A stretch of DNA of 43,035 bases from a virus (taxonomy: Duplodnaviria > Heunggongvirae > Uroviricota > Caudoviricetes), in the IMG/VR virus record IMGVR_UViG_2541047789_000007, positions 1-43,035 of that record; one strand, written 5' to 3'. The notes under the pieces are model-generated. The model worked only from the letters and a program-made list of their open reading frames with translations. It was not told the origin of the DNA and searched no databases. This document shows positions 1 to 43,035 of the stretch, in pieces. A program made the position numbers and the translations under genes. How positions within the stretch are numbered: the stretch's first letter is position 1; each line of letters begins with the position of its first letter.

Positions 1-18637: not shown

Positions 18638-19764
18638 CAATCAGGAAACACCGCCAGGGCGAAACGATCAATATAACTTTCACCTACAAAGGAGTTAAAT
18701 GTCGTGAGCCTCTTTCCAATCTGGAAGTAACACCAAAGAACATTAAATACGCCGAGCGCACACTCGGCGAAATCCATAATAAGATCGAAAGGGGAACATT
18801 CATTTATGCGGAATATTTTCCCCGTTCTGCTCGTTTGAAAATTTTTGGTAATGCGGCTGCAGGCAAAACGGTAAAAATGTACCTGGACGAATACCTTGAA
18901 ATCTGCGAAACGAGAAAACTTTCACCCTCTACGATTGGTGGTTATAAAAAATGCCGTAGTGCGTTAGCCTCACTCCACATTTGCTCTGCAAGTGAATTAA
19001 CACCAGCAATCCTGAAAGCGTGGATTCAAAGCCAGAAAACGACCTTAAAAACAATTCGCAACCAGTTATCTTTCCTGCGGTCAGCACTTGATGAAGCCGT
19101 AACCGATGGAGTACTTCAAATTAACCCCGTATCGTTGGTAACTGCTTCGCGCTACCAAAGTGGTAAGTCAGAAGCAGAAAGCAGCTACGTGGTTGATCCG
19201 CTATCACCAGCAGAAGTTGATGTATTACTAGCAGCAGCCGGAAACAAACAATGGGAGAATCTGTTCCGGTTCGCTATACATACAGGCCTGCGTAGTTCTG
19301 AATTATGTGCCCTTCGATGGCGTGATATCGACTTTGTTGGAAAAACAGCCCATGTTCAGAGCGCTAGTGTTGTCGGAGTTATCAAAGGAACAAAGACAAA
19401 AGCCGGTACCCGTAAAGTTGAACTGACTGAAGAAGCAATGTTGGCGCTGATAAATCAGAAGCCATTTACATTCATGAAGGATGCTACTGTCTTTGAAGAT
19501 CCAAAGACCAATAAGCCATGGGCAAGTGCTGATGCAATCAGAAAAAAAGCATGGGTGCCAACATTGCGAAAAGCAGGTATTCGTTACAGAAATCCATATC
19601 AAACTAGGCATACATTCGCCACCCGCCATATCAGCCGGGGAGCAAACCTGTTTTGGCTTGCAGCTCAAATGGGGCATAAAGGACCGGAGATGCTTTTCAG
19701 GCACTATGGCTCATATCTGAAGGAATATGATGGACAAACAAGCTTGAAGAAGATAACAATATAA
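18598..19764 (+). CDS. Tyrosine integrase (lambda-type)
   Basis: 388 aa; catalytic R...HxxR...Y (TGLRSSEL, RHTFATRHI, LFRHYGSY). Confidence 0.9.
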   Translation: MGQTKLLKLPRGVTIRKHRQGETINITFTYKGVKCREPLSNLEVTPKNIKYAERTLGEIHNKIERGTFIYAEYFPRSARLKIFGNAAAGKTVKMYLDEYLEICETRKLSPSTIGGYKKCRSALASLHICSASELTPAILKAWIQSQKTTLKTIRNQLSFLRSALDEAVTDGVLQINPVSLVTASRYQSGKSEAESSYVVDPLSPAEVDVLLAAAGNKQWENLFRFAIHTGLRSSELCALRWRDIDFVGKTAHVQSASVVGVIKGTKTKAGTRKVELTEEAMLALINQKPFTFMKDATVFEDPKTNKPWASADAIRKKAWVPTLRKAGIRYRNPYQTRHTFATRHISRGANLFWLAAQMGHKGPEMLFRHYGSYLKEYDGQTSLKKITI

Positions 19765-19778
19765 TCCAAGCATGAAAC

Positions 19779-19805
19779 TATTGGCCACAATTTGTGGCCA
19801 TTTTA
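19779..19805 (+). terminator. Hairpin terminator after int
   Basis: TGGCCAC-aattt-GTGGCCA followed by TTTTA. Confidence 0.45.
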
Positions 19806-19822
19806 CGGAGCAAGATACAAAC

Positions 19823-21556
19823 ATGGCAAATCAAATTACCAAACTAAAAAATATAAATGTTGTGAAGTTTCGCGGACTGAAAAATATAAACATCGAGTTT
19901 GGTTCTCGCCTAACTGTTATTTGTGGTAAAAATGGCACATCTAAATCCACAATTCTTGGCATTATCGCCCAAATATTTAGCTTTACAAAGGACTTTACCA
20001 AAAACCCTGAGACTGATTTAACACAATATAAAACATTAACAAATGGCAGCTTCAAGTCAGCTTTCAGCGAACATTTTAGGCTTTCAGAACAATTTGATGT
20101 TCCTGGTTCAATGGACGTCAAAATTAGTGTCTATGATGGTGCATCGAACAAACATCTTGAAAAACTAACATTAGGTTTATACAGCTACAGTGACAGAGAT
20201 AAATCAAGGCCTGTAGTCAGGGGAAATGATTCAATACCGGAAAAAAACCAAAGTAGAAACGTTACTCATCCTGTTATTTTTTTAAGCTTAGCACGACTTC
20301 TTCCTATTACATTAAGGACTAATTACTCAACACGGGATGTTCAGTACATCAATGAAAATTCTGATGAAATCAGAATGATGAGTAACCAACTCTTACTAAA
20401 AAACAATGGAAGCTCAGTAACAGCAACAAAAGGTACTATCGATTCAATGGTTGTCCATGGTGACAATTATGATCACCAATCAGTATCTGTTGGTGAAGAT
20501 AATGTTGGACAATTAATCCAAGCAATTTTTTCATTTAAAAGATTGAAGGAAACTTATTCTGATTATCATGGCGGAATATTGTTAATTGATGAAGCCGATG
20601 CAGGTCTTTTCCCTGCTGCACAGTTAGAGCTAATTAATATTCTAACTAAAGCAGCAAAACAATACGATCTGCAAATAATCATGACCTCGCACTCTCCATT
20701 AATAATAGAGGATATCTATAATCGTTCAAAACAAGATAGTGATAGCTTTAAAACAATATATCTTACAGACACATATGGAGATATTAAAACAAAGAATAAT
20801 CTTTCATGGACAGATATCCACGCTGATTTACATGTTGAAACTGTAAAAATTAATGATGACATTTGTCTTCCAAAAGCAAATGTATATTTTGAAGACAAAG
20901 AAGGTTTCGACTTTTTCAAACAATTGATAACAGATCGAAAAATAAATAAAATATTAAATCCATTAGGGAATATAAATATTAGCTGCTCTGCCATGCTTGA
21001 CTTAATGGCAAGAAAAATACCAGAATTTACAGCTAAAAGCTTGATCGTCTTAGACGGTGATGTTGTTCACGACAACAGTGCTAATGCAAAAAAAGCCAAA
21101 AAAGAAAAAAACTTATGTTTGCTTCCAAGCACCTTACCTCCAGACCAAATGATTTTTGAGTTTTTATATAATTTACCACCTGATGATGCATATTGGGAAA
21201 ATAAAAATAAATTTACAAAATCTGTTTTTATGAAAACAGCTAAAGACATAATTACAACGCTAAAGATTGGTAACGCTCCGATTGATTTAAAAATCCTTAT
21301 AGATAATTATAAAAAAGTTAACAAAAATCATGGCGGGAGAGTGAGAAAACTGTTTAAAGATTTTGCACATACGACTCAATTTCAGGACCAAGTCAAAGGA
21401 CGAGTTAAAGATAACCCATATCGATATTGGGTCGAGAAAAATCCTGTGCAATCGGATAGCTTCAAGAATGAACTAATAAAGAGTCTTAAAGTTATTATGA
21501 TAAGTGGACATGGTGTCGATTCTGCTACCATCTCATCATATCTGTCAGATAACTAA
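19823..21556 (+). CDS. OLD-like ABC-type ATPase with C-terminal TOPRIM-like region (candidate anti-phage nuclease)
   Basis: Walker A GKNGTSKST, Walker B LLIDEADAGL, TSHSP; C-terminal acidic motifs YFEDKEG and IVLDGD; AT-rich; start trimmed to MANQITK. Confidence 0.55.
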   Translation: MANQITKLKNINVVKFRGLKNINIEFGSRLTVICGKNGTSKSTILGIIAQIFSFTKDFTKNPETDLTQYKTLTNGSFKSAFSEHFRLSEQFDVPGSMDVKISVYDGASNKHLEKLTLGLYSYSDRDKSRPVVRGNDSIPEKNQSRNVTHPVIFLSLARLLPITLRTNYSTRDVQYINENSDEIRMMSNQLLLKNNGSSVTATKGTIDSMVVHGDNYDHQSVSVGEDNVGQLIQAIFSFKRLKETYSDYHGGILLIDEADAGLFPAAQLELINILTKAAKQYDLQIIMTSHSPLIIEDIYNRSKQDSDSFKTIYLTDTYGDIKTKNNLSWTDIHADLHVETVKINDDICLPKANVYFEDKEGFDFFKQLITDRKINKILNPLGNINISCSAMLDLMARKIPEFTAKSLIVLDGDVVHDNSANAKKAKKEKNLCLLPSTLPPDQMIFEFLYNLPPDDAYWENKNKFTKSVFMKTAKDIITTLKIGNAPIDLKILIDNYKKVNKNHGGRVRKLFKDFAHTTQFQDQVKGRVKDNPYRYWVEKNPVQSDSFKNELIKSLKVIMISGHGVDSATISSYLSDN

Positions 21557-21567
21557 TTGATTAAAAA

Positions 21568-21601
21568 GGGTTTTATGTGATGGCCATAAAGCCCTTTTTT
21601 T
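21568..21601 (+). terminator. Rho-independent terminator between OLD-like gene and Dam-like gene
   Basis: GGGTTTTATG-tgatggc-CATAAAGCCC followed by T7. Confidence 0.6.
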
Positions 21602-21635
21602 GATATACTTTAGATCTGACATTTAGAGGTATCAT

Positions 21636-22535
21636 ATGCGTTTTAACACCCCACTTCGCTATCCTGGCGGTAAAGGCAAGCTTGCAAATTTCATGCTTCG
21701 GATTATTGAAGAAAATAATCTTTCGCCTATACATTATGCCGAACCATATGCTGGGGGTGCTGGTTTAGCATTGAAACTGTTACATCTAAATGCAGCTGAA
21801 AAAATCATCCTTAATGATATTAATATTTCTGTTTATGCTTTTTGGCACAGTGTATTAAATCATGCAGATCAATTATGTTCTTTAATTGAAAGAACAGAAG
21901 TTACAATGGATGAATGGTTTAGGCAGAAAGATATAATTAATAATCCTAAAGACCATGATCTTTTAACAATTGGTTTCTCAACCTTTTTTCTCAATAGAAC
22001 AAATCGTTCTGGAATATTAAAAGGTGGTGTAATTGGCGGTAAAAATCAAGAAGGGAAATGGAAGCTTGACGCTCGCTATAATAAGAGTGATTTGATTTCT
22101 CGAATCCATAGAATATCAGAAAATCGTCACAGAATAGATTTATATAACATGGATGCAATTGATTTCATAAAAAAAATAGTTATTCAATTGCCACAAAACT
22201 CATTAACATATTTGGATCCACCTTATTACATAAAAGGTAAAGGCTTATATATCAACCATTATGATCATGATGATCATGTTAGGGTTGCAAAAGTCGTACA
22301 GAATAATATTAAAACGCCTTGGATTGTTTCTTACGATAACACTCCTGAGATCCAAGCTATGTATAAGACATCCTCATTAGTATATGGAATAAACTACAGT
22401 GCTCAAGATCGGTACAAAGGATCTGAGGTAATGTTCTTCAGTGAACGATTGAAAATCTTTAAAACAGATGATCCAACTAAGGTAAAAGCGCCTGTATTTA
22501 AAAGAGGATGTGTTGACGACCACATCCAGACATAA
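21636..22535 (+). CDS. Dam-family N6-adenine DNA methyltransferase (D12 class)
   Basis: Motifs RYPGGKGK, AEPYAGGAGL (FxGxG) and LDPPYY; 299 aa; AT-rich. Confidence 0.8.
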   Translation: MRFNTPLRYPGGKGKLANFMLRIIEENNLSPIHYAEPYAGGAGLALKLLHLNAAEKIILNDINISVYAFWHSVLNHADQLCSLIERTEVTMDEWFRQKDIINNPKDHDLLTIGFSTFFLNRTNRSGILKGGVIGGKNQEGKWKLDARYNKSDLISRIHRISENRHRIDLYNMDAIDFIKKIVIQLPQNSLTYLDPPYYIKGKGLYINHYDHDDHVRVAKVVQNNIKTPWIVSYDNTPEIQAMYKTSSLVYGINYSAQDRYKGSEVMFFSERLKIFKTDDPTKVKAPVFKRGCVDDHIQT

Positions 22536-22606
22536 AAGGAGCCGCAAAAGATCCGCAGAATAAAATGGTTAGTATTAATCGTTTTATTTCAGCTAATTAT
22601 AAAAAT

Positions 22607-22640
22607 ACGGACTCGGGTTCAACTCCCGCCAGCTCCACCA
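22607..22640 (+). other. ssrA: ssrA (tmRNA) 3'-end fragment ending CCA: att core shared by the two elements
   Basis: CGGACtCGGGTTCAACTCCCGCCAGCTCCACCA has a tRNA-like T-arm plus acceptor 3' strand and CCA and matches the recalled E. coli ssrA 3' end; upstream sequence is unrelated AT-rich prophage DNA. Confidence 0.6.
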
Positions 22641-22686
22641 AAATTCTCCATCGGTGATTACCAGAGTCATCCGATGAAGTCCTAAG

Positions 22687-22719
22687 AGCCCGCACGGCGC
22701 AAGCCCTGCGGGCTTTTTT
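22687..22719 (+). terminator. Rho-independent terminator (ssrA terminator)
   Basis: GCCCGCA...TGCGGGC hairpin followed by T6. Confidence 0.6.
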
Positions 22720-22773
22720 GTGCCTTGAATTTGTCCCGCGAAGTCTGATGCCAACTAATTAAATCCGAACCTT

Positions 22774-22826
22774 TTAGGCACCTTGTTAGGCACCTCATAA
22801 AGCTTTATTGTTTTTGAGGTGCCTAA
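22774..22826. promoter_or_regulatory. Repeated TTAGGCACC motifs upstream of intA
   Basis: Direct repeats at 22774-22782 and 22786-22794 and an inverted copy GAGGTGCCTAA at 22816-22826, 20 bp before the intA ATG. Confidence 0.4.
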
Positions 22827-22844
22827 AACTATGGAAACCCGGCA

Positions 22845-24086
22845 ATGGCAAGACAAACCAAACCTCTATCCGTTAAAGAAATCGAATCTGCTAAACCCAA
22901 GGAAGCGGACTACGTTCTCTATGATGGCGATGGCCTTGAGCTACTGATCAAATCCAGCGGGAGTAAAATCTGGCAGTTTCGCTACATTCGCCCTGTCACC
23001 AAGAAACGAGCGAAGAAGAGCATAGGCCCCTACCCGTCAGTTACGCTTGCCGATGCTAGAAACTATCGCGCAGAGTCTCGTTCTCTTCTGGCGAAACAAA
23101 TCGACCCTCAGGAACATCAGCAAGAACAACTTCGCAGTTCGCTGGAAGCTAAAACCAATACTTTCCAACTCGTAGCTGAACGATGGTGGAATGTGAAGAA
23201 AGCCAGCGTGACAGAGGACTATGCCGACGATATCTGGCGCTCTCTTGAAAGAGATGTCTTTCCTGCAATTGGCGACATTAGCGTTACAGATATTAAAGCT
23301 CACACACTGGTTCAGGCCGTCCAACCGGTTCAGGCCAGAGGAGCACTGGAAACCGTTCGTCGCCTGTGCCAACGCATTAATGAGGTCATGATCTATGCCC
23401 AAAACACAGGACTGATTGATGCTGTTCCTAGCGTTAATATCGGTAAAGCCTTCGAGAAGCCTCAGAAAAAGAACATGCCCAGCATTCGACCGGATCAGCT
23501 ACCTCAACTGATGCAGACAATGCGAACAGCCAGCATTAGCCTTTCCACACGCTGCCTGTTCATGTGGCAACTTCTTACTATTACCCGCCCTGCCGAAGCG
23601 GCTGAAGCTCGCTGGGAAGAGGTAGACATAGAAGCGCGAGAGTGGAAGATTCCTGCAGCACGCATGAAAATGAACCGCGACCATACTGTTCCATTGTCAG
23701 ATAAAGCAATTGCGATACTGGAGATGATGAAGCCGTTAAGTGAAAATCGAGAATTTATCTTTCCCAGCCGTATCAAGCCAAACCAGCCGATGAACAGTCA
23801 AACCGTTAACGCATCGCTAAAACGCGCAGGTTTTAGTGGAGTGCTCGTTTCGCATGGGCTGAGATCAATTGCCAGTACGGCTCTTAATGAACAAGGCTTT
23901 CCGCCTGATGTTATTGAGGCAGCACTTGCCCATGTGGACAAGAATGAGGTTCGCCGTGCTTATAACCGCAGCGATTACCTAGAACAGCGTCGCCCGATGA
24001 TGCAATGGTGGGCTGACTTCGTTATGGCTGCTGAGCACGGAAGTATGATTGGAGATGGCATTCGAGGTATAAGGCTTGTCGGCTAA
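22845..24086 (+). CDS. intA: P4-type tyrosine integrase IntA
   Basis: 413 aa starting MARQTKPL; immediately downstream of ssrA 3' end as in CP4-57. Confidence 0.9.
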   Translation: MARQTKPLSVKEIESAKPKEADYVLYDGDGLELLIKSSGSKIWQFRYIRPVTKKRAKKSIGPYPSVTLADARNYRAESRSLLAKQIDPQEHQQEQLRSSLEAKTNTFQLVAERWWNVKKASVTEDYADDIWRSLERDVFPAIGDISVTDIKAHTLVQAVQPVQARGALETVRRLCQRINEVMIYAQNTGLIDAVPSVNIGKAFEKPQKKNMPSIRPDQLPQLMQTMRTASISLSTRCLFMWQLLTITRPAEAAEARWEEVDIEAREWKIPAARMKMNRDHTVPLSDKAIAILEMMKPLSENREFIFPSRIKPNQPMNSQTVNASLKRAGFSGVLVSHGLRSIASTALNEQGFPPDVIEAALAHVDKNEVRRAYNRSDYLEQRRPMMQWWADFVMAAEHGSMIGDGIRGIRLVG

Positions 24087-24092
24087 TACACG

Positions 24093-24126
24093 AATAAGCG
24101 CTTAAAATGGAGCGCTTATTCTTATT
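24093..24126. terminator. Hairpin terminator between convergent intA and yfjH-like
   Basis: AATAAGCGCT-taaaatgg-AGCGCTTATT 10-bp stem followed by T-rich tract. Confidence 0.55.
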
Positions 24127-24721
24127 ATCCAAATTCACATAAAAATTACTACAACTGACCATTTCTTTTTTTTCTGCTTACAGTGTCTTCGAAAGCCTGC
24201 TTCACACTTTCAACATTTGTAGACCACGATTTTAAAATAGTATCGGCTAAGGCTTCCTGACTGGTTGTTGGCATTCGATATTTTTTATCGTGCTTATTAA
24301 TATTCAATTTTGACTCCTCTATAAATAGCCACAAAGGTTCAATGAGAACATTCACCGCTGCAGCTTTACTTCTCCATCCTTCTTCAGGAGACAAATCATT
24401 TATAAGTTCCACCAGTTTTTCCTGAATAGGTCGATACATTTCAGATTTTTTTATCCCACCTTTCCTTCCTGATCTATTCCTGATAGATAAAAGTTTAGTT
24501 TGCTTATCTACTGAGATCTTATACCAAACCATCCCCATGCTTTTATCAAATAACTCAGATGCTTTTTTAAATGCTTCAAATGCAACATCCTCGTTGTCTG
24601 ATATAACTAATTCACCCCATTTATAGCACTTCAGTGCATACTTAAGGTGAAATTTAAAAAGCTCATCCATAGAGATATATTCAGGGATAATGACAGCAAC
24701 ATTATCGGTAATGACTCCAAC

Positions 24722-25225
24722 TTATTGATAGTGTTTTATGTTCAGATAATGCCCGATGACTTTGTCATGCAGCTCCACCGATTTTGAAAACGACAGCGAC
24801 TTCCGTCCCAGCCGTGCCAGGTGCTGCCTCAGATTCAGGTTATGCCGCTCAATTCGCTGCGTATATCGCTTGCTGATTACGTGCAGCTTTCCCTTCAGGC
24901 GGGATTCATACAGCGGCCAGCCATCCGTCATCCATATCACCACGTCAAAGGGTGACAGCAGGCTCATAAGACGCCCCAGCGTCGCCATAGTGCGTTCACC
25001 GAATACGTGCGCAACAACCGTCTTCCGGAGACTGTCATACGCGTAAAACAGCCAGCGCTGGCGCGATTTAGCCCCGACATAGCCCCACTGTTCGTCCATT
25101 TCCGCGCAGACGATGACGTCACTGCCCGGCTGTATGCGCGAGGTTACCGACTGCGGCCTGAGTTTTTTAAGTGACGTAAAATCGTGTTGAGGCCAACGCC
25201 CATAATGCGGGCAGTTGCCCGGCAT
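24722..25225 (-). CDS. insB: IS1 transposase InsB
   Basis: 167-aa ORF starting [16 protein letters not shown]. Confidence 0.9.
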
Positions 25226-25419
25226 CCAACGCCATTCATGGCCATATCAATGATTTTCTGGTGCGTACCGGGTTGAGAAGCGGTGTAAGTGAACTGCAGT
25301 TGCCATGTTTTACGGCAGTGAGAGCAGAGATAGCGCTGATGTCCGGCGGTGCTTTTGCCGTTACGCACCACCCCGTCAGTAGCTGAACAGGAGGGACAGC
25401 TGATAGAAACAGAAGCCAC
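25144..25419 (-). CDS. insA: IS1 InsA
   Basis: 91-aa ORF starting [32 protein letters not shown]. Confidence 0.9.
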
Positions 25420-25932
25420 TGGAGCACCTCAAAAACACCATCATACACTAAATCAGTAAGTTGGCAGCATCACCAACATTATCTCTCAGAAGTTCTGCCT
25501 CCAATGTACTCCAATAACGTTCAATAAGCTTAGCTAACTCGATGCTTTTCTCATTTGATGGAAAGTCCTTATGAGAGTCAGTGTACCTATGCTCCTTCAA
25601 ATAAGATGATGAATACAATAATATTCCGGGACCAAACTTCTTGGAGTTCCAGACCCGCTCTTTCATCATAGTCAACTCAGCCTGCATATCTGTATGCTTT
25701 TCATCCAGAACTTGGGCGTACATGCTCCATTCACAGTCCTTCATCTCACTGGAGAGAGCACTGCATTTTCGACTAATTTCTTCACTAAAAATTTTAAGAG
25801 AAAACATTTATCTTCACAATATCAACAAGTTAAACCCGTTAAAAATAAACCTTTGCTAGCCGTATTTTTTCGAAGAATCCTTGCAGCTATTCTTTGCTGG
25901 AACCAAACTGAGCTAACAAGAGGCAAACTAGT

Positions 25933-26145
25933 ATGAACACTTCATCAGCAGTCAGGATACTCCGCTTACCTGCTGTTATCCATAAAACAGGTATCTCGCG
26001 AGCCACAATTTATGACTGGTTGAACCCGAGGTCGCCGCGATATGATCCAACTTTTCCGAAGAAAAGAAAGCTTGGAACACAATCAGTTGGATGGCTTGAA
26101 TCAGAAATCGATGAATGGTTGTTACATCGTAGTCTTATTAATTAA
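25933..26145 (+). CDS. alpA: AlpA-family transcriptional regulator
   Basis: 70 aa; LRLPAV..KTGISRATIYDWLNP signature. Confidence 0.85.
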   Translation: MNTSSAVRILRLPAVIHKTGISRATIYDWLNPRSPRYDPTFPKKRKLGTQSVGWLESEIDEWLLHRSLIN

Positions 26146-26171
26146 TTCTAAAGAGGAGTTAGATAGGATGT

Positions 26172-27686
26172 ATGTCTAAAAAAAACAGTTCAACGCAAAA
26201 TAAAGAATTTGTACTAAACTTCCAGACGCTTCCCACTTTTGCACAGCGATTGATAAGTTACATACATTACAAAACAGGAGCTCCCGCTGAGCTTATTTTA
26301 ATAGTATTACTTGGGGTAATGGCTTTTTCCTGCCAGGATAAATTTGATGTTCAGCTTAAAAATGGGAGAACATTTACATCACTTTACCTCCTTCTATTAG
26401 CACGGTCAGGTAGCAGGAAGTCAACGGTATTCAAAGCACTGATGGAAACAATCCATCAAATGGAAAAAGAACTGAAGAATATCTTTCTGGAAAAGGAAAA
26501 GCTTTATGAACTGAAAAAAGTATCTTGGGATACGGAATTAAAAGAACTTAAAAAGCAATTTAGCAAAGCTGTTCGCCAGAAGGTTGATGTAGCTGAAACA
26601 CGCGAAGCACTGGAGGTATGTCAGAAAAGTGGACCGATAGCACCAGTTAGAAAGTATCTTACTAAAAATGATTCAACAAGCGAGGGACTTAAAAAGACAT
26701 TAGCTCTGGGATCTCCGTCATTGATGCTCGGTTCTGATGAAGCCGGAGGGGTGTTTGACAGTAGCCTTTTTCGCGATATATCAGTTCTCAACTCTCTTTG
26801 GGGAGAAGGGAGAATTTCAGACAGCAGAGCATCTCGTGACAGCTACGATGTTGATGATGTCCGGCTGACCATATTGCTGTTACTGCAACCTGCAATATTT
26901 AACGATTTTCTAGGCAAGCAAGGAAAAAAATTAAGAAACTCAGGGTTCTTAGCCCGTTTATTACTAATTGATCTGGATCAAATACCTGAACTATGCGATA
27001 TCCCTGATATATGTTCATGGTCTGATGGGCCAGGGCTTGATGGCTTTTTCTCTATTCTTGTTAAGCATTTGCAAGACGGTATACAGCGTAGAGAAAACAA
27101 TGAAGAACGTATCTGTATTACTTTATCTGAAGAGGCGAAAGCACTATGGGAAACACAAAATAAGCGAATCAGGGAACTTATGCAACTAGGAGGTGAGTTG
27201 CATCACTATGATGATTTTGGTTCCAGAATTATGGAACAAGCTACGCGAATCGCAGCAGTAATGCAAATGTTTATTACACCCGACTCACCAATAATTACTA
27301 GGGATACATTTCTGTCAGCAGCTAAAATAAGTGAATGGTGTATTACCCATTTAATTTCAAAAGTAGACTCTACCAGAAAACCTAGCGATAAAGAAAAGTT
27401 GTTATTTTGGCTTGAGGAACATGTTATCAGTAATAAATCTTACGATTTTAGGAGGCACACCATTCGTAGAGATGGTCCAAACTCTCTTAGAAGCATAGAA
27501 CGCCTGATACCCGTTTTAAAGGAACTTGAAAAAGATGGAAAGGTACAGTTATTTAAAGAGGATGGCGTTGACTATGTGAAATTCACTGGTTCAGAAGTGA
27601 AATATGGTGATTTGGCTAAAGCATTAAACATACCGTTAATTTCATCTGGATCTATTGGCTTTAATAAACTACCAAGACATGAATAA
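26172..27686 (+). CDS. yfjI: YfjI-like protein (DUF3987, primase/helicase-related)
   Basis: 504 aa, GAGGAG RBS, synteny downstream of alpA. Confidence 0.6.
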   Translation: MSKKNSSTQNKEFVLNFQTLPTFAQRLISYIHYKTGAPAELILIVLLGVMAFSCQDKFDVQLKNGRTFTSLYLLLLARSGSRKSTVFKALMETIHQMEKELKNIFLEKEKLYELKKVSWDTELKELKKQFSKAVRQKVDVAETREALEVCQKSGPIAPVRKYLTKNDSTSEGLKKTLALGSPSLMLGSDEAGGVFDSSLFRDISVLNSLWGEGRISDSRASRDSYDVDDVRLTILLLLQPAIFNDFLGKQGKKLRNSGFLARLLLIDLDQIPELCDIPDICSWSDGPGLDGFFSILVKHLQDGIQRRENNEERICITLSEEAKALWETQNKRIRELMQLGGELHHYDDFGSRIMEQATRIAAVMQMFITPDSPIITRDTFLSAAKISEWCITHLISKVDSTRKPSDKEKLLFWLEEHVISNKSYDFRRHTIRRDGPNSLRSIERLIPVLKELEKDGKVQLFKEDGVDYVKFTGSEVKYGDLAKALNIPLISSGSIGFNKLPRHE

Positions 27687-27950
27687 CTTCAGAGTAGCTA
27701 AGGTCTTGCTGGATAATATTTTTTCGTTCTAAAAGCTAGTAATTCCGTGGCCTAGATTTAAATTATCAGGGAGGGCAATCTATGTGTTTAAAGTGGTATA
27801 TGTAATATATCTTGGTTAAGGATCCATACCTAATCAGTACTTATCAATAGTAATAGTAACTCCCCTACAGGAGTTATATCCAACATCACATGGGTAGCGT
27901 GAGGGCTACCCATTATACAAAGATTATTATTTACATACTTAAGGATTATT

Positions 27951-28649
27951 ATGGAATCACAATATTCACTTACCAACGAAGAAATTTATGACTTGGTAGA
28001 AATAGCCTCCAAAAAGTATAGATCACCTATCGACCGCGATATTCTCATCCCACTACTTAACATGGTCTACGGTGCACTGGTGCAGAATAACCGAATACTA
28101 GCTATTCGTTCTGATCTGAGATTTGCCCAGTCCCATGTACTGGGAGAACCTGATCTACCCCTCTGCTTCCAGCGCGATGATGCACAGGCAATAACTCGCT
28201 CCTTCGAGTCACTGAAAAGCCAGCTACGGGCAGATCATAACCGGTCTAGGAGACCGGGTAACCCAACGTTGCTATCTTATGGGTGGTGTAGAGAACGTGA
28301 CGCAAGCGAGCATCCCCATTATCACCTGATGTTGTTGTTTAATGCAGATGTGTATGGATACTTGGGCAATTACCAAGAACTCAATGCTAAAAATATGGCA
28401 ACCCGAATACAGAAAGCTTGGTGCAGTGCTATAGGGCTTGCTCACGAAGATTACGCAACATTAGCTGAGTTTCCACCAAATGCTGTTTACAGGTTTAGCA
28501 GATTTGATGCACTGGATCGTAACCCAATCTACTGGGATTTCCTGATTCGACTGGCGTATTTGGCCAAAACCAGAACTAAGGATACCTACAGCGGTTACCG
28601 TAACTTTGGCACAAGTCAGTGCTTACGGTCGATCGGATTAACTTATTAA
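27951..28649 (+). CDS. yfjJ: YfjJ-like protein (inovirus Gp2-type replication-initiator-related domain)
   Basis: 232 aa, synteny after yfjI-like; family assignment from memory. Confidence 0.55.
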   Translation: MESQYSLTNEEIYDLVEIASKKYRSPIDRDILIPLLNMVYGALVQNNRILAIRSDLRFAQSHVLGEPDLPLCFQRDDAQAITRSFESLKSQLRADHNRSRRPGNPTLLSYGWCRERDASEHPHYHLMLLFNADVYGYLGNYQELNAKNMATRIQKAWCSAIGLAHEDYATLAEFPPNAVYRFSRFDALDRNPIYWDFLIRLAYLAKTRTKDTYSGYRNFGTSQCLRSIGLTY

Positions 28650-28731
28650 TGGTTCTACAGGTAAGGGGCTGATCCCCCTACAGATCAATTACGTAACTGT
28701 TACATTCCGCAGTAAAAAATAAGATAATGTG

Positions 28732-28767
28732 CCTCAGTACCCTGCTACAACCTGCTACATGTAGCAG
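28732..28767. repeat. Perfect 36-bp palindrome
   Basis: CTGCTACAACCTGCTACAT|GTAGCAGGTTGTAGCAG: 18 perfectly paired positions each side of centre. Confidence 0.85.
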
Positions 28768-29059
28768 GTTGTAGCAGCCTTAAGAGATCAGGGCGCATAT
28801 TTTTGGGGCTAATAAAGGGTAACTTGTTGCTGTTCCAGCTATGTTTGCTAGAAAGTATGTGGTTAAGGTCAATCATGATCCCCAGAGGTGCCTTCGCATA
28901 CATGTCAAATGTGAAATTCGCACGAGTAATTCAAAAAAGAACATGTTTTCATCGTGTTGAAACATTACGATAGAAGTATCAAGATTATTCTGAACGTTAC
29001 GAAACACAGTTGGAATTTCCACTTATCGTAATAGGATATTGGCAAAATGGAGTCGCTGA

Positions 29060-32000
29060 ATGAGTGTGTTGAGTTGGGCAATAGACCTATGCGGGAAGAT
29101 GGAAGCGTGGCTGGTTAAGCGCCAAGCAAAAGATCAACTACAGAGCGCAGAGCAGGGGTTGAGTCTGATGGAAGAAGAATTAGGTGATCGCTATGACACC
29201 TTAGCGCCGAAAACCATCAATGATGCCAGTATGCGAGAGTATTTCATTGCCCTGAAATACGCCTTGTCTCAGAAAGACGTAAGAAACATTGCCATTACAG
29301 GGAGCTATGGCGCAGGGAAAAGTACGGTTATTTCATCATTTATGAAATATCACTGCGATGATAAATACATCAATGTATCTCTTGCGGGATTCGATATGAC
29401 GGAAAATGAAACAACCGTCAGCCCAACTCACCAAGAGGTTGAACTCAGTATCCTGCAACAAATTCTTTATAAAGAGAATAGAGAGAAGCTTCCCGACTCA
29501 AGGATAGACAGAATAATCGACAGGGGCCCTCACTATGTCAGAGGAACTTATCGAGCCTTACTTAAAGTCATTACCCCCATCGCGGTAGCCGCATTTATTA
29601 TCTATTTCAAAACAATTGCAGAGTTTCTAAGCCTTCCGCCATCCTGGATCGAGGTATTTAATGCACACTACATCATAAAAGGCTTTATATTAGTTTCGCT
29701 GGCTTTTACCGCGCTGTACTTTATAACTGCCAGCGCATCTCGAATCGGTATTTTTGATAAGAAACTCAAGCTGAGCAAGATCGCGCTTTTAAGCGGGGAT
29801 GTTGAGGCAAGCGAGCAAGAGACACCATCCTTATTGAATAATTGCCTTGACGAGATCGTGTATTTTTTCACCAAGCTGAAATATAAGGTAGTCATCTTTG
29901 AAGATCTTGACAGGTTAGGGACGCCTGAGATTTTCGTTAAGTTGCGTGAAATTAACAAAATAGTTAACAATAATATTGTCGATGGCAGTCCGGTCAGGTT
30001 TGTTTATGCGGTAAGAGATGACCTATTCCTGGGCGCTGATGCCAGAACTAAATTCTTTGATTTCATTCTCCCTGTCATTCCATTTATGGACAGCAGAAAC
30101 GCGTTTACCTTATTAAAAAGGAAAATGTTACTCAATACGCATAACGATACATATTTGAAAGACATTTCTGTACATATAAATGATATGCGCAGCCTGCAGA
30201 ATTTGGTCAATGAGTACCATGTATTCAGTAATATCGTTGATAACGGCAACGACAAAATCAAACTGTTATCGCTGGTATTTTATAAAAATATCTATGCATT
30301 AGACTACTACCTTACCGATAAGAAAACAGGGGTTTTATATTCATTTATTCGCGACTATCGCACCCGAAAACTTCACCATAATCATTTTGACTCTCTGGAA
30401 ACAAAACTGGATCTTTTACAGGCCGAAATAGAACATCTTAATTATGAGCCTATGTATGACCATAGGGGAATTAGAGAGGAAATAGTTTGTCGATATATTC
30501 CTAAGATACTCTGGGATGGCGTTCATTTTGGTACGGGAAATGGATACAGTAATTTTTATCCTTTAGGAACTTTGGCTTTAATTGATGATGAAAATAGTTT
30601 TTTGGAGTTTTTATCGCAAAAGGAAAACTTATATATAGGCTACTTTGTTAGTCATCAGGGGCATTCACTTTCACTTTTTGATAGAGCATTAAGAGAACAA
30701 CTAAAAGAAGAATACCTGAAACGAAAAACGAAAATGGGTAAAGATAAAAACTCGGCTTTTAGTGAACTGCAAATAAAAATAAAGAAAATTAAAGAGTCAA
30801 TAAAATTAAAAAACACCCTTTCGCTGCGAGAACTTACGCTAATAATCGGGCGTGAGAAATTTGCAGAGATTGCGCAGGGGTATCTTGAGGCGATGGAGGG
30901 GCATGACTTCGTTTCTAAGCAGCAGCTCCATGCTTTGTGTGCTGATATGCGCAATGGCGGTTTAGACGCCTTATATCTGCTGCTGTCCGATGGTCTGGTG
31001 ATGCAAGACTTCATGGCCTACCGCTCTATTTTCCATGAAGGATCGATGACCGTAAATGATAACGACTTTTTGAAAGCCGTCGGTCAGGATCTGAGCTACG
31101 CAACCTCAAACGGTGAATATTTTATCGATGACGAGAACAGAGTCATCAGCGAATTGGTTGAACATAACCGTATTTATGCCGATGGCGCGCTTCATCATCA
31201 ACTGGTGACTCATTTGATTGATAACGCGGACGAACATCTGGCGGGCATGTTCGCTTCGCTATTCAGTCAGTCTGATGAACACATCCTTGCTGTTTTCTCT
31301 GAGCTTTATACACGATTTGGCAAACCCGAAACCTTCGATAAGTTAATCGTTACCGCGCTGCAAAAAAATGGTTATCTTGACAGAATGGTTGCCGTTCTCG
31401 CGGGACAGCTGGGTGAAAAATTCACCAACGATATTGCTATCAGCGTGATAGCCTGCGTATCACCTGCACATGCGCAAGATAAACTGCAATACCGCCAGCT
31501 TATTCATTCGCTGGGGTGCCGTATCATCTCTCAGCTCACCGAAGAAAATCAGGAAGCGTTTATGCGTCATGTACAACAGGCGGATGCACGCTATGACGAG
31601 CTGTTCGAACCAATAACGCCAACGGAGCGGTATTGCCTACAGTTTACTGCACAAAACAGCCTTTATCAGTTAACTCGACACAATGTTGGCATTGCCGTTT
31701 CATGTCTTATTGACAACATAACGCCTGAAGAGGCGGAAAGGAAACCCTGGACACTCGCCTATGAACATGAACTCAGCACGGTTTCTGACTACTTCAGTCA
31801 AAACATTGATATATTCGTCAGGGATGTGTTTATCTACTCCGCTGAGGATGGCGACTGTATCCGCTACGTTCTGACCCGTACCTCTCTAAGCGACGATTCC
31901 AAAGGCGATGTCGTCAGAAACATGACCTTCTCGTTTTCCGACCTGTCCGGGATATTGGCTAAAGCAGTATTTACCGAAGACCAGCTAACGATTTCCTATC

Positions 32001-32899
32001 ACGACCTGTTTTACCGATATGACCGCGTCGCACCGGGATGGGGGGCGCTGATAGACTATATCTGTGAAGATTGCGACATGGAGATACTGACGGCTTATGT
32101 GACAAAGCATGCGCCTGTATTGGGGCAATCATCCCCGGAAGTTTATGATGGCGACCGCTATGACCTGCTGTATATGAAAATTATCTGCAATGATGACCTA
32201 GAAGAACAGGTTTATCAGAGCCTAGTTGCACCGATTGAGATTAACATGCGGGAAATTGATGAGCGGCTTAGCGCGCGTCATTTCTGCACCCTGGTTGCCA
32301 TGCAGAAGCTGCCTCTCGACGCGGATGTGTATGAAAAAATTGCGGCTCAATATGCGGTTCAAGATGAAAATATAAGTGATGCCTTCGTCTATTGGTTCAG
32401 CCAGTACAAAAGTGAGTTTTTGACGCAGCCCGAATTCTATCTAAGAAAAGAAAAAGACGCGCGCTTCTTTAATGTCATGCTCACAAAAATCATAACCTAC
32501 GCGCACTTTACCGTGCAAGAGAGAGCGGACCTGGTGTCGCTATTCATTGATTATTTCATTGCGTCTGATATCGCTGACCTTAATTACCCTCATGATGTCC
32601 TGCTGCAGGTGTTTAACAGTACCAATAATGAAGAATTCAAGGTCATGCTGTTTACGCGATTTATTGTGACAGGCCTGAATAAACATCAACTGGCCGGGCT
32701 ATGTCATCAACTGGGCGAAGACGAATTGAGTAATGTATTCATCAATCGAACCCAGGCAACAATTGCTGTTATAAACAGGGAACGCGTGATATCAATTCTT
32801 GAACATCTGCAAGCAGTACGCATCATAAGAGGTTTTCAGGAGCGTGAAAGTGGGAAAATCTCCGTCTTTATCGAACCCGATCTGGAGGATAAAGATTAG
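29060..32899 (+). CDS. Giant KAP/YobI-type P-loop NTPase with transmembrane insertion (1279 aa)
   Basis: Walker A ITGSYGAGKST, then two hydrophobic helices, then Walker B KVVIFEDLDRLG; about 900-aa C-terminal region without recognisable motifs. Confidence 0.6.
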   Translation: MSVLSWAIDLCGKMEAWLVKRQAKDQLQSAEQGLSLMEEELGDRYDTLAPKTINDASMREYFIALKYALSQKDVRNIAITGSYGAGKSTVISSFMKYHCDDKYINVSLAGFDMTENETTVSPTHQEVELSILQQILYKENREKLPDSRIDRIIDRGPHYVRGTYRALLKVITPIAVAAFIIYFKTIAEFLSLPPSWIEVFNAHYIIKGFILVSLAFTALYFITASASRIGIFDKKLKLSKIALLSGDVEASEQETPSLLNNCLDEIVYFFTKLKYKVVIFEDLDRLGTPEIFVKLREINKIVNNNIVDGSPVRFVYAVRDDLFLGADARTKFFDFILPVIPFMDSRNAFTLLKRKMLLNTHNDTYLKDISVHINDMRSLQNLVNEYHVFSNIVDNGNDKIKLLSLVFYKNIYALDYYLTDKKTGVLYSFIRDYRTRKLHHNHFDSLETKLDLLQAEIEHLNYEPMYDHRGIREEIVCRYIPKILWDGVHFGTGNGYSNFYPLGTLALIDDENSFLEFLSQKENLYIGYFVSHQGHSLSLFDRALREQLKEEYLKRKTKMGKDKNSAFSELQIKIKKIKESIKLKNTLSLRELTLIIGREKFAEIAQGYLEAMEGHDFVSKQQLHALCADMRNGGLDALYLLLSDGLVMQDFMAYRSIFHEGSMTVNDNDFLKAVGQDLSYATSNGEYFIDDENRVISELVEHNRIYADGALHHQLVTHLIDNADEHLAGMFASLFSQSDEHILAVFSELYTRFGKPETFDKLIVTALQKNGYLDRMVAVLAGQLGEKFTNDIAISVIACVSPAHAQDKLQYRQLIHSLGCRIISQLTEENQEAFMRHVQQADARYDELFEPITPTERYCLQFTAQNSLYQLTRHNVGIAVSCLIDNITPEEAERKPWTLAYEHELSTVSDYFSQNIDIFVRDVFIYSAEDGDCIRYVLTRTSLSDDSKGDVVRNMTFSFSDLSGILAKAVFTEDQLTISYHDLFYRYDRVAPGWGALIDYICEDCDMEILTAYVTKHAPVLGQSSPEVYDGDRYDLLYMKIICNDDLEEQVYQSLVAPIEINMREIDERLSARHFCTLVAMQKLPLDADVYEKIAAQYAVQDENISDAFVYWFSQYKSEFLTQPEFYLRKEKDARFFNVMLTKIITYAHFTVQERADLVSLFIDYFIASDIADLNYPHDVLLQVFNSTNNEEFKVMLFTRFIVTGLNKHQLAGLCHQLGEDELSNVFINRTQATIAVINRERVISILEHLQAVRIIRGFQERESGKISVFIEPDLEDKD

Positions 32900-32925
32900 C
32901 GATTTAGCCTTTTCAGGCCGGGACC

Positions 32926-32949
32926 GGCAGGTCTCTGCCTGTTTTTGTT
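32926..32949 (+). terminator. Candidate terminator after NTPase gene
   Basis: GGCAG-gtct-CTGCC followed by TGTTTTTGTT. Confidence 0.4.
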
Positions 32950-33369
32950 AATCTGTTAACGAACTTAGATTGTCTCTATACATGTTAGATTCTTTCAGAA
33001 ATATATTGCTGAACAATCCGCTCCTGGCACGAAGCGGACCGCCTCAATAACTGAAGGTCCGCTGTGAGCGAGGACCGGACATTAGCTCTAACATTCTTTT
33101 GGGCAGAACTTTGTCAGTTATTTTGATAAATGAGCATTAAGCGGATTATCTGGGATATTGCAAAATTTTTAATCAAGTGGTCAAATTCACTCCCCCCTAT
33201 ACTGAACATCATGGATATTCTGTGCCTAACTAGGTCCGGGACAGTGACGTTTTCCTGCTCGACTGAGTCAGCCAAATGCTCCACTGTTCACTCACCAAGT
33301 AGTGAGATAATTCATAACTAGAGAATTCCGACTGCCTCAGGTATATAGTCGTGGTGTATTACCAATTAT

Positions 33370-34470
33370 TTATTTGATGTTGGACTCAAAAATCTCAACG
33401 AGTTCTTTGACTTTTTTCATGCAATCAATATTAACACACCTATATTTATCATTATATTTTATAAGTGACACTAAATATGAGCGATAACCTTTTAATTTAT
33501 TCTGTAATTGATCATCAGCATACTTAGAGTAAAAATCAAATTTATTCCCATACCTTAGGGTAAACTTCCTATGGTTTAAATAGAATACGCTCTCCATTAT
33601 ATACATTGGGGATTTTTGTTTTTTGAGCAATGCGGAAACTTTTTTCAACGGTTTAAGTTTTTTATCAGATAGCCTGATGTTACCAACAGGCTTCTCTTTG
33701 TACACATGAAAAAAGTCTTTCTTTCTTTTCCTGTTCTGTACTACATAACCGTTAAGCGATATAGTGTTCTCAGTCGCTCTCCTTTTCTTTTTTTTCAACT
33801 TGAGAGAAAGTATAGAGACGAAGATAGAAATATCCTTTTCAAATTGCTCAGAATGCAGGTACTTACTGTTATCACAAGAAAAAAGCATATCATCTGCATA
33901 ACGTGAGTAGATAATCCCTTTATCTTCACACAATTTTTGAATAAGAATATCTACTCTTCTGAATATTATGTTTGATATTACAGGGGAGGATGAAAATCCA
34001 ATAGGTAACACTTCTTTCCCACGAAAGTCTTTGTCAATATAAGTGTCACTAACCTTGTGAGTAACAGAAATATATGCAATATCTAGAGCTGAGTATTTAT
34101 TTCCATTCTTTTCATTGTTGAAGTGCTGAGCGAGTAGGCTTTTTACTTCATGCGTAGGTATTGAATGGAAGAATTTTTTGATATCCAATCGTAGGAAGTA
34201 ATATCCTTGGATATGGGGCCTTAGAAAGTCGTAATAAGATTTACCTTGAACAAAGCCGCATGCGGATGAGTTAATGGGACTTTTATCTAGAACAAACTTA
34301 GTTATTCTATCATTTATACGCTTGTGTTCAGAGTCTCTAGAAATTTCAAAAAAGTTGTCGCAACCAACTTTAAACTCTCTGACGGCAGGAGTGAAATCAT
34401 TTAGAAGATCTTCATTGCCTTTAAGAATCGCTTTCTTAAAAAAGTCATCGCTAATATTATTTTTTATCAT
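33370..34470 (-). CDS. Reverse transcriptase (retron-like / defence-associated RT)
   Basis: RT motifs: motif A LRLDIKKFFHSI, motif B LPIGFSSSPVISNIIF, motif C YADD; 366 aa; AT-rich. Confidence 0.8.
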   Translation of the reverse strand: MIKNNISDDFFKKAILKGNEDLLNDFTPAVREFKVGCDNFFEISRDSEHKRINDRITKFVLDKSPINSSACGFVQGKSYYDFLRPHIQGYYFLRLDIKKFFHSIPTHEVKSLLAQHFNNEKNGNKYSALDIAYISVTHKVSDTYIDKDFRGKEVLPIGFSSSPVISNIIFRRVDILIQKLCEDKGIIYSRYADDMLFSCDNSKYLHSEQFEKDISIFVSILSLKLKKKKRRATENTISLNGYVVQNRKRKKDFFHVYKEKPVGNIRLSDKKLKPLKKVSALLKKQKSPMYIMESVFYLNHRKFTLRYGNKFDFYSKYADDQLQNKLKGYRSYLVSLIKYNDKYRCVNIDCMKKVKELVEIFESNIK

Positions 34471-34473
34471 AGA

Positions 34474-34673
34474 GCTTCAACCCGATACAAAAGAACACCA
34501 TTACACCGTAGGTGTGTACTTCGACGCATACTAATCAGAGTGACTAGTTTAGCAGTCATTAGGACTATGCCCAAAGCTAAAAGAAGCTGGACTCCCTCAA
34601 GCAAAGAGCGGGAGAGGCAAGCTCTCAGATACTTGTCGAAACTCATATCTCCCCTCTACTATCGGGTTGAAGC
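34474..34673 (-). ncRNA. Candidate retron msr-msd non-coding RNA bracketed by 14-bp inverted repeats (a1/a2-like)
   Basis: Perfect inverted repeat GCTTCAACCCGATA (34474-34487) / TATCGGGTTGAAGC (34660-34673) enclosing about 170 nt with internal hairpins; lies between OLD gene stop and RT start. Confidence 0.4.
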
Positions 34674-36760
34674 ATACGAATGATATCATAAAACTCGGGG
34701 AAATAAACTTTAAATACTGTCCCAAATGGTTGATTTTTAGCTAAAGACTCTTTTTCAACGTATCCGACGGCATAATTTAGGAAGCTTGTAGTCCATCCAT
34801 CGGTTTTATCAAGGTATTTGTTGTGTACAGTGTTCTCTTCTAATAATTTCATTAGCATTTTTGCATGCTTGGAAGTGTATCGCAACTTGCCGCTTACCTT
34901 TCTCTTATTATTTAAAGTTTGTTTGTATGTTTCAACATTGAAGTGGCTATAGTCAGTTAATGCCATTGACTTTCCATTAAAAATGACTCTAATGTAATCA
35001 ATGAGCATATCCTCTGTAACATACTTGCTTCGTTTTATACGCTTCAATGTAGAATCAAAATTAGAATTATGTTCACTGTCTAACCATCCATATACAATTT
35101 TTGAGCTATGTTTCTGGATTAAACAACCTTCTAATGTTGTTCTATTTAGATAAATATTCTGATCAAGCAACCTGCTTTTAACAGCAGTAAATACCGACTC
35201 AAAGTCAGACTCATCTAGAAAAGTTTGAGTTGTATTATTTACTTTTACTTCTTTATTTATAACGGATAACAACGTCTCAATATTTTCTCGTTTTGTCTTG
35301 TACTTCTTGCTAAAACCCAATTTGTATTTATTAAGCTCTGATTTTAAAGTATCTGGTTTAAAGTTAAAATAGCTACCGTTTTTTTCTAGTTTTATAGATA
35401 AACTACGAGGCTCACCTTTAATTGATATTGCTTTGTCTGCATCGAATAAGAATAAGTATGGTATAGTAGAGTTTGAGTATGATGGATTAACTCGCTCACC
35501 AACGACATTGCTACTACATTTATAAACATCTATATTTCTTAAATGAGGGAAATGTTCAGTCATCTTCATGTTTCCAAAAGCTTCCAACTCACTTTCACCC
35601 TCTACAAATAGGATAAAGTCGCTAAAAAACAATCTTGCTTCATTGTCACTAAAAATATTTATAAAGCTCTCGTTGTCATAAGTGGAATTTAATATGCTAA
35701 TCGTAGTTCTAGCATCAACTTTCTTCTGAAAACAATAAACACGTTGTTTTTGCCTGAACTTTTTAATTATCTCTTTTACTATATTCGGCGAATGAGTTGT
35801 TATAAATACTTTAGGCCTAGTAACTCGATCATCTTTTTTTTCATTATAATTGTAACTAGTAAATATATCTTGGACTAGAACCTCGTTCATTTTAGGGTGT
35901 AGACCTAGCTCTGGTTCATCAATAAAAACAAATGGTGTTATATATTCTCTTCTTGAAATTGTAATTAGTATCCTAAGAAAGGTTTTTATGAAATGAAATG
36001 AATTTGTTCCATCTGAGTGAAACTTTAAATCATTTTCGTCTATCTCAAACCGATAACCTTTTAATCCAGCCTTAATATAGCTCAACACCTTTTCTTTCTG
36101 AGAACTTGGCTTCGTAGATATCGTTCTATTTAAGTCTGAAATATAATTCCTATAAGAATTATCACCACTCGAATTAATTGAATTATCAAAAAAATCAATT
36201 ACAGATTGGTCATCAATTTTAGACAGATTGAAAGACTTCACTCTTGATATAAGATCCCACAAACTGTCCCATTCATGTAAATCCATATGTCTAGGTTCAA
36301 CATGGAAAAATGGAAATAGATAAAGAATAAGGTTTAAAGTTTGTTTGTCTTTAGTTGACCACTTAACTTTACCATCGCTGTATATGTTCAGTGTCAAAGT
36401 ATAAGTGGTGTAATCATTATCGTAGCGCGTTAATGCAAATATGCTTCGTTTATGGAGAGGAACCAATTTTCGGATGATAAAATCAAAATACTTATTTTTA
36501 GGTTGATTCCTGGCTATCCTATAAATTCTGGTCATATCATAAGTTACTGATATAGAACCTTTATACGAATAATTAGAGTTTAGCTTTGGCGGTAACTCTT
36601 CTTTGCCTTCTAGTTTATTGTAGAAGAATTTAAGAACTTTAAGTAAGTTAGACTTTCCAACGTTATTGCGACCGACAATGCAGTTTAAGTCGTTTAAGTT
36701 ATCAACATTTAGCTCATCGAATGATAACAAGTTGGTGATTTTTATAGCCTGTACAGTCAT
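34643..36760 (-). CDS. OLD-family ATPase/TOPRIM nuclease (705 aa)
   Basis: Walker A GRNNVGKSN, Walker B FVFIDEPELGLHP, TTHSP, TOPRIM LFVEGESELEAF and LFLFDADKA; AT-rich. Confidence 0.8.
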   Translation of the reverse strand: MTVQAIKITNLLSFDELNVDNLNDLNCIVGRNNVGKSNLLKVLKFFYNKLEGKEELPPKLNSNYSYKGSISVTYDMTRIYRIARNQPKNKYFDFIIRKLVPLHKRSIFALTRYDNDYTTYTLTLNIYSDGKVKWSTKDKQTLNLILYLFPFFHVEPRHMDLHEWDSLWDLISRVKSFNLSKIDDQSVIDFFDNSINSSGDNSYRNYISDLNRTISTKPSSQKEKVLSYIKAGLKGYRFEIDENDLKFHSDGTNSFHFIKTFLRILITISRREYITPFVFIDEPELGLHPKMNEVLVQDIFTSYNYNEKKDDRVTRPKVFITTHSPNIVKEIIKKFRQKQRVYCFQKKVDARTTISILNSTYDNESFINIFSDNEARLFFSDFILFVEGESELEAFGNMKMTEHFPHLRNIDVYKCSSNVVGERVNPSYSNSTIPYLFLFDADKAISIKGEPRSLSIKLEKNGSYFNFKPDTLKSELNKYKLGFSKKYKTKRENIETLLSVINKEVKVNNTTQTFLDESDFESVFTAVKSRLLDQNIYLNRTTLEGCLIQKHSSKIVYGWLDSEHNSNFDSTLKRIKRSKYVTEDMLIDYIRVIFNGKSMALTDYSHFNVETYKQTLNNKRKVSGKLRYTSKHAKMLMKLLEENTVHNKYLDKTDGWTTSFLNYAVGYVEKESLAKNQPFGTVFKVYFPEFYDIIRMLQPDSRGEI

Positions 36761-37143
36761 AGTGTGCCCTAGATTTTTTTCTCATTATATCAGTTGCTTA
36801 TTTAGCTTACTACTCCGATAAGATTTTTACTCAGGAAAATCAATAGGTTTCTAATACTAGCAGTCGTCCGGTCTTTGCTTCACTGAGTTTCGAATCCTTG
36901 GATATTCAACGCATCGGCAATTCCTCTCTTAACGTGATATATGCTTCTAGCCGGTGTACGCGCAACTTCGGATAACTTGAGATAAGGCAAACTAGCCTCG
37001 ATAAGATGTGAACGGGATTTTTCTCTGGATCATAACGGGGCATAAATGAGTTAGCACCGATATCCGCTTCTGGCACAGAACGGCCTATCAGCATTCTAAA
37101 AATATTCAGATATATATCATTCAACTGAACATACCCCATTATC

Positions 37144-37172
37144 GGCAGAACCTCATGGTTCTGCCGTTTTTT
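37144..37172 (+). terminator. Strong hairpin terminator immediately upstream of yfjP-like
   Basis: GGCAGAACC-tcat-GGTTCTGCC followed by GTTTTTT. Confidence 0.6.
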
Positions 37173-37195
37173 GTTTTCATTTTAGAGGAGCAGTG

Positions 37196-43035: not shown

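Follow-up and report, generated by a model that had tools for sequence, protein, structure and literature searches.

The cargo region of a prophage in the window (the whole 43,035-nt stretch of viral DNA analysed here) raises the question of whether two adjacent genes, one for an OLD-like ATPase and one for a DNA methyltransferase, are chance neighbours or the parts of a single system. The cargo starts directly after the stop codon of a tyrosine integrase gene (18598–19764, plus strand; Pfam Arm-DNA-bind_2 E = 6e-23, Phage_integrase E = 5e-16) and lies between it and an att core formed by the 3′ end of ssrA (tmRNA; 22608–22646, plus strand), which matches the annotated ssrA of E. coli genomes and marks the right boundary of the prophage. 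As an earlier note on this DNA had described, two AT-rich plus-strand genes follow the integrase stop; both ORFs were found and are intact, and the G+C content of the cargo is 33% versus approximately 50% in the neighbouring prophage. The pair was present at ≥99% identity in 83 of 5426 complete E. coli genomes (~1.6%), including JJ1886 and 042. Between the integrase stop and the ATPase start lies a perfect palindrome, TGGCCACAA-T-TTGTGGCCA (19782–19800), which contains two TGGCCA sites and may serve as an operator or as the terminator of int. It is kept only in the close relatives L001, L087 and L088, and because TGGCCA showed no general enrichment upstream of the ATPase gene (4 of 90 loci versus 6.6 expected), we regard the palindrome as lineage-specific and not as a family trait. 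A second OLD-type protein, likewise pointed out before, is encoded in the window on the minus strand (34643–36760) and is the ATPase–Toprim effector of a type I-B retron. ARAGORN and Rfam searches of the window returned no match, the ssrA fragment being too short and no retron ncRNA family being found.

The first cargo gene, for the ATPase and probable nuclease, extends from 19823 to 21556 (plus strand) and encodes 577 amino acids when started at the ATG at which RefSeq begins identical homologs. Read from the first ATG, the ORF spans 19772–21556 (plus strand; 594 aa); the earlier note gave a length of 578 aa. The translation contains GKNGTSKST, LLIDEADAGL, TSHSP, YFEDKEG and IVLDGD, all of which had been listed, and more than 1100 homologs are conserved over the full length. 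Its N-terminal OLD/PtuA-like ABC ATPase domain (19823–20782, plus strand; approximately residues 1–320) matched Pfam AAA_15 (1e-14) and AAA_21 (4e-12), and Walker A (G35–T43, with K41), the signature S222-x-G-E225, Walker B (D256-E257) and the H-loop histidine H290 are invariant. Profile searches of the PDB matched PtuA, Ts OLD, AriA and Rad50, Foldseek placed Ts OLD (6p74) and GajA first (E = 3e-11), and the best PADLOC match was PtuA (4e-20). The protein is therefore an OLD/PtuA-like ABC ATPase with all catalytic ATPase motifs.

The ATPase half of the earlier OLD-like ATPase/TOPRIM assignment is borne out by Pfam, PDB and Foldseek; the TOPRIM half is the best-supported reading of a domain that no sequence model detects. 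The TOPRIM-like core (20855–21172, plus strand; approximately residues 345–450) has a first strand ending in E357-D358 (20891–20896) and a third ending in D411-G-D413 (21053–21061), with L434-P435...PPDQ after strand 4. It is followed by a C-terminal region (21173–21553, plus strand; residues 451–577) that is all-helical in the model and carries the conserved residues R508..F511-K512 and N531-P532, invariant in family A. The only invariant feature of the C-terminal domain is an acidic cluster, comprising the E/D pair that ends strand 1 and the DxD that ends strand 3; E357, D358, D411 and D413 are joined by K512, which hardly varies in the broad alignment. The C-terminal regions of OLD proteins were the best matches in each of three independent fold searches, with a modest structural similarity that extends to receiver and flavodoxin-like folds. 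Comparison with TOPRIM and DUF4435 profiles, the check suggested for this region, gave nothing in Pfam, PADLOC or PDB sequence-profile searches. Across the window domain and 29 relatives, Pfam and PADLOC returned no match, the best being OLD-like_TOPRIM_1 in one member (E = 0.33), and the window C terminus gave no OLD-like_TOPRIM (PF20469) or DUF4435 signal in Pfam. Neither a narrow nor a broad alignment produced a match in PDB profile searches, and hhalign between the window ATPase and the window's own retron OLD protein was not significant. On the strength of the fold matches, the topology and the invariant E...DxD pattern, the most plausible reading of the domain is a divergent TOPRIM, and from this we infer nuclease activity.

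The second gene (21636–22535, plus strand; 299 aa) encodes an alpha-class (D12-fold) DNA methyltransferase. Pfam PF02086 matched it at 3e-19 with a score above the cut-off, and it combines this domain with the motif order X-I-...-IV and the DPPY catalytic motif of the D12 (alpha) class. The listed motifs RYPGGK, AEPYAGGAG and DPPYY are all present, and RYPGGK, EPYAGGAG and DPPYY are invariant across the clade. PADLOC assigned the enzyme to the B family of PD-λ-5 (PD-Lambda-5_B, PDLC04018; 5.3e-124, residues 1–282; MTase_II, 8e-108), a membership that the earlier note overlooked. Its description as a Dam-family N6-adenine methyltransferase is doubtful: the fold is D12/alpha, TIGR00571 dam scored 54.8 bits against a cut-off of 114.85, a PDB search returned no Dam-type structure even at E ≤ 10, and the sole PDB relative was the m4C enzyme M.CbeI (7M6B; 1.4e-16 with the single sequence, 2.4e-27 with the clade profile). 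A Dam/GATC enzyme was rejected on the sub-cut-off family score and the missing structural match, and a non-specific adenine methylase of the M.EcoGII type was rejected because M.EcoGII belongs to the beta class.

The region between the two genes contains the terminator hairpin proposed earlier (21565–21601, plus strand). Its 13-bp stem (21565–21577 with 21585–21597) encloses a 7-nt loop and is followed by seven T; it folds at −16.9 kcal/mol (z = −3.6), an energy reached by none of 200 shuffled sequences. A promoter scan revealed a promoter-like site for the methyltransferase at 21581–21609 (plus strand), consisting of TGGCCA as the −35 element (21581–21586), a 17-nt spacer and an extended −10 element TG-n-TATACT (21604–21609). 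The same hexamer was the most enriched within 120 bp upstream of genes of the methyltransferase clade, occurring in 34 of 115 non-redundant loci versus 5.5 expected (P = 2e-16), and the geometry TGGCCA-N16-18-TANNNT was found in 27 loci of the clade; where the spacer was at least 70 bp, TGGCCA was present in 12 of 16 loci. This enrichment is specific to the region upstream of the methyltransferase and is absent for the ATPase gene. We propose that the promoter TGGCCA is a candidate site of both methylation and autoregulation.

The kinship with M.CbeI, the promoter-motif enrichment and the literature together suggest that the methyltransferase probably makes m4C at TGGCCA. An "orphan DNA adenine methylase" of Acinetobacter baumannii produces m4C at position 4 of TGGCCA (PMC10287943), m4C-TGGCCA in Shewanella algae was assigned to a Type II alpha methylase (PMC8340859), and in REBASE an enterobacterial alpha-class orphan of approximately 272 aa has TGGCCA as its predicted site (PMC5005818). 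The characterized TGGCCA m4C methylases A. baumannii A118 MT2 (H0N27_12600) and S. algae E1N14_009720 would be members of the clade of the window enzyme. m4C is hard to detect, and methylation of TGGCCA has been reported as incomplete (~80% in A118, ~48% in S. algae and ~30% in Listeria), which would be hazardous beside a classical restriction enzyme and counts against an R–M-like reading. An m6A-TGGCCA mark in Photorhabdus is not assignable to any methylase there and is uninformative.

Further analysis of homologous loci addressed the pairing itself. A search with the ATPase only retrieved 80 loci, in 78 of which the methyltransferase adjoins; the other two stop at a contig edge. The methyltransferase lies directly downstream on the same strand in 74 loci, with a median gap of 45 bp, and the paired loci come from Proteobacteria, Bacteroidota, Mycobacterium, Listeria and Acidobacteriota. 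No third gene is conserved across all of them. The pairing is obligate in the informative loci (78/78), in agreement with the co-localization on which the earlier note had hinged it. That note had weighed an independent exclusion nuclease beside an orphan Dam against a nuclease/modification pair, and the adjacency favours the pair. In E. coli, the pair occupies prophage cargo positions, P2 hotspots and one ICE; it is also found in A. baumannii prophages, and in approximately 20 loci it is embedded between a SNF2 helicase and an N6_N4 methylase plus ResIII. Among 63 phage contigs encoding a methyltransferase at least 36% identical to the window enzyme, approximately 21 have an ABC ATPase partner of this kind, approximately 28 a ParB-type partner and 2 both, the ParB-type partners being PD-Lambda-5_A proteins (down to 5e-168). 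For an R–M pair, the two proteins show unusually high conservation between phyla, and the effector lacks any recognizable domain for reading sequence; we count both observations against the R–M-like reading.

Taken together, these data incline us slightly towards the view that the two genes form one mobile R–M-like defence module carried as prophage cargo, with a modification arm and a restriction or effector arm. The methyltransferase would convert the inner cytosine of TGGCCA into N4-methylcytosine on resident DNA. Its OLD-type partner, an ABC ATPase fused to a divergent TOPRIM-like domain acting as a putative metal-dependent nuclease with a proposed active site of E357, D411-x-D413, D358 and K512, would bind or hydrolyse ATP in order to engage and cleave unmarked DNA, so that its targeting would be methylation-sensitive. 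With TGGCCA as the −35 element of the methyltransferase's own promoter, methylation of this site may feed back on methyltransferase expression, a logic known from some R–M systems. Because the same clade pairs elsewhere with the ParB/HEPN protein of PD-λ-5, the methyltransferase would be the constant hub and the effector exchangeable. A wider proposal, which we advance tentatively and think a little more apt to fail than to hold, is that the OLD-type ATPase–TOPRIM is the methylation-sensitive restriction arm of a widespread, unrecognized R–M class that is keyed to m4C-TGGCCA, has its hub in common with PD-λ-5 and is controlled through methylation of the promoter TGGCCA.

The same pair might instead act as an abortive-infection or addiction module ("RM+Abi"), which we judge unlikely. 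The methyltransferase, or the methylation that it maintains, would keep the OLD-like nuclease silent until infection triggered indiscriminate degradation of DNA or RNA and killed or arrested the cell; shut-off of host expression, SAM depletion, an anti-restriction protein or a flood of unmarked DNA could each be the trigger. The OLD-type ABC ATPases of PARIS, Gabija, retron Eco8 and WonAB are infection sensors that unleash a nuclease, the effector has no recognizable sequence-reading domain, and effectors of the module swap between TOPRIM and ParB/HEPN types, HEPN domains typically being RNases. The sister system points the same way: Vassallo et al. label PD-λ-5 a compacted "RM+Abi" system, it protects against nearly all phages tested (a host without the mrr region was required), and protection is strongest against T-even phages (PMC9519451), whose cytosines are glucosyl-hydroxymethylated. 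Such protection fits poorly with simple m4C-sensitive restriction. Abortive infection alone, however, leaves unexplained both the constant retention of a methyltransferase whose central region is conserved and whose specificity is probably fixed, and the target-like site in the promoter of that methyltransferase.

It is improbable that the C-terminal domain is no nuclease at all and that the ATPase is instead a partner with a DNA-binding or regulatory role, for example a sensor, or a clamp or translocase by which the methyltransferase is loaded or directed, the pair then being an epigenetic or anti-restriction module. The failure of every nuclease family model to match the domain and the modest similarity, common to receiver and flavodoxin-like folds, would agree with this. 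Yet the sole residues invariant across very divergent versions are the E/D pair and DxD, the pattern of a TOPRIM metal site, OLD C-terminal regions ranked first in all three fold searches, and the other partner with which this methyltransferase occurs has been validated as a defence effector. The idea that the genes are independent cargo, an autonomous OLD-like exclusion nuclease of the P2 Old or HEC-04 type next to an orphan phage methyltransferase that shields phage DNA from host restriction, is in keeping with the strong terminator and separate promoter-like site in the window, with HEC-04 working as a single-gene ATPase–TOPRIM defence and with methylome studies that treated such prophage methylases as orphans, but it is very improbable and largely refuted by co-occurrence, as adjacency holds in all 78 informative loci, which come from distant phyla and include non-prophage contexts, most gaps (median 45 bp) are too short for separate control, and methyltransferases at least 36% identical nearly always stand beside the ATPase or the PD-λ-5 A protein, with neither beside more distant Dam-like methylases.

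For OLD nucleases, an obligate methyltransferase with a likely known 6-bp target would offer a testable substrate and a self/non-self signal. PD-λ-5, validated but mechanistically unexplained, would join a modular family in which a constant methyltransferase is combined with a ParB/HEPN or an ATPase–TOPRIM effector, and the probable specificity of the methyltransferase would be an entry point to its mechanism. Alpha-class "adenine methylases" called orphans in the methylomes of Acinetobacter, Shewanella, Chania and E. coli ST131 may be defence components and cytosine-N4 enzymes, a reassignment that would affect annotation as well as transformation and engineering protocols. If an m4C-TGGCCA R–M class exists, many "orphan" TGGCCA/m4C methylases would be halves of two-gene defence systems, and for OLD nucleases this would mean a defined DNA target and a signal that turns them off. 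The module occurs in ~1.6% of complete E. coli genomes as well as in numerous phyla, yet the rules of current defence finders would overlook it.

Among known systems, the OLD family (P2 Old, Ts/Bp/Xcc OLD and GajA) has the same arrangement of an N-terminal ABC ATPase followed by a C-terminal TOPRIM (in the window protein, TOPRIM-like) domain and a helical region, and it gave the best structural matches to the window ATPase, both full-length and at the domain level. As GajA demonstrates, OLD-type proteins can be sequence-specific DNA nickases (PMC8136825). The window ATPase differs from the family in its obligate DNA methyltransferase and in giving no OLD-like_TOPRIM/DUF4435 signal. To our knowledge, such a partner is not part of any described OLD class. 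From Gabija it differs in the lack of a UvrD/GajB helicase gene, which is neither found next to it in the window nor conserved among loci, and GajA models match the ATPase motifs only. In PARIS, an AriA ATPase and an AriB DUF4435/TOPRIM protein are separate, whereas the window effector is one fused polypeptide; its match to AriA models is confined to the ATPase region, and there is no DUF4435 match. WonAB of Vibrio cholerae (OLD-ABC plus PD-(D/E)xK) was set aside as a different system without a methylase.

HEC-04 is a single-gene ABC ATPase–TOPRIM defence embedded in Hma systems, and its protective activity depends on both Walker A and the metal site (Payne et al. 2024, preprint). It resembles the window protein in the fusion of an ABC ATPase to a C-terminal domain, TOPRIM in HEC-04 and TOPRIM-like in the window protein, and in an E...DxD pattern spaced by approximately 55 residues, the metal site of HEC-04 and a putative one in the window protein, and it is the best PADLOC match across the C-terminal region of a distant paralog (L086). 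HEC-04 differs in acting alone, without a dedicated methyltransferase, and its model matches the window protein in the ATPase region only, apart from a weak C-terminal match (E = 0.024). M.CbeI (PDB 7M6B), the alpha-class N4-cytosine methyltransferase of the CbeI (GGCC) R–M system, is the counterpart for the second gene. The two enzymes have the same order of motifs and the catalytic motif DPPY in common, and GGCC is the core of TGGCCA, although identity is low. M.CbeI is partnered with a conventional Type II endonuclease. In phosphorothioate (Dnd/Ssp) systems, a conserved DNA-marking module combines with alternative, unrelated restriction partners; with entirely different chemistry and proteins, they offer only the analogy of one modification module with exchangeable effectors.

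The closest relative is PD-λ-5, a validated E. coli prophage defence that consists of a ParB/HEPN protein and a methyltransferase (Vassallo et al. 2022, PMC9519451). Its methyltransferase belongs to the same clade, the window enzyme being 51–53% identical to E. coli methylases of the PD-λ-5 type; the two-gene architecture and the prophage cargo and P2-hotspot niches are shared, the TGGCCA promoter box is common to both types, and in two phage loci a single methyltransferase has both effectors around it. The effectors differ, an unrelated OLD-like ABC ATPase with a TOPRIM-like domain replacing ParB/HEPN. In PADLOC, the window ATPase gave no PD-Lambda-5_A match, and its C-terminal half none at all; the PD-λ-5 rules of PADLOC and DefenseFinder would therefore not call the locus. 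Membership of PD-λ-5 is ruled out because the A component is another protein, and the pair looks like a previously undescribed sister of PD-λ-5 with a different effector.

The two genes come directly after the tyrosine integrase gene (18598-19764) as intact plus-strand ORFs, upstream of the att core formed by the 3′ end of ssrA (22608-22646). The ATPase ORF (19772-21556) encodes 594 aa counted from the first ATG, and for identical E. coli homologs RefSeq sets the start at the ATG corresponding to 19823, which leaves 577 aa; the methyltransferase ORF (21636-22535) encodes 299 aa. All motifs quoted in the earlier note were found in the translated ORFs. The stretch holding the pair has a G+C content of 33%, versus approximately 50% in the adjoining prophage. 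Among 5426 complete E. coli genomes, 83 carried a copy of the pair at least 99% identical, chromosomal in every case.

To characterize the association between the genes, we retrieved 80 loci by the ATPase alone from one-genome-per-species contigs. A methyltransferase homolog adjoined the ATPase at 78 of them, and the remaining two ended at a contig end. At 74 loci the methyltransferase lay immediately 3′ of the ATPase and co-oriented with it (median gap, 45 bp). Among the hosts are Gamma- and Betaproteobacteria, Bacteroidota, Mycobacterium, Listeria and Acidobacteriota; no universal third gene was found across the pair loci. Between the two readings offered in the earlier note, an exclusion nuclease beside an orphan methylase or a nuclease/modification pair, this co-localization of the homologs favours the pair.

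The N-terminal half of the ATPase matched Pfam AAA_15 and AAA_21, and its family profile matched PtuA, Thermus OLD, AriA and Rad50 in the PDB. The family comprises more than 1100 homologs with conservation spanning the full length, in which Walker A K41, the signature S222-G-E225, Walker B D256-E257 and the H-loop H290 are invariant. Sequence searches with the C-terminal 250 residues against Pfam, PADLOC and the PDB, profiles included, gave no match. AlphaFold2 models of this region were confident (pLDDT 89) and revealed a beta-alpha core, with strand 1 ending in E357-D358 and strand 3 in D411-G-D413, followed by a helical region. In an alignment of very divergent relatives (16–47% identity) adjoining the same methyltransferase clade, the sole invariant C-terminal residues were E357, D358, D411, D413 and L434-P435, and K512 was nearly invariant. 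A distant paralog (L086), which aligned with the ATPase family profile over 501 columns (hhalign probability 99.9%), had as its best PADLOC match HEC-04, a single-gene ABC ATPase-TOPRIM defence, across the model segment that holds E319/D375/D377, residues essential in HEC-04 (Payne et al. 2024 preprint). The ABC ATPase part of the earlier OLD-like/TOPRIM assignment thus stands, and the prediction best supported for the C terminus is a TOPRIM nuclease domain of a divergent OLD type.

The methyltransferase carries a D12/alpha-class domain. We rejected its membership of the Dam family and doubt the N6-adenine label given to it in the earlier note, because its score falls far under the curated Dam threshold, the structures of Dam, T4 Dam and DpnM did not match it even at E ≤ 10, and its sole relative among all solved structures was 7M6B (E = 1.4e-16; clade profile, 2.4e-27). 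This structure is M.CbeI, an alpha-class N4-cytosine methyltransferase that targets GGCC and also has a DPPY motif, so that the DPPYY of the window enzyme does not prove adenine specificity. Its match to PADLOC PD-Lambda-5_B reached 5e-124.

The cloned PD-λ-5 system ("ParB/HEPN, methyltransferase") came from ECOR7 and protected against nearly all phages tested, in a study that required a host from which the mrr region had been removed (PMC9519451). In E. coli, relatives of the methyltransferase (51–65% identical) occupy several mobile-element positions. The partner is the ATPase on an ICE and in an e14-like prophage between icd and intE; P2 hotspots hold either an ATPase of 26% identity, in reversed gene order, or a ParB-like protein; and a lambdoid phage has a ParB/Srx protein. 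The ParB-like partners in E. coli were identified as PD-Lambda-5_A (down to 5e-168). Scanning IMG/VR with the methyltransferase as anchor yielded 63 phage loci at ≥36% identity, approximately 21 with an ABC ATPase of the window kind, approximately 28 with a ParB-type partner and 2 with both, the rest being mostly divergent or split ParB-like genes or contig edges; 17 more distant Dam-like methylases had neither type of partner. The same dichotomy was found in A. baumannii prophages. The methyltransferase is therefore a hub with two alternative partners, ATPase or ParB-type. Two phage contigs, L097 (~1795-5825) and L099 (~3500-7500; gene order ParB-type gene, methyltransferase, ATPase), hold both effector types around one methyltransferase, suggesting that the two can be combined.

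The 79-bp spacer between the window genes contains a hairpin with a 13-bp stem followed by seven T (−16.9 kcal/mol, z = −3.6; equally good folding in 0 of 200 shuffles), overlapped by a promoter-like site, TGGCCA-17 nt-TG-n-TATACT. Long-spacer loci, whose spacers are otherwise unalignable, share an exact TGGCCA approximately 17 bp 5′ of a TATAAT-like hexamer before the methyltransferase. In an unbiased test on 115 non-redundant loci, TGGCCA ranked first for enrichment among hexamers within 120 bp 5′ of the methyltransferase (34 loci versus 5.5 expected, P = 2e-16), with positions peaking at −50 to −70 and the geometry TGGCCA-N16-18-TANNNT at 27 loci; upstream of the ATPase gene, used as a control, there was no enrichment (4 of 90 versus 6.6 expected). 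The box was found in ATPase-type and ParB-type loci alike, and among the former it was present at 12 of 16 with a spacer of ≥70 bp and 2 of 42 with a spacer of <50 bp. An exact palindrome at −35 suggests that more than recognition by sigma-70 constrains this site. In three Pseudomonas loci (L005-L007) TGGCCA does not have −35 spacing but lies just 2 bp 5′ of TATACT (CTGGCCAAGTATACTGC), with one more GGCC after it; box geometry thus varies across the family.

TGGCCA recurs in published methylomes: m4C at its position 4 is produced in A. baumannii A118 by a gene annotated "DNA adenine methylase" and deemed an orphan (PMC10287943), m4C-TGGCCA was attributed to a Type II alpha methylase in Shewanella algae (PMC8340859), and 4mC was detected at TGGCCA in a Listeria isolate (PMC12016153). 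For the enterobacterium Chania, REBASE predicted TGGCCA for an alpha-class orphan of ~272 aa (PMC5005818). On the presumption that these enzymes belong to the clade, and in view of the promoter box and the GGCC target of M.CbeI, we infer that the window methyltransferase probably makes m4C at TGGCCA. A perfect palindrome (19782-19800; TGGCCACAA-T-TTGTGGCCA) in the interval from the int stop to the start of the ATPase contains two copies of this putative methylation site. It may terminate int or, as an element specific to the lineage, exert methylation-sensitive control; only the closest relatives (L001 from strain 410, L087 and L088) retain it.

At approximately 20 of the homologous loci (L029, L034, L038 and ~17 others) the pair sits in a restriction-island context, embedded between a 5′ SNF2-family helicase and a 3′ beta-class N6_N4 methylase, beyond which either ResIII or a YhcG-type PDDEXK nuclease is encoded. 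This arrangement is reminiscent of Hma or Type III-like systems that have defence genes embedded in them. In the window, an AT-rich gene just 5′ of xis/int (17499-18389, plus strand) encodes a predicted 296-aa membrane protein with no Pfam family and only a weak PADLOC match (E = 3e-6) to Csx27, an accessory protein of type VI-B CRISPR. It may be a further cargo gene, and other small genes occupy its position in strain 410. Right after the ssrA fragment, a P4-type integrase (22845-24086) and, 3′ of it, a DUF3987 primase-like gene (26172-27686) indicate that ssrA harbours, in tandem with the prophage, a second integrative element. An IS1 InsB transposase-like fragment (167-aa ORF, 24722-25225, minus strand), called from its translation and IS1 annotations at the related L001, interrupts this island. 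A 1279-aa YobI-like P-loop NTPase (29060-32899, plus strand; PADLOC Tmn defence protein, 2e-175) and a type I-B retron (33370-36760, minus strand) make it a defence island. The reverse transcriptase of the retron (33370-34470) matched PADLOC RT_I-B at 7e-93, and its OLD-type ATPase-Toprim effector (34643-36760) matched PADLOC ATPase-Toprim_I-B at 3e-226 and Pfam OLD-like_TOPRIM at 4e-4; Rfam gave no match to a retron ncRNA.

The best-supported model for the pair is a restriction–modification-like module, in which the methyltransferase would mark resident DNA at TGGCCA, the OLD-like ATPase-nuclease would act on unmarked DNA, and methylation of the promoter box would tune methyltransferase expression. 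Its main rival is abortive infection, in which the ATPase would sense infection and the nuclease act indiscriminately, a reading supported by knowledge of other OLD-ABC systems, by the breadth of PD-λ-5 against T-even phages and by the "RM+Abi" label of its authors (PMC9519451). A non-nuclease role for the ATPase C-terminal domain is possible but disfavoured, as the invariant acidic cluster speaks against it. Independence of the two genes is contradicted by their co-occurrence and essentially excluded.

We found no description of the ATPase–methyltransferase pairing in the literature searched or among PADLOC models. The pairing would provide a concrete DNA signal, open to testing, for OLD nucleases and for PD-λ-5, and would recast a class of "orphan" methylases. 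Gabija was rejected because there is no helicase, PARIS because the ATPase protein is fused and without DUF4435, and membership in PD-λ-5 because a different protein stands in place of the A component. In its workings the locus most resembles a fused ATPase-TOPRIM effector of the OLD/HEC-04 type joined to the PD-λ-5 modification gene.

Follow-up and report, generated by a model that had tools for sequence, protein, structure and literature searches.

Arrays of mobile elements inserted one behind the other at the tmRNA gene were reportedly catalogued by Williams in 2003 ('Traffic at the tmRNA gene'). Tandem arrays at tDNAs are also recognised by Islander, with a general model and an estimate of their prevalence: 125 tandems of at least two elements were counted, and ssrA was the most enriched target (PMC4383910). 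The signature of such arrays is a regenerated tDNA, a displaced fragment of the target gene, and one integrase per element (PMC4383910). The locus analyzed here is a structure of this already known kind, a textbook tandem at the tmRNA gene, with no difference in kind from such arrays. Specific to it is the pairing of a lambdoid phage, whose integrase groups with those of LLS and phiNP, with a CP4-57-type island.

Close relatives of both partners have been described. A classic occupant of ssrA is CP4-57 of Escherichia coli K-12 (gene order ssrA-intA-yfjH-alpA-yfjI-yfjJ ... yfjZ-ypjF). It is treated as a cryptic prophage (PMC10107115). Its excision leaves ssrA with T357 deleted, which inactivates trans-translation and switches rescue to ArfA (PMC10107115). 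On the phage side, Escherichia phage LLS (PQ299149) and Citrobacter phage phiNP (OR565852) are temperate, have an attP derived from tmRNA, and share the order xis-int-cargo-att with the prophage studied here. In LLS, a 'tmRNA pseudogene' attP is annotated in GenBank just downstream of int and a cargo ORF, and it consists of a 39-nt tmRNA pseudogene and a trailer. The record of phiNP is cut at the same core, GGTTCAACTCCCGCCAGCTCCACCA, which is identical in LLS, phiNP, and our sequence.

We studied a stretch of 43,035 nt (hereafter the window) from the IMG/VR virus record IMGVR_UViG_2541047789_000007, assigned to the Caudoviricetes. It holds the right-hand part of a lambdoid prophage and the left part of a CP4-57-family island, with the end of ssrA at the seam. 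The features are the following.

1-22640 (+): right-hand ~22.6 kb of a lambdoid prophage (similarity to the ssrA-linked prophages in H1, WP5, and JJ1887)
18392-18637 (+): candidate excisionase gene, overlapping the start of int (assigned by position)
18598-19764 (+): prophage tyrosine integrase, ssrA-specific (Pfam, orthology to LLS, identity to phiNP)
19772-22535 (+): AT-rich cargo of two genes, from int to attR (Pfam, PADLOC)
19772-21556 (+): AAA_15/AAA_21 ATPase (Pfam)
21636-22535 (+): D12-class adenine methyltransferase (Pfam; PADLOC PD-Lambda-5_B, 5e-124)
22536-22607 (+): non-coding right-end P arm of 72 nt, from the methylase stop to the core (identical arm in relatives)
22608-22640 (+): ssrA 3'-terminal fragment, displaced (alignment with annotated ssrA, sub-threshold Rfam tmRNA match, uniqueness)
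22616-22641 (+): putative strand-exchange segment for the phage integrase (comparison of junctions)
22641-43035 (+): left ~20.4 kb of a CP4-57-family island (99.9-100% identity to five E. coli islands, gene order relative to K-12, family matches)
22641-22844 (+): island-supplied ssrA trailer and island left arm (identical downstream of intact ssrA in Z0117EC0036, E2348/69, and others)
22649-22676 (+): first of two trailer hairpins (fold)
22684-22720 (+): terminator hairpin and T-run (terminator scan, fold)
22774-22782 and 22786-22794 (+): direct repeats TTAGGCACC, with an inverted copy at 22818-22826
22845-24086 (+): IntA-type (P4-family) tyrosine integrase of 413 aa (Pfam, NCBIfam, identity to K-12)

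The first-pass annotation, made from the letters of the window, had described a tmRNA 3'-end fragment followed by a hairpin terminator, an IntA-type integrase, and a CP4-57-like island, and preceded by AT-rich cargo and a lambdoid integrase with no tmRNA body. This description holds. An alignment with annotated E. coli ssrA genes shows that the fragment at 22608-22640 is the final 33 nt of the 363-nt gene. It spans the 5' strand of the T-stem, the T-loop, the 3' strand of the T-stem, the 3' strand of the acceptor, and the CCA, and the sole mismatch is the T at 22613, which is a G in ssrA. The segment CGGGTTCAACTCCCGCCAGCTCCACCA (22614-22640, + strand) occurs a single time in the window, and none of 100 dinucleotide shuffles matched it, even with three mismatches permitted. 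Of the Rfam tmRNA model, just the terminal ~37 positions can be aligned with confidence, and the match reaches 26.8 bits for a gathering score of 47. Neither ARAGORN nor Rfam at gathering thresholds detected a tmRNA or a tRNA in the whole 43-kb window, which rules out a complete ssrA close by in the window, including immediately upstream of the fragment. Hence, positions 22608-22640 are a piece of a gene and not a gene. Another Rfam match, to IsrM at 22631-22719, reaches 32 bits, where the gathering score is 376, and is confined to the terminator hairpin; we rejected it as an IsrM gene.

To the right of the fragment, the island is found at 99.9-100% identity in five complete E. coli genomes, including Z0117EC0036 and A0 34/86. 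These genomes lack the phage. In them, smpB and an intact ssrA directly abut the island, and the match to the window starts exactly at 22608. The order of genes in the window is intA, a yfjH-like gene split by IS1, alpA, yfjI, yfjJ, a Tmn/YobI NTPase, a retron (I-B/Eco8 RT and effector), yfjP, and yfjQ, and further toward the right yfjX, yfjY, ypjJ, and yfjZ. The island ends ~0.5 kb past the window, and ypjF is likewise outside. The conserved CP4-57 backbone (alpA, yfjI with DUF3987, yfjJ, yfjP, yfjQ, antirestriction, RadC-like, and DUF987 genes, and the yfjZ-ypjF toxin-antitoxin pair) was confirmed from the annotation of the identical island, from Pfam, with matches to DUF3987 (yfjI) and YagK_YfjJ_C, and from the gene order of K-12.

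The island integrase has the Pfam domains Arm-DNA-bind_3, Phage_int_M, and Phage_integrase, matches NCBIfam PRK09692 over its full length (922 bits, cut-off 434), and is 85% identical to K-12 IntA over 413 aa. The distance from the end of ssrA to the start of intA is 204 nt here and 203 nt in K-12, and alpA, yfjI, yfjJ, yfjP, yfjQ, yfjX, yfjY, ypjJ, and yfjZ are common to both islands. They differ in the central cargo, which comprises the Tmn/YobI NTPase and retron Eco8 here and abpAB, yfjM, and rnlAB in K-12, in the IS1 within the yfjH-like gene, and in that the island of the window is attached to the 33-nt fragment only and not to a functional ssrA. The trailer behind the fragment folds strongly (90 nt, -38 kcal/mol, z = -5.3), and its second hairpin, with the T-run, is the terminator that had been read from the sequence. 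The TTAGGCACC repeats in the left arm are candidate arm sites of IntA, and the pair recurs at the right end of the island in L006. This right end, from the 99.9-100% identical island of Z0117EC0036, carries a degenerate ssrA fragment, TTCAGACTCCGCCAGCCCACCA (L006:34874-34895), with three indels. One is the missing T357, which is also absent from the right-end fragment in K-12 (PMC10107115, Table 1), and there are two more. Such degeneracy may hinder the excision of the island. The two ends of the island have TTCA...CCACCA in common.

To the left of the fragment, the window aligns with the ssrA-linked prophages of H1, WP5, and JJ1887 at 81-90% coverage and 97-98% identity. It includes the terminase, lysis, Q, replication, immunity, xis-like, int, and cargo genes, whereas the structural half, the left end of the prophage, and its intact ssrA are beyond the window. 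The integrase has the Pfam domains Arm-DNA-bind_2 and Phage_integrase and is 86% identical in amino acids to the integrase of free phage LLS (gp32). The candidate excisionase resembles, in position and in its overlap with int, the ORFs annotated as excisionases in phiNP and LLS, and it had no match in Pfam or NCBIfam. From int to att, phiNP is 84.5% identical in DNA, including the ATPase and methylase cargo, whereas LLS has a different cargo of a single ORF. Other genes occupy this slot in sister prophages. The cargo has a GC content of 0.33. In PADLOC, the matches listed for the ATPase are PtuA/AriA/GajA-type ATPases, and PD-Lambda-5_A is absent among the 25 listed.

The far end of such a prophage can be observed in WP5-W18-ESBL-11 (hereafter WP5). 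This genome has the junction of the window at 97.7% identity, and smpB with a complete ssrA at the other end of the prophage, ~47 kb away, on the other side of the tail-fibre genes and of a restriction-modification pair. The fragment and the intact gene have the same orientation in this genome. The first-pass annotation had placed the full ssrA at the far end of the prophage. This is seen in WP5, and the copy of the genome from which the window comes is expected at the same place, judging from relatives at 97-98% identity. As in other tandem arrays, the newest element regenerates an intact tDNA, a displaced 3' fragment of the target gene stands at the distal end of the prophage in the orientation of the intact gene, and each member has its own integrase, here Int with Arm-DNA-bind_2 and IntA with Arm-DNA-bind_3 of the P4 type. 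Members of such arrays also have a target-gene fragment each; that of the phage is in the window, and that of the island would lie ~0.5 kb past it, judging from the degenerate copy in Z0117EC0036. The attP with a copy of the 3' end of the gene, another trait of these arrays, is found in LLS and is reflected in the attL of WP5. The attachment of the prophage at ssrA is thus attested by the far-end gene in WP5, by the module at ssrA in JJ1887, and by the tmRNA pseudogene in the attP of LLS.

When the junctions are compared side by side, the four sites are, base for base, those expected of one reciprocal exchange.

attB (island-only strains): ssrA body ...CGGACGCGGG (tabulated as ...TTTCGGACGCGGG), core, AAATTCTCC
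attP (free phage LLS): phage arm ...ACGGGCGCGGG, core, ATCATGATTGG
attR (window, WP5): phage arm ...ACGGACTCGGG (tabulated as ...ATACGGACTCGGG), core, AAATTCTCC
attL (WP5): ssrA body, core, ATCATGATTGG

The attL of WP5 consists of the wild-type ssrA followed by a trailer of the phage type, and lysogens retain a wild-type ssrA at attL. We considered whether the ATCATGATTGG... that follows ssrA in lysogens is chromosomal DNA and rejected this, since free phage LLS has it. It is carried by the phage, yet homologous to the native trailer. A homologous trailer and terminator in the P' arm are shared with LLS and phiNP. Given these junctions, the layout of WP5, and the four states of the site (see below), the fragment is at once the core of the attR of the prophage and of the attL of the island.

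The same comparison delimits the crossover. Substitutions on the phage side are confined to positions left of GGTTCAAC, namely T22613 in the window, GCTGG in phiNP, and ACATGGG in AREA_497, and those of relatives extend to the equivalent of 22615. In LLS, phiNP, and the window, the leftmost 6-12 nt of the segment derived from ssrA have substitutions proper to each phage. On the other side, the flanks part one base past the CCA (CCACCA plus A, then AAATTC versus ATCATG). Because the substitutions lie to the left and the flanks diverge to the right, strand exchange by the phage integrase probably took place within about 22616-22641. Since the ends of the island share TTCA...CCACCA, both integrases would act on essentially one short piece of ssrA.

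The P arm is identical in WP5, JJ1887, and 10 IMG/VR contigs, where six or more distinct right flanks follow it. A single 11-mer, AAAGGAGCCGC at 22535-22545, emerged as an arm-type repeat common to the P and P' arms. It is missing from the P arm of LLS, and we make no claim for it as an integrase arm site. A 12-mer, TTCAGCTAATTA, present in both the P arm of the phage and the right arm of the island, is probably a chance match (E ~0.24). The attP in its free form is seen in LLS, whereas the window contains the integrated attR alone. An exact search of IMG/VR for an attP reconstructed from the P arm of the window, the core, and a P' arm of the WP5 type gave no match. A shorter pattern restricted to the core matched 14 loci in IMG/VR, all integrated junctions and none a free attP. 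The exact 51-nt pattern of P arm and core had no match in the GTDB species-representative genomes.

We then searched for the different states of the site in 5426 complete E. coli genomes. All four occur in the species: empty, with the island only, with the phage only, and with both. The empty site (smpB-ssrA-glaH) is exemplified by Combat2C1. A synthetic junction representing the empty site is covered to 80% or more in around 1100 of the 5426 genomes, a count that includes some occupied genomes such as the phage-only JJ1887 (88%). The island is directly on ssrA in 636 genomes. JJ1887 carries the phage with the same ATPase-methylase cargo and without the island, and its attR leads straight into glaH. 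Both elements with the exact junction of the window are found in seven complete genomes, and additionally in five IMG/VR contigs. An island-type flank is present in 699-706 genomes, of which ~60-70 have it detached from the body of ssrA, the latter number being the approximate difference of two counts and not a tally per genome. In IMG/VR, the module int-ATPase-methylase-P arm, at 98-100% amino acid identity and with the T-type core, precedes at least six different right flanks, including P4-type integrases that are merely 46-48% identical to the IntA of the window. As a near-identical module adjoins such diverse right flanks, the phage appears to be the recently mobile partner.

These results support the interpretation of the first-pass annotation, in which a lambdoid phage integrated into ssrA upstream of a resident island. 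The integration and the shared junction fragment are borne out by the comparisons, and the order of arrival is deduced. We are highly confident that the locus is a tandem in which the island came first and the phage second, and that the 33-nt tail of ssrA was displaced by site-specific integration. An island of the CP4-57 family, encoding a P4-type IntA integrase, would already have been attached at the 3' end of ssrA, having supplied the last ~23 nt of the gene, its trailer, and its terminator. A temperate lambdoid phage would then have arrived with an attP in which a phage-borne duplicate of the final ~33-39 nt of ssrA precedes a trailer and a terminator, and its tyrosine integrase would have made the crossover, probably inside GGTTCAACTCCCGCCAGCTCCACCA(A). 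The body of ssrA would thereby have been kept at the tail-fibre end of the phage, completed by phage DNA and outside the window, and the former 3' end of ssrA would have been displaced with the island by ~47 kb, to the int end. The expected phage circle would have as attP the P arm, ACGGACTCGGGTTCAAC...CCACCA, and ATCATGATTGG. Either element could in principle excise alone, provided that it is competent to do so at present.

The order of the two events is the point at which another history deserves attention. A lambdoid prophage could have been first at ssrA, with the P4-type island integrating later into the attR fragment as a secondary attB. This would produce an identical final map, since the structure is symmetrical as to history and is by itself no proof of either order. 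The fragment holds the whole segment common to the ends of the island (TTCA...CCACCA), which makes it a possible attB for IntA, and the phage-only intermediate exists (JJ1887). We nevertheless consider this order improbable. The island, 99.9-100% identical, is on an intact ssrA in the five phage-free genomes, its flank is directly on ssrA in the 636 genomes mentioned above, and the occurrence of the phage module beside many unrelated elements points to a recent spread onto older residents. To our knowledge, islands of the CP4-57 type are cryptic and lack their own transfer genes, which also speaks against a late arrival of the island. A near-identical phage that sits beside diverse residents makes the arrival of the island before the phage the likelier order.

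Two further explanations have far less in their favor. The phage and the island could move as one composite, with the internal ssrA fragment as a relic of its origin. Recombination between the intact ssrA (the phage attL) and the right-end fragment of the island could indeed excise both, and the exact junction is common to the seven complete genomes. Yet each part is found alone at the same site, the phage is also paired with other partners, and the integrases are separate and of different families. The composite would also amount to ~68 kb (~47 kb of prophage and ~21 kb of island), probably more than a lambdoid head can hold. We regard this explanation as very unlikely. As for a coincidental match or a chimeric assembly without biological meaning, its only argument is that the intact gene is outside the window. 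It is refuted, with hardly any residual doubt, by the shuffles (0 of 100), by an alignment in which the breakpoint is, to the base, the end of ssrA homology in island-only strains, and by the recurrence of the junction in seven independently finished genomes and five IMG/VR contigs.

The tandem of island and phage fixes the boundaries of two separate units with separate integrases: the prophage ends on the right at 22640 and the island starts on the left at 22641. The chief value of the analysis is this clean, resolved annotation, in which an orphan tmRNA-like string is explained. It also allows one modest, and the sole, forward-looking point, the insulation of ssrA from the excision switch described for CP4-57. 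We suggest tentatively, and with some reserve, that the intervening prophage breaks the link between the island and the functional tmRNA gene, leaving a lysogen without the 'rescue switch' driven by excision. Because the attL of the island is the orphan fragment and not the gene, excision of the island would alter the fragment only: it would recombine 22608-22640 with the delta-T right end of the island and leave the ssrA ~47 kb away untouched. This idea comes from the geometry of recombination and is conditional on the island still excising. If it is true, a later excision of the phage could return a defective 3' end to ssrA. The site also appears as one where elements stack and defence cargo gathers, with a PD-lambda-5-like pair on the phage, and Tmn and retron Eco8 on the island.

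Some minor observations concern the annotation of such loci. Gene finders pass over the orphan tmRNA-like string. Over ~150 nt, the P' arm of the phage shares 91% identity with the trailer and terminator that ssrA natively has on the chromosome. Because of this resemblance, phage-only lysogens are flanked by repeats of ~185 bp that extend beyond the core alone.

The P' arm, the phage-borne ssrA trailer on the other side of attP, spans about 150 nt after the CCA, terminator included, and is 91% identical to the native chromosomal ssrA trailer. The native copies compared with it were those of empty-site strains and of the island right end, and the loci in this comparison were L003 (the attL of E. 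coli WP5-W18-ESBL-11, reverse strand below 26814), L009:2565-2720, L006:34896-35050 (E. coli Z0117EC0036), and L011:2621-2770. The free Escherichia phage LLS also carries the arm. Given the resemblance between the P' arm and the native trailer, lysogens carrying the phage alone therefore have flanking repeats of about 185 bp. In IMG/VR contigs (L013-L026), at least six different sequences follow the same phage right end. Several of these downstream flanks have a look-alike terminator of their own (AAGCCCGCACAGCACAAGCTCTGCGG) and encode divergent P4-type integrases with 46-87% identity to the IntA of the window.

Excision of CP4-57 in K-12 leaves a one-base loss in ssrA, delta-T357, which inactivates tmRNA (PMC10107115). 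The same loss (CGCCAGC-CCACCA) is common to the displaced ssrA fragments of AREA_497 and Z0117EC0036, at these positions:

L005:8035-8056, delta-T357 fragment at the phage/island junction of AREA_497
L006:34874-34895, delta-T357 fragment at the right-hand end of the Z0117EC0036 island

Delta-T357 recurs often in displaced ssrA fragments; the fragment of the window itself retains the T.

The prophage and the island both carry cargo, located in the window as follows:

19772-22535, AAA ATPase and Dam-like methylase, between the phage int and attR
29060-32899, Tmn/YobI-type NTPase of 1279 aa, island central cargo (29060-36760)
33370-34470, minus strand, reverse transcriptase of a retron I-B/Eco8, island central cargo
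34643-36760, minus strand, ATPase-Toprim effector of the same retron pair, island central cargo

The methylase between int and attR matches the PADLOC model PD-Lambda-5_B (5e-124), and no match of the ATPase to PD-Lambda-5_A is found among the 25 best PADLOC matches listed. According to PMC9519451, PD-lambda-5 is a prophage RM+Abi system in compacted form. Since sister ssrA prophages have in the same slot either an AAA ATPase with RloB or a single unknown ORF, this slot looks like a variable defence hotspot. Another DNA methyltransferase is encoded in the late region of the prophage (6313-7365, minus strand; PADLOC MTase_II, 1.6e-151).

The CP4-57 of K-12 carries abpAB, yfjM, and rnlAB where the island of the window has the Tmn/YobI NTPase and the retron Eco8; no Rfam family matching a retron ncRNA was found in the scan of the window. 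The island is 99.96-100% identical to that of Z0117EC0036 apart from the placement of IS1, which here splits a yfjH-like hypothetical gene:

24149-24670, minus strand, one half of the yfjH-like ORF
24707-25470, IS1 copy
25448-25807, minus strand, other half of the yfjH-like ORF

In the Z0117EC0036 island this gene is unbroken and IS1 lies instead between yfjI and yfjJ. Finally, the 12-mer TTCAGCTAATTA is present in the phage P arm (window 22589-22600) and in the island right arm (L006:34866-34877), slightly left of the ssrA-derived core in both. With an E of about 0.24 in a small search, this sharing is probably a coincidence.

What the first reader, a model, noticed from the sequence alone, without database searches (positions are those of the whole stretch)
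22774..22826. Triplicated TTAGGCACC motif just upstream of intA
Two direct copies and one inverted copy, with a perfect 11-bp inverted repeat TTAGGCACCTC / GAGGTGCCTAA, lie within 70 bp of the intA start. Candidate integrase arm-type or AlpA operator sites controlling excision.
Basis: seen in the sequence. Interest (0 to 1): 0.35.

Follow-up and report, generated by a model that had tools for sequence, protein, structure and literature searches.

The report
Integrase arm-type sites upstream of intA
The three TTAGGCACC copies are real and are most likely the docking sites ("arm-type" sites) for the N-terminal domain of the island's own integrase IntA, laid out as in satellite phage P4; this is an ordinary, known kind of element, and AlpA is unlikely to be what reads it.

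Summary
TTAGGCACC occurs exactly three times in 43 kb, at 22774-82 (+), 22786-94 (+) and 22818-26 (-), between a partial ssrA 3' end (attL core, 22608-22640) and intA (start 22845).

Comparison across about 130 related loci shows only two motif classes, TTAGGCACC and TTAGGCCCA (the E. coli K-12 CP4-57 type). All three sites always switch together. Two more direct copies, 12 bp apart, lie about 60 bp from the core at the far end of the island, and they match that island's own class. That gives five sites around the core in the excised circle.

All 13 IntA alignment columns that separate the two classes fall in residues 4-74, inside the Pfam arm-DNA-binding domain. AlpA variants do not track the class. 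The number, orientation and 12-bp spacing of the sites match the annotated "attP arm sequence repeats" of phage P4.

A weak sigma-70-like promoter sits between the sites (-35 TTGTTA 22783-88, -10 TATTGT 22806-11; its TA...T is invariant and TTG nearly so). This suggests IntA autorepression as in P4 and KplE1, which is inferred, not shown.

Verdict: these are the P' arm-type sites of a P4-like integrase, a new member of a known kind. The AlpA-operator reading is not supported. Interest is low to moderate.

The parts
22608..22640 (+). Partial 3' end of ssrA (33 nt, one mismatch). This is the attL core region of the CP4-57-like island and at the same time the right junction of the lambdoid prophage to its left.
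   Evidence: It is the same sequence as the ssrA 3' end in K-12 and in E2348/69.
22684..22723 (+). Island-borne ssrA terminator: a GC-rich hairpin followed by a T-run, lying between the core and the arm sites.
   Evidence: Inverted repeat I2, terminator scan, the terminator part of the Rfam IsrM alignment, and near-invariance across loci.
22753..22771 (+). Conserved block AACTAATTAAATCCGAACC immediately upstream of site P'1. Its role is unknown. It is a candidate site for an accessory factor (AlpA or IHF). P4 has AAATCCGGA at the equivalent place.
   Evidence: Low column entropy across 78 distinct upstream sequences; P4 sequence. The function is a guess.
22774..22782 (+). Arm-type site P'1 (TTAGGCACC).
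22783..22788 (+). Putative -35 hexamer (TTGTTA) of the intA promoter. It spans the gap between P'1 and P'2 and the first bases of P'2.
   Evidence: Read from the sequence. TTG is nearly invariant across loci. The promoter is below the threshold of the scan tool.
22786..22794 (+). Arm-type site P'2 (TTAGGCACC), starting 12 bp after P'1.
22806..22811 (+). Putative -10 hexamer (TATTGT), 17 bp after the -35. The T, A and final T are invariant across loci.
   Evidence: Not detected by the scan, which needs 9 of 12 matches; this candidate has 8 of 12.
22818..22826 (-). Arm-type site P'3, the inverted copy (GGTGCCTAA on the + strand). It lies at the predicted transcription start.
22845..24086 (+). 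intA, a P4/CP4-57-type tyrosine integrase of 413 aa. Residues 8-95 (22866-23129) form the arm-DNA-binding domain, and this domain holds all 13 class-specific residues.
   Evidence: Pfam PF13356, PF22022 and PF00589; PDB 3JU0 and 3JTZ; segregation analysis.
25933..26145 (+). alpA, encoding an AlpA/Vis-family excisionase-regulator of 70 aa. It is the island's recombination directionality factor, and its type does not track the motif class.
   Evidence: Pfam PF05930.

Best explanation
The three TTAGGCACC copies are the P'1, P'2 and P'3 arm-type binding sites of IntA. IntA is the P4-like tyrosine integrase of the CP4-57-like island that sits at the ssrA attachment site.

IntA is heterobivalent. 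Its C-terminal domains bind and cut the core inside the ssrA 3' end (22608-22640). Its N-terminal arm-binding domain (residues ~8-95) docks on the 9-bp arm sites.

In the excised circle the core is flanked by two direct copies about 60 bp away on one side (the P arm, found at the island's far end) and by two direct copies plus one inverted copy about 135-185 bp away on the int side (the finding). Int molecules bridging arm and core sites fold the DNA into the recombination complex that integrates or, with AlpA, excises the island.

The weak intA promoter lies between and over P'2 and P'3. Occupied sites should therefore also repress intA, giving autoregulation as reported for P4 Int and KplE1 IntS.

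Shown here: the presence, layout, conservation and two-class co-variation of the sites with the Int arm-binding domain. Inferred: the binding itself, the role in recombination, the promoter and the autorepression.
For: 1. There are five sites on both arms.
- E. coli A0 34/86 carries this same island: its last 2 kb and its attL region match the window at 100% and 99.7%, and the island is about 0.78 kb shorter, which fits the window's 768-bp IS1.
- Its far end reads TTAGGCACCacaTTAGGCACC, about 60 bp before the attR core.
- The same P arm precedes a second island in Citrobacter amalonaticus (L063), and a TTAGGCCCAacgATAGGCCCA P arm occurs in L116.
- K-12 CP4-57 has TTAGGACCAacaATGGGACCA at the same place.

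2. The sites change in concert.
- In K-12 the three int-side positions read TTAGGCCCA, aTAGGCCCA and inverted TGGGCCTAA.
- Among 81 distinct sequences from more than 25 genera, every locus has all three sites of one class. The columns TTAGGC.C. are essentially invariant and only positions 7 and 9 switch.
- Spacer sequences diverge in the Providencia and Morganella subgroups while the sites stay exact, apart from a T/A difference at the first base of P'2.

3. The class tracks the Int arm-binding domain.
- In a 69-sequence IntA alignment, 13 columns separate the classes perfectly. All lie at residues 4-74, and none lies in the other ~340 residues.
- The Pfam Arm-DNA-bind_3 domain covers residues 8-95.
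- Window IntA and a TTAGGCCCA-class IntA are 69% identical over residues 9-80 but 89-92% identical elsewhere.
- Concordance is 54 + 26 distinct loci against 1 discordant.

4. The layout equals P4. The P4 GenBank record annotates 'attP arm sequence repeat' as two adjacent 12-bp direct repeats about 55-60 bp from the core, two adjacent direct repeats on the int side, and one inverted repeat at the int start.

5. Solved structures of homologous arm-binding domains exist: 3JU0 (E = 4e-16) and 3JTZ, deposited as a 'CP4-like integrase'.

6. Precedent for autoregulation. P4 Int and KplE1 IntS repress their own promoters through arm sites that overlap them (PMC2951348). The candidate -35 and -10 hexamers here keep TTG (nearly invariant) and TA...T (invariant) across all classes.
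Against: - No binding, footprint or excision data exist for these sites, and none could be produced here.
- The int-side sites and the first 225 nt of intA are physically adjacent. In the circular form they are also close to the P arm, so part of the co-variation could reflect linkage of one recombination block rather than co-adaptation.
- One mosaic locus (L139) combines TTAGGCACC sites with a TTAGGCCCA-type arm-binding domain. This means either that the element is defective or that specificity is less strict than inferred.
- The promoter is weak (8 of 12 consensus matches) and was not called by the scan. No transcription start data were available.
- P'2 and P'3 form a palindrome that extends 3-7 bp beyond the 9-mer in both classes. 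The simple site model does not explain this.
Confidence: 0.8

Rival explanations
1. The repeats are operators for AlpA, the island's excisionase and transcriptional activator of intA. AlpA would bind them to switch on intA or to bend the arm for excision.
For: - alpA is present in the island (25933-26145, Pfam PF05930).
- AlpA is annotated in K-12 as a transcriptional activator and is required for excision of a related island (PMC5148205).
- The repeats overlap the likely intA promoter.
Against: - AlpA type does not follow the motif class. Near-identical AlpA proteins occur with TTAGGCACC (L044, L023) and with TTAGGCCCA (L072, L084, L045).
- At least five AlpA types, down to 52-66% identity to the window's AlpA, share the TTAGGCACC class.
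- The helix-turn-helix segment (RxTIYDW.NP) is nearly the same in both classes.
- Two more copies lie at the other end of the island, far from any promoter.
- In P4 the equivalent repeats are annotated as attP arm repeats.
Confidence: 0.06
2. The inverted pair (22786-22801 and 22811-22826) acts as an RNA or DNA hairpin, for example an insulator or attenuator for transcripts reading through from ssrA or a cruciform, rather than as protein sites.
For: - The predicted RNA hairpin has about -24 kcal/mol (centroid); the minimum-free-energy fold of the 86-nt region scores z = -2.4 against shuffles.
- The palindrome extends beyond the 9-mer, and the flanking bases change on both arms in different classes (TCA/TGA, ACG/CGT and ACA/TGT).
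Against: - No T-run follows the stem on either strand, and the terminator scan lists nothing there.
- P'1 and both far-end copies have no inverted partner yet co-vary identically.
- If transcription starts after the -10 at 22806-11, the left arm is not in the intA mRNA.
- P4 has no extended palindrome.
Confidence: 0.05
3. The repeats bind another protein, such as a host nucleoid protein or an island repressor, or they are a non-functional remnant of a duplication.
For: No direct binding data are available. The conserved block 22753-22771 shows that other, unassigned elements exist in this arm.
Against: - The 9-mers are exactly conserved across more than 25 genera while the spacers drift.
- The change at five sites is concerted.
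- The class segregates exclusively with the Int arm-binding domain.
These patterns are hard to explain without Int.
Confidence: 0.05

Closest known systems
Phage P4 attP arm repeats (Int binding sites) with the int promoter
   Same: The integrase family is the same: a P4-type integrase with an Arm-DNA-bind_3 domain. The layout is also the same: two adjacent direct repeats 12 bp apart about 55-60 bp from the core on the far arm, two adjacent direct repeats 12 bp apart on the int-proximal arm, and one inverted copy just before or at the int start. A Vis/AlpA-family directionality factor is encoded nearby. P4 Int is reported to repress its own promoter by binding at comparable positions (PMC2951348).
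   Different: The motif differs: TTGGGGGCAT in P4 against TTAGGCACC here. The core and target differ: a leucine tRNA gene for P4 (from my own knowledge) against ssrA here. The int-side sites lie ~135 bp from the core here against ~105-115 bp in P4. P4 annotates a sixth copy inside int, and no counterpart was found here with up to 2 mismatches. Binding is experimentally supported for P4 and not for this island.
E. coli K-12 cryptic prophage CP4-57 (intA, alpA, ssrA)
   Same: This is a homologous island at the same site. IntA is ~83-87% identical in that class, alpA is present, the ssrA 3' end and terminator are island-borne, and the three-site layout and promoter hexamer positions are the same.
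   Different: The K-12 sites read TTAGGCCCA, and its far-end copies are degenerate (TTAGGACCA and ATGGGACCA). The arm-binding domain differs at 13 class-specific positions. The cargo genes differ. I found no paper in the searchable library that describes these sites for CP4-57. The original 1994 papers were not available.
Lambda Int arm-type sites (P1, P2, P'1-P'3) and KplE1 IntS/TorI attL
   Same: All use a heterobivalent integrase with five arm sites split 2 + 3 around the core. In KplE1 the integrase promoter lies inside attL and is repressed by IntS through the P' sites (PMC2951348).
   Different: The arm-binding domain families differ, as do site sequences, spacings and orientations. Lambda int is not adjacent to the att site in the same way.
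Arm-binding domains of the HPI and HAI7 island integrases (PDB 3JTZ/3RMP, 3JU0)
   Same: They are sequence homologues of IntA residues 10-106 (E = 4e-16 and 3e-11). They establish that this N-terminal domain is an arm-site binding module in P4-like island integrases.
   Different: They come from other islands with other target genes and other arm motifs. As far as I recall these entries hold the domains without DNA, so the class-specific residues cannot be placed on a protein-DNA interface from them.

Membership tests
Arm-type sites of a P4-like heterobivalent tyrosine integrase | The adjacent integrase carries an N-terminal arm-DNA-binding domain. | tested here: met
   Pfam PF13356 Arm-DNA-bind_3 covers residues 8-95 (E = 6e-21), together with PF22022 and PF00589. 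PDB 3JU0 and 3JTZ are homologues.
Arm-type sites of a P4-like heterobivalent tyrosine integrase | A repeated motif, different from the core sequence, is present on both arms flanking the core. | tested here: met
   The int-side arm has three copies in the window. The far arm has two copies in the same island in E. coli A0 34/86, in L063 and in L116. The far end of the island lies outside the window.
Arm-type sites of a P4-like heterobivalent tyrosine integrase | The number, orientation and spacing of the sites match the family prototype P4. | tested here: met
   Both have 2 direct + core + 2 direct + 1 inverted, a 12-bp period and ~60 bp from the far-arm pair to the core.
Arm-type sites of a P4-like heterobivalent tyrosine integrase | Site sequence co-varies with the integrase arm-binding domain and not with other proteins. 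| tested here: met
   All 13 class-segregating IntA columns lie at residues 4-74. Eighty concordant distinct loci stand against one discordant. AlpA does not track the class. Caveat: the sites and the domain's coding region are physically linked.
Arm-type sites of a P4-like heterobivalent tyrosine integrase | The Int N-terminal domain binds the sites directly, and the sites are required for recombination. | not testable with these tools
   This needs EMSA or footprinting and excision or integration assays with site mutants.
AlpA/Vis (recombination directionality factor) operator | Site sequence follows the identity of the AlpA protein. | tested here: not met
   AlpA of L044 (TTAGGCACC class) is near-identical to AlpA of L072 and L084 (TTAGGCCCA class), and likewise L023 to L045. 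Diverse AlpA types occur within one class.
AlpA/Vis (recombination directionality factor) operator | AlpA binds the sites directly. | not testable with these tools
   No binding site for E. coli AlpA was found in the accessible literature.
Intrinsic terminator or regulatory hairpin | A GC-rich stem is followed by a T-run, or the pairing is kept independently of the primary sequence. | tested here: not met
   The stem exists, but there is no T-run and the terminator scan gives no hit. The unpaired copies P'1 and the two far-arm copies co-vary in the same way.
Sigma-70 promoter overlapped by arm sites (Int autorepression, as in P4 and KplE1) | Recognisable -35 and -10 hexamers with 16-18 bp spacing lie between or over the sites and are conserved. 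| tested here: inconclusive
   TTGTTA, a 17-bp spacer and TATTGT give 8 of 12 consensus matches, below the scan threshold. TTG is nearly invariant and TA...T is invariant across 78 distinct sequences. No transcription start data were available.

The most novel reading that the evidence does not exclude
The family has split into at least two mutually exclusive arm-site codes, TTAGGCACC and TTAGGCCCA, each matched by a cassette-like variant of the IntA arm-binding domain. Thirteen fixed residue differences accompany two base changes per site. A third P-arm motif, GGTATAC, is seen at other junctions of the same ssrA hotspot; its integrase was not examined.

This divergence could let several islands that share the same ssrA core sit in tandem yet assemble only their own recombination complexes, so that each excises and autoregulates independently. 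The C. amalonaticus junction (L063) and L116, where arms of the two classes abut one core, would be such cases.
Probability: 0.3. Interest if true: 0.45.

Novelty: new member of a known kind. Interest (0 to 1): 0.3.

Why it matters
The result assigns a concrete role to a conspicuous repeat next to a widespread island integrase. It also gives a ready-made natural specificity swap for working out how P4-type (DUF4102) arm-binding domains read DNA: two bases per site against 13 residues in a 70-residue stretch.

There is a practical use as well. The five-site signature marks the true ends of ssrA islands. It lets tandem arrays at this hotspot be split into their individual elements, and the motif class shows which integrase belongs to which end.

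It does not change the general picture of site-specific recombination.

Tried and rejected
- ARAGORN and Rfam at gathering threshold found no RNA gene in the window. Only a sub-threshold tmRNA match (24.7 bits against a gathering score of 47) and a match to the terminator part of IsrM appeared, which fits a 33-nt ssrA remnant plus its terminator.
- The other end of the island is not in the window. There is no second core copy and no motif pair.
- The E2348/69 EspC island has the same three sites, but its integrase is broken by an IS21-family element and no far-end sites are recognisable, so it could not be used.
- The promoter scan returned nothing at its threshold.
- A single-sequence AlphaFold model of IntA residues 1-110 had mean pLDDT 68.6. 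It gave only secondary structure: strands 23-26, 31-36 and 43-48, and a helix 68-86. A Foldseek search with it gave no match at E <= 0.001, so the hits (top ones ribosomal proteins) are meaningless. I therefore make no claim about which class-specific residues face the DNA.
- Searching viral contigs for the motif pair also returned unrelated arrays. One is a TTAGGCA-rich region next to a primase-helicase-like ORF (my reading of its sequence; L108, L130, L136). Another is a 12-bp tandem array next to an ORF that looks like a large-DNA-virus capsid protein, also my reading (L131). Neither lies beside an integrase.
- A literature search for the motif strings found nothing relevant in the listed results.
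- The 1994 CP4-57/AlpA papers and the 2009 structure paper were not held.
- The idea that different classes are required for tandem residence was weakened. C. freundii M-21 carries two TTAGGCACC-class islands in one ssrA array, the second lying directly after a lambdoid prophage junction.

Full report
**Observation**

The motif TTAGGCACC occurs exactly three times in the window, at 22774-22782 (+), 22786-22794 (+) and 22818-22826 (-). No other exact copy exists on either strand.
- The two direct copies start 12 bp apart.
- The second direct copy and the inverted copy form a perfect 12-bp palindrome, which is 94% complementary over 16 bp with a 9-nt loop.
- About 0.29 exact copies are expected in the whole window, and the chance of two more copies within +/-60 bp of a first is about 3e-7.
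- intA starts at 22845.

**Context**
- The window contains only the last 33 nt of ssrA, at 22608-22640, and no tmRNA gene.
- This fragment is followed by the GC-rich terminator hairpin and T-run that normally end ssrA, at 22684-22723.
- To the left is a lambdoid prophage with its own integrase at 18598-19764, which has an Arm-DNA-bind_2 type domain.
- To the right is a CP4-57-like island: intA, an IS1 copy, alpA and defence genes.
- From 22608 onward the sequence is 99.7% identical to the region downstream of ssrA in E. coli E2348/69, A0 34/86 and others.
- Excision of K-12 CP4-57 leaves ssrA lacking T357 (PMC10107115), which places the crossover inside the ssrA 3' end. Everything from there rightwards, including the terminator and the repeats, is therefore island DNA: the int-proximal arm of the attachment site.

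**Comparison with K-12**

In CP4-57 the three equivalent positions read TTAGGCCCA, aTAGGCCCA and inverted TGGGCCTAA. The spacing and the distance to the intA ATG are the same. At the far end of CP4-57, about 60 bp before the attR core remnant (annotated psaA), lies TTAGGACCAacaATGGGACCA. These are two direct copies of a related motif, again 12 bp apart.

**The far end of this island**

The window stops about 1.5 kb short of the island's end.
- E. coli A0 34/86 carries the same island. Its last 2 kb is 100% identical to the window's right end, its attL region is 99.7% identical, and the island is about 0.78 kb shorter there, which fits the window's 768-bp IS1.
- Its far end reads TTAGGCACCacaTTAGGCACC, followed about 60 bp later by the attR core.
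- In the excised circle the core is therefore flanked by 2 + 3 copies of one motif.

Independent confirmations come from tandem arrays.
- In Citrobacter amalonaticus P55, a TTAGGCACC-class intA (L005) lies about 23 kb upstream of a TTAGGCCCA-class intA (L063) on the same contig.
- At the junction between them, a TTAGGCACC pair is followed about 60 bp later by a core copy, and then by the TTAGGCCCA sites of the next island.
- L116 shows the reverse order, with a perfect TTAGGCCCAacgATAGGCCCA far arm.

**Conservation and concerted change**

I compared 80 intA loci from one genome per species, covering more than 25 genera of Enterobacterales, and 50 further int-proximal copies from viral contigs.
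- Only two classes occur.
- In all 81 distinct sequences the three sites belong to the same class.
- Column entropies show TTAGGC.C. to be essentially invariant. Only positions 7 and 9 toggle (A/C and C/A), and the mirrored positions toggle in the inverted copy.
- In the Providencia and Morganella subgroups of both classes the spacers and flanks have diverged, but the 9-mers are exact apart from a T/A difference at the first base of P'2.

**Which protein reads the sites**

IntA has an N-terminal Arm-DNA-bind_3 domain at residues 8-95, a central domain and the catalytic domain. Its N-terminus matches the solved arm-binding domains of the HAI7 and HPI island integrases, 3JU0 and 3JTZ.

In a 69-sequence alignment, 13 columns separate the two site classes without overlap: residues 4, 9, 10, 11, 14, 24, 32, 48, 54, 56, 58, 60 and 74.
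- All 13 lie in the N-terminal 74 residues, and none lies in the remaining ~340.
- Window IntA and a TTAGGCCCA-class IntA are 69% identical over residues 9-80 but 89-92% identical elsewhere.

AlpA behaves differently.
- It falls into several types that are shuffled relative to the site class.
- Near-identical AlpA proteins accompany either class (L044 against L072 and L084; L023 against L045).
- AlpA types 52-66% identical to the window's AlpA share the TTAGGCACC class.
- The helix-turn-helix segment is nearly the same throughout.

The motif therefore tracks the arm-binding domain of the integrase and not AlpA.

**Comparison with P4**

The P4 GenBank record annotates 'attP arm sequence repeats'. 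Read in the int orientation they are:
- two adjacent 12-bp direct repeats about 55-60 bp from the core (GTGGGGGCACAA and AAGGGGGCATAT);
- the core;
- two adjacent direct repeats on the int side (ATTGGGGGCATA and ATTGGGGGCATC);
- one inverted repeat at the int start codon.

This is the layout found here, with a different motif. More distant relatives also carry repeated motifs upstream of int. Vibrio phage P2 has a direct pair 12 bp apart, and phage phi467 has two direct copies 15 bp apart plus an inverted copy.

**Promoter**

A candidate promoter lies between and over the sites: TTGTTA (22783-88), a 17-bp spacer and TATTGT (22806-11).
- This is 8 of 12 consensus matches, below the scan threshold.
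- TTG is nearly invariant and the T, A and final T of the -10 are invariant across all loci. The -10 variants are TATTGT, TATAGT, TATGGT, TATTAT and TAACAT.
- The predicted start falls in the inverted site.
- P4 Int and KplE1 IntS repress their own promoters through such overlapping arm sites (PMC2951348).
- I infer the same for IntA. The weakness of the promoter fits the annotated role of AlpA as an activator. None of this is shown.

**Caveats**
- The int-side sites adjoin the coding region of the arm-binding domain, and in the circle they also lie near the far arm. Linkage therefore contributes to the correlation. What linkage cannot explain is the identical two-base change at five separate sites while the DNA between them stays shared.
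- One mosaic (L139) has TTAGGCACC sites, a TTAGGCCCA-type arm-binding domain (96% identity to that class over residues 9-80) and a TTAGGCACC-like remainder. It may be a dead recombinant, or specificity may be looser than inferred.
- The palindrome between the second and third sites extends beyond the 9-mer in both classes, with matching changes on both arms. It would fold as RNA at about -24 kcal/mol. It has no T-run, and the unpaired copies co-vary in the same way, so a hairpin function is at most secondary.
- The single-sequence structure model was too weak for fold comparison.

**Verdict**

The repeat is real and functional-looking, and it is best explained as the P' arm-type sites of a P4-like integrase. 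It probably doubles as the operator for integrase autorepression.
The AlpA alternative is not.
- This is a new, well-delimited member of a known kind.
- The two-class co-variation with the arm-binding domain is a modest extra result.
- Same-class islands also coexist in one ssrA array, so a role for class divergence in tandem coexistence remains speculative.

Noticed in passing
window 1-22607, junction at 22608-22640: The window shows a tandem array at the ssrA hotspot. A lambdoid prophage (integrase 18598-19764, with an Arm-DNA-bind_2 domain) ends at a 33-nt ssrA remnant that also serves as attL of the CP4-57-like island. The ssrA gene body is not in the window. The same arrangement occurs in E. 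coli WP5-W18-ESBL-11 and in many viral contigs.
   Followed up: partly
window 22539-22557: Direct repeats GAGCCGCA and GATCCGCA lie 11 bp apart, about 50-70 bp left of the core. Other lambdoid prophages at the same junction carry analogous pairs with different motifs (GAGCCGTA, GATACGC, ATGCACG, GTATACGCG). These are probably the arm-type sites of the lambdoid integrases.
   Followed up: partly
L042, L087, L133 (junctions upstream of intA): A third far-arm motif, TTGGTATACgcTTAGGTATACC, forms a pair about 12 bp apart and ~58 bp from the core, preceding TTAGGCACC-class islands. This suggests a third island or integrase specificity class at ssrA.
   Followed up: no
L139 (IMG/VR contig), int start at 8354: A mosaic integrase: TTAGGCACC sites and the first 8 codons of that class, then residues 9-80 of the TTAGGCCCA class, then a TTAGGCACC-like remainder. 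The arm-binding domain appears to have been exchanged like a cassette, leaving sites and domain mismatched.
   Followed up: partly
window 24707-25474: A complete 768-bp IS1 (insA and insB on the - strand, terminal inverted repeats found) is inserted between intA and alpA. The window's island is about 0.78 kb longer than the otherwise matching island of E. coli A0 34/86, which fits this insertion.
   Followed up: partly
window 33370-36760 (-): A retron of type I-B: reverse transcriptase 33370-34470 (PADLOC RT_I-B, E = 5e-93) and ATPase-Toprim effector 34643-36760 (E = 2e-225). The effector is annotated 'retron Eco8 family effector' in A0 34/86. The msr/msd RNA was not looked for.
   Followed up: partly
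window 29060-32899 (+): A 1279-aa protein matches the PADLOC Tmn defence protein (E = 2e-175). Together with the retron, this makes the island a defence island.
   Followed up: no
window 19772-22535 (+): Between the lambdoid integrase and the att junction lie an AAA ATPase (19772-21556) and a DNA adenine methylase (21636-22535). The methylase matches PADLOC PD-Lambda-5_B (E = 5e-124). They are a likely two-gene defence cargo of the prophage.
   Followed up: no
window 22753-22771; P4 (L141) about 3967-3985: The conserved block AACTAATTAAATCCGAACC lies just upstream of the first site. P4 has GAAATCCGGA at the equivalent position. It could be a site for AlpA/Vis or IHF.
   Followed up: no
window 12490-12564: Four overlapping copies of a 15-bp period repeat (CAGATTTTGACGGGT-like) lie inside the lambdoid prophage's replication and regulation region, within the ORF 11921-12862. 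They look like iterons.
   Followed up: no

Follow-up and report, generated by a model that had tools for sequence, protein, structure and literature searches.

A strain-private IS1 insertion splits a yfjH-like gene in a CP4-57-like ssrA island of Escherichia coli

The DNA considered here, which we call the window, is the whole 43,035-nucleotide stretch of the IMG/VR record IMGVR_UViG_2541047789_000007, and it is 100% identical to contig KE700289.1 of the NCBI E. coli draft genome GCA_000458275.1. It holds a lambdoid prophage followed by an island that resembles the CP4-57 element of K-12 and starts at a remnant of the ssrA 3′ end (Table 1). Within the island, on the minus strand, a gene related to yfjH is cut in two by the only IS1 copy of the 43-kb window, and the insertion is bounded on either side by the same short direct repeat.

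Table 1. Features of the window discussed in the text, with positions counted from the first letter of the window.
Feature	Position	Strand	Details and basis
Lambdoid prophage terminase	1523..3625		
Lambdoid prophage integrase	18598..19764		
AAA_15/AAA_21 ATPase (594 aa) and D12-class/Dam-type adenine methylase (299 aa)	19772..22535	plus	
ssrA 3′ remnant, 33 nt	22608..22640		32/33 match; island start
yfjH-like gene, 3′ portion	24149..24706	minus	native residues 109–293
yfjH-like gene, only ORF left in the 3′ portion	24149..24670	minus	173 aa, start at internal M121; EQS49414.1 / WP_021535416.1
Target-site duplication, left copy	24698..24706		AACATTATC; direct read and script recount
IS1, complete, IS1A type, 768 bp	24707..25474	minus	alignment to K-12 IS1A
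IRR, right terminal inverted repeat	24707..24729	minus	GGTAATGACTCCAACTTATTGAT as read on the plus strand
insB′ reading frame	24722..25225	minus	DDE_Tnp_IS1 domain
insA, 91 aa	25144..25419	minus	GTG start; InsA zinc-ribbon and HTH_Tnp_IS1 domains
A6C (AAAAAAC) programmed −1 frameshift motif	25162..25168	minus	near the end of insA
yfjH-like gene, 5′ fragment	25448..25807	minus	119-aa chimeric product; EQS49417.1 / WP_021535417.1
IRL, left terminal inverted repeat	25452..25474	minus	GGTGATGCTGCCAACTTACTGAT on the minus strand
Target-site duplication, right copy	25475..25483		AACATTATC; direct read and script recount
Perfect 36-bp palindrome	28742..28777		halves CTGCTACAACCTGCTACA and TGTAGCAGGTTGTAGCAG
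Tmn, 1,279-aa YobI-like P-loop NTPase	29060..32899	plus	PADLOC Tmn, E 2e-175
Retron Eco8 (type I-B) RT	33370..34470	minus	PADLOC RT_I-B, E 7e-93
Retron Eco8 ATPase-Toprim effector	34643..36760	minus	NCBIfam retron_eff_Eco8, 827 bits

The element has the anatomy of the IS1 family, whose defining features, including the A6C frameshift and the inverted repeats, are summarised in PMC12428005: a length of about 768 bp with imperfect terminal repeats, IRL and IRR agreeing at 18 of 23 positions, and an insA gene that overlaps the insB′ frame and carries the AAAAAAC motif. Pfam matches within it are to Zn_ribbon_InsA, HTH_Tnp_IS1 and DDE_Tnp_IS1 (PF03811, PF12759 and PF03400), and a −1 shift at the A6C motif joins the two frames into a 232-aa InsAB′ transposase that scores 243 bits against the NCBIfam IS1 transposase equivalog NF033558 (cut-off 100). 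Because IRL lies at the high-coordinate end, IS1 is co-oriented with the gene that it interrupts.

Alignment with IS1A of K-12, a comparison that the preliminary description of this DNA had proposed, runs from end to end over the same 768-bp length with identity at 766 of 768 positions. The IS1A/IS1E type is the "consensus", transposition-competent form of IS1, to which almost every IS1 transposition in K-12 is attributed (PMC12428005). IRL and IRR are both identical to the K-12 IS1A repeats, and the A6C motif and the 9-bp duplication are likewise the same. Counting from IRL, the two substitutions fall at IS positions 262 and 687; both are synonymous, and InsA (InsA1) and InsAB′ are therefore unchanged, identical to the K-12 proteins. 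Given this identity with the active K-12 IS1A/E type, together with the fresh insertion documented below, the copy is expected to be transposition-competent. The exact two-substitution variant is itself common elsewhere in E. coli: copies 100% identical to it, annotated as "IS1-like element IS1A family", lie on many chromosomes and plasmids. Of 5,426 complete E. coli genomes, 4,971 have IS1 matches, the median being 11 places in a genome. A promoter-like hexamer pair (25467..25440) overlaps IRL, where an IS1 promoter has been described (PMC12428005). Scanning for promoters and terminators around the insertion returned sites no more numerous than in shuffled sequence, and so gives no basis for IS1-driven expression of the C-terminal fragment.

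The preliminary description had presented a complete IS1 with both terminal inverted repeats, flanked by identical 9-bp copies of its target. Both statements hold: the 768-bp element has an intact InsA, the A6C motif and the full InsAB′, and AACATTATC reads the same on the two sides when recounted by script. The span proposed for the insertion, 24698-25482, has the right start, but its end falls one base short, since the second repeat stops at 25483. Elsewhere on the plus strand of the 43-kb window AACATTATC is absent, and the gap between its two copies is exactly the 768 bp of the element. Formally, the matching direct-repeat stretch extends to 10 bp, CAACATTATC, the extra base being the C at 25474. 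A 10-bp duplication was nevertheless rejected, as IS1 canonically ends in a C; the end-to-end alignment with K-12 IS1A assigns the tenth base to the element as its own last base, and the duplication is accordingly 9 bp, within the 8–9 bp expected of the IS1 family (PMC12428005). By chance, all nine positions would match at the two exact boundaries with a probability of about 4e-6 if the four bases were equally frequent, and of 1.4e-5 at the local composition. IS1 prefers AT-rich targets, a preference that the AT-rich insertion site fits (37% GC, against 45% for the window). Read on the minus strand, the left copy is GAT AAT GTT and coincides, in phase 0, with the target-gene codons D109, N110 and V111.

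On the 5′ side of the break, the surviving ORF encodes a chimera of native residues 1–111 and 8 residues contributed by IS1 (GDAANLLI), with its stop inside IRL. This ORF and the one left in the 3′ portion share a reading frame, as had been claimed for the fragments on either side of the duplication: deletion of the 777 bp made up of IS1 and a single copy of the repeat, equal to 259 codons, restores an uninterrupted 293-aa minus-strand ORF. Most family-invariant positions of the protein lie in residues 125–279, that is, 3′ of the insertion. In the source draft, EQS49417.1 and EQS49414.1 are annotated as separate "hypothetical proteins"; the two entries represent the halves of a single pseudogene broken by IS1, and should be merged.

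Over 289 aa, the restored protein and K-12 YfjH share 45% identity (E 3e-88). The gene's neighbour is an integrase 85% identical to IntA, and the next genes carry Phage_AlpA, DUF3987 (YfjI) and YagK_YfjJ_C domains, in the order found in CP4-57 of K-12 (int-yfjH-alpA-yfjI-yfjJ). Shared identity and shared order bear out the earlier yfjH-like label, and on these grounds of sequence and synteny we regard the split gene as a true YfjH homologue. Like yfjH (b2623) in CP4-57, it sits between a P4-type integrase gene, to which it is convergent, and alpA, from which it diverges, in the same position and orientation; unlike yfjH, it is a divergent allele that is interrupted by IS1 and whose restored product has 293 aa, compared with the 318 aa annotated in K-12. 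YfjH itself is still counted among the E. coli y-ome (PMC11551758). The restored protein matches PHROG 19089 (phrog_19089, "unknown function") over residues 1–289 (E 2.5e-77), and searches of Pfam, NCBIfam and PADLOC models and of PDB sequences returned no match. The family is a small one: homology searching gathered 14 clusters, all of them enterobacterial "hypothetical" proteins and including Serratia, Citrobacter and Yersinia, to which the query's own 90%-identity cluster adds E. coli, Klebsiella and Cronobacter. An AlphaFold2 model built on an 11-sequence alignment was all-helical and poor (mean pLDDT 59.7, pTM 0.38); Foldseek found nothing below E 0.5 for it in the PDB, and a fold assignment is therefore withheld.

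The same yfjH-like allele is also found without IS1 on contig 39 of the Logan assembly of SRR10996852 (1141..2022), where it carries a nonsense codon at the family-invariant W99. The W99 stop in that strain, in a gene that is otherwise identical, is a second, independent null allele.

Turning to the surroundings, an IntA-like integrase adjoins the ssrA 3′ end, as in CP4-57-like islands, but a complete ssrA is not directly adjacent; neither ARAGORN nor Rfam found a complete tmRNA/ssrA, or a tRNA, next to the integrase within the window. With a prophage that has its own integrase upstream of the island, and an ssrA remnant in place of the full gene, the arrangement is read as a tandem array at ssrA. 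A similar tandem integrase pair occurs in E. coli WP5-W18-ESBL-11. At the end of the prophage, between its integrase and the att remnant, lies the moron-like pair of ATPase and adenine methylase genes, which may possibly be defence or anti-defence cargo.

The island also differs in cargo from CP4-57, with Tmn and retron Eco8 here and, at the corresponding place downstream of yfjJ, abpB (yfjK) in K-12. The retron was recognized from its RT and effector, with no msr/msd RNA reaching the Rfam gathering score; further cargo comprises GTPase, DUF932, antirestriction and RadC genes. A perfect palindrome, each arm of which contains two CTGCTACA units, follows the YfjJ/Gp2-like gene (27951..28649) about 90 bp beyond its downstream end; it might act as a terminator, as an operator or as an origin-like site.

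The form of the locus before IS1 arrived can be read directly from relatives. The reconstituted 1,024-bp site matches 13 of the 5,426 complete E. coli genomes searched, each time as one uninterrupted piece. Five of them (A0 34/86, Z0117EC0036, 22KM0354, 21KM1392 and MEI3O-23) are 100% identical to it over 1,024 bp and the remaining eight 86–95% identical, so that the comparison with an uninterrupted yfjH-like allele, also proposed at the outset, finds the restored DNA existing as such in five genomes. The uninterrupted allele in these five strains is WP_021520965.1. For instance, A0 34/86, which has no IS1 in the gene, carries at the empty site a hypothetical gene of 882 nt, with ssrA upstream and with the integrase and an AlpA-family regulator as its two neighbours; over the 1,024 bp the window is 100% identical to this allele once IS1 and one repeat are taken out. 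A complete ssrA adjoins the island in A0 34/86; in the window the lambdoid prophage lies between and only the 33-nt remnant precedes the integrase. Compared base by base with A0 34/86 on both sides of the insertion, the island flanks show 2 differences in 14,516 bp, at 22613 (in the att core) and at 34869, and no indel other than IS1 with its duplication. As the flanks are collinear and hold no other indel, the event is a simple insertion, with no adjacent deletion, inversion or composite structure.

In contrast to the empty site, the filled site occurs in none of the 5,426 complete E. coli genomes, and a 38-mer spanning the junction has no match among GTDB species-representative genomes. Exact look-ups across about 15 billion proteins placed the intact 293-aa protein on at least 1,000 contigs, the 119-aa chimera on 1 and the 173-aa fragment on four. 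The insertion is strain-private. The preliminary description had argued from the perfect duplication to a simple, recent transposition. Both of these outcomes stand, with the caveat that an intact 9-bp repeat on its own is weak evidence of recency; "recent" is justified far better by the near-identical empty sites in relatives and by the confinement of the filled site to one strain. The insertion thus appears to postdate divergence from essentially identical empty-site islands, a relative timing rather than an absolute date.

Could the break be a product of assembly, with an IS1 repeat misplaced by the draft assembler in a gene that is really intact? GCA_000458275.1 is indeed a short-read draft, and IS1 is a multicopy repeat, at its median of 11 places in an E. 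coli genome. A 9-bp target duplication, however, is not something that assemblers create, and the independent Logan assembly of SRR958289 contains two contigs that run 27–28 nt into IS1, one for each junction: that on the right flank ends 28 nt inside IRL, at window position 25447, and that on the left flank ends 27 nt inside IRR, at 24733, each carrying one repeat copy. Look-ups with the two fragment proteins brought up no contig of this run in which the gene is uninterrupted. Since both junctions are present in the raw reads, the insertion is not a scaffolding artefact, and this explanation retains next to no probability. Hardly any credence can be given, either, to the idea that the locus records an IS1-mediated rearrangement (an adjacent deletion, inversion, cointegrate or composite transposon) in place of a simple insertion. 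IS1 does make cointegrates and adjacent deletions, but rearrangements involving two copies leave non-matching flanks, whereas here identical direct 9-bp repeats stand on either side, the DNA beyond them lines up with the empty-site allele to the exact base, and a single IS1 copy is present in 43 kb.

An old insertion, fixed in its lineage and still bounded by matching repeats only because 9 bp rarely mutate, would look the same at the junctions, where the perfect repeat says nothing on age. We consider it extremely unlikely, in view of a filled site in 0 of 5,426 complete genomes against an empty site in 13, a chimeric protein confined to 1 contig while at least 1,000 carry the intact form, flanks only 2 bases in 14,516 removed from an empty-site island, and an IS1 that is 100% identical to many other copies. 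Alternatively the knock-out may have been selected, loss of the yfjH-like gene being advantageous, for instance through the defence cargo or through island excision, rather than a case of neutral decay. The independent W99-stop allele in another strain speaks for this, as does a TIC/TAC screen in which K-12 yfjH, when overexpressed, emerged among the prophage-gene "blockers" of the retron-Sen2 toxin RcaT (10.1101/2020.06.22.160242), given that the island carries retron Eco8. Against it, two null alleles beside at least 1,000 contigs with the exact intact protein match the expectation for a cryptic-prophage gene in neutral decay, and the K-12 result comes from an overexpression screen with a different retron and an orthologue only 45% identical. 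On balance, selection is unlikely. Its more specific form, in which the YfjH-like protein would regulate or antagonise Eco8 and/or Tmn, or island excision, with the IS1 insertion and the W99 stop as a selected switch, has the K-12 screen as its one lead and is rated as very unlikely; were it true, both lesions would change defence activity or island stability.

The reading that we favor, at a probability of roughly 0.96 and with no observation that speaks against it, is that a transposition-competent IS1 of the IS1A type entered codons 109–111 of a 293-aa yfjH-like gene by simple transposition, in a CP4-57-like ssrA island of E. coli. Here "simple insertion" is read from the product and not from the pathway, which may have been cut-and-paste, copy-and-paste or cointegrate resolution. 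Following established IS1 biology (described in part in PMC12428005), InsAB′ would be made by a rare −1 frameshift, and would bind IRL and IRR and join the IS ends to a target cut with a 9-bp stagger; repair of the two gaps would then duplicate AACATTATC as a direct repeat. For the yfjH-like gene, the likely outcome is a null allele or a severely truncated one, because the 119-aa product is without the conserved C-terminal two-thirds and because the 3′ part is separated from its promoter and start codon. Neighboring genes are probably unaffected, and polar effects are not expected: the integrase and target genes are convergent, and the insertion lies 324 bp from the 125 bp (25808..25932) that separate the yfjH-like start at 25807 from the divergent alpA, which begins at 25933, so that this control region is untouched.

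In essence, this is a textbook case of simple insertion by IS1 into an uncharacterised gene of a prophage island, a type of event known before, and its significance beyond annotation is slight. It is nonetheless a fully documented, strain-private insertion with a known empty site, and as such might be used as a strain marker. The gene destroyed is a member of the YfjH family, an uncharacterised group whose genes sit in ssrA defence islands at the end with the integrase, and natural null alleles of this sort could serve as ready-made mutants for the study of that family.

Follow-up and report, generated by a model that had tools for sequence, protein, structure and literature searches.

A chromosomal-island NTPase gene, probably an intact member of the Tmn family of single-gene anti-phage systems, lies in a bounded cassette beside retron-Eco8

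The name tmn was reportedly given by Gao and colleagues in 2020. The 2026 preprint PMC13001434 credits the first report of Tmn as a defense system to Gao et al. 2020 (its reference 19), and the first description of transmembrane helices inserted in an NTPase domain, made for KAP proteins, to Aravind et al. 2004 (its reference 16). The same preprint places YobI as phylogenetically distinct from KAP. Tmn-25, from E. coli ECOR25 (Wu et al. 2023 and 2026 preprints), forms a decameric complex in the membrane; its helical arms detect a phage protein, RIIB of T2, and this trigger induces ATP hydrolysis, Mg2+ export, and plasmolysis (PMC13001434); the Mg2+-export/plasmolysis mechanism comes from this one preprint with an 11.6 A cryo-EM map. 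In mutagenesis of Tmn-25, 12 mutations abolished defense and mutation of L867 selectively lost protection against T1. Clades Ia-IX of Tmn have been published, as has a tree of 785 Tmn sequences (PMC13001434), and an allele of clade Ia is among those tested, and work on the family covers phage panels and the resulting phenotypes, Walker A mutants, escape mutants, a trigger, an anti-Tmn defense-blocking protein, and low-resolution cryo-EM. Walker A-dependent phage resistance was reported for alleles other than the one described here.

We analyzed a window of 43,035 nucleotides, the whole of the Caudoviricetes virus record IMGVR_UViG_2541047789_000007, in which an earlier note had singled out an open reading frame of 1279 aa as a giant orphan of KAP/YobI type. 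The ORF was present as described, and the coordinates of its features are collected in Table 1. Its product is identical to RefSeq WP_021520969.1 (strain A0 34/86). The PADLOC Tmn model PDLC02220 matched with E=2.3e-175 and 583.6 bits, aligning residues 37-1100 with profile positions 18-1095 of 1273 and leaving the last ~180 profile positions unaligned. Pfam YobI-ATPase (PF20693) matched over its full profile (positions 1-363 of 363) with 331 bits (cutoff 27; E=1.7e-98), whereas Pfam KAP_NTPase (PF07693) reached 17.3 bits (E=0.003), below its 20-bit gathering cutoff. The YobI half of the proposed type was thus upheld and strict KAP membership was rejected. Membership in STAND/Avs was likewise rejected, as no STAND family was among the Pfam or PADLOC matches; a fold search limited the STAND resemblance to fold-level similarity of the P-loop core, and Pfam gave no NACHT or NB-ARC match in the protein. 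When the full-length sequence was searched against PDB chains, no relative was returned.

Table 1. Features of the tmn locus and the adjacent retron; positions are those of the window
Feature	Position	Strand	Remark
Tmn cassette (gene with its own conserved non-coding flanks), ~4.2 kb	28814-33041	+	88-94% nucleotide identity to four unrelated contexts
Conserved 5' non-coding region, presumed promoter/regulatory	28814-29059	+	Long invariant blocks across five loci
tmn ORF, 1279 aa	29060-32899	+	Single ORF; PADLOC Tmn profile match
Walker A GSYGAGKST, residues 81-89	29300-29326	+	Invariant in 45 homologs; G86/K87 correspond to essential G66/K67 of Tmn-25
Predicted transmembrane helix 1, residues 166-184	29555-29611	+	Kyte-Doolittle mean 1.86; within AF2 helix 157-181
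Predicted transmembrane helix 2, residues 205-223	29672-29728	+	Kyte-Doolittle mean 1.99; within AF2 helix 204-229
Walker B VVIFEDLDRLG, residues 277-287	29888-29920	+	D282/R285 correspond to essential D276/R279 of Tmn-25
Predicted proximal arm, residues ~437-643: long coiled-coil helices and small beta-containing domain	30368-30988	+	AF2 C-terminal model
Predicted distal arm, residues ~649-1228: alpha-solenoid, ~36 short helices	31004-32743	+	Presumed trigger-sensing surface
Predicted small C-terminal alpha/beta domain, residues ~1232-1271	32753-32872	+	AF2 elements E803-806, H811-823, E827-832, E838-842 (model numbering)
Terminator-like GC hairpin followed by T-run	32920-32950	+	21 nt past stop codon; kept in 5/5 cassette copies
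Retron RT type I-B	33370-34470	-	PADLOC
Retron ATPase-Toprim effector (OLD-family nuclease)	34643-36760	-	PADLOC

The gene is not an orphan. A homolog search with the 1279-aa protein returned 3,121 matches at E<=1e-5, and among the matches listed (120 of the 3,121) almost all were near full length, with 39-100% identity, across Enterobacterales. The start codon was backed by 45 homologs, in which M1 is near-invariant and the N-terminus conserved. Compared with four ~90%-identical copies, tmn had a dN/dS of 0.12-0.19, with purifying selection across the whole ORF and the strongest constraint on the NTPase and transmembrane core. Nothing beyond the generic P-loop and transmembrane features would favor a housekeeping membrane ATPase or transporter outside conflict. 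Against such a role, no NCBIfam or Pfam housekeeping family reached its cutoff (no NCBIfam model of any kind did, the top match scoring 16 bits where 181 were required), tmn was found in 8 of 5,426 complete E. coli genomes, each time on mobile DNA, and its GC content was lower than that of the core flanks; we regard housekeeping as extremely improbable. Based on the profile matches and models, the window protein is very probably an intact Tmn family member, that is, a single-gene anti-phage defense with a YobI-type P-loop NTPase. Since Tmn is a published defense family, the gene was correctly spotted, and correctly placed as a single-protein phage-defense NTPase carried as island cargo, and it is an already known system rather than an uncharacterized one.

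Both Walker motifs read from the letters in the earlier note were found, and both were invariant in the 45 homologs. The two strongly hydrophobic helices claimed between them were also recovered. The two segments listed in Table 1 were the only ones in the protein whose Kyte-Doolittle mean over 19 residues exceeded 1.6, and the next best segment reached 1.22. Topology prediction agreed: K+R/D+E counts of 4/2 before the first helix, 0/2 in the loop, and 5/1 after the second gave a positive-inside pattern. The AF2 model of the N-terminal part, of only moderate quality (pLDDT 69.5), predicted an AAA+/STAND-like core with a transmembrane hairpin, and its N-terminus was a single helix with no effector domain. 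The hairpin between Walker A and Walker B would tether the N-terminal NTPase to the inner membrane, which would place the catalytic domain and the entire C-terminus on the cytoplasmic side.

The C-terminal two-thirds had been described as free of recognizable motifs, and the Pfam and NCBIfam scans indeed gave no domain match there. However, the region is not featureless, being conserved and under purifying selection. AF2 confidently predicted two arms in the C-terminal 850 residues, a proximal one built as a coiled coil and a distal one that is a long alpha-solenoid. In the proximal arm, F514, Y552, and R555 (F85, Y123, and R126 of the model, in which model residue + 429 equals the protein residue) match F506, Y541, and R544, which are essential in Tmn-25.

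We compared the protein with WP_064055658.1, an IncF-plasmid protein named 'anti-phage transmembrane ATPase' in which each of the 15 residues numbered in the Tmn-25 publications is present. The clade profile of the window protein aligned with it in one collinear stretch, positions 24-1220 of 1276 (about 94%), with E=4e-206, and identity was only 26.8%. The final ~55 residues fell outside this alignment, the predicted small alpha/beta domain being the sole part left unaligned. All 13 residues affecting Tmn-25 defense were identical in the window protein: G86, K87, Y268, D282, R285, N303, K331, F332, R377, F514, Y552, R555, and L883 (in Tmn-25, in the same order, G66, K67, Y262, D276, R279, N297, K325, F326, R374, F506, Y541, R544, and L867). 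Except for L883, they were invariant in the 45 homologs. L33 and K183 of Tmn-25, reported as dispensable, were not conserved.

By homology to Tmn-25, the window protein would oligomerize in the membrane, and its helical arms would bind a protein that the phage makes early in infection, as those of Tmn-25 bind T2 RIIB. Binding would turn on ATP hydrolysis, ATP would be depleted and Mg2+ exported, and the ensuing plasmolysis would stall the development of the phage with no depolarization of the membrane. Which phages are sensed is probably determined by the arms, which evolve faster. The same family could have another output, namely abortive infection as in PifA, by depolarization, permeabilization, or another ion, instead of Mg2+ export and plasmolysis. 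The low identity to Tmn-25 leaves room for it, the related KAP protein PifA works through depolarization and leakage, and PMC13001434 suggests that other Tmn homologs may export different ions or answer different triggers. On the other hand, the catalytic and proximal-arm residues needed in Tmn-25 are all kept, and the architecture is collinear with Tmn-25, with the same minimal two-helix hairpin predicted. We consider a different output unlikely.

Four unrelated contexts of tmn were compared: a ychF-pth island of E. coli, a conjugative plasmid of Salmonella, an integrase islet of E. ludwigii, and, in Serratia, a solitary insert between core genes. The cassette ends were near-identical across these four contexts, at 28814 on the left (28873 in one locus) and at 33033-33079 on the right. 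A repeat search at the ends found no terminal repeats flanking the cassette as a unit. Upstream of the tmn ATG by 7 nt is a Shine-Dalgarno sequence, GGAG (29049-29052), and a consensus promoter scan of the upstream region gave nothing above chance. The earlier note had seen no obvious partner gene, and the neighborhood survey that it proposed bore this out, as none was conserved across eight sampled mobile contexts and the neighbors were unrelated. The alignments showed tmn in at least five unrelated mobile contexts, moving as an autonomous, sharply bounded cassette of ~4.2 kb that brings its upstream region and terminator along.

Such carriage raises the question of whether the main role lies in conflict between mobile elements, as plasmid, ICE, or satellite exclusion or element maintenance, with phage defense secondary. 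Close homologs were located on a conjugative plasmid, in its leading region, as well as within ICEs and integrase islets, and plasmid-borne Tmn is known from the leading region of F-type plasmids. Mobile carriage is nevertheless typical of defense genes, the Serratia copy stands alone between core genes, and tested family members show direct anti-phage phenotypes with phage proteins as triggers. A main role in element conflict is therefore quite unlikely, and we retain phage defense as the main role.

The retron-like module to which tmn had been reported as convergent was confirmed as a retron-Eco8 module on the opposite strand. Rfam scans of the whole window at the gathering threshold and of 32900-37300 at E<=1 found no retron ncRNA and no tmRNA, and an ARAGORN scan found no tmRNA either. 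The retron cassette spans 33052-37079. It and the Tmn cassette abut within about 10 bp and occur together in 5 E. coli genomes, as would be expected if they formed one obligate multi-gene system. However, a retron 99.5% identical to the one in the window was found without Tmn at the end of a lambdoid prophage, the Tmn cassette was found without any retron in six other contexts, and both systems are known to work alone. Because the distributions are independent, obligate coupling was rejected as largely refuted and is very unlikely; judged from these sequence distributions, the retron-Eco8 module is a cassette separate from Tmn.

Independent cassettes may still interact. ATP depletion by Tmn was reported to relieve the ATP inhibition of GajA in Gabija, the Eco8 nuclease was reported to be ATP-inhibited, and the Eco8 effector has its closest structural relative in GajA. 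By analogy, a Tmn-driven collapse of ATP may relieve inhibition of the Eco8 OLD nuclease and give layered or synergistic immunity, a proposal that we make tentatively and hold to be unlikely. If true, this would add retrons to the downstream partners of Tmn as a new class. A separate and more probable reading is that this divergent allele senses a trigger other than T2 RIIB. Since the Eco8 nuclease is reportedly inhibited by ATP, the Tmn/Eco8 pair offers a natural test of the ATP-depletion synergy model, and this possible synergy is the only open lead of the locus.

The discovery value of the gene itself is small, as PADLOC, and by report DefenseFinder, already call Tmn, and most of the checks proposed in the earlier note (structure prediction, K-to-A mutant, phage challenge, neighborhood survey) are already published for the family. 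The modest interest lies in a divergent, naturally chromosomal Tmn, whose contrast of a conserved core with divergent arms could be used to trace what determines trigger specificity, and in a sharply bounded cassette that moves between plasmids, ICEs, islets, and a CP4-57-like island.

Compared with known systems, the window protein resembles Tmn-25 most fully. Both are single genes of similar length (1279 aa versus 1273 aa) on mobile elements and without a conserved operon partner. Both have a YobI NTPase with two transmembrane helices between Walker A and Walker B (predicted in the window protein), a proximal arm built as a coiled coil, and a distal arm that is a HEAT/ARM-like alpha-solenoid (both arms modeled in the window protein). 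They differ in that the window gene is on a chromosomal CP4-57-like island next to retron-Eco8, whereas Tmn-25 is on an IncF plasmid next to Gabija/VapBC, and the extreme C-terminal alpha/beta domain of the window protein is not alignable. YobI of Bacillus subtilis is represented by PF20693; the window N-terminal domain matches this whole profile, which spans the NTPase domain only and is silent on arms or function. KAP NTPases, including PifA of the F plasmid, belong to the same broad P-loop class and are tied to membranes and phage exclusion, and PifA acts without transmembrane helices whereas the window protein has a predicted hairpin. Unlike Avs/STAND proteins, the window protein has no separate effector domain and is predicted to be membrane-embedded. 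Moreover, the Tmn sensor is HEAT/ARM-like instead of TPR, and Tmn is reported as a decamer instead of a tetramer.

The ORF stood exactly where the earlier note had placed it, and its annotated start was sound since M1 and the rest of the N-terminus were kept in an alignment of 45 homologues. Both Walker motifs were present, with two hydrophobic helices between them as claimed. The protein was not the orphan it had been called: a homologue search returned 3,121 protein matches at E<=1e-5, and among the 120 matches listed almost all were near full length, at 39-100% identity, from Enterobacter, Klebsiella, Citrobacter, Serratia, Pectobacterium, Yersinia, Providencia, Morganella, Pantoea and other genera. 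The label "KAP/YobI-type" held for YobI, with Pfam YobI-ATPase (PF20693) covering residues 61-427 over the full profile (E=1.7e-98), but not for KAP, as KAP_NTPase scored 17.3 bits against a cutoff of 20. The PADLOC "Tmn" model covered residues 37-1100 (E=2.3e-175). The window protein is a divergent allele of an already known system, Tmn. The family-level reading of a YobI-type membrane-inserted NTPase, serving as a one-protein defence and carried as island cargo, was therefore right, but "uncharacterised" was not, because Tmn has been published as a defence system with a trigger, a mechanism and a phage counter-protein reported.

Gao et al. 2020 is cited as the first introduction of Tmn (in PMC13001434 and PMC11846954). 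Tmn acts synergistically with Gabija, Septu I and PrrC (bioRxiv 10.1101/2022.08.21.504612), is counteracted by a phage anti-Tmn protein, and is escaped by phage with nmad5 mutations (PMC11846954). In a 2026 preprint (PMC13001434), Tmn is a decameric membrane complex whose cytosolic helical arms bind T2 RIIB; binding turns on ATP hydrolysis and Mg2+ export, leading to plasmolysis, and the ATP collapse activates Gabija and Septu I.

A Kyte-Doolittle scan in 19-residue windows over all 1279 aa gave only two membrane-grade segments, residues 166-184 (mean 1.86) and 205-223 (mean 1.99), both between Walker A and Walker B; the next-highest window anywhere was 1.22. K+R/D+E counts were 4/2 ahead of TM1, 0/2 in the 20-residue loop and 5/1 past TM2, obeying the positive-inside rule, which predicts an in-out-in hairpin with a cytoplasmic NTPase. 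The structure prediction that had been proposed gave two models. The model of residues 1-470 (pLDDT 69.5, core blocks 80-90) contained a five-stranded P-loop core and a long helical hairpin (helices 157-181 and 204-229) bearing both hydrophobic segments. The model of residues 430-1279 (pLDDT 84.9) comprised helical arms, and as modelled this C-terminus is the published proximal coiled-coil arm and distal HEAT/ARM-like solenoid of Tmn. A sequence search of PDB chains with the whole protein found no solved structure of a relative.

Positions of the features discussed (nt, window nucleotides; aa, residues of the window protein)
Feature	Position	Strand	Remark
S24-peptidase/HTH repressor	14115-14807 nt		in window 1-18400
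DUF2303	15938-16762 nt		in window 1-18400
Phage-type integrase	18598-19764 nt		second element
AAA_15/AAA_21 ATPase	19772-21556 nt		second element; PtuA/GajA/AriA-like matches
D12 adenine methyltransferase	21636-22535 nt		second element; PADLOC PD-Lambda-5_B, E=5e-124
Shine-Dalgarno of tmn, GGAG	29049-29052 nt		7 nt 5' of ATG
tmn ORF	29060-32899 nt	+	ATG start, 1279 aa
Walker A, GSYGAGKST	81-89 aa		
Walker B, VVIFEDLDRLG	277-287 aa		
Proximal arm	~437-643 aa		C-terminal model; long paired helices and small beta-containing domain
Distal arm	~649-1228 aa		C-terminal model; ~36 short helices, stacked solenoid
Small alpha/beta domain	~1232-1271 aa		C-terminal model
Terminator hairpin, conserved	32920-32943 nt		within Tmn cassette
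Retron RT	33370-34470 nt	-	
Retron effector	34643-36760 nt	-	704 aa

Compared with four ~90%-identical copies, dN/dS over the whole ORF was 0.12-0.19; the NTPase+TM region alone gave 0.06-0.09 and the arms 0.11-0.35. In more distant homologues, the N-terminal 470 residues were ~50% identical and the C-terminal 850 ~33%. These results suggested that the allele is probably functional and that its arms evolve faster than its conserved motor, in agreement with the published idea that the arms determine specificity (PMC13001434).

The part of the window from 22608 rightward to its end matched E. coli A0 34/86 at 99.95-99.98% identity. In that strain the island comes after ssrA and is ordered integrase, AlpA, YfjI, inovirus-Gp2/YfjJ-like protein, Tmn, retron, and then YfjP-like GTPase, DUF932, antirestriction, RadC/JAB and YeeU/CbtA genes. 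The island is a CP4-57-like element. The tmn gene occurred in 8 of 5,426 complete E. coli genomes. The Tmn cassette (28814 to ~33041), which includes a conserved 245-bp 5' region, was found again at 88-94% nucleotide identity, with almost identical boundaries, at four unrelated sites: an E. coli island adjoining ychF-pth, a conjugative plasmid of Salmonella (in its leading region), a small islet of Enterobacter ludwigii with integrase and ParM, and a solitary insert between core genes of Serratia. Remoter homologues lay in ICEs or mobilisable elements of Pectobacterium, Klebsiella and Providencia. The survey agreed with the earlier view that tmn has no obvious partner gene, as no neighbour was conserved in the sampled contexts; the same absence has been reported (PMC13001434).

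The interval that separates the YfjJ-like gene from the cassette's left end held a perfect 36-bp palindrome (28742-28777; CTGCTACAACCTGCTACA / TGTAGCAGGTTGTAGCAG), at whose last base a terminator-like site (28777-28794) starts. Compared with A0 34/86, the window alone carried a 764-bp IS1 (24707-25470; 13-bp overlap at the junctions), with its transposase at 24722-25225 (Pfam match), breaking a 293-aa hypothetical gene between integrase and alpA. Homology to the ssrA 3' end begins at 22608 (island att); ARAGORN and Rfam found no tmRNA in the window, and the ssrA gene itself falls outside it. Left of the att site, a second element of low GC (33-37%; 18598-22535) probably represents a defence pair of PD-Lambda-5 type at the end of a prophage. 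Positions 1-18400 (GC ~0.42-0.56, phage-type genes) may be a prophage; if so, they would form with the CP4-57-like island a tandem mobile-element array at ssrA.

The retron-like module was indeed convergent with tmn, matching RT type I-B (E=4.7e-93) and the ATPase-Toprim I-B effector (E=2.4e-225). The effector (704 versus 750 aa) matched the solved "Retron Eco8 OLD nuclease" (E=1.6e-112) over residues 1-560 only, and the module is of the retron-Eco8 family. Rfam matched no msr/msd ncRNA in the window; it may lie in the 172-bp gap (34471-34642) or upstream of the effector (36761-37079). The retron has its own cassette (33052-37079), and a 99.5%-identical copy lay without this Tmn at a lambdoid prophage end in E. 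coli 2022N21-074 and 2020N21-110, which indicated that Tmn and retron are independent modules set side by side. Synergy between them is a reasonable and testable idea, since the Eco8 nuclease, structurally nearest to GajA, is inhibited at >=3 mM ATP (Nat Commun 2026, PMC13402713) and the ATP collapse by Tmn activates Gabija and Septu I; with no co-occurrence signal in its favour, we consider it rather unlikely.

An imperfect inverted repeat (33017-33079; 24-nt arms, 79% complementary, 15-nt loop) sat exactly at the junction of the two cassettes. The whole repeat also ends the Tmn cassette in the ychF-pth island, and in the prophage copy of the retron cassette its right arm goes with that cassette. 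A bidirectional terminator is one possible role for the repeat, a shared recombination junction another. Retrons occurred in two of eight sampled Tmn neighbourhoods. Inside an ICE at a Providencia locus (L011, 10978-14878), downstream of the Tmn homologue P0082, a second, unrelated retron-like module was convergent with Tmn (RVT_1 reverse transcriptase, PRTase-CE/wHTH protein and HTH protein, with RadC in between).

By homology to Tmn-25, the window protein would oligomerise, bind its trigger through the arms, and deplete ATP and export Mg2+, with plasmolysis to follow; we infer these steps beyond the anatomy largely from one preprint. A tblastn search of a plasmid collection matched 646 records, nearly all of them IncF-type Tmn, which shared 27-29% identity across residues 38-1133. 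From these, WP_064055658.1 (annotated "anti-phage transmembrane ATPase") was used as the Tmn-25 proxy because it bore the expected residue at each of the 15 sites that the Tmn-25 mutagenesis named. An HMM of the clade to which the window protein belongs (116 full-length members) aligned to this Tmn-25-type protein in one collinear stretch (E=4e-206; profile positions 24-1220 of 1276, residues 16-1214 of 1273), with homology not demonstrable for the last ~55 residues only. Mutation affected Tmn-25 defence at 13 positions: at twelve it abolishes defence, and at L867 it selectively costs T1 protection (PMC13001434). Despite a global identity of 26.8% to the proxy, the window protein has the same residue at all 13 (G86, K87, Y268, D282, R285, N303, K331, F332, R377, F514, Y552, R555 and L883), the first twelve, G86 through R555, being invariant in 45-sequence alignments, whereas the reportedly dispensable Tmn-25 positions L33 and K183 were not conserved.

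What the first reader, a model, noticed from the sequence alone, without database searches (positions are those of the whole stretch)
29060..32899. Compositional break inside the NTPase gene suggests a mosaic origin
By eye, the 5' portion (about 29060-30850) is AT-rich with long A/T runs, while from about 30850 onward the gene is markedly more GC-rich. A shift within one intact reading frame suggests fusion of modules with different histories: an AT-rich NTPase/TM module joined to a GC-normal C-terminal module.
Basis: seen in the sequence. Interest (0 to 1): 0.4.

Follow-up and report, generated by a model that had tools for sequence, protein, structure and literature searches.

The report
Tmn defence gene with swappable AT-rich arm
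The gene is a known anti-phage defence protein (Tmn); its GC step is real, but it marks a short, hypervariable, recombining "proximal arm" segment in the middle of the gene, not a fusion of an AT-rich front half to a GC-normal back half.

Summary
[quoted passage not shown] It lies in an integrase-bearing island beside retron Eco8.

The GC step near 30,815 is real (0/1000 codon shuffles). The profile has three parts, not two:
- 29060-30104: GC 0.43
- 30105-30814: GC 0.32
- 30815-32899: GC 0.46

The AT-rich block has two causes.
- Codons 349-430, the end of the NTPase domain, are AT-rich because of their amino acids. GC3 there is as expected.
- Codons 435-585 have GC3 0.25 against 0.46 expected from their amino acids (z about -5). 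In an AlphaFold2 model this block matches Tmn's proximal arm: a helical hairpin with an alpha/beta tip.

The arm tip (nt 30502-30701) is hypervariable. There are 16 types among 36 proteins of at least 78% overall identity. Synonymous divergence there is about 1, against 0.2-0.4 in the flanks, and arm and backbone phylogenies disagree.

Homologues are full-length down to below 20% identity. The only "separate halves" found are frameshifted full-length genes. The N/C fusion reading is therefore not supported. The real mosaic is allelic exchange of an internal cassette. Why the arm has low GC3 is unresolved.

The parts
29060..32899 (+). [quoted passage not shown]
   Evidence: The ORF is intact. 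Pfam PF20693 YobI-ATPase, E 1.7e-98. PADLOC Tmn, E 2.3e-175, aa 37-1100. It is 100% identical to a gene annotated 'hypothetical protein' in E. coli A0 34/86. A 99.9% identical copy in strain MEI3O-23 is annotated 'YobI family P-loop NTPase'.
29049..29052 (+). GGAG Shine-Dalgarno-like motif, 7 nt upstream of the ATG
   Evidence: Read directly from the sequence.
29240..30340 (+). [quoted passage not shown]
   Evidence: Pfam match covers 1-363 of 363 profile positions.
29300..29326 (+). Walker A motif GSYGAGKST (aa 81-89)
   Evidence: Motif search. G81, Y83, G84, A85, G86, K87, S88 and T89 are invariant in alignment A1.
29552..29737 (+). Two hydrophobic helices (about aa 165-187 and 204-226) inserted between Walker A and Walker B
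   Evidence: Kyte-Doolittle 19-residue windows above 1.6 occur only here. The AF2 model is helical in this stretch.
29888..29911 (+). Walker B region VVIFEDLD (aa 277-284)
   Evidence: Sequence. F280, E281, D282, L283 and D284 are invariant.
30104..30349 (+). AT-rich because of its amino acids: the conserved helical end of the NTPase domain (aa 349-430)
   Evidence: GC1+2 is 0.256. FYMINK residues make up 44% and GARP 6%. GC3 is 0.415 against 0.443 expected (z -0.6). GC is also low in nearly all Enterobacterales homologues.
30362..30814 (+). Proximal arm (aa 435-585): helical hairpin plus alpha/beta tip, and a codon-usage island of low GC3
   Evidence: GC3 is 0.25-0.26 against 0.46 expected from the amino acids (z -5.2 to -5.5). 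GC4 is 0.32 against 0.50 and 0.59 in the flanking segments. AF2 model: helix 439-462, four strands and helices in 478-557, return helix 562-586. This matches the 'proximal arm' described in PMC13001434.
30502..30701 (+). Hypervariable core of the arm tip (aa 481-548)
   Evidence: The same ~200-nt patch recurs in eight of the ten allele pairs compared. Identity is 56-70% inside it against 88-96% outside. There are 16 types among 36 close proteins. dS is 0.8-1.04 and dN 0.23-0.38, against flank dS 0.2-0.4 and dN about 0.03.
30815..32896 (+). Distal arm: all-helical solenoid-like C-terminal region (aa 586-1279)
   Evidence: The AF2 model is almost entirely helical with pLDDT mostly 85-95. Foldseek gives weak hits to HEAT/ARM solenoids such as CAND1, importins and karyopherins. 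GC is 0.463 and GC3 0.50.
32920..32943 (+). Terminator-like hairpin plus T-run, 21 nt after the stop codon
   Evidence: Pattern scan only.

Best explanation
The gene encodes a clade-I Tmn, a YobI/KAP-type P-loop NTPase. Two transmembrane helices are inserted in the NTPase domain. A 'proximal arm' and a long alpha-solenoid 'distal arm' follow it. Published work shows that Tmn is a single-gene anti-phage sensor-effector.

The GC profile is not a two-part fusion scar. It is a roughly uniform gene (GC 0.43-0.46, below the ~0.51 E. coli genome average [my own knowledge]; window flanks 0.50-0.56) with a 710-nt AT-rich block. That block has two causes.
1. Codons 349-430 are AT-rich because the conserved end of the NTPase domain is rich in N, K, I, Y and F.
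2. Codons 435-585, the proximal arm, use markedly more A/T-ending synonymous codons than the rest of the gene.

The arm is also the fastest-diverging part of the gene. Its alpha/beta tip exists in many divergent types. These types sit on nearly identical backbones and have been exchanged between backbones by homologous recombination.

Inferred rather than shown:
- The arm tip is kept diverse by the arms race with phages, through trigger recognition, escape from phage anti-Tmn proteins, or both.
- Arm lineages coalesce much deeper than the backbone, which recombination homogenises.
- The arm has therefore kept, or drifted to, an AT-rich synonymous composition while the backbone sits nearer host composition.
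For: Identity of the gene:
- Pfam YobI-ATPase, E 1.7e-98, and PADLOC Tmn, E 2.3e-175.
- Walker A, Walker B and two hydrophobic helices between them.
- AF2 model with a hairpin plus alpha/beta arm and a helical solenoid.
- Defence-island context: integrase, AlpA, YfjI, retron Eco8.
- Published Tmn architecture and function (PMC13001434; PMC11846954).

Composition:
- Three-segment model, 0 of 200 shuffles.
- B1 is explained by its amino acids (z -0.6).
- Arm GC3 is 0.25 against 0.46 expected (z about -5), and GC4 is 0.32 against 0.50 and 0.59.
- The boundaries at codons 435 and 585 coincide with the structural arm at 439-586.
- All 13 alleles of the clade share the deficit, with z from -3.9 to -6.1, whatever their tip type.
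- Control genes in the window show no such pattern.

Cassette behaviour:
- Windowed protein identity falls to 0.51-0.67 at aa 480-540, against about 0.9 elsewhere.
- Between-type tip identity is 31-68% with flanks 78-95% identical.
- dS in the tip is 3-4 times that of the flanks.
- L004 is 96-97% identical to L041 in the flanks but 79% in the arm. Its arm is 95% identical to L003, whose flanks are 91-92% identical to it.
- PHI-type test for recombination: 0 of 1000 permutations.
- The patch boundaries recur at 30502-30701.
Against: - The cause of the low GC3 is not established. No donor lineage for the arm was found. In no pair among 115 homologues is the tip more similar than the flanks by more than 0.08 in identity.
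- Recent synonymous singletons in the arm run W->S 20 against S->W 3. This argues against ongoing AT-ward pressure and fits a historical cause better, but the counts are small.
- NG86 dS can be inflated where dN is high.
- The published co-IP data indicate that the proximal arm alone is not sufficient for RIIB binding. A role of the tip in specificity is therefore inference.
- No experiment was done on this allele.
Confidence: 0.75

Rival explanations
1. One reading: the gene arose by fusion of an AT-rich NTPase/TM module of one origin with a GC-normal C-terminal module of another origin.
For: - There is a significant GC step at 30,815.
- The distal arm is slightly richer in GC than the N part (GC4 0.59 against 0.50).
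- Recent synonymous changes differ between them. The N part has W->S 41 and S->W 46. The distal arm has 28 and 99 (Fisher p 1.8e-4). So the two ends may not share one compositional history.
- One allele, L047, has a C part closer to the L003 group than its N part is.
Against: - The NTPase/TM part up to codon 348 has GC 0.43, close to the C part at 0.46.
- Homologues are full-length at every distance sampled.
- The C half is always found downstream of the NTPase. The only split cases are frameshifts.
- The published solenoid architecture is conserved across all ten Tmn clades (PMC13001434).
- Any N/C difference is therefore at most allelic recombination between full-length Tmn genes, not a domain fusion.
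Confidence: 0.05
2. The AT-rich block is purely a consequence of protein composition (lysine/asparagine/isoleucine-rich coiled coil) and says nothing about history.
For: - This is true for codons 349-430. GC1+2 is 0.256 and GC3 is as expected.
- The arm contains K/E-rich helices.
Against: - For codons 435-585, GC3 expected from the amino acids and the gene's own codon usage is 0.46. The observed value is 0.25-0.26 (z -5.2 to -5.5).
- Four-fold degenerate sites give 0.32 against 0.50 and 0.59.
Confidence: 0.1
3. The low GC3 of the arm is functional. It might provide slow or unstructured translation at a domain junction, an H-NS nucleation site, or an internal promoter or start that gives a separate distal-arm product.
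For: - The deficit covers the conserved helices as well as the variable tip (GC3 0.28, 0.23 and 0.28).
- It is shared by all 13 clade alleles. It is weaker but in the same direction in every other Enterobacterales clade sampled, with z from -1.1 to -3.3. Something could be maintaining it.
Against: - There is no excess of promoter-like sites: 10 found against 12.2 +/- 3.3 expected.
- The antisense ORF 30655-31014 is broken in all other alleles.
- The deficit is near zero outside Enterobacterales (z -1.5 to +1.8), where low overall GC leaves little room.
- Recent changes in the arm are mostly W->S.
- Nothing was tested directly.
Confidence: 0.12
4. The hypervariable patch is produced by a diversity-generating retroelement, given the reverse transcriptase gene next door.
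For: - An RT gene lies 470 nt downstream on the opposite strand (33370-34470).
Against: - That RT and its neighbour are annotated as retron Eco8 components.
- No template repeat of the arm exists anywhere in the window. The longest chance matches are 16 nt or less.
- Differences between alleles are not adenine-specific. A sites differ at 0.30-0.34 and C and G sites at 0.41-0.65.
- The same tip types recur in alleles at unrelated loci and on a plasmid.
Confidence: 0.01

Closest known systems
[quoted passage not shown] 2026, PMC13001434)
   Same: - Same family by profile, E 2.3e-175.
- Same order of parts: NTPase with two inserted TM helices, a proximal arm (coiled coil plus alpha/beta domain), and a distal alpha-solenoid.
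- Length of 1279 aa fits clades Ia/Ib, which have a median of about 1270 aa and are restricted to Enterobacteriaceae.
- The only invariant arm residues here, F514, Y552 and R555, have the same pattern as the essential F506 and Y541/R544 of Tmn-25.
- Single gene, with no conserved operon.
   Different: - This allele has not been tested.
- Residue numbering shows it is not Tmn-25.
- The preprint places variability in 'the C-terminal region' in general and calls the proximal alpha/beta domain variable in length and shape. A term search of its main text found no mention of GC content or of a hypervariable region, and 'recombination' occurs only in another context.
KAP family P-loop NTPases (Aravind et al. 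2004; Pfam PF07693)
   Same: - P-loop NTPase with transmembrane helices inserted inside the NTPase domain.
- Weak Pfam KAP_NTPase match at 17.3 bits.
   Different: - The match is below the KAP gathering score of 20 bits.
- The specific family is YobI-ATPase (PF20693).
Antiviral STAND NTPases (Avs) and other defence proteins with variable repeat or solenoid sensor domains
   Same: - NTPase core plus a helical-repeat sensor.
- Sequence variation is concentrated in the sensor parts.
- Arms-race logic (PMC13001434 introduction).
   Different: - Tmn is membrane-embedded, is reported as a decamer, and has no separate effector domain.
- No STAND family profile matched here.

Membership tests
Tmn (YobI-family transmembrane NTPase defence system) | [quoted passage not shown] | tested here: met
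   PF20693 full-length match, E 1.7e-98. GSYGAGKST at aa 81-89 and VVIFEDLD at aa 277-284, both with invariant residues in the alignment.
Tmn (YobI-family transmembrane NTPase defence system) | Two transmembrane helices embedded within the NTPase domain | tested here: met
   The only hydrophobic 19-residue windows above 1.6 lie at about aa 165-187 and 204-226, between Walker A and Walker B. The AF2 model is helical there. No dedicated TM predictor was available.
Tmn (YobI-family transmembrane NTPase defence system) | Proximal arm: conserved coiled coil bearing a variable alpha/beta domain | tested here: met
   AF2 model: helix 439-462, four strands plus helices in 478-557, helix 562-586, with pLDDT about 74-88. 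The tip is hypervariable and the helices are conserved. Description in PMC13001434.
Tmn (YobI-family transmembrane NTPase defence system) | Distal arm: long alpha-solenoid (ARM/HEAT-like) C-terminal region | tested here: met
   The model is all-helical for aa ~590-1230 with pLDDT 85-95. The best PDB fold hits are HEAT/ARM solenoids, but TM-scores are only about 0.1, so the resemblance is generic.
Tmn (YobI-family transmembrane NTPase defence system) | Whole-protein profile match to the curated defence-system model | tested here: met
   PADLOC PDLC02220 Tmn, E 2.3e-175, 583.6 bits, aa 37-1100.
Tmn (YobI-family transmembrane NTPase defence system) | Protects cells against phage; decameric membrane complex | not testable with these tools
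   Shown for other alleles only (PMC13001434, PMC11846954).
   the halves are always together. The two apparent stand-alone C halves are frameshift splits of colinear full-length genes.
Diversity-generating retroelement target | Template repeat near an RT and adenine-specific differences in the variable region | tested here: not met
   No repeat of the arm in the window, and a substitution spectrum that is not A-specific.

The most novel reading that the evidence does not exclude
In clade-I Tmn, the proximal-arm tip (about 68 aa, nt 30502-30701 here) is a naturally modular, recombining specificity cassette. There are at least 16 types on near-identical backbones. The cassette may determine which phage triggers are sensed, which phage anti-Tmn inhibitors are evaded, or which protomers can co-assemble. 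Its distinct codon usage would mark a gene pool or evolutionary regime separate from the rest of the gene. If so, phage range could be re-programmed by swapping 200 nt.
Probability: 0.3. Interest if true: 0.5.

Novelty: new member of a known kind. Interest (0 to 1): 0.3.

Why it matters
The gene itself is an ordinary, already recognisable member of a known defence family, and the proposed domain fusion did not happen.

The useful residue concerns how Tmn evolves. The compositional anomaly pinpoints the proximal arm as a discrete unit, at both structural and evolutionary level. It has very high allelic diversity and shows exchange between backbones. A term search of the main text of the current Tmn preprint found no mention of GC content or of a hypervariable region, and 'recombination' occurs only in another context.

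This gives a concrete design for experiments. Swap nt 30502-30701, or the whole arm 30362-30814, between alleles with 93-97% identical backbones. Then test whether the tip sets trigger range or sensitivity to anti-Tmn proteins.

It is also a cautionary example. An intragenic GC step can combine an amino-acid effect and a codon-usage effect, and only the second says anything about history.

Tried and rejected
1. **Two-module fusion.** Rejected on full-length homologues and on the exhaustive C-half search.
2. **Pure amino-acid explanation.** Holds for codons 349-430 only and is rejected for the arm.
3. **DGR.** There is no template repeat and no A-bias.
4. **Internal promoter.** There is no excess of sigma-70-like sites. 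The scan is crude.
5. **Antisense gene 30655-31014.** It is interrupted by stops in all 12 other alleles.
6. **Import of the arm from a more distant Tmn clade.** In no pair among 115 proteins does tip identity exceed flank identity by more than 0.08. No donor was identified.
7. **Structured RNA or tRNA in the region.** Rfam gathering scan and ARAGORN both found nothing in the whole window.
8. **Solved structures by sequence.** No PDB hit. Foldseek gave only generic solenoid hits with TM about 0.1.
9. **Full-length structure prediction.** Residues 41-1240 were modelled instead.
10. **Polarised singleton spectrum, to infer the direction of compositional change.** It gave significant heterogeneity between regions. 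It rests on majority-as-ancestral parsimony, on few events in the arm, and on recombining sequences. I treat it as exploratory only.
Full report
**1. What is there**

The ORF 29060-32899 (+) is intact and encodes 1279 aa. A GGAG motif sits 7 nt upstream of the ATG. A terminator-like hairpin lies 21 nt after the stop.

Identification of the protein:
- It matches Pfam YobI-ATPase (PF20693) over the full profile at aa 61-427, E 1.7e-98.
- It matches the PADLOC model for the Tmn defence system over aa 37-1100, E 2.3e-175.
- It has Walker A (GSYGAGKST, aa 81-89) and Walker B (VVIFEDLD, aa 277-284).
- The only two strongly hydrophobic helices, at about aa 165-187 and 204-226, lie between these motifs. 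This is the KAP/YobI hallmark.

Genomic setting:
- The gene is 100% identical to one in E. coli A0 34/86.
- In that strain it lies in an island next to ssrA that carries an integrase, AlpA, YfjI and an inovirus Gp2-family protein. The gene is followed by retron Eco8 RT and effector.
- Alleles about 91% identical sit at another chromosomal site in other E. coli and on a conjugative Salmonella plasmid.

**2. Checking the observation**

The GC profile is not a two-level step.

| Segment (nt) | GC |
|---|---|
| 29060-30104 | 0.428 |
| 30105-30814 | 0.32 |
| 30815-32899 | 0.463 |

- Codon-shuffle tests give 0 of 1000 for the best single change-point (nt 30,815) and 0 of 200 for the three-segment model.
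- The claim that the whole 5' portion is AT-rich is wrong. The first 1,045 nt hold Walker A, both TM helices and Walker B. They differ from the 3' part by only 0.035 in GC.
- The A/T runs are concentrated in 30105-30814, at 14 per kb against 1.9 and 3.4 per kb.
- Eight other genes of the window show no comparable third-position heterogeneity under the same test.

**3. Dissecting the AT-rich block**

The block has two unrelated causes.

Codons 349-430:
- This is the conserved helical end of the NTPase domain.
- GC1+2 is 0.256, with 44% FYMINK and 6% GARP residues.
- GC3 is 0.415 against 0.443 expected from the amino acids and the gene's own codon usage (z -0.6). This is a protein-composition effect.
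- It is also seen in most Enterobacterales homologues.

Codons 435-585:
- GC1+2 is only slightly lower than elsewhere.
- GC3 is 0.25-0.26 against 0.46 expected (z -5.2 to -5.5).
- GC at four-fold sites is 0.32, against 0.50 and 0.59 in the flanking segments.
- The edges are sharp. GC3 is 0.42 for codons 390-434, then 0.28, 0.23 and 0.28 for 435-477, 478-556 and 557-585, then 0.53 for 586-640.

**4. What codons 435-585 encode**

I modelled residues 41-1240 with AlphaFold2 from an 84-sequence alignment. Mean pLDDT was 80.9. The model shows:
- a long helix at 439-462;
- a small alpha/beta unit in 478-557, with four strands and two to three helices;
- a long return helix at 562-586;
- an almost purely helical region to the C-terminus, with pLDDT 85-95.

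Foldseek against the PDB returns only weak, generic HEAT/ARM-solenoid matches such as CAND1 and karyopherins, with TM about 0.1. No solved relative was found by sequence.

This layout matches the published description of Tmn (Wu et al. 2026, bioRxiv, PMC13001434):
- an NTPase hub with two TM helices;
- a 'distal arm' alpha-solenoid.

The three invariant arm residues in my alignment are F514, Y552 and R555. They have the same pattern as the essential F506 and Y541/R544 of Tmn-25.

The compositional island (codons 435-585) therefore coincides with one structural module, the proximal arm (439-586).

**5. The arm has its own evolutionary history**

Variation among close homologues:
- Among proteins at least 60% identical overall, windowed identity is about 0.9 along the protein. 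It falls to 0.51-0.67 at aa 480-540.
- Single-linkage clustering of aa 481-548 gives 16 types among 36 proteins of at least 78% overall identity.
- Between types, tip identity is 31-68% while flanks are 78-95% identical.
- The query's own type occurs on backbones down to 83% flank identity.

DNA-level evidence from 13 alleles:
- The divergent patch has recurrent boundaries at window nt 30502-30701. Identity is 58-70% inside and 88-96% outside.
- Against alleles with a different tip type, synonymous divergence in codons 478-556 is 0.8-1.04, against 0.2-0.4 in the flanks.
- dN is 0.23-0.38 against about 0.03, and omega is 0.28-0.45 against 0.1-0.2.
- Alleles with the same tip type show no such excess.

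Incongruence between arm and backbone:
- L004 is 96-97% identical to L041 in both flanks but 79% in the arm.
- The L004 arm is 95% identical to that of L003, whose flanks are 91-92% identical to L004.
- A PHI-type compatibility test gives 0 of 1000 permutations.

Elevated dS together with incongruence indicates exchange of old, divergent arm lineages between backbones. The alternative wording is balanced polymorphism with recombination that homogenises the flanks. Rapid amino-acid change alone does not explain both. One caveat is that NG86 dS can be inflated where dN is high.

**6. The fusion hypothesis**

- The top 120 homologues are 1064-1288 aa with 83-100% coverage, down to 39% identity. 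The two below 90% coverage are partial or cut entries.
- Of 26 intact genomic loci below 45% identity, most encode ORFs of 1,100-1,320 aa. They include Clostridia, Bacilli, Sphingobacterium and Chitinispirillales. A few are shorter, at 730-1,030 aa.
- An exhaustive HMMER search of 1.84 billion representatives with aa 600-1279 found 68 proteins.
  - Most long hits carry the match at about 575-1270 of proteins of about 1,190-1,300 aa. A few of 745-1,110 aa carry it nearer their start or are otherwise shorter.
  - The rest are fragments.
- The two ~650-aa apparent stand-alone C halves are each preceded by a YobI-ATPase ORF.
  - tblastn shows single frameshifts in colinear full-length genes.
  - One of these shifts lies in a poly-A run of the arm's return helix.

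The N+C architecture is therefore ancient. The halves do not occur separately in anything I could find.

**7. Why the arm has low GC3**

This is unresolved. The facts are as follows.
- All 13 clade alleles share the deficit, with z from -3.9 to -6.1, whatever their tip type.
- Other Enterobacterales clades show a weaker deficit in the same direction, with z from -1.1 to -3.3.
- Low-GC Firmicutes and other distant homologues show none, but they have little room for one.
- Tmn genes are lower in GC than their flanks at all but two of the loci tabulated.
- No donor was found. The tip is at most marginally (under 0.08) more similar than the flanks in any pair of 115 proteins.
- Recent synonymous singletons differ by region:
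  - N part: W->S 41, S->W 46.
  - Distal arm: W->S 28, S->W 99.
  - Proximal arm: W->S 20, S->W 3.
  - Fisher p is 1.8e-4 and 4e-7.
  - Taken at face value, the regions are not at a common compositional equilibrium, and the arm is not currently being pushed towards AT.
  - This analysis is exploratory, because it uses majority-as-ancestral parsimony, recombining sequences and few events.

My preferred reading is inference. Arm lineages are much older than the recombination-homogenised backbone, and they retain the AT-rich synonymous composition typical of the family. The backbone of this clade sits closer to host composition.

A functional role for the AT-rich codons cannot be excluded. I found no promoter excess, no conserved antisense ORF and no Rfam family.

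A DGR origin is excluded. The arm has no template repeat in the window and the substitution spectrum is not A-specific.

**8. How it most likely works**

Function of the protein, taken from the literature and not tested here:
- Tmn assembles as a membrane decamer.
- Its cytosolic arms engage a phage trigger, which is RIIB for Tmn-25.
- ATP turnover rises, Mg2+ is exported and the cell plasmolyses, which blocks phage spread (PMC13001434).
- Phages counter Tmn with anti-Tmn proteins and trigger mutations (PMC11846954).

Against that background, the hypervariable, exchangeable arm tip is best read as a product of the arms race. It could act in trigger range, in inhibitor escape, or in protomer-protomer compatibility, since the proximal arms contact each other in the dimer.

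The preprint's co-IP data show that the proximal arm alone is insufficient for RIIB binding. The tip's role in specificity is therefore plausible but unproven.

**9. Comparison and novelty**

The gene passes every sequence- and model-level defining feature of Tmn that I could test. Only activity and oligomeric state remain untested. It is a new, uncharacterised allele of a known kind.

The incremental observation is that the proximal arm is at once a codon-usage island, a hypervariable cassette with at least 16 types, and a unit of recombination. A term search of the main text of the Tmn preprint found no mention of GC content or of a hypervariable region, and 'recombination' occurs only in another context. 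The preprint speaks of variability in the C-terminal region generally.

**10. Verdict**

The step is real but the extent is wrong.
The gene is mosaic, but not by an N/C fusion.
- Interest is modest. It is an ordinary defence gene, with a tidy and experimentally exploitable evolutionary feature.

Noticed in passing
window 1-22640: A lambdoid prophage, about 98% identical over 80-89% of its length to prophages in E. coli H1 and other strains. It carries terminase, portal, lysis genes, yfdN-R-like genes and an integrase at 18598-19764. It abuts the Tmn island. Colinearity with strain A0 34/86 begins at window 22614, which corresponds to the last 27 nt of ssrA in that strain. This looks like two elements integrated in tandem at the ssrA site. 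No tmRNA gene lies in the window itself.
   Followed up: partly
window 19772-22535: Downstream of the prophage integrase lie a 594-aa AAA-family ATPase and a 299-aa DNA adenine methylase, as annotated in the matching H1 prophage. The stretch is very AT-rich (GC 0.31-0.34). It could be prophage-borne defence or moron cargo. It was not examined.
   Followed up: no
window 33370-36760 (- strand): Retron Eco8 reverse transcriptase (33370-34470) and effector endonuclease (34643-36760) lie immediately downstream of Tmn, as annotated in the identical A0 34/86 region. GC is 0.30-0.36. Rfam at gathering threshold found no retron ncRNA family, and the msr/msd was not located.
   Followed up: partly
window 24683-25497: This short stretch between the island integrase and the AlpA/YfjI genes is not colinear with strain A0 34/86. 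The window has small minus-strand ORFs at 24149-24670, 24722-25225 and 25448-25807, where A0 34/86 has one 293-aa hypothetical protein. The window therefore comes from a different strain, with variable cargo at this spot.
   Followed up: no
L050 about 2020-2030; L051 about 4020-4040: Two Tmn homologues are called as split N and C genes. Both are single frameshifts in otherwise colinear genes. One shift lies in a poly-A run of the arm's return helix, at the conserved EEYxxRK motif. The other lies in a short tandem duplication. The AT-rich arm may be frameshift-prone, or these may be assembly errors.
   Followed up: partly
L004 3001-6840: A 94% identical Tmn allele sits in an assembly labelled Pseudomonas lundensis, while all other close alleles are from Enterobacterales. 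This is either recent cross-family transfer or contamination or mislabelling of the assembly.
   Followed up: no
37 loci from genome contigs (L004-L040): Tmn-family genes are lower in GC than their 3-kb flanks at all but two of the loci tabulated, by up to 17 points. This holds across Gammaproteobacteria, Clostridia, Bacilli and Bacteroidota.
   Followed up: partly
window 29060-32896, 11 clade alleles: Recent synonymous singletons are balanced in the N part (W->S 41, S->W 46). They are strongly S->W in the distal arm (28 against 99) across nearly all lineages, and W->S in the proximal arm (20 against 3). The N part and the distal arm may therefore not share one compositional regime. This is unexplained.
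   Followed up: partly
window 30655-31014 (- strand): A 119-aa antisense ORF spans the GC step. It is interrupted by 1-3 stop codons in all 12 other alleles, so it is not a gene.
   Followed up: yes

What the first reader, a model, noticed from the sequence alone, without database searches (positions are those of the whole stretch)
33370..36760. Retron-like module: OLD-family ATPase/TOPRIM gene, inverted-repeat-bracketed non-coding RNA candidate, reverse transcriptase
Two co-oriented minus-strand genes in a sharply AT-rich block. A 705-aa protein carries ABC-ATPase motifs (GRNNVGKSN, FVFIDEPELGLHP, TTHSP) and TOPRIM motifs (LFVEGESELEAF, LFLFDADKA), which defines the OLD family. A 366-aa reverse transcriptase follows (LDIKKFF, PIGFSSSP, YADD). 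Between them sit about 170 nt bracketed by a perfect 14-bp inverted repeat (GCTTCAACCCGATA at 34474-34487 and its complement at 34660-34673), with the downstream copy ending 3 nt before the RT start codon. That is the geometry of retron a1/a2 repeats around msr-msd. The order effector - ncRNA - RT and the lack of an obvious VTG motif after YADD make this a possibly divergent or undescribed retron-type defence system; retrons with OLD-family effectors are known, but this exact arrangement is not one I can place.
Basis: partly seen in the sequence, partly recalled or inferred. Interest (0 to 1): 0.85.

Follow-up and report, generated by a model that had tools for sequence, protein, structure and literature searches.

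The report
Retron-Eco8-family (type I-B2) retron
This is an intact copy of a known kind of bacterial anti-phage system, a Retron-Eco8-type retron with an OLD nuclease, a structured non-coding RNA and a reverse transcriptase; it is a distant relative of the studied example, not a new type.

Summary
Two intact minus-strand genes (a 705-aa OLD ATPase/TOPRIM protein and a 366-aa RT) lie 172 nt apart, and a perfect 14-bp inverted repeat spans that gap.

The "undescribed arrangement" reading does not hold. Effector, then ncRNA, then RT is the published layout of type I-B2 retrons (class 3A OLD), whose prototype is Retron-Eco8.
- The effector scores 827 bits on NCBIfam "retron Eco8 family effector endonuclease" (cutoff 250).
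- Both proteins match PADLOC I-B models and the solved Eco8 chains at about 40% identity, with all catalytic residues kept.
- The "missing VTG" is LNG here and ING in Eco8.
- RefSeq already names the effector in 14 of 5426 complete E. coli genomes.

In 65 related loci from Proteobacteria, Campylobacterota and Firmicutes the gene order is the same. The repeat, flanked by a branching G and an opposing G, covaries strongly.

The one local peculiarity is an extra hairpin of about 41 nt in the msr part. The predicted msd template (about 73 nt) matches Eco8's 75 nt.

The likely mechanism, by homology, is an msDNA-RT-OLD complex held inactive until a phage single-strand-binding protein binds the msDNA. 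Low interest: a new member of a known kind.

The parts
34643..36760 (-). OLD-family effector, 705 aa. Walker A is K36 and Walker B is D281/E282. TOPRIM motif IV is EGESE (387-391) and motif V is DAD (440-442).
   Evidence: ORF. PADLOC ATPase-Toprim_I-B, 2.6e-226. NCBIfam NF038234 retron_eff_Eco8, 827 bits against a cutoff of 250. PDB Retron Eco8 OLD nuclease, 4e-113, 40.3% identity over 546 aligned residues.
34685..34714 (-). Candidate ncRNA promoter inside the OLD coding region: TTTAAA, 18-nt spacer, TATGAT. It would start transcription a few nt before the 5' repeat arm.
   Evidence: Consensus scan; the scan as a whole is not above chance. A TAnnnT hexamer lies 9-20 nt upstream of the arm in 19 of 21 relatives, but the sequence is also coding, so this is only a candidate.
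34474..34673 (-). Retron ncRNA (msr-msd), 200 nt from the outer end of one repeat arm to the outer end of the other.
   Evidence: MFE -76.4 kcal/mol, z = -4.9 against shuffles. The region is 78-87% conserved across seven loci whose RTs are only 48-100% identical. The 59-aa ORF overlapping it is not conserved.
34660..34673 (-). 5' arm of the a1/a2 inverted repeat (GCTTCAACCCGATA). It lies within the last codons of the OLD gene.
   Evidence: Stem covariation across 15 distinct arm pairs: 85% paired against 39-47% when slid, 12 of 14 pairs with compensatory changes, 0/500 shuffles as high.
34659..34659 (-). Predicted branching (priming) G, immediately 3' of the 5' arm. It is equivalent to rG18 of Eco8.
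   Evidence: A G follows the 5' arm in the window, and G-flanked repeats occur in 49 of 65 related loci. The GRYA-G motif is present in 21 of 22 Proteobacteria/Campylobacterota loci. The role is inferred from Eco8 (PMC12887533).
34627..34650 (-). msr stem-loop a (AGAUAU...GUAUCU).
   Evidence: RNAalifold on 7 loci. An equivalent hairpin appears at the same position when relatives are folded one by one.
34612..34626 (-). msr stem-loop b (GAGAG-CUUGC-CUCUC).
   Evidence: 98.8% of cells paired against 41-60% when slid; all 5 pairs show compensatory changes; 0/500 shuffles as high. There are 14 different stem sequences among 17 relatives.
34569..34609 (-). Extra msr hairpin (about 41 nt), specific to this clade. 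It is inserted between stem-loop b and the TAGYCC motif. It is 12 nt in two relatives and absent from most of the family.
   Evidence: Alignment. Four sequence-divergent versions (window, L004, L001, L005) each fold into one hairpin at the same site, z from -2.1 to -3.8. Placement in msr is inferred.
34561..34567 (-). Conserved TAGTCCT motif. Its UCCU (34561-34564) is predicted to pair with GGGG at 34651-34654, closing the msr hairpins.
   Evidence: RNAalifold pairs columns 29-32 with 120-123. The motif is found in 19 of 20 distinct relatives.
34488..34560 (-). Predicted msd template, about 73 nt. The msDNA would carry the + strand sequence starting with C at 34488; 34488 is the 'opposing G' next to the 3' arm.
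   Evidence: The distance from TAGYCC to the opposing G is 68-80 nt in 17 of 19 relatives, while total length varies from 116 to 176 nt. Eco8 msd is 75 nt (PMC12887533, PMC13402713). The ends are inferred, not measured.
34474..34487 (-). 3' arm of the inverted repeat (TATCGGGTTGAAGC). It ends 3 nt before the RT start codon.
33370..34470 (-). Retron reverse transcriptase, 366 aa. Key residues: D96, F101, PIG 156-158, YADD 191-194, LNG 239-241, F40.
   Evidence: PADLOC RT_I-B, 7.2e-93, 309 bits; the next best family scores 111 bits. PDB Retron Eco8 RT, 1.6e-57, 39.6% identity. Group II intron RT scores 38.8 bits against a cutoff of 300, and Drt2 scores 35.8 against 390.

Best explanation
This is a complete type I-B2 retron of the Retron-Eco8 family: an OLD effector, then the msr-msd ncRNA, then the RT. 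It sits in an integrative island at ssrA in E. coli.

Shown here: the gene content, the order, the catalytic motifs, and a conserved, covarying ncRNA with G-flanked inverted repeats.

Inferred by homology to Eco8:
- The ncRNA is transcribed from within the 3' end of the OLD gene.
- The RT primes on the 2'-OH of the G at 34659 and copies about 73 nt of template (34560 to 34488) into msDNA.
[quoted passage not shown] The local difference from Eco8 is an msr RNA about 40 nt longer, carrying a third hairpin, and a diverged effector loop (FDYY in Eco8, LNKY here).
For: - PADLOC RT_I-B 7e-93 and ATPase-Toprim_I-B 2.6e-226.
- NCBIfam retron_eff_Eco8 equivalog, 827 bits against a cutoff of 250.
- Solved Eco8 RT 1.6e-57 and Eco8 OLD 4e-113.
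- About 40% identity to Eco8, with K36, D/E Walker B, both TOPRIM glutamates, DxD, YADD, D96, F101 and the terminating F40 all conserved.
- OLD lies upstream on the same strand in 65 of 79 related loci, with a 50-347 nt gap (116-347 nt in all but one).
- This layout and the EGxxE/DxD motifs define I-B2 / class 3A (PMC7736814, PMC10568477).
- The repeat is perfect and non-random, and G-flanked repeats occur in 49 of 65 loci.
- Covariation supports the repeat stem and msr stem-loop b.
- The msd-template length is constant across the family and matches Eco8's 75 nt.
- The mechanism comes from PMC12887533, PMC13402713 and 10.1101/2020.06.21.156273.
Against: - Nothing was tested experimentally for this locus; msDNA, defence and trigger are all inferred from a relative only about 40% identical.
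- The unconstrained MFE prefers a different msr pairing (-75.2 against -69.6 kcal/mol for the Eco8-like model).
- The predicted msd DNA does not fold better than shuffles (z = -1.06).
- The FDYY loop, which contacts msDNA on SSB binding in Eco8, is LNKY here, so the trigger or its read-out may differ.
- Rfam gave no retron match.
- The promoter is only a consensus match.
- I could not obtain the Eco8 ncRNA sequence, so element-by-element correspondence rests on published coordinates.
Confidence: 0.9

Rival explanations
1. It has the same Eco8-type architecture, but this clade senses a different phage cue. Alternatively it reads the cue through the extra msr hairpin rather than through SSB binding to the msd.
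For: Identity to Eco8 is only about 40%. The FDYY loop is replaced by LNKY and H95 by F. A clade-specific 41-nt msr hairpin is present.
Against: The msd-template length and the conserved flanking motifs are unchanged across the family. F92 and the catalytic and termination residues are conserved. In Eco8, msr stem-loop a also projects outward without protein contacts (PMC12887533), so an added RNA hairpin need not be functional.
Confidence: 0.2
2. It is a decayed or silent remnant: the genes are present but no longer form a working defence system.
For: There is no expression or phenotype data. The locus lies in an island that has taken an IS1 insertion elsewhere. It is rare in E. coli: 14 of 5426 complete genomes.
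Against: Both ORFs are full length compared with relatives (705 aa and 366 aa). All catalytic motifs are intact. The ncRNA is 100% identical to that of five other E. coli genomes and 99.5% identical to that of five more. The module is 99.5-100% identical across all ten.
Confidence: 0.05
3. The RT belongs to a non-retron class (group II intron, DGR, Abi or DRT) and the inverted repeat is an unrelated hairpin or terminator.
For: The literal VTG and NAXXH signatures of retron RTs are absent. Rfam gave no retron hit.
Against: The top 25 PADLOC hits are all retron RT families, led by RT_I-B at 309 bits. Group II RT and Drt2 score far below their cutoffs. The closest solved structures are all retron RTs. 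The repeat carries the G flanks and covaries across the family. Eco8 also lacks VTG, having ING instead.
Confidence: 0.01

Closest known systems
Retron-Eco8 (E. coli 200499; type I-B2; OLD class 3A; PDB 9lbq, 9p4j and others)
   Same: The gene order is OLD-ncRNA-RT. The effector has the same family HMM. The Walker A/B, EGxxE, DxD, YADD, PxG and xNG motifs are shared. The ncRNA has G-flanked inverted repeats and two msr stem-loops followed by TAGYCC. The msd template is about 73-75 nt.
   Different: Protein identity is only about 40%. The msr is predicted to be about 105 nt rather than 64 nt, because of a third hairpin (34569-34609). The effector FDYY loop is LNKY and H95 is F. The RT has LNG where Eco8 has ING, and PIG where Eco8 has PMG. 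This locus is not experimentally characterised.
Type I-B1 retrons (OLD class 3B)
   Same: A retron RT plus an ATPase-TOPRIM (OLD) effector.
   Different: In I-B1 the effector lies downstream of the RT, the TOPRIM motif IV is EDxxL, and the RT belongs to clade 1 (PMC7736814). Here the effector is upstream with EGxxE, and the second PADLOC RT_I-B model scores only 81 bits against 309 for the first.
Type I-A retrons (Retron-Eco7/Ec78, Retron-Eco4/Ec83; PtuA-PtuB effectors)
   Same: A retron with an ABC-type ATPase effector component.
   Different: ATPase and HNH nuclease are separate genes and there is no TOPRIM domain. The solved Ec78 and Ec83 RTs match the window RT only weakly (E-values of about 1e-9 to 1e-12).
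Retron-Eco2 (Ec67; type I-C)
   Same: A retron that uses a TOPRIM nuclease.
   Different: TOPRIM is fused to the RT C-terminus and there is no ATPase. The NCBIfam Ec67 model scores 62 bits against a cutoff of 450.
Stand-alone OLD nucleases: P2 Old (class 1) and Gabija GajA (class 2)
   Same: An ABC ATPase plus a TOPRIM domain architecture. GajA, Old and AriA models hit at 1e-12 to 1e-21.
   Different: They have no RT or ncRNA partner and their scores are far weaker than for the retron effector model.

Membership tests
Retron (general) | The RT belongs to the retron RT lineage rather than group II intron, DGR, Abi or DRT. | tested here: met
   PADLOC RT_I-B at 309 bits, and all top 25 hits are retron RT families. 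The nearest solved chains are all retron RTs. Group II RT and Drt2 are far below their cutoffs.
Retron (general) | An ncRNA next to the RT, bounded by a1/a2 inverted repeats. | tested here: met
   A perfect 14-bp repeat spans 200 nt and ends 3 nt before the RT ATG. The stem covaries in relatives.
Retron (general) | A conserved branching G at the inner end of the 5' arm and an opposing G at the inner end of the 3' arm. | tested here: met
   G34659 and G34488. The same G flanks occur in 49 of 65 related loci and in 21 of 22 motif-anchored Proteobacteria/Campylobacterota loci.
Retron (general) | Literal NAXXH (region X) and VTG (region Y) motifs in the RT. | tested here: not met
   The VTG position reads LNG (239-241), with the G kept. 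Eco8 has ING (PMC13402713). By my reading of the alignment, region X reads ISVTH here and NSVGY in Eco8. The deviation is shared by the validated family prototype, so it does not argue against retron membership.
Retron (general) | Production of branched msDNA. | not testable with these tools
   This needs msDNA extraction and sequencing.
Type I-B2 retron / Retron-Eco8 family | The effector is a single ATPase+TOPRIM (OLD) protein with motif IV EGxxE and motif V DxD. | tested here: met
   EGESE at 387-391 and DAD at 440-442. The criteria are from PMC7736814, Table 1.
Type I-B2 retron / Retron-Eco8 family | The effector passes the curated family model. | tested here: met
   NCBIfam NF038234 (equivalog), 827.2 bits against a cutoff of 250. 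PADLOC PDLC02915, 751 bits.
Type I-B2 retron / Retron-Eco8 family | The effector gene lies upstream of the ncRNA and RT on the same strand (class 3A). | tested here: met
   The same order is seen in 65 of 79 related loci. The definition is in PMC10568477.
Type I-B2 retron / Retron-Eco8 family | Eco8-type ncRNA: two msr stem-loops after the branching G, then an msd template of about 75 nt. | tested here: met
   Stem-loops a and b are present and covary. The template is about 73 nt. There is one extra hairpin in the msr.
Type I-B2 retron / Retron-Eco8 family | A 4:4:4 RT-msDNA-OLD complex activated by phage SSB; abortive infection. | not testable with these tools
   This is known only for Eco8 (PMC12887533, PMC13402713).
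Type I-B1 retron | The effector lies downstream of the RT; TOPRIM motif IV is EDxxL. | tested here: not met
   The effector is upstream and motif IV is EGESE.

The most novel reading that the evidence does not exclude
This Eco8 subclade is found in E. coli, Citrobacter, Vibrio, Shewanella, Pseudoalteromonas and Kosakonia. It carries a size-variable third msr hairpin and a rewritten effector loop (LNKY in place of FDYY). It may use these to sense a phage cue other than SSB, or to tune activation. That would make the msr RNA, and not only the msd DNA, a sensor surface.
Probability: 0.12. Interest if true: 0.4.

Novelty: new member of a known kind. Interest (0 to 1): 0.15.

Why it matters
It matters little for discovery. 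The system type, its layout and its mechanism are published, and public annotation already names the effector.

It has modest practical value:
- It is a second, 40%-identical Eco8-family retron with a fully delimited ncRNA.
- It shows a natural insertion-tolerant site in the msr (0, 12 or about 40 nt across relatives). That could inform retron engineering and comparative work on how msDNA gates OLD nucleases.
- It adds to a defence island at ssrA, with Tmn next door.

Tried and rejected
- Rfam scan of 32.5-37.5 kb at E<=10: no retron family, only three chance-level hits.
- I looked for the Eco8 ncRNA sequence for a direct alignment. The supplements of PMC12887533 and PMC13402713 hold none. Sensitive blastn of the ncRNA against 5426 E. 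coli genomes found only this type and the AH65 type. The exact Eco8 RT was not among the 120 protein hits. Correspondence with Eco8 therefore rests on published coordinates.
- My first guess was that the extra 32-34 nt lay in the msd, giving an msd of about 117 nt. I rejected it because the distance from TAGYCC to the opposing G is constant at about 74 nt across the family.
- My initial estimate of about 50% identity to Eco8 was corrected to about 40% by counting the alignments.
- An automatic hairpin picker mislabelled stem-loops and crashed. I replaced it with a motif-anchored search and a MAFFT alignment with pair counting.
- The 59-aa ORF at 34467-34646(-), which overlaps the ncRNA, is rejected as a gene. 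It is truncated to 41 and 30 aa in close relatives and absent from two others.
- Cognate versus non-cognate arm pairing gave only a modest contrast, 7.9 against 5.9 of 10, because all arms are pyrimidine/purine-biased and several have bulges.
Full report
**Observation**

The two minus-strand ORFs are exactly as described: the RT at 33370-34470 (366 aa) and the ATPase/TOPRIM protein at 34643-36760 (705 aa). All the quoted peptide motifs are present.

The 14-bp repeat GCTTCAACCCGATA / TATCGGGTTGAAGC lies at 34474-34487 and 34660-34673 and is perfect. The two copies are the only matches in the window even with one mismatch allowed, and none appeared in 100 shuffles.

The block is AT-rich, with GC 0.31-0.36 against about 0.45-0.55 in the flanks.

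One correction is needed. The upstream arm is not in the spacer. It sits in the last 31 nt of the OLD ORF, where the repeat arm and the bases just after it encode ...LQPDSRGEI-stop.

**What the proteins are**

- *PADLOC.* The RT matches RT_I-B (7.2e-93, 309 bits; the next family scores 111 bits). The large protein matches ATPase-Toprim_I-B (2.6e-226).
- *NCBIfam.* The large protein falls in the equivalog "retron Eco8 family effector endonuclease" at 827 bits, against a curated cutoff of 250. The RT scores far below cutoff for group II intron RT (38.8 against 300) and Drt2 (35.8 against 390).
- *Solved structures.* The best hits are Retron Eco8 RT (1.6e-57) and Retron Eco8 OLD nuclease (4e-113).
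- *Identity.* Counting those alignments gives 39.6% identity for the RT and 40.3% for OLD residues 1-561.
- *Residues tested by mutation in Eco8.* Nearly all are conserved here. In OLD: K36, D281/E282, E387/E391 and D440/D442. In the RT: F40 (the terminating F51 of Eco8), D96, F101 and YADD 191-194, with the central residue of PMG changed (PIG 156-158) (PMC12887533, PMC13402713).
- *The "missing VTG".* The position reads LNG here and ING in Eco8.
- *Differences.* The effector FDYY loop of Eco8 is LNKY here, and H95 is F.

**Arrangement**

The Eco8 expression construct is OLD-ncRNA-RT (PMC12887533).

A scan of one genome per species returned 79 loci encoding related RTs. In 65 of them an OLD homologue lies upstream on the same strand, with a gap of 50-347 nt (116-347 nt in all but one). 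They span Gammaproteobacteria, Campylobacterota and Firmicutes.

RefSeq already labels this effector gene "retron Eco8 family effector endonuclease". Ten complete E. coli genomes carry the module at 99.5-100% identity, including the probiotic strain A0 34/86. Four more carry a diverged version (AH65 type). That is 14 of 5426 genomes.

**The ncRNA**

The 206-nt stretch that includes the 200-nt repeat-to-repeat segment folds at -76.4 kcal/mol (z = -4.9). A G follows the 5' arm (34659) and a G precedes the 3' arm (34488). These correspond to the branching and opposing guanosines described for Eco8.

- *Repeats in relatives.* A naive search for the best gapless repeat between OLD and RT found G-flanked arms in 49 of 65 loci, with entirely different arm sequences of up to 18 bp. 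The remaining Proteobacteria/Campylobacterota loci (all but L024, where no 5' anchor was found) have the same GRYA-G / G-TRYC anchors with bulged stems.
- *Repeat-stem covariation.* On 15 distinct arm pairs anchored by motif only, 85% of cells pair against 39-47% when the partner is slid. Twelve of 14 pairs show compensatory changes, and 0 of 500 shuffles reach the observed values.
- *msr hairpins.* Downstream of the branching G, the family shows GGG, then hairpin a, then hairpin b (a 5-bp stem closing a CYWGN loop), then TAGYCC.
- *Hairpin b covariation.* It is 98.8% paired across 17 sequences, all five pairs covary, and 0 of 500 shuffles are as high.
- *Positions in the window.* Hairpin a is at 34627-34650 and hairpin b at 34612-34626.

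**Local peculiarity**

In most relatives TAGYCC follows hairpin b directly. In this clade an insertion sits between them:
- about 41 nt here and in the Shewanella, Vibrio, Citrobacter and AH65 loci;
- 12 nt (a UUCG or UUUU mini-hairpin) in the Pseudoalteromonas and Kosakonia loci.

Sequence-divergent versions each fold into a single hairpin at that site, with z from -2.1 to -3.8. L008, a locus outside this clade, has an independent 27-nt hairpin insertion at nearly the same site (z = -4.1).

The distance from TAGYCC to the opposing G stays at 68-80 nt in 17 of 19 sequences, while total length ranges from 116 to 176 nt. I therefore place the insertion in the msr. This predicts an msd template of about 73 nt (34488-34560), close to Eco8's 75 nt, and an msr of about 105 nt rather than 64 nt.

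These end points are inferred, with three caveats:
- I could not obtain the Eco8 ncRNA sequence.
- The Eco8-like fold is 5.6 kcal/mol above the free MFE.
- The predicted msd DNA is not unusually stable (z = -1.06).

**Other elements**

- The 59-aa ORF over the ncRNA is not conserved.
- A -10-like hexamer lies 9-20 nt upstream of the 5' arm in 19 of 21 relatives, and a TTTAAA-18-TATGAT match lies at 34714-34685. The region is coding, and the scan as a whole is not above chance.

**Mechanism (inferred from Eco8)**

1. The RT primes on G34659 and makes msDNA.
2. RT, msDNA and OLD form an autoinhibited assembly.
3. Phage SSB binding to the msd opens the nuclease, and DNA degradation aborts the infection (PMC12887533, PMC13402713, 10.1101/2020.06.21.156273).

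Identity as a I-B2 retron is very secure. The identity of the trigger is a guess at about even odds, given 40% identity and the changed FDYY loop.

**Context**

Window 22608-43035 is 99.99% identical to the ssrA-linked island of A0 34/86, apart from an IS1 insertion. The convergent neighbour at 29060-32899 is a Tmn/YobI-type ATPase. The first 22.6 kb is a different, prophage-like element carrying further defence-like genes.

**Verdict**

The novelty claim is not supported. This is an uncharacterised member of a known and already annotated family, with a minor ncRNA variation.

Noticed in passing
window 29060-32899 (+): The 1279-aa protein convergent with the RT is a Tmn-type defence ATPase (PADLOC Tmn 2.3e-175; Pfam YobI-ATPase 1.7e-98). 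RefSeq calls it 'hypothetical protein'. Retron and Tmn sit side by side in the island.
   Followed up: partly
window 19772-22535 (+): A 594-aa AAA_15/AAA_21 ATPase is followed by a D12-class adenine methyltransferase that matches PADLOC PD-Lambda-5_B (5.3e-124). The pair lies just after a phage-type integrase (18598-19764). It is possibly a PD-Lambda-5-like defence pair at the end of a prophage. No PD-Lambda-5_A hit appeared among the top ATPase matches shown.
   Followed up: partly
window 22608-22640 and 1-22607: Only the last 33 nt of ssrA are present, as judged by the match to A0 34/86, and ARAGORN finds no tmRNA in the window. Upstream lies a different, prophage-like element (CI/S24 repressor at 14115-14807, DUF2303) instead of smpB-ssrA. 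This suggests two mobile elements in tandem at the ssrA attachment site.
   Followed up: partly
window 24706-25474: About 0.77 kb is absent from strain A0 34/86 and encodes an IS1 transposase (24722-25225, Pfam DDE_Tnp_IS1 5.9e-78). It appears to truncate the island gene that is 882 bp long in A0 34/86 (ORF 24149-24670 here).
   Followed up: partly
window 34660-34673 and 34643-34675: The 5' repeat arm, the branching G and the first msr bases double as the last ten codons of the OLD gene (LQPDSRGEI). The arm is identical in seven loci from six genera whose RTs are only 48-100% identical, so it seems to be under dual coding and RNA constraint.
   Followed up: partly
window 34471-34487: The 3' repeat arm ends 3 nt before the RT start codon (3-7 nt in most Proteobacteria/Campylobacterota relatives). 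The RT ribosome-binding region would therefore be buried in the a1/a2 stem, which might limit RT translation from the folded ncRNA.
   Followed up: no
window 37143-37175 (+): A strong 10-bp GC-rich hairpin followed by a T-run lies between the region upstream of OLD and the GTPase gene starting at 37193. The weak Rfam 'sbrA' hit (E = 0.2) is just this terminator-like shape.
   Followed up: no
L008 3697-3867 and other related loci: An independent 27-nt hairpin insertion occurs at nearly the same msr site in the Cedecea locus (within CTA^GCC). This position therefore seems to tolerate insertions repeatedly across the family.
   Followed up: partly
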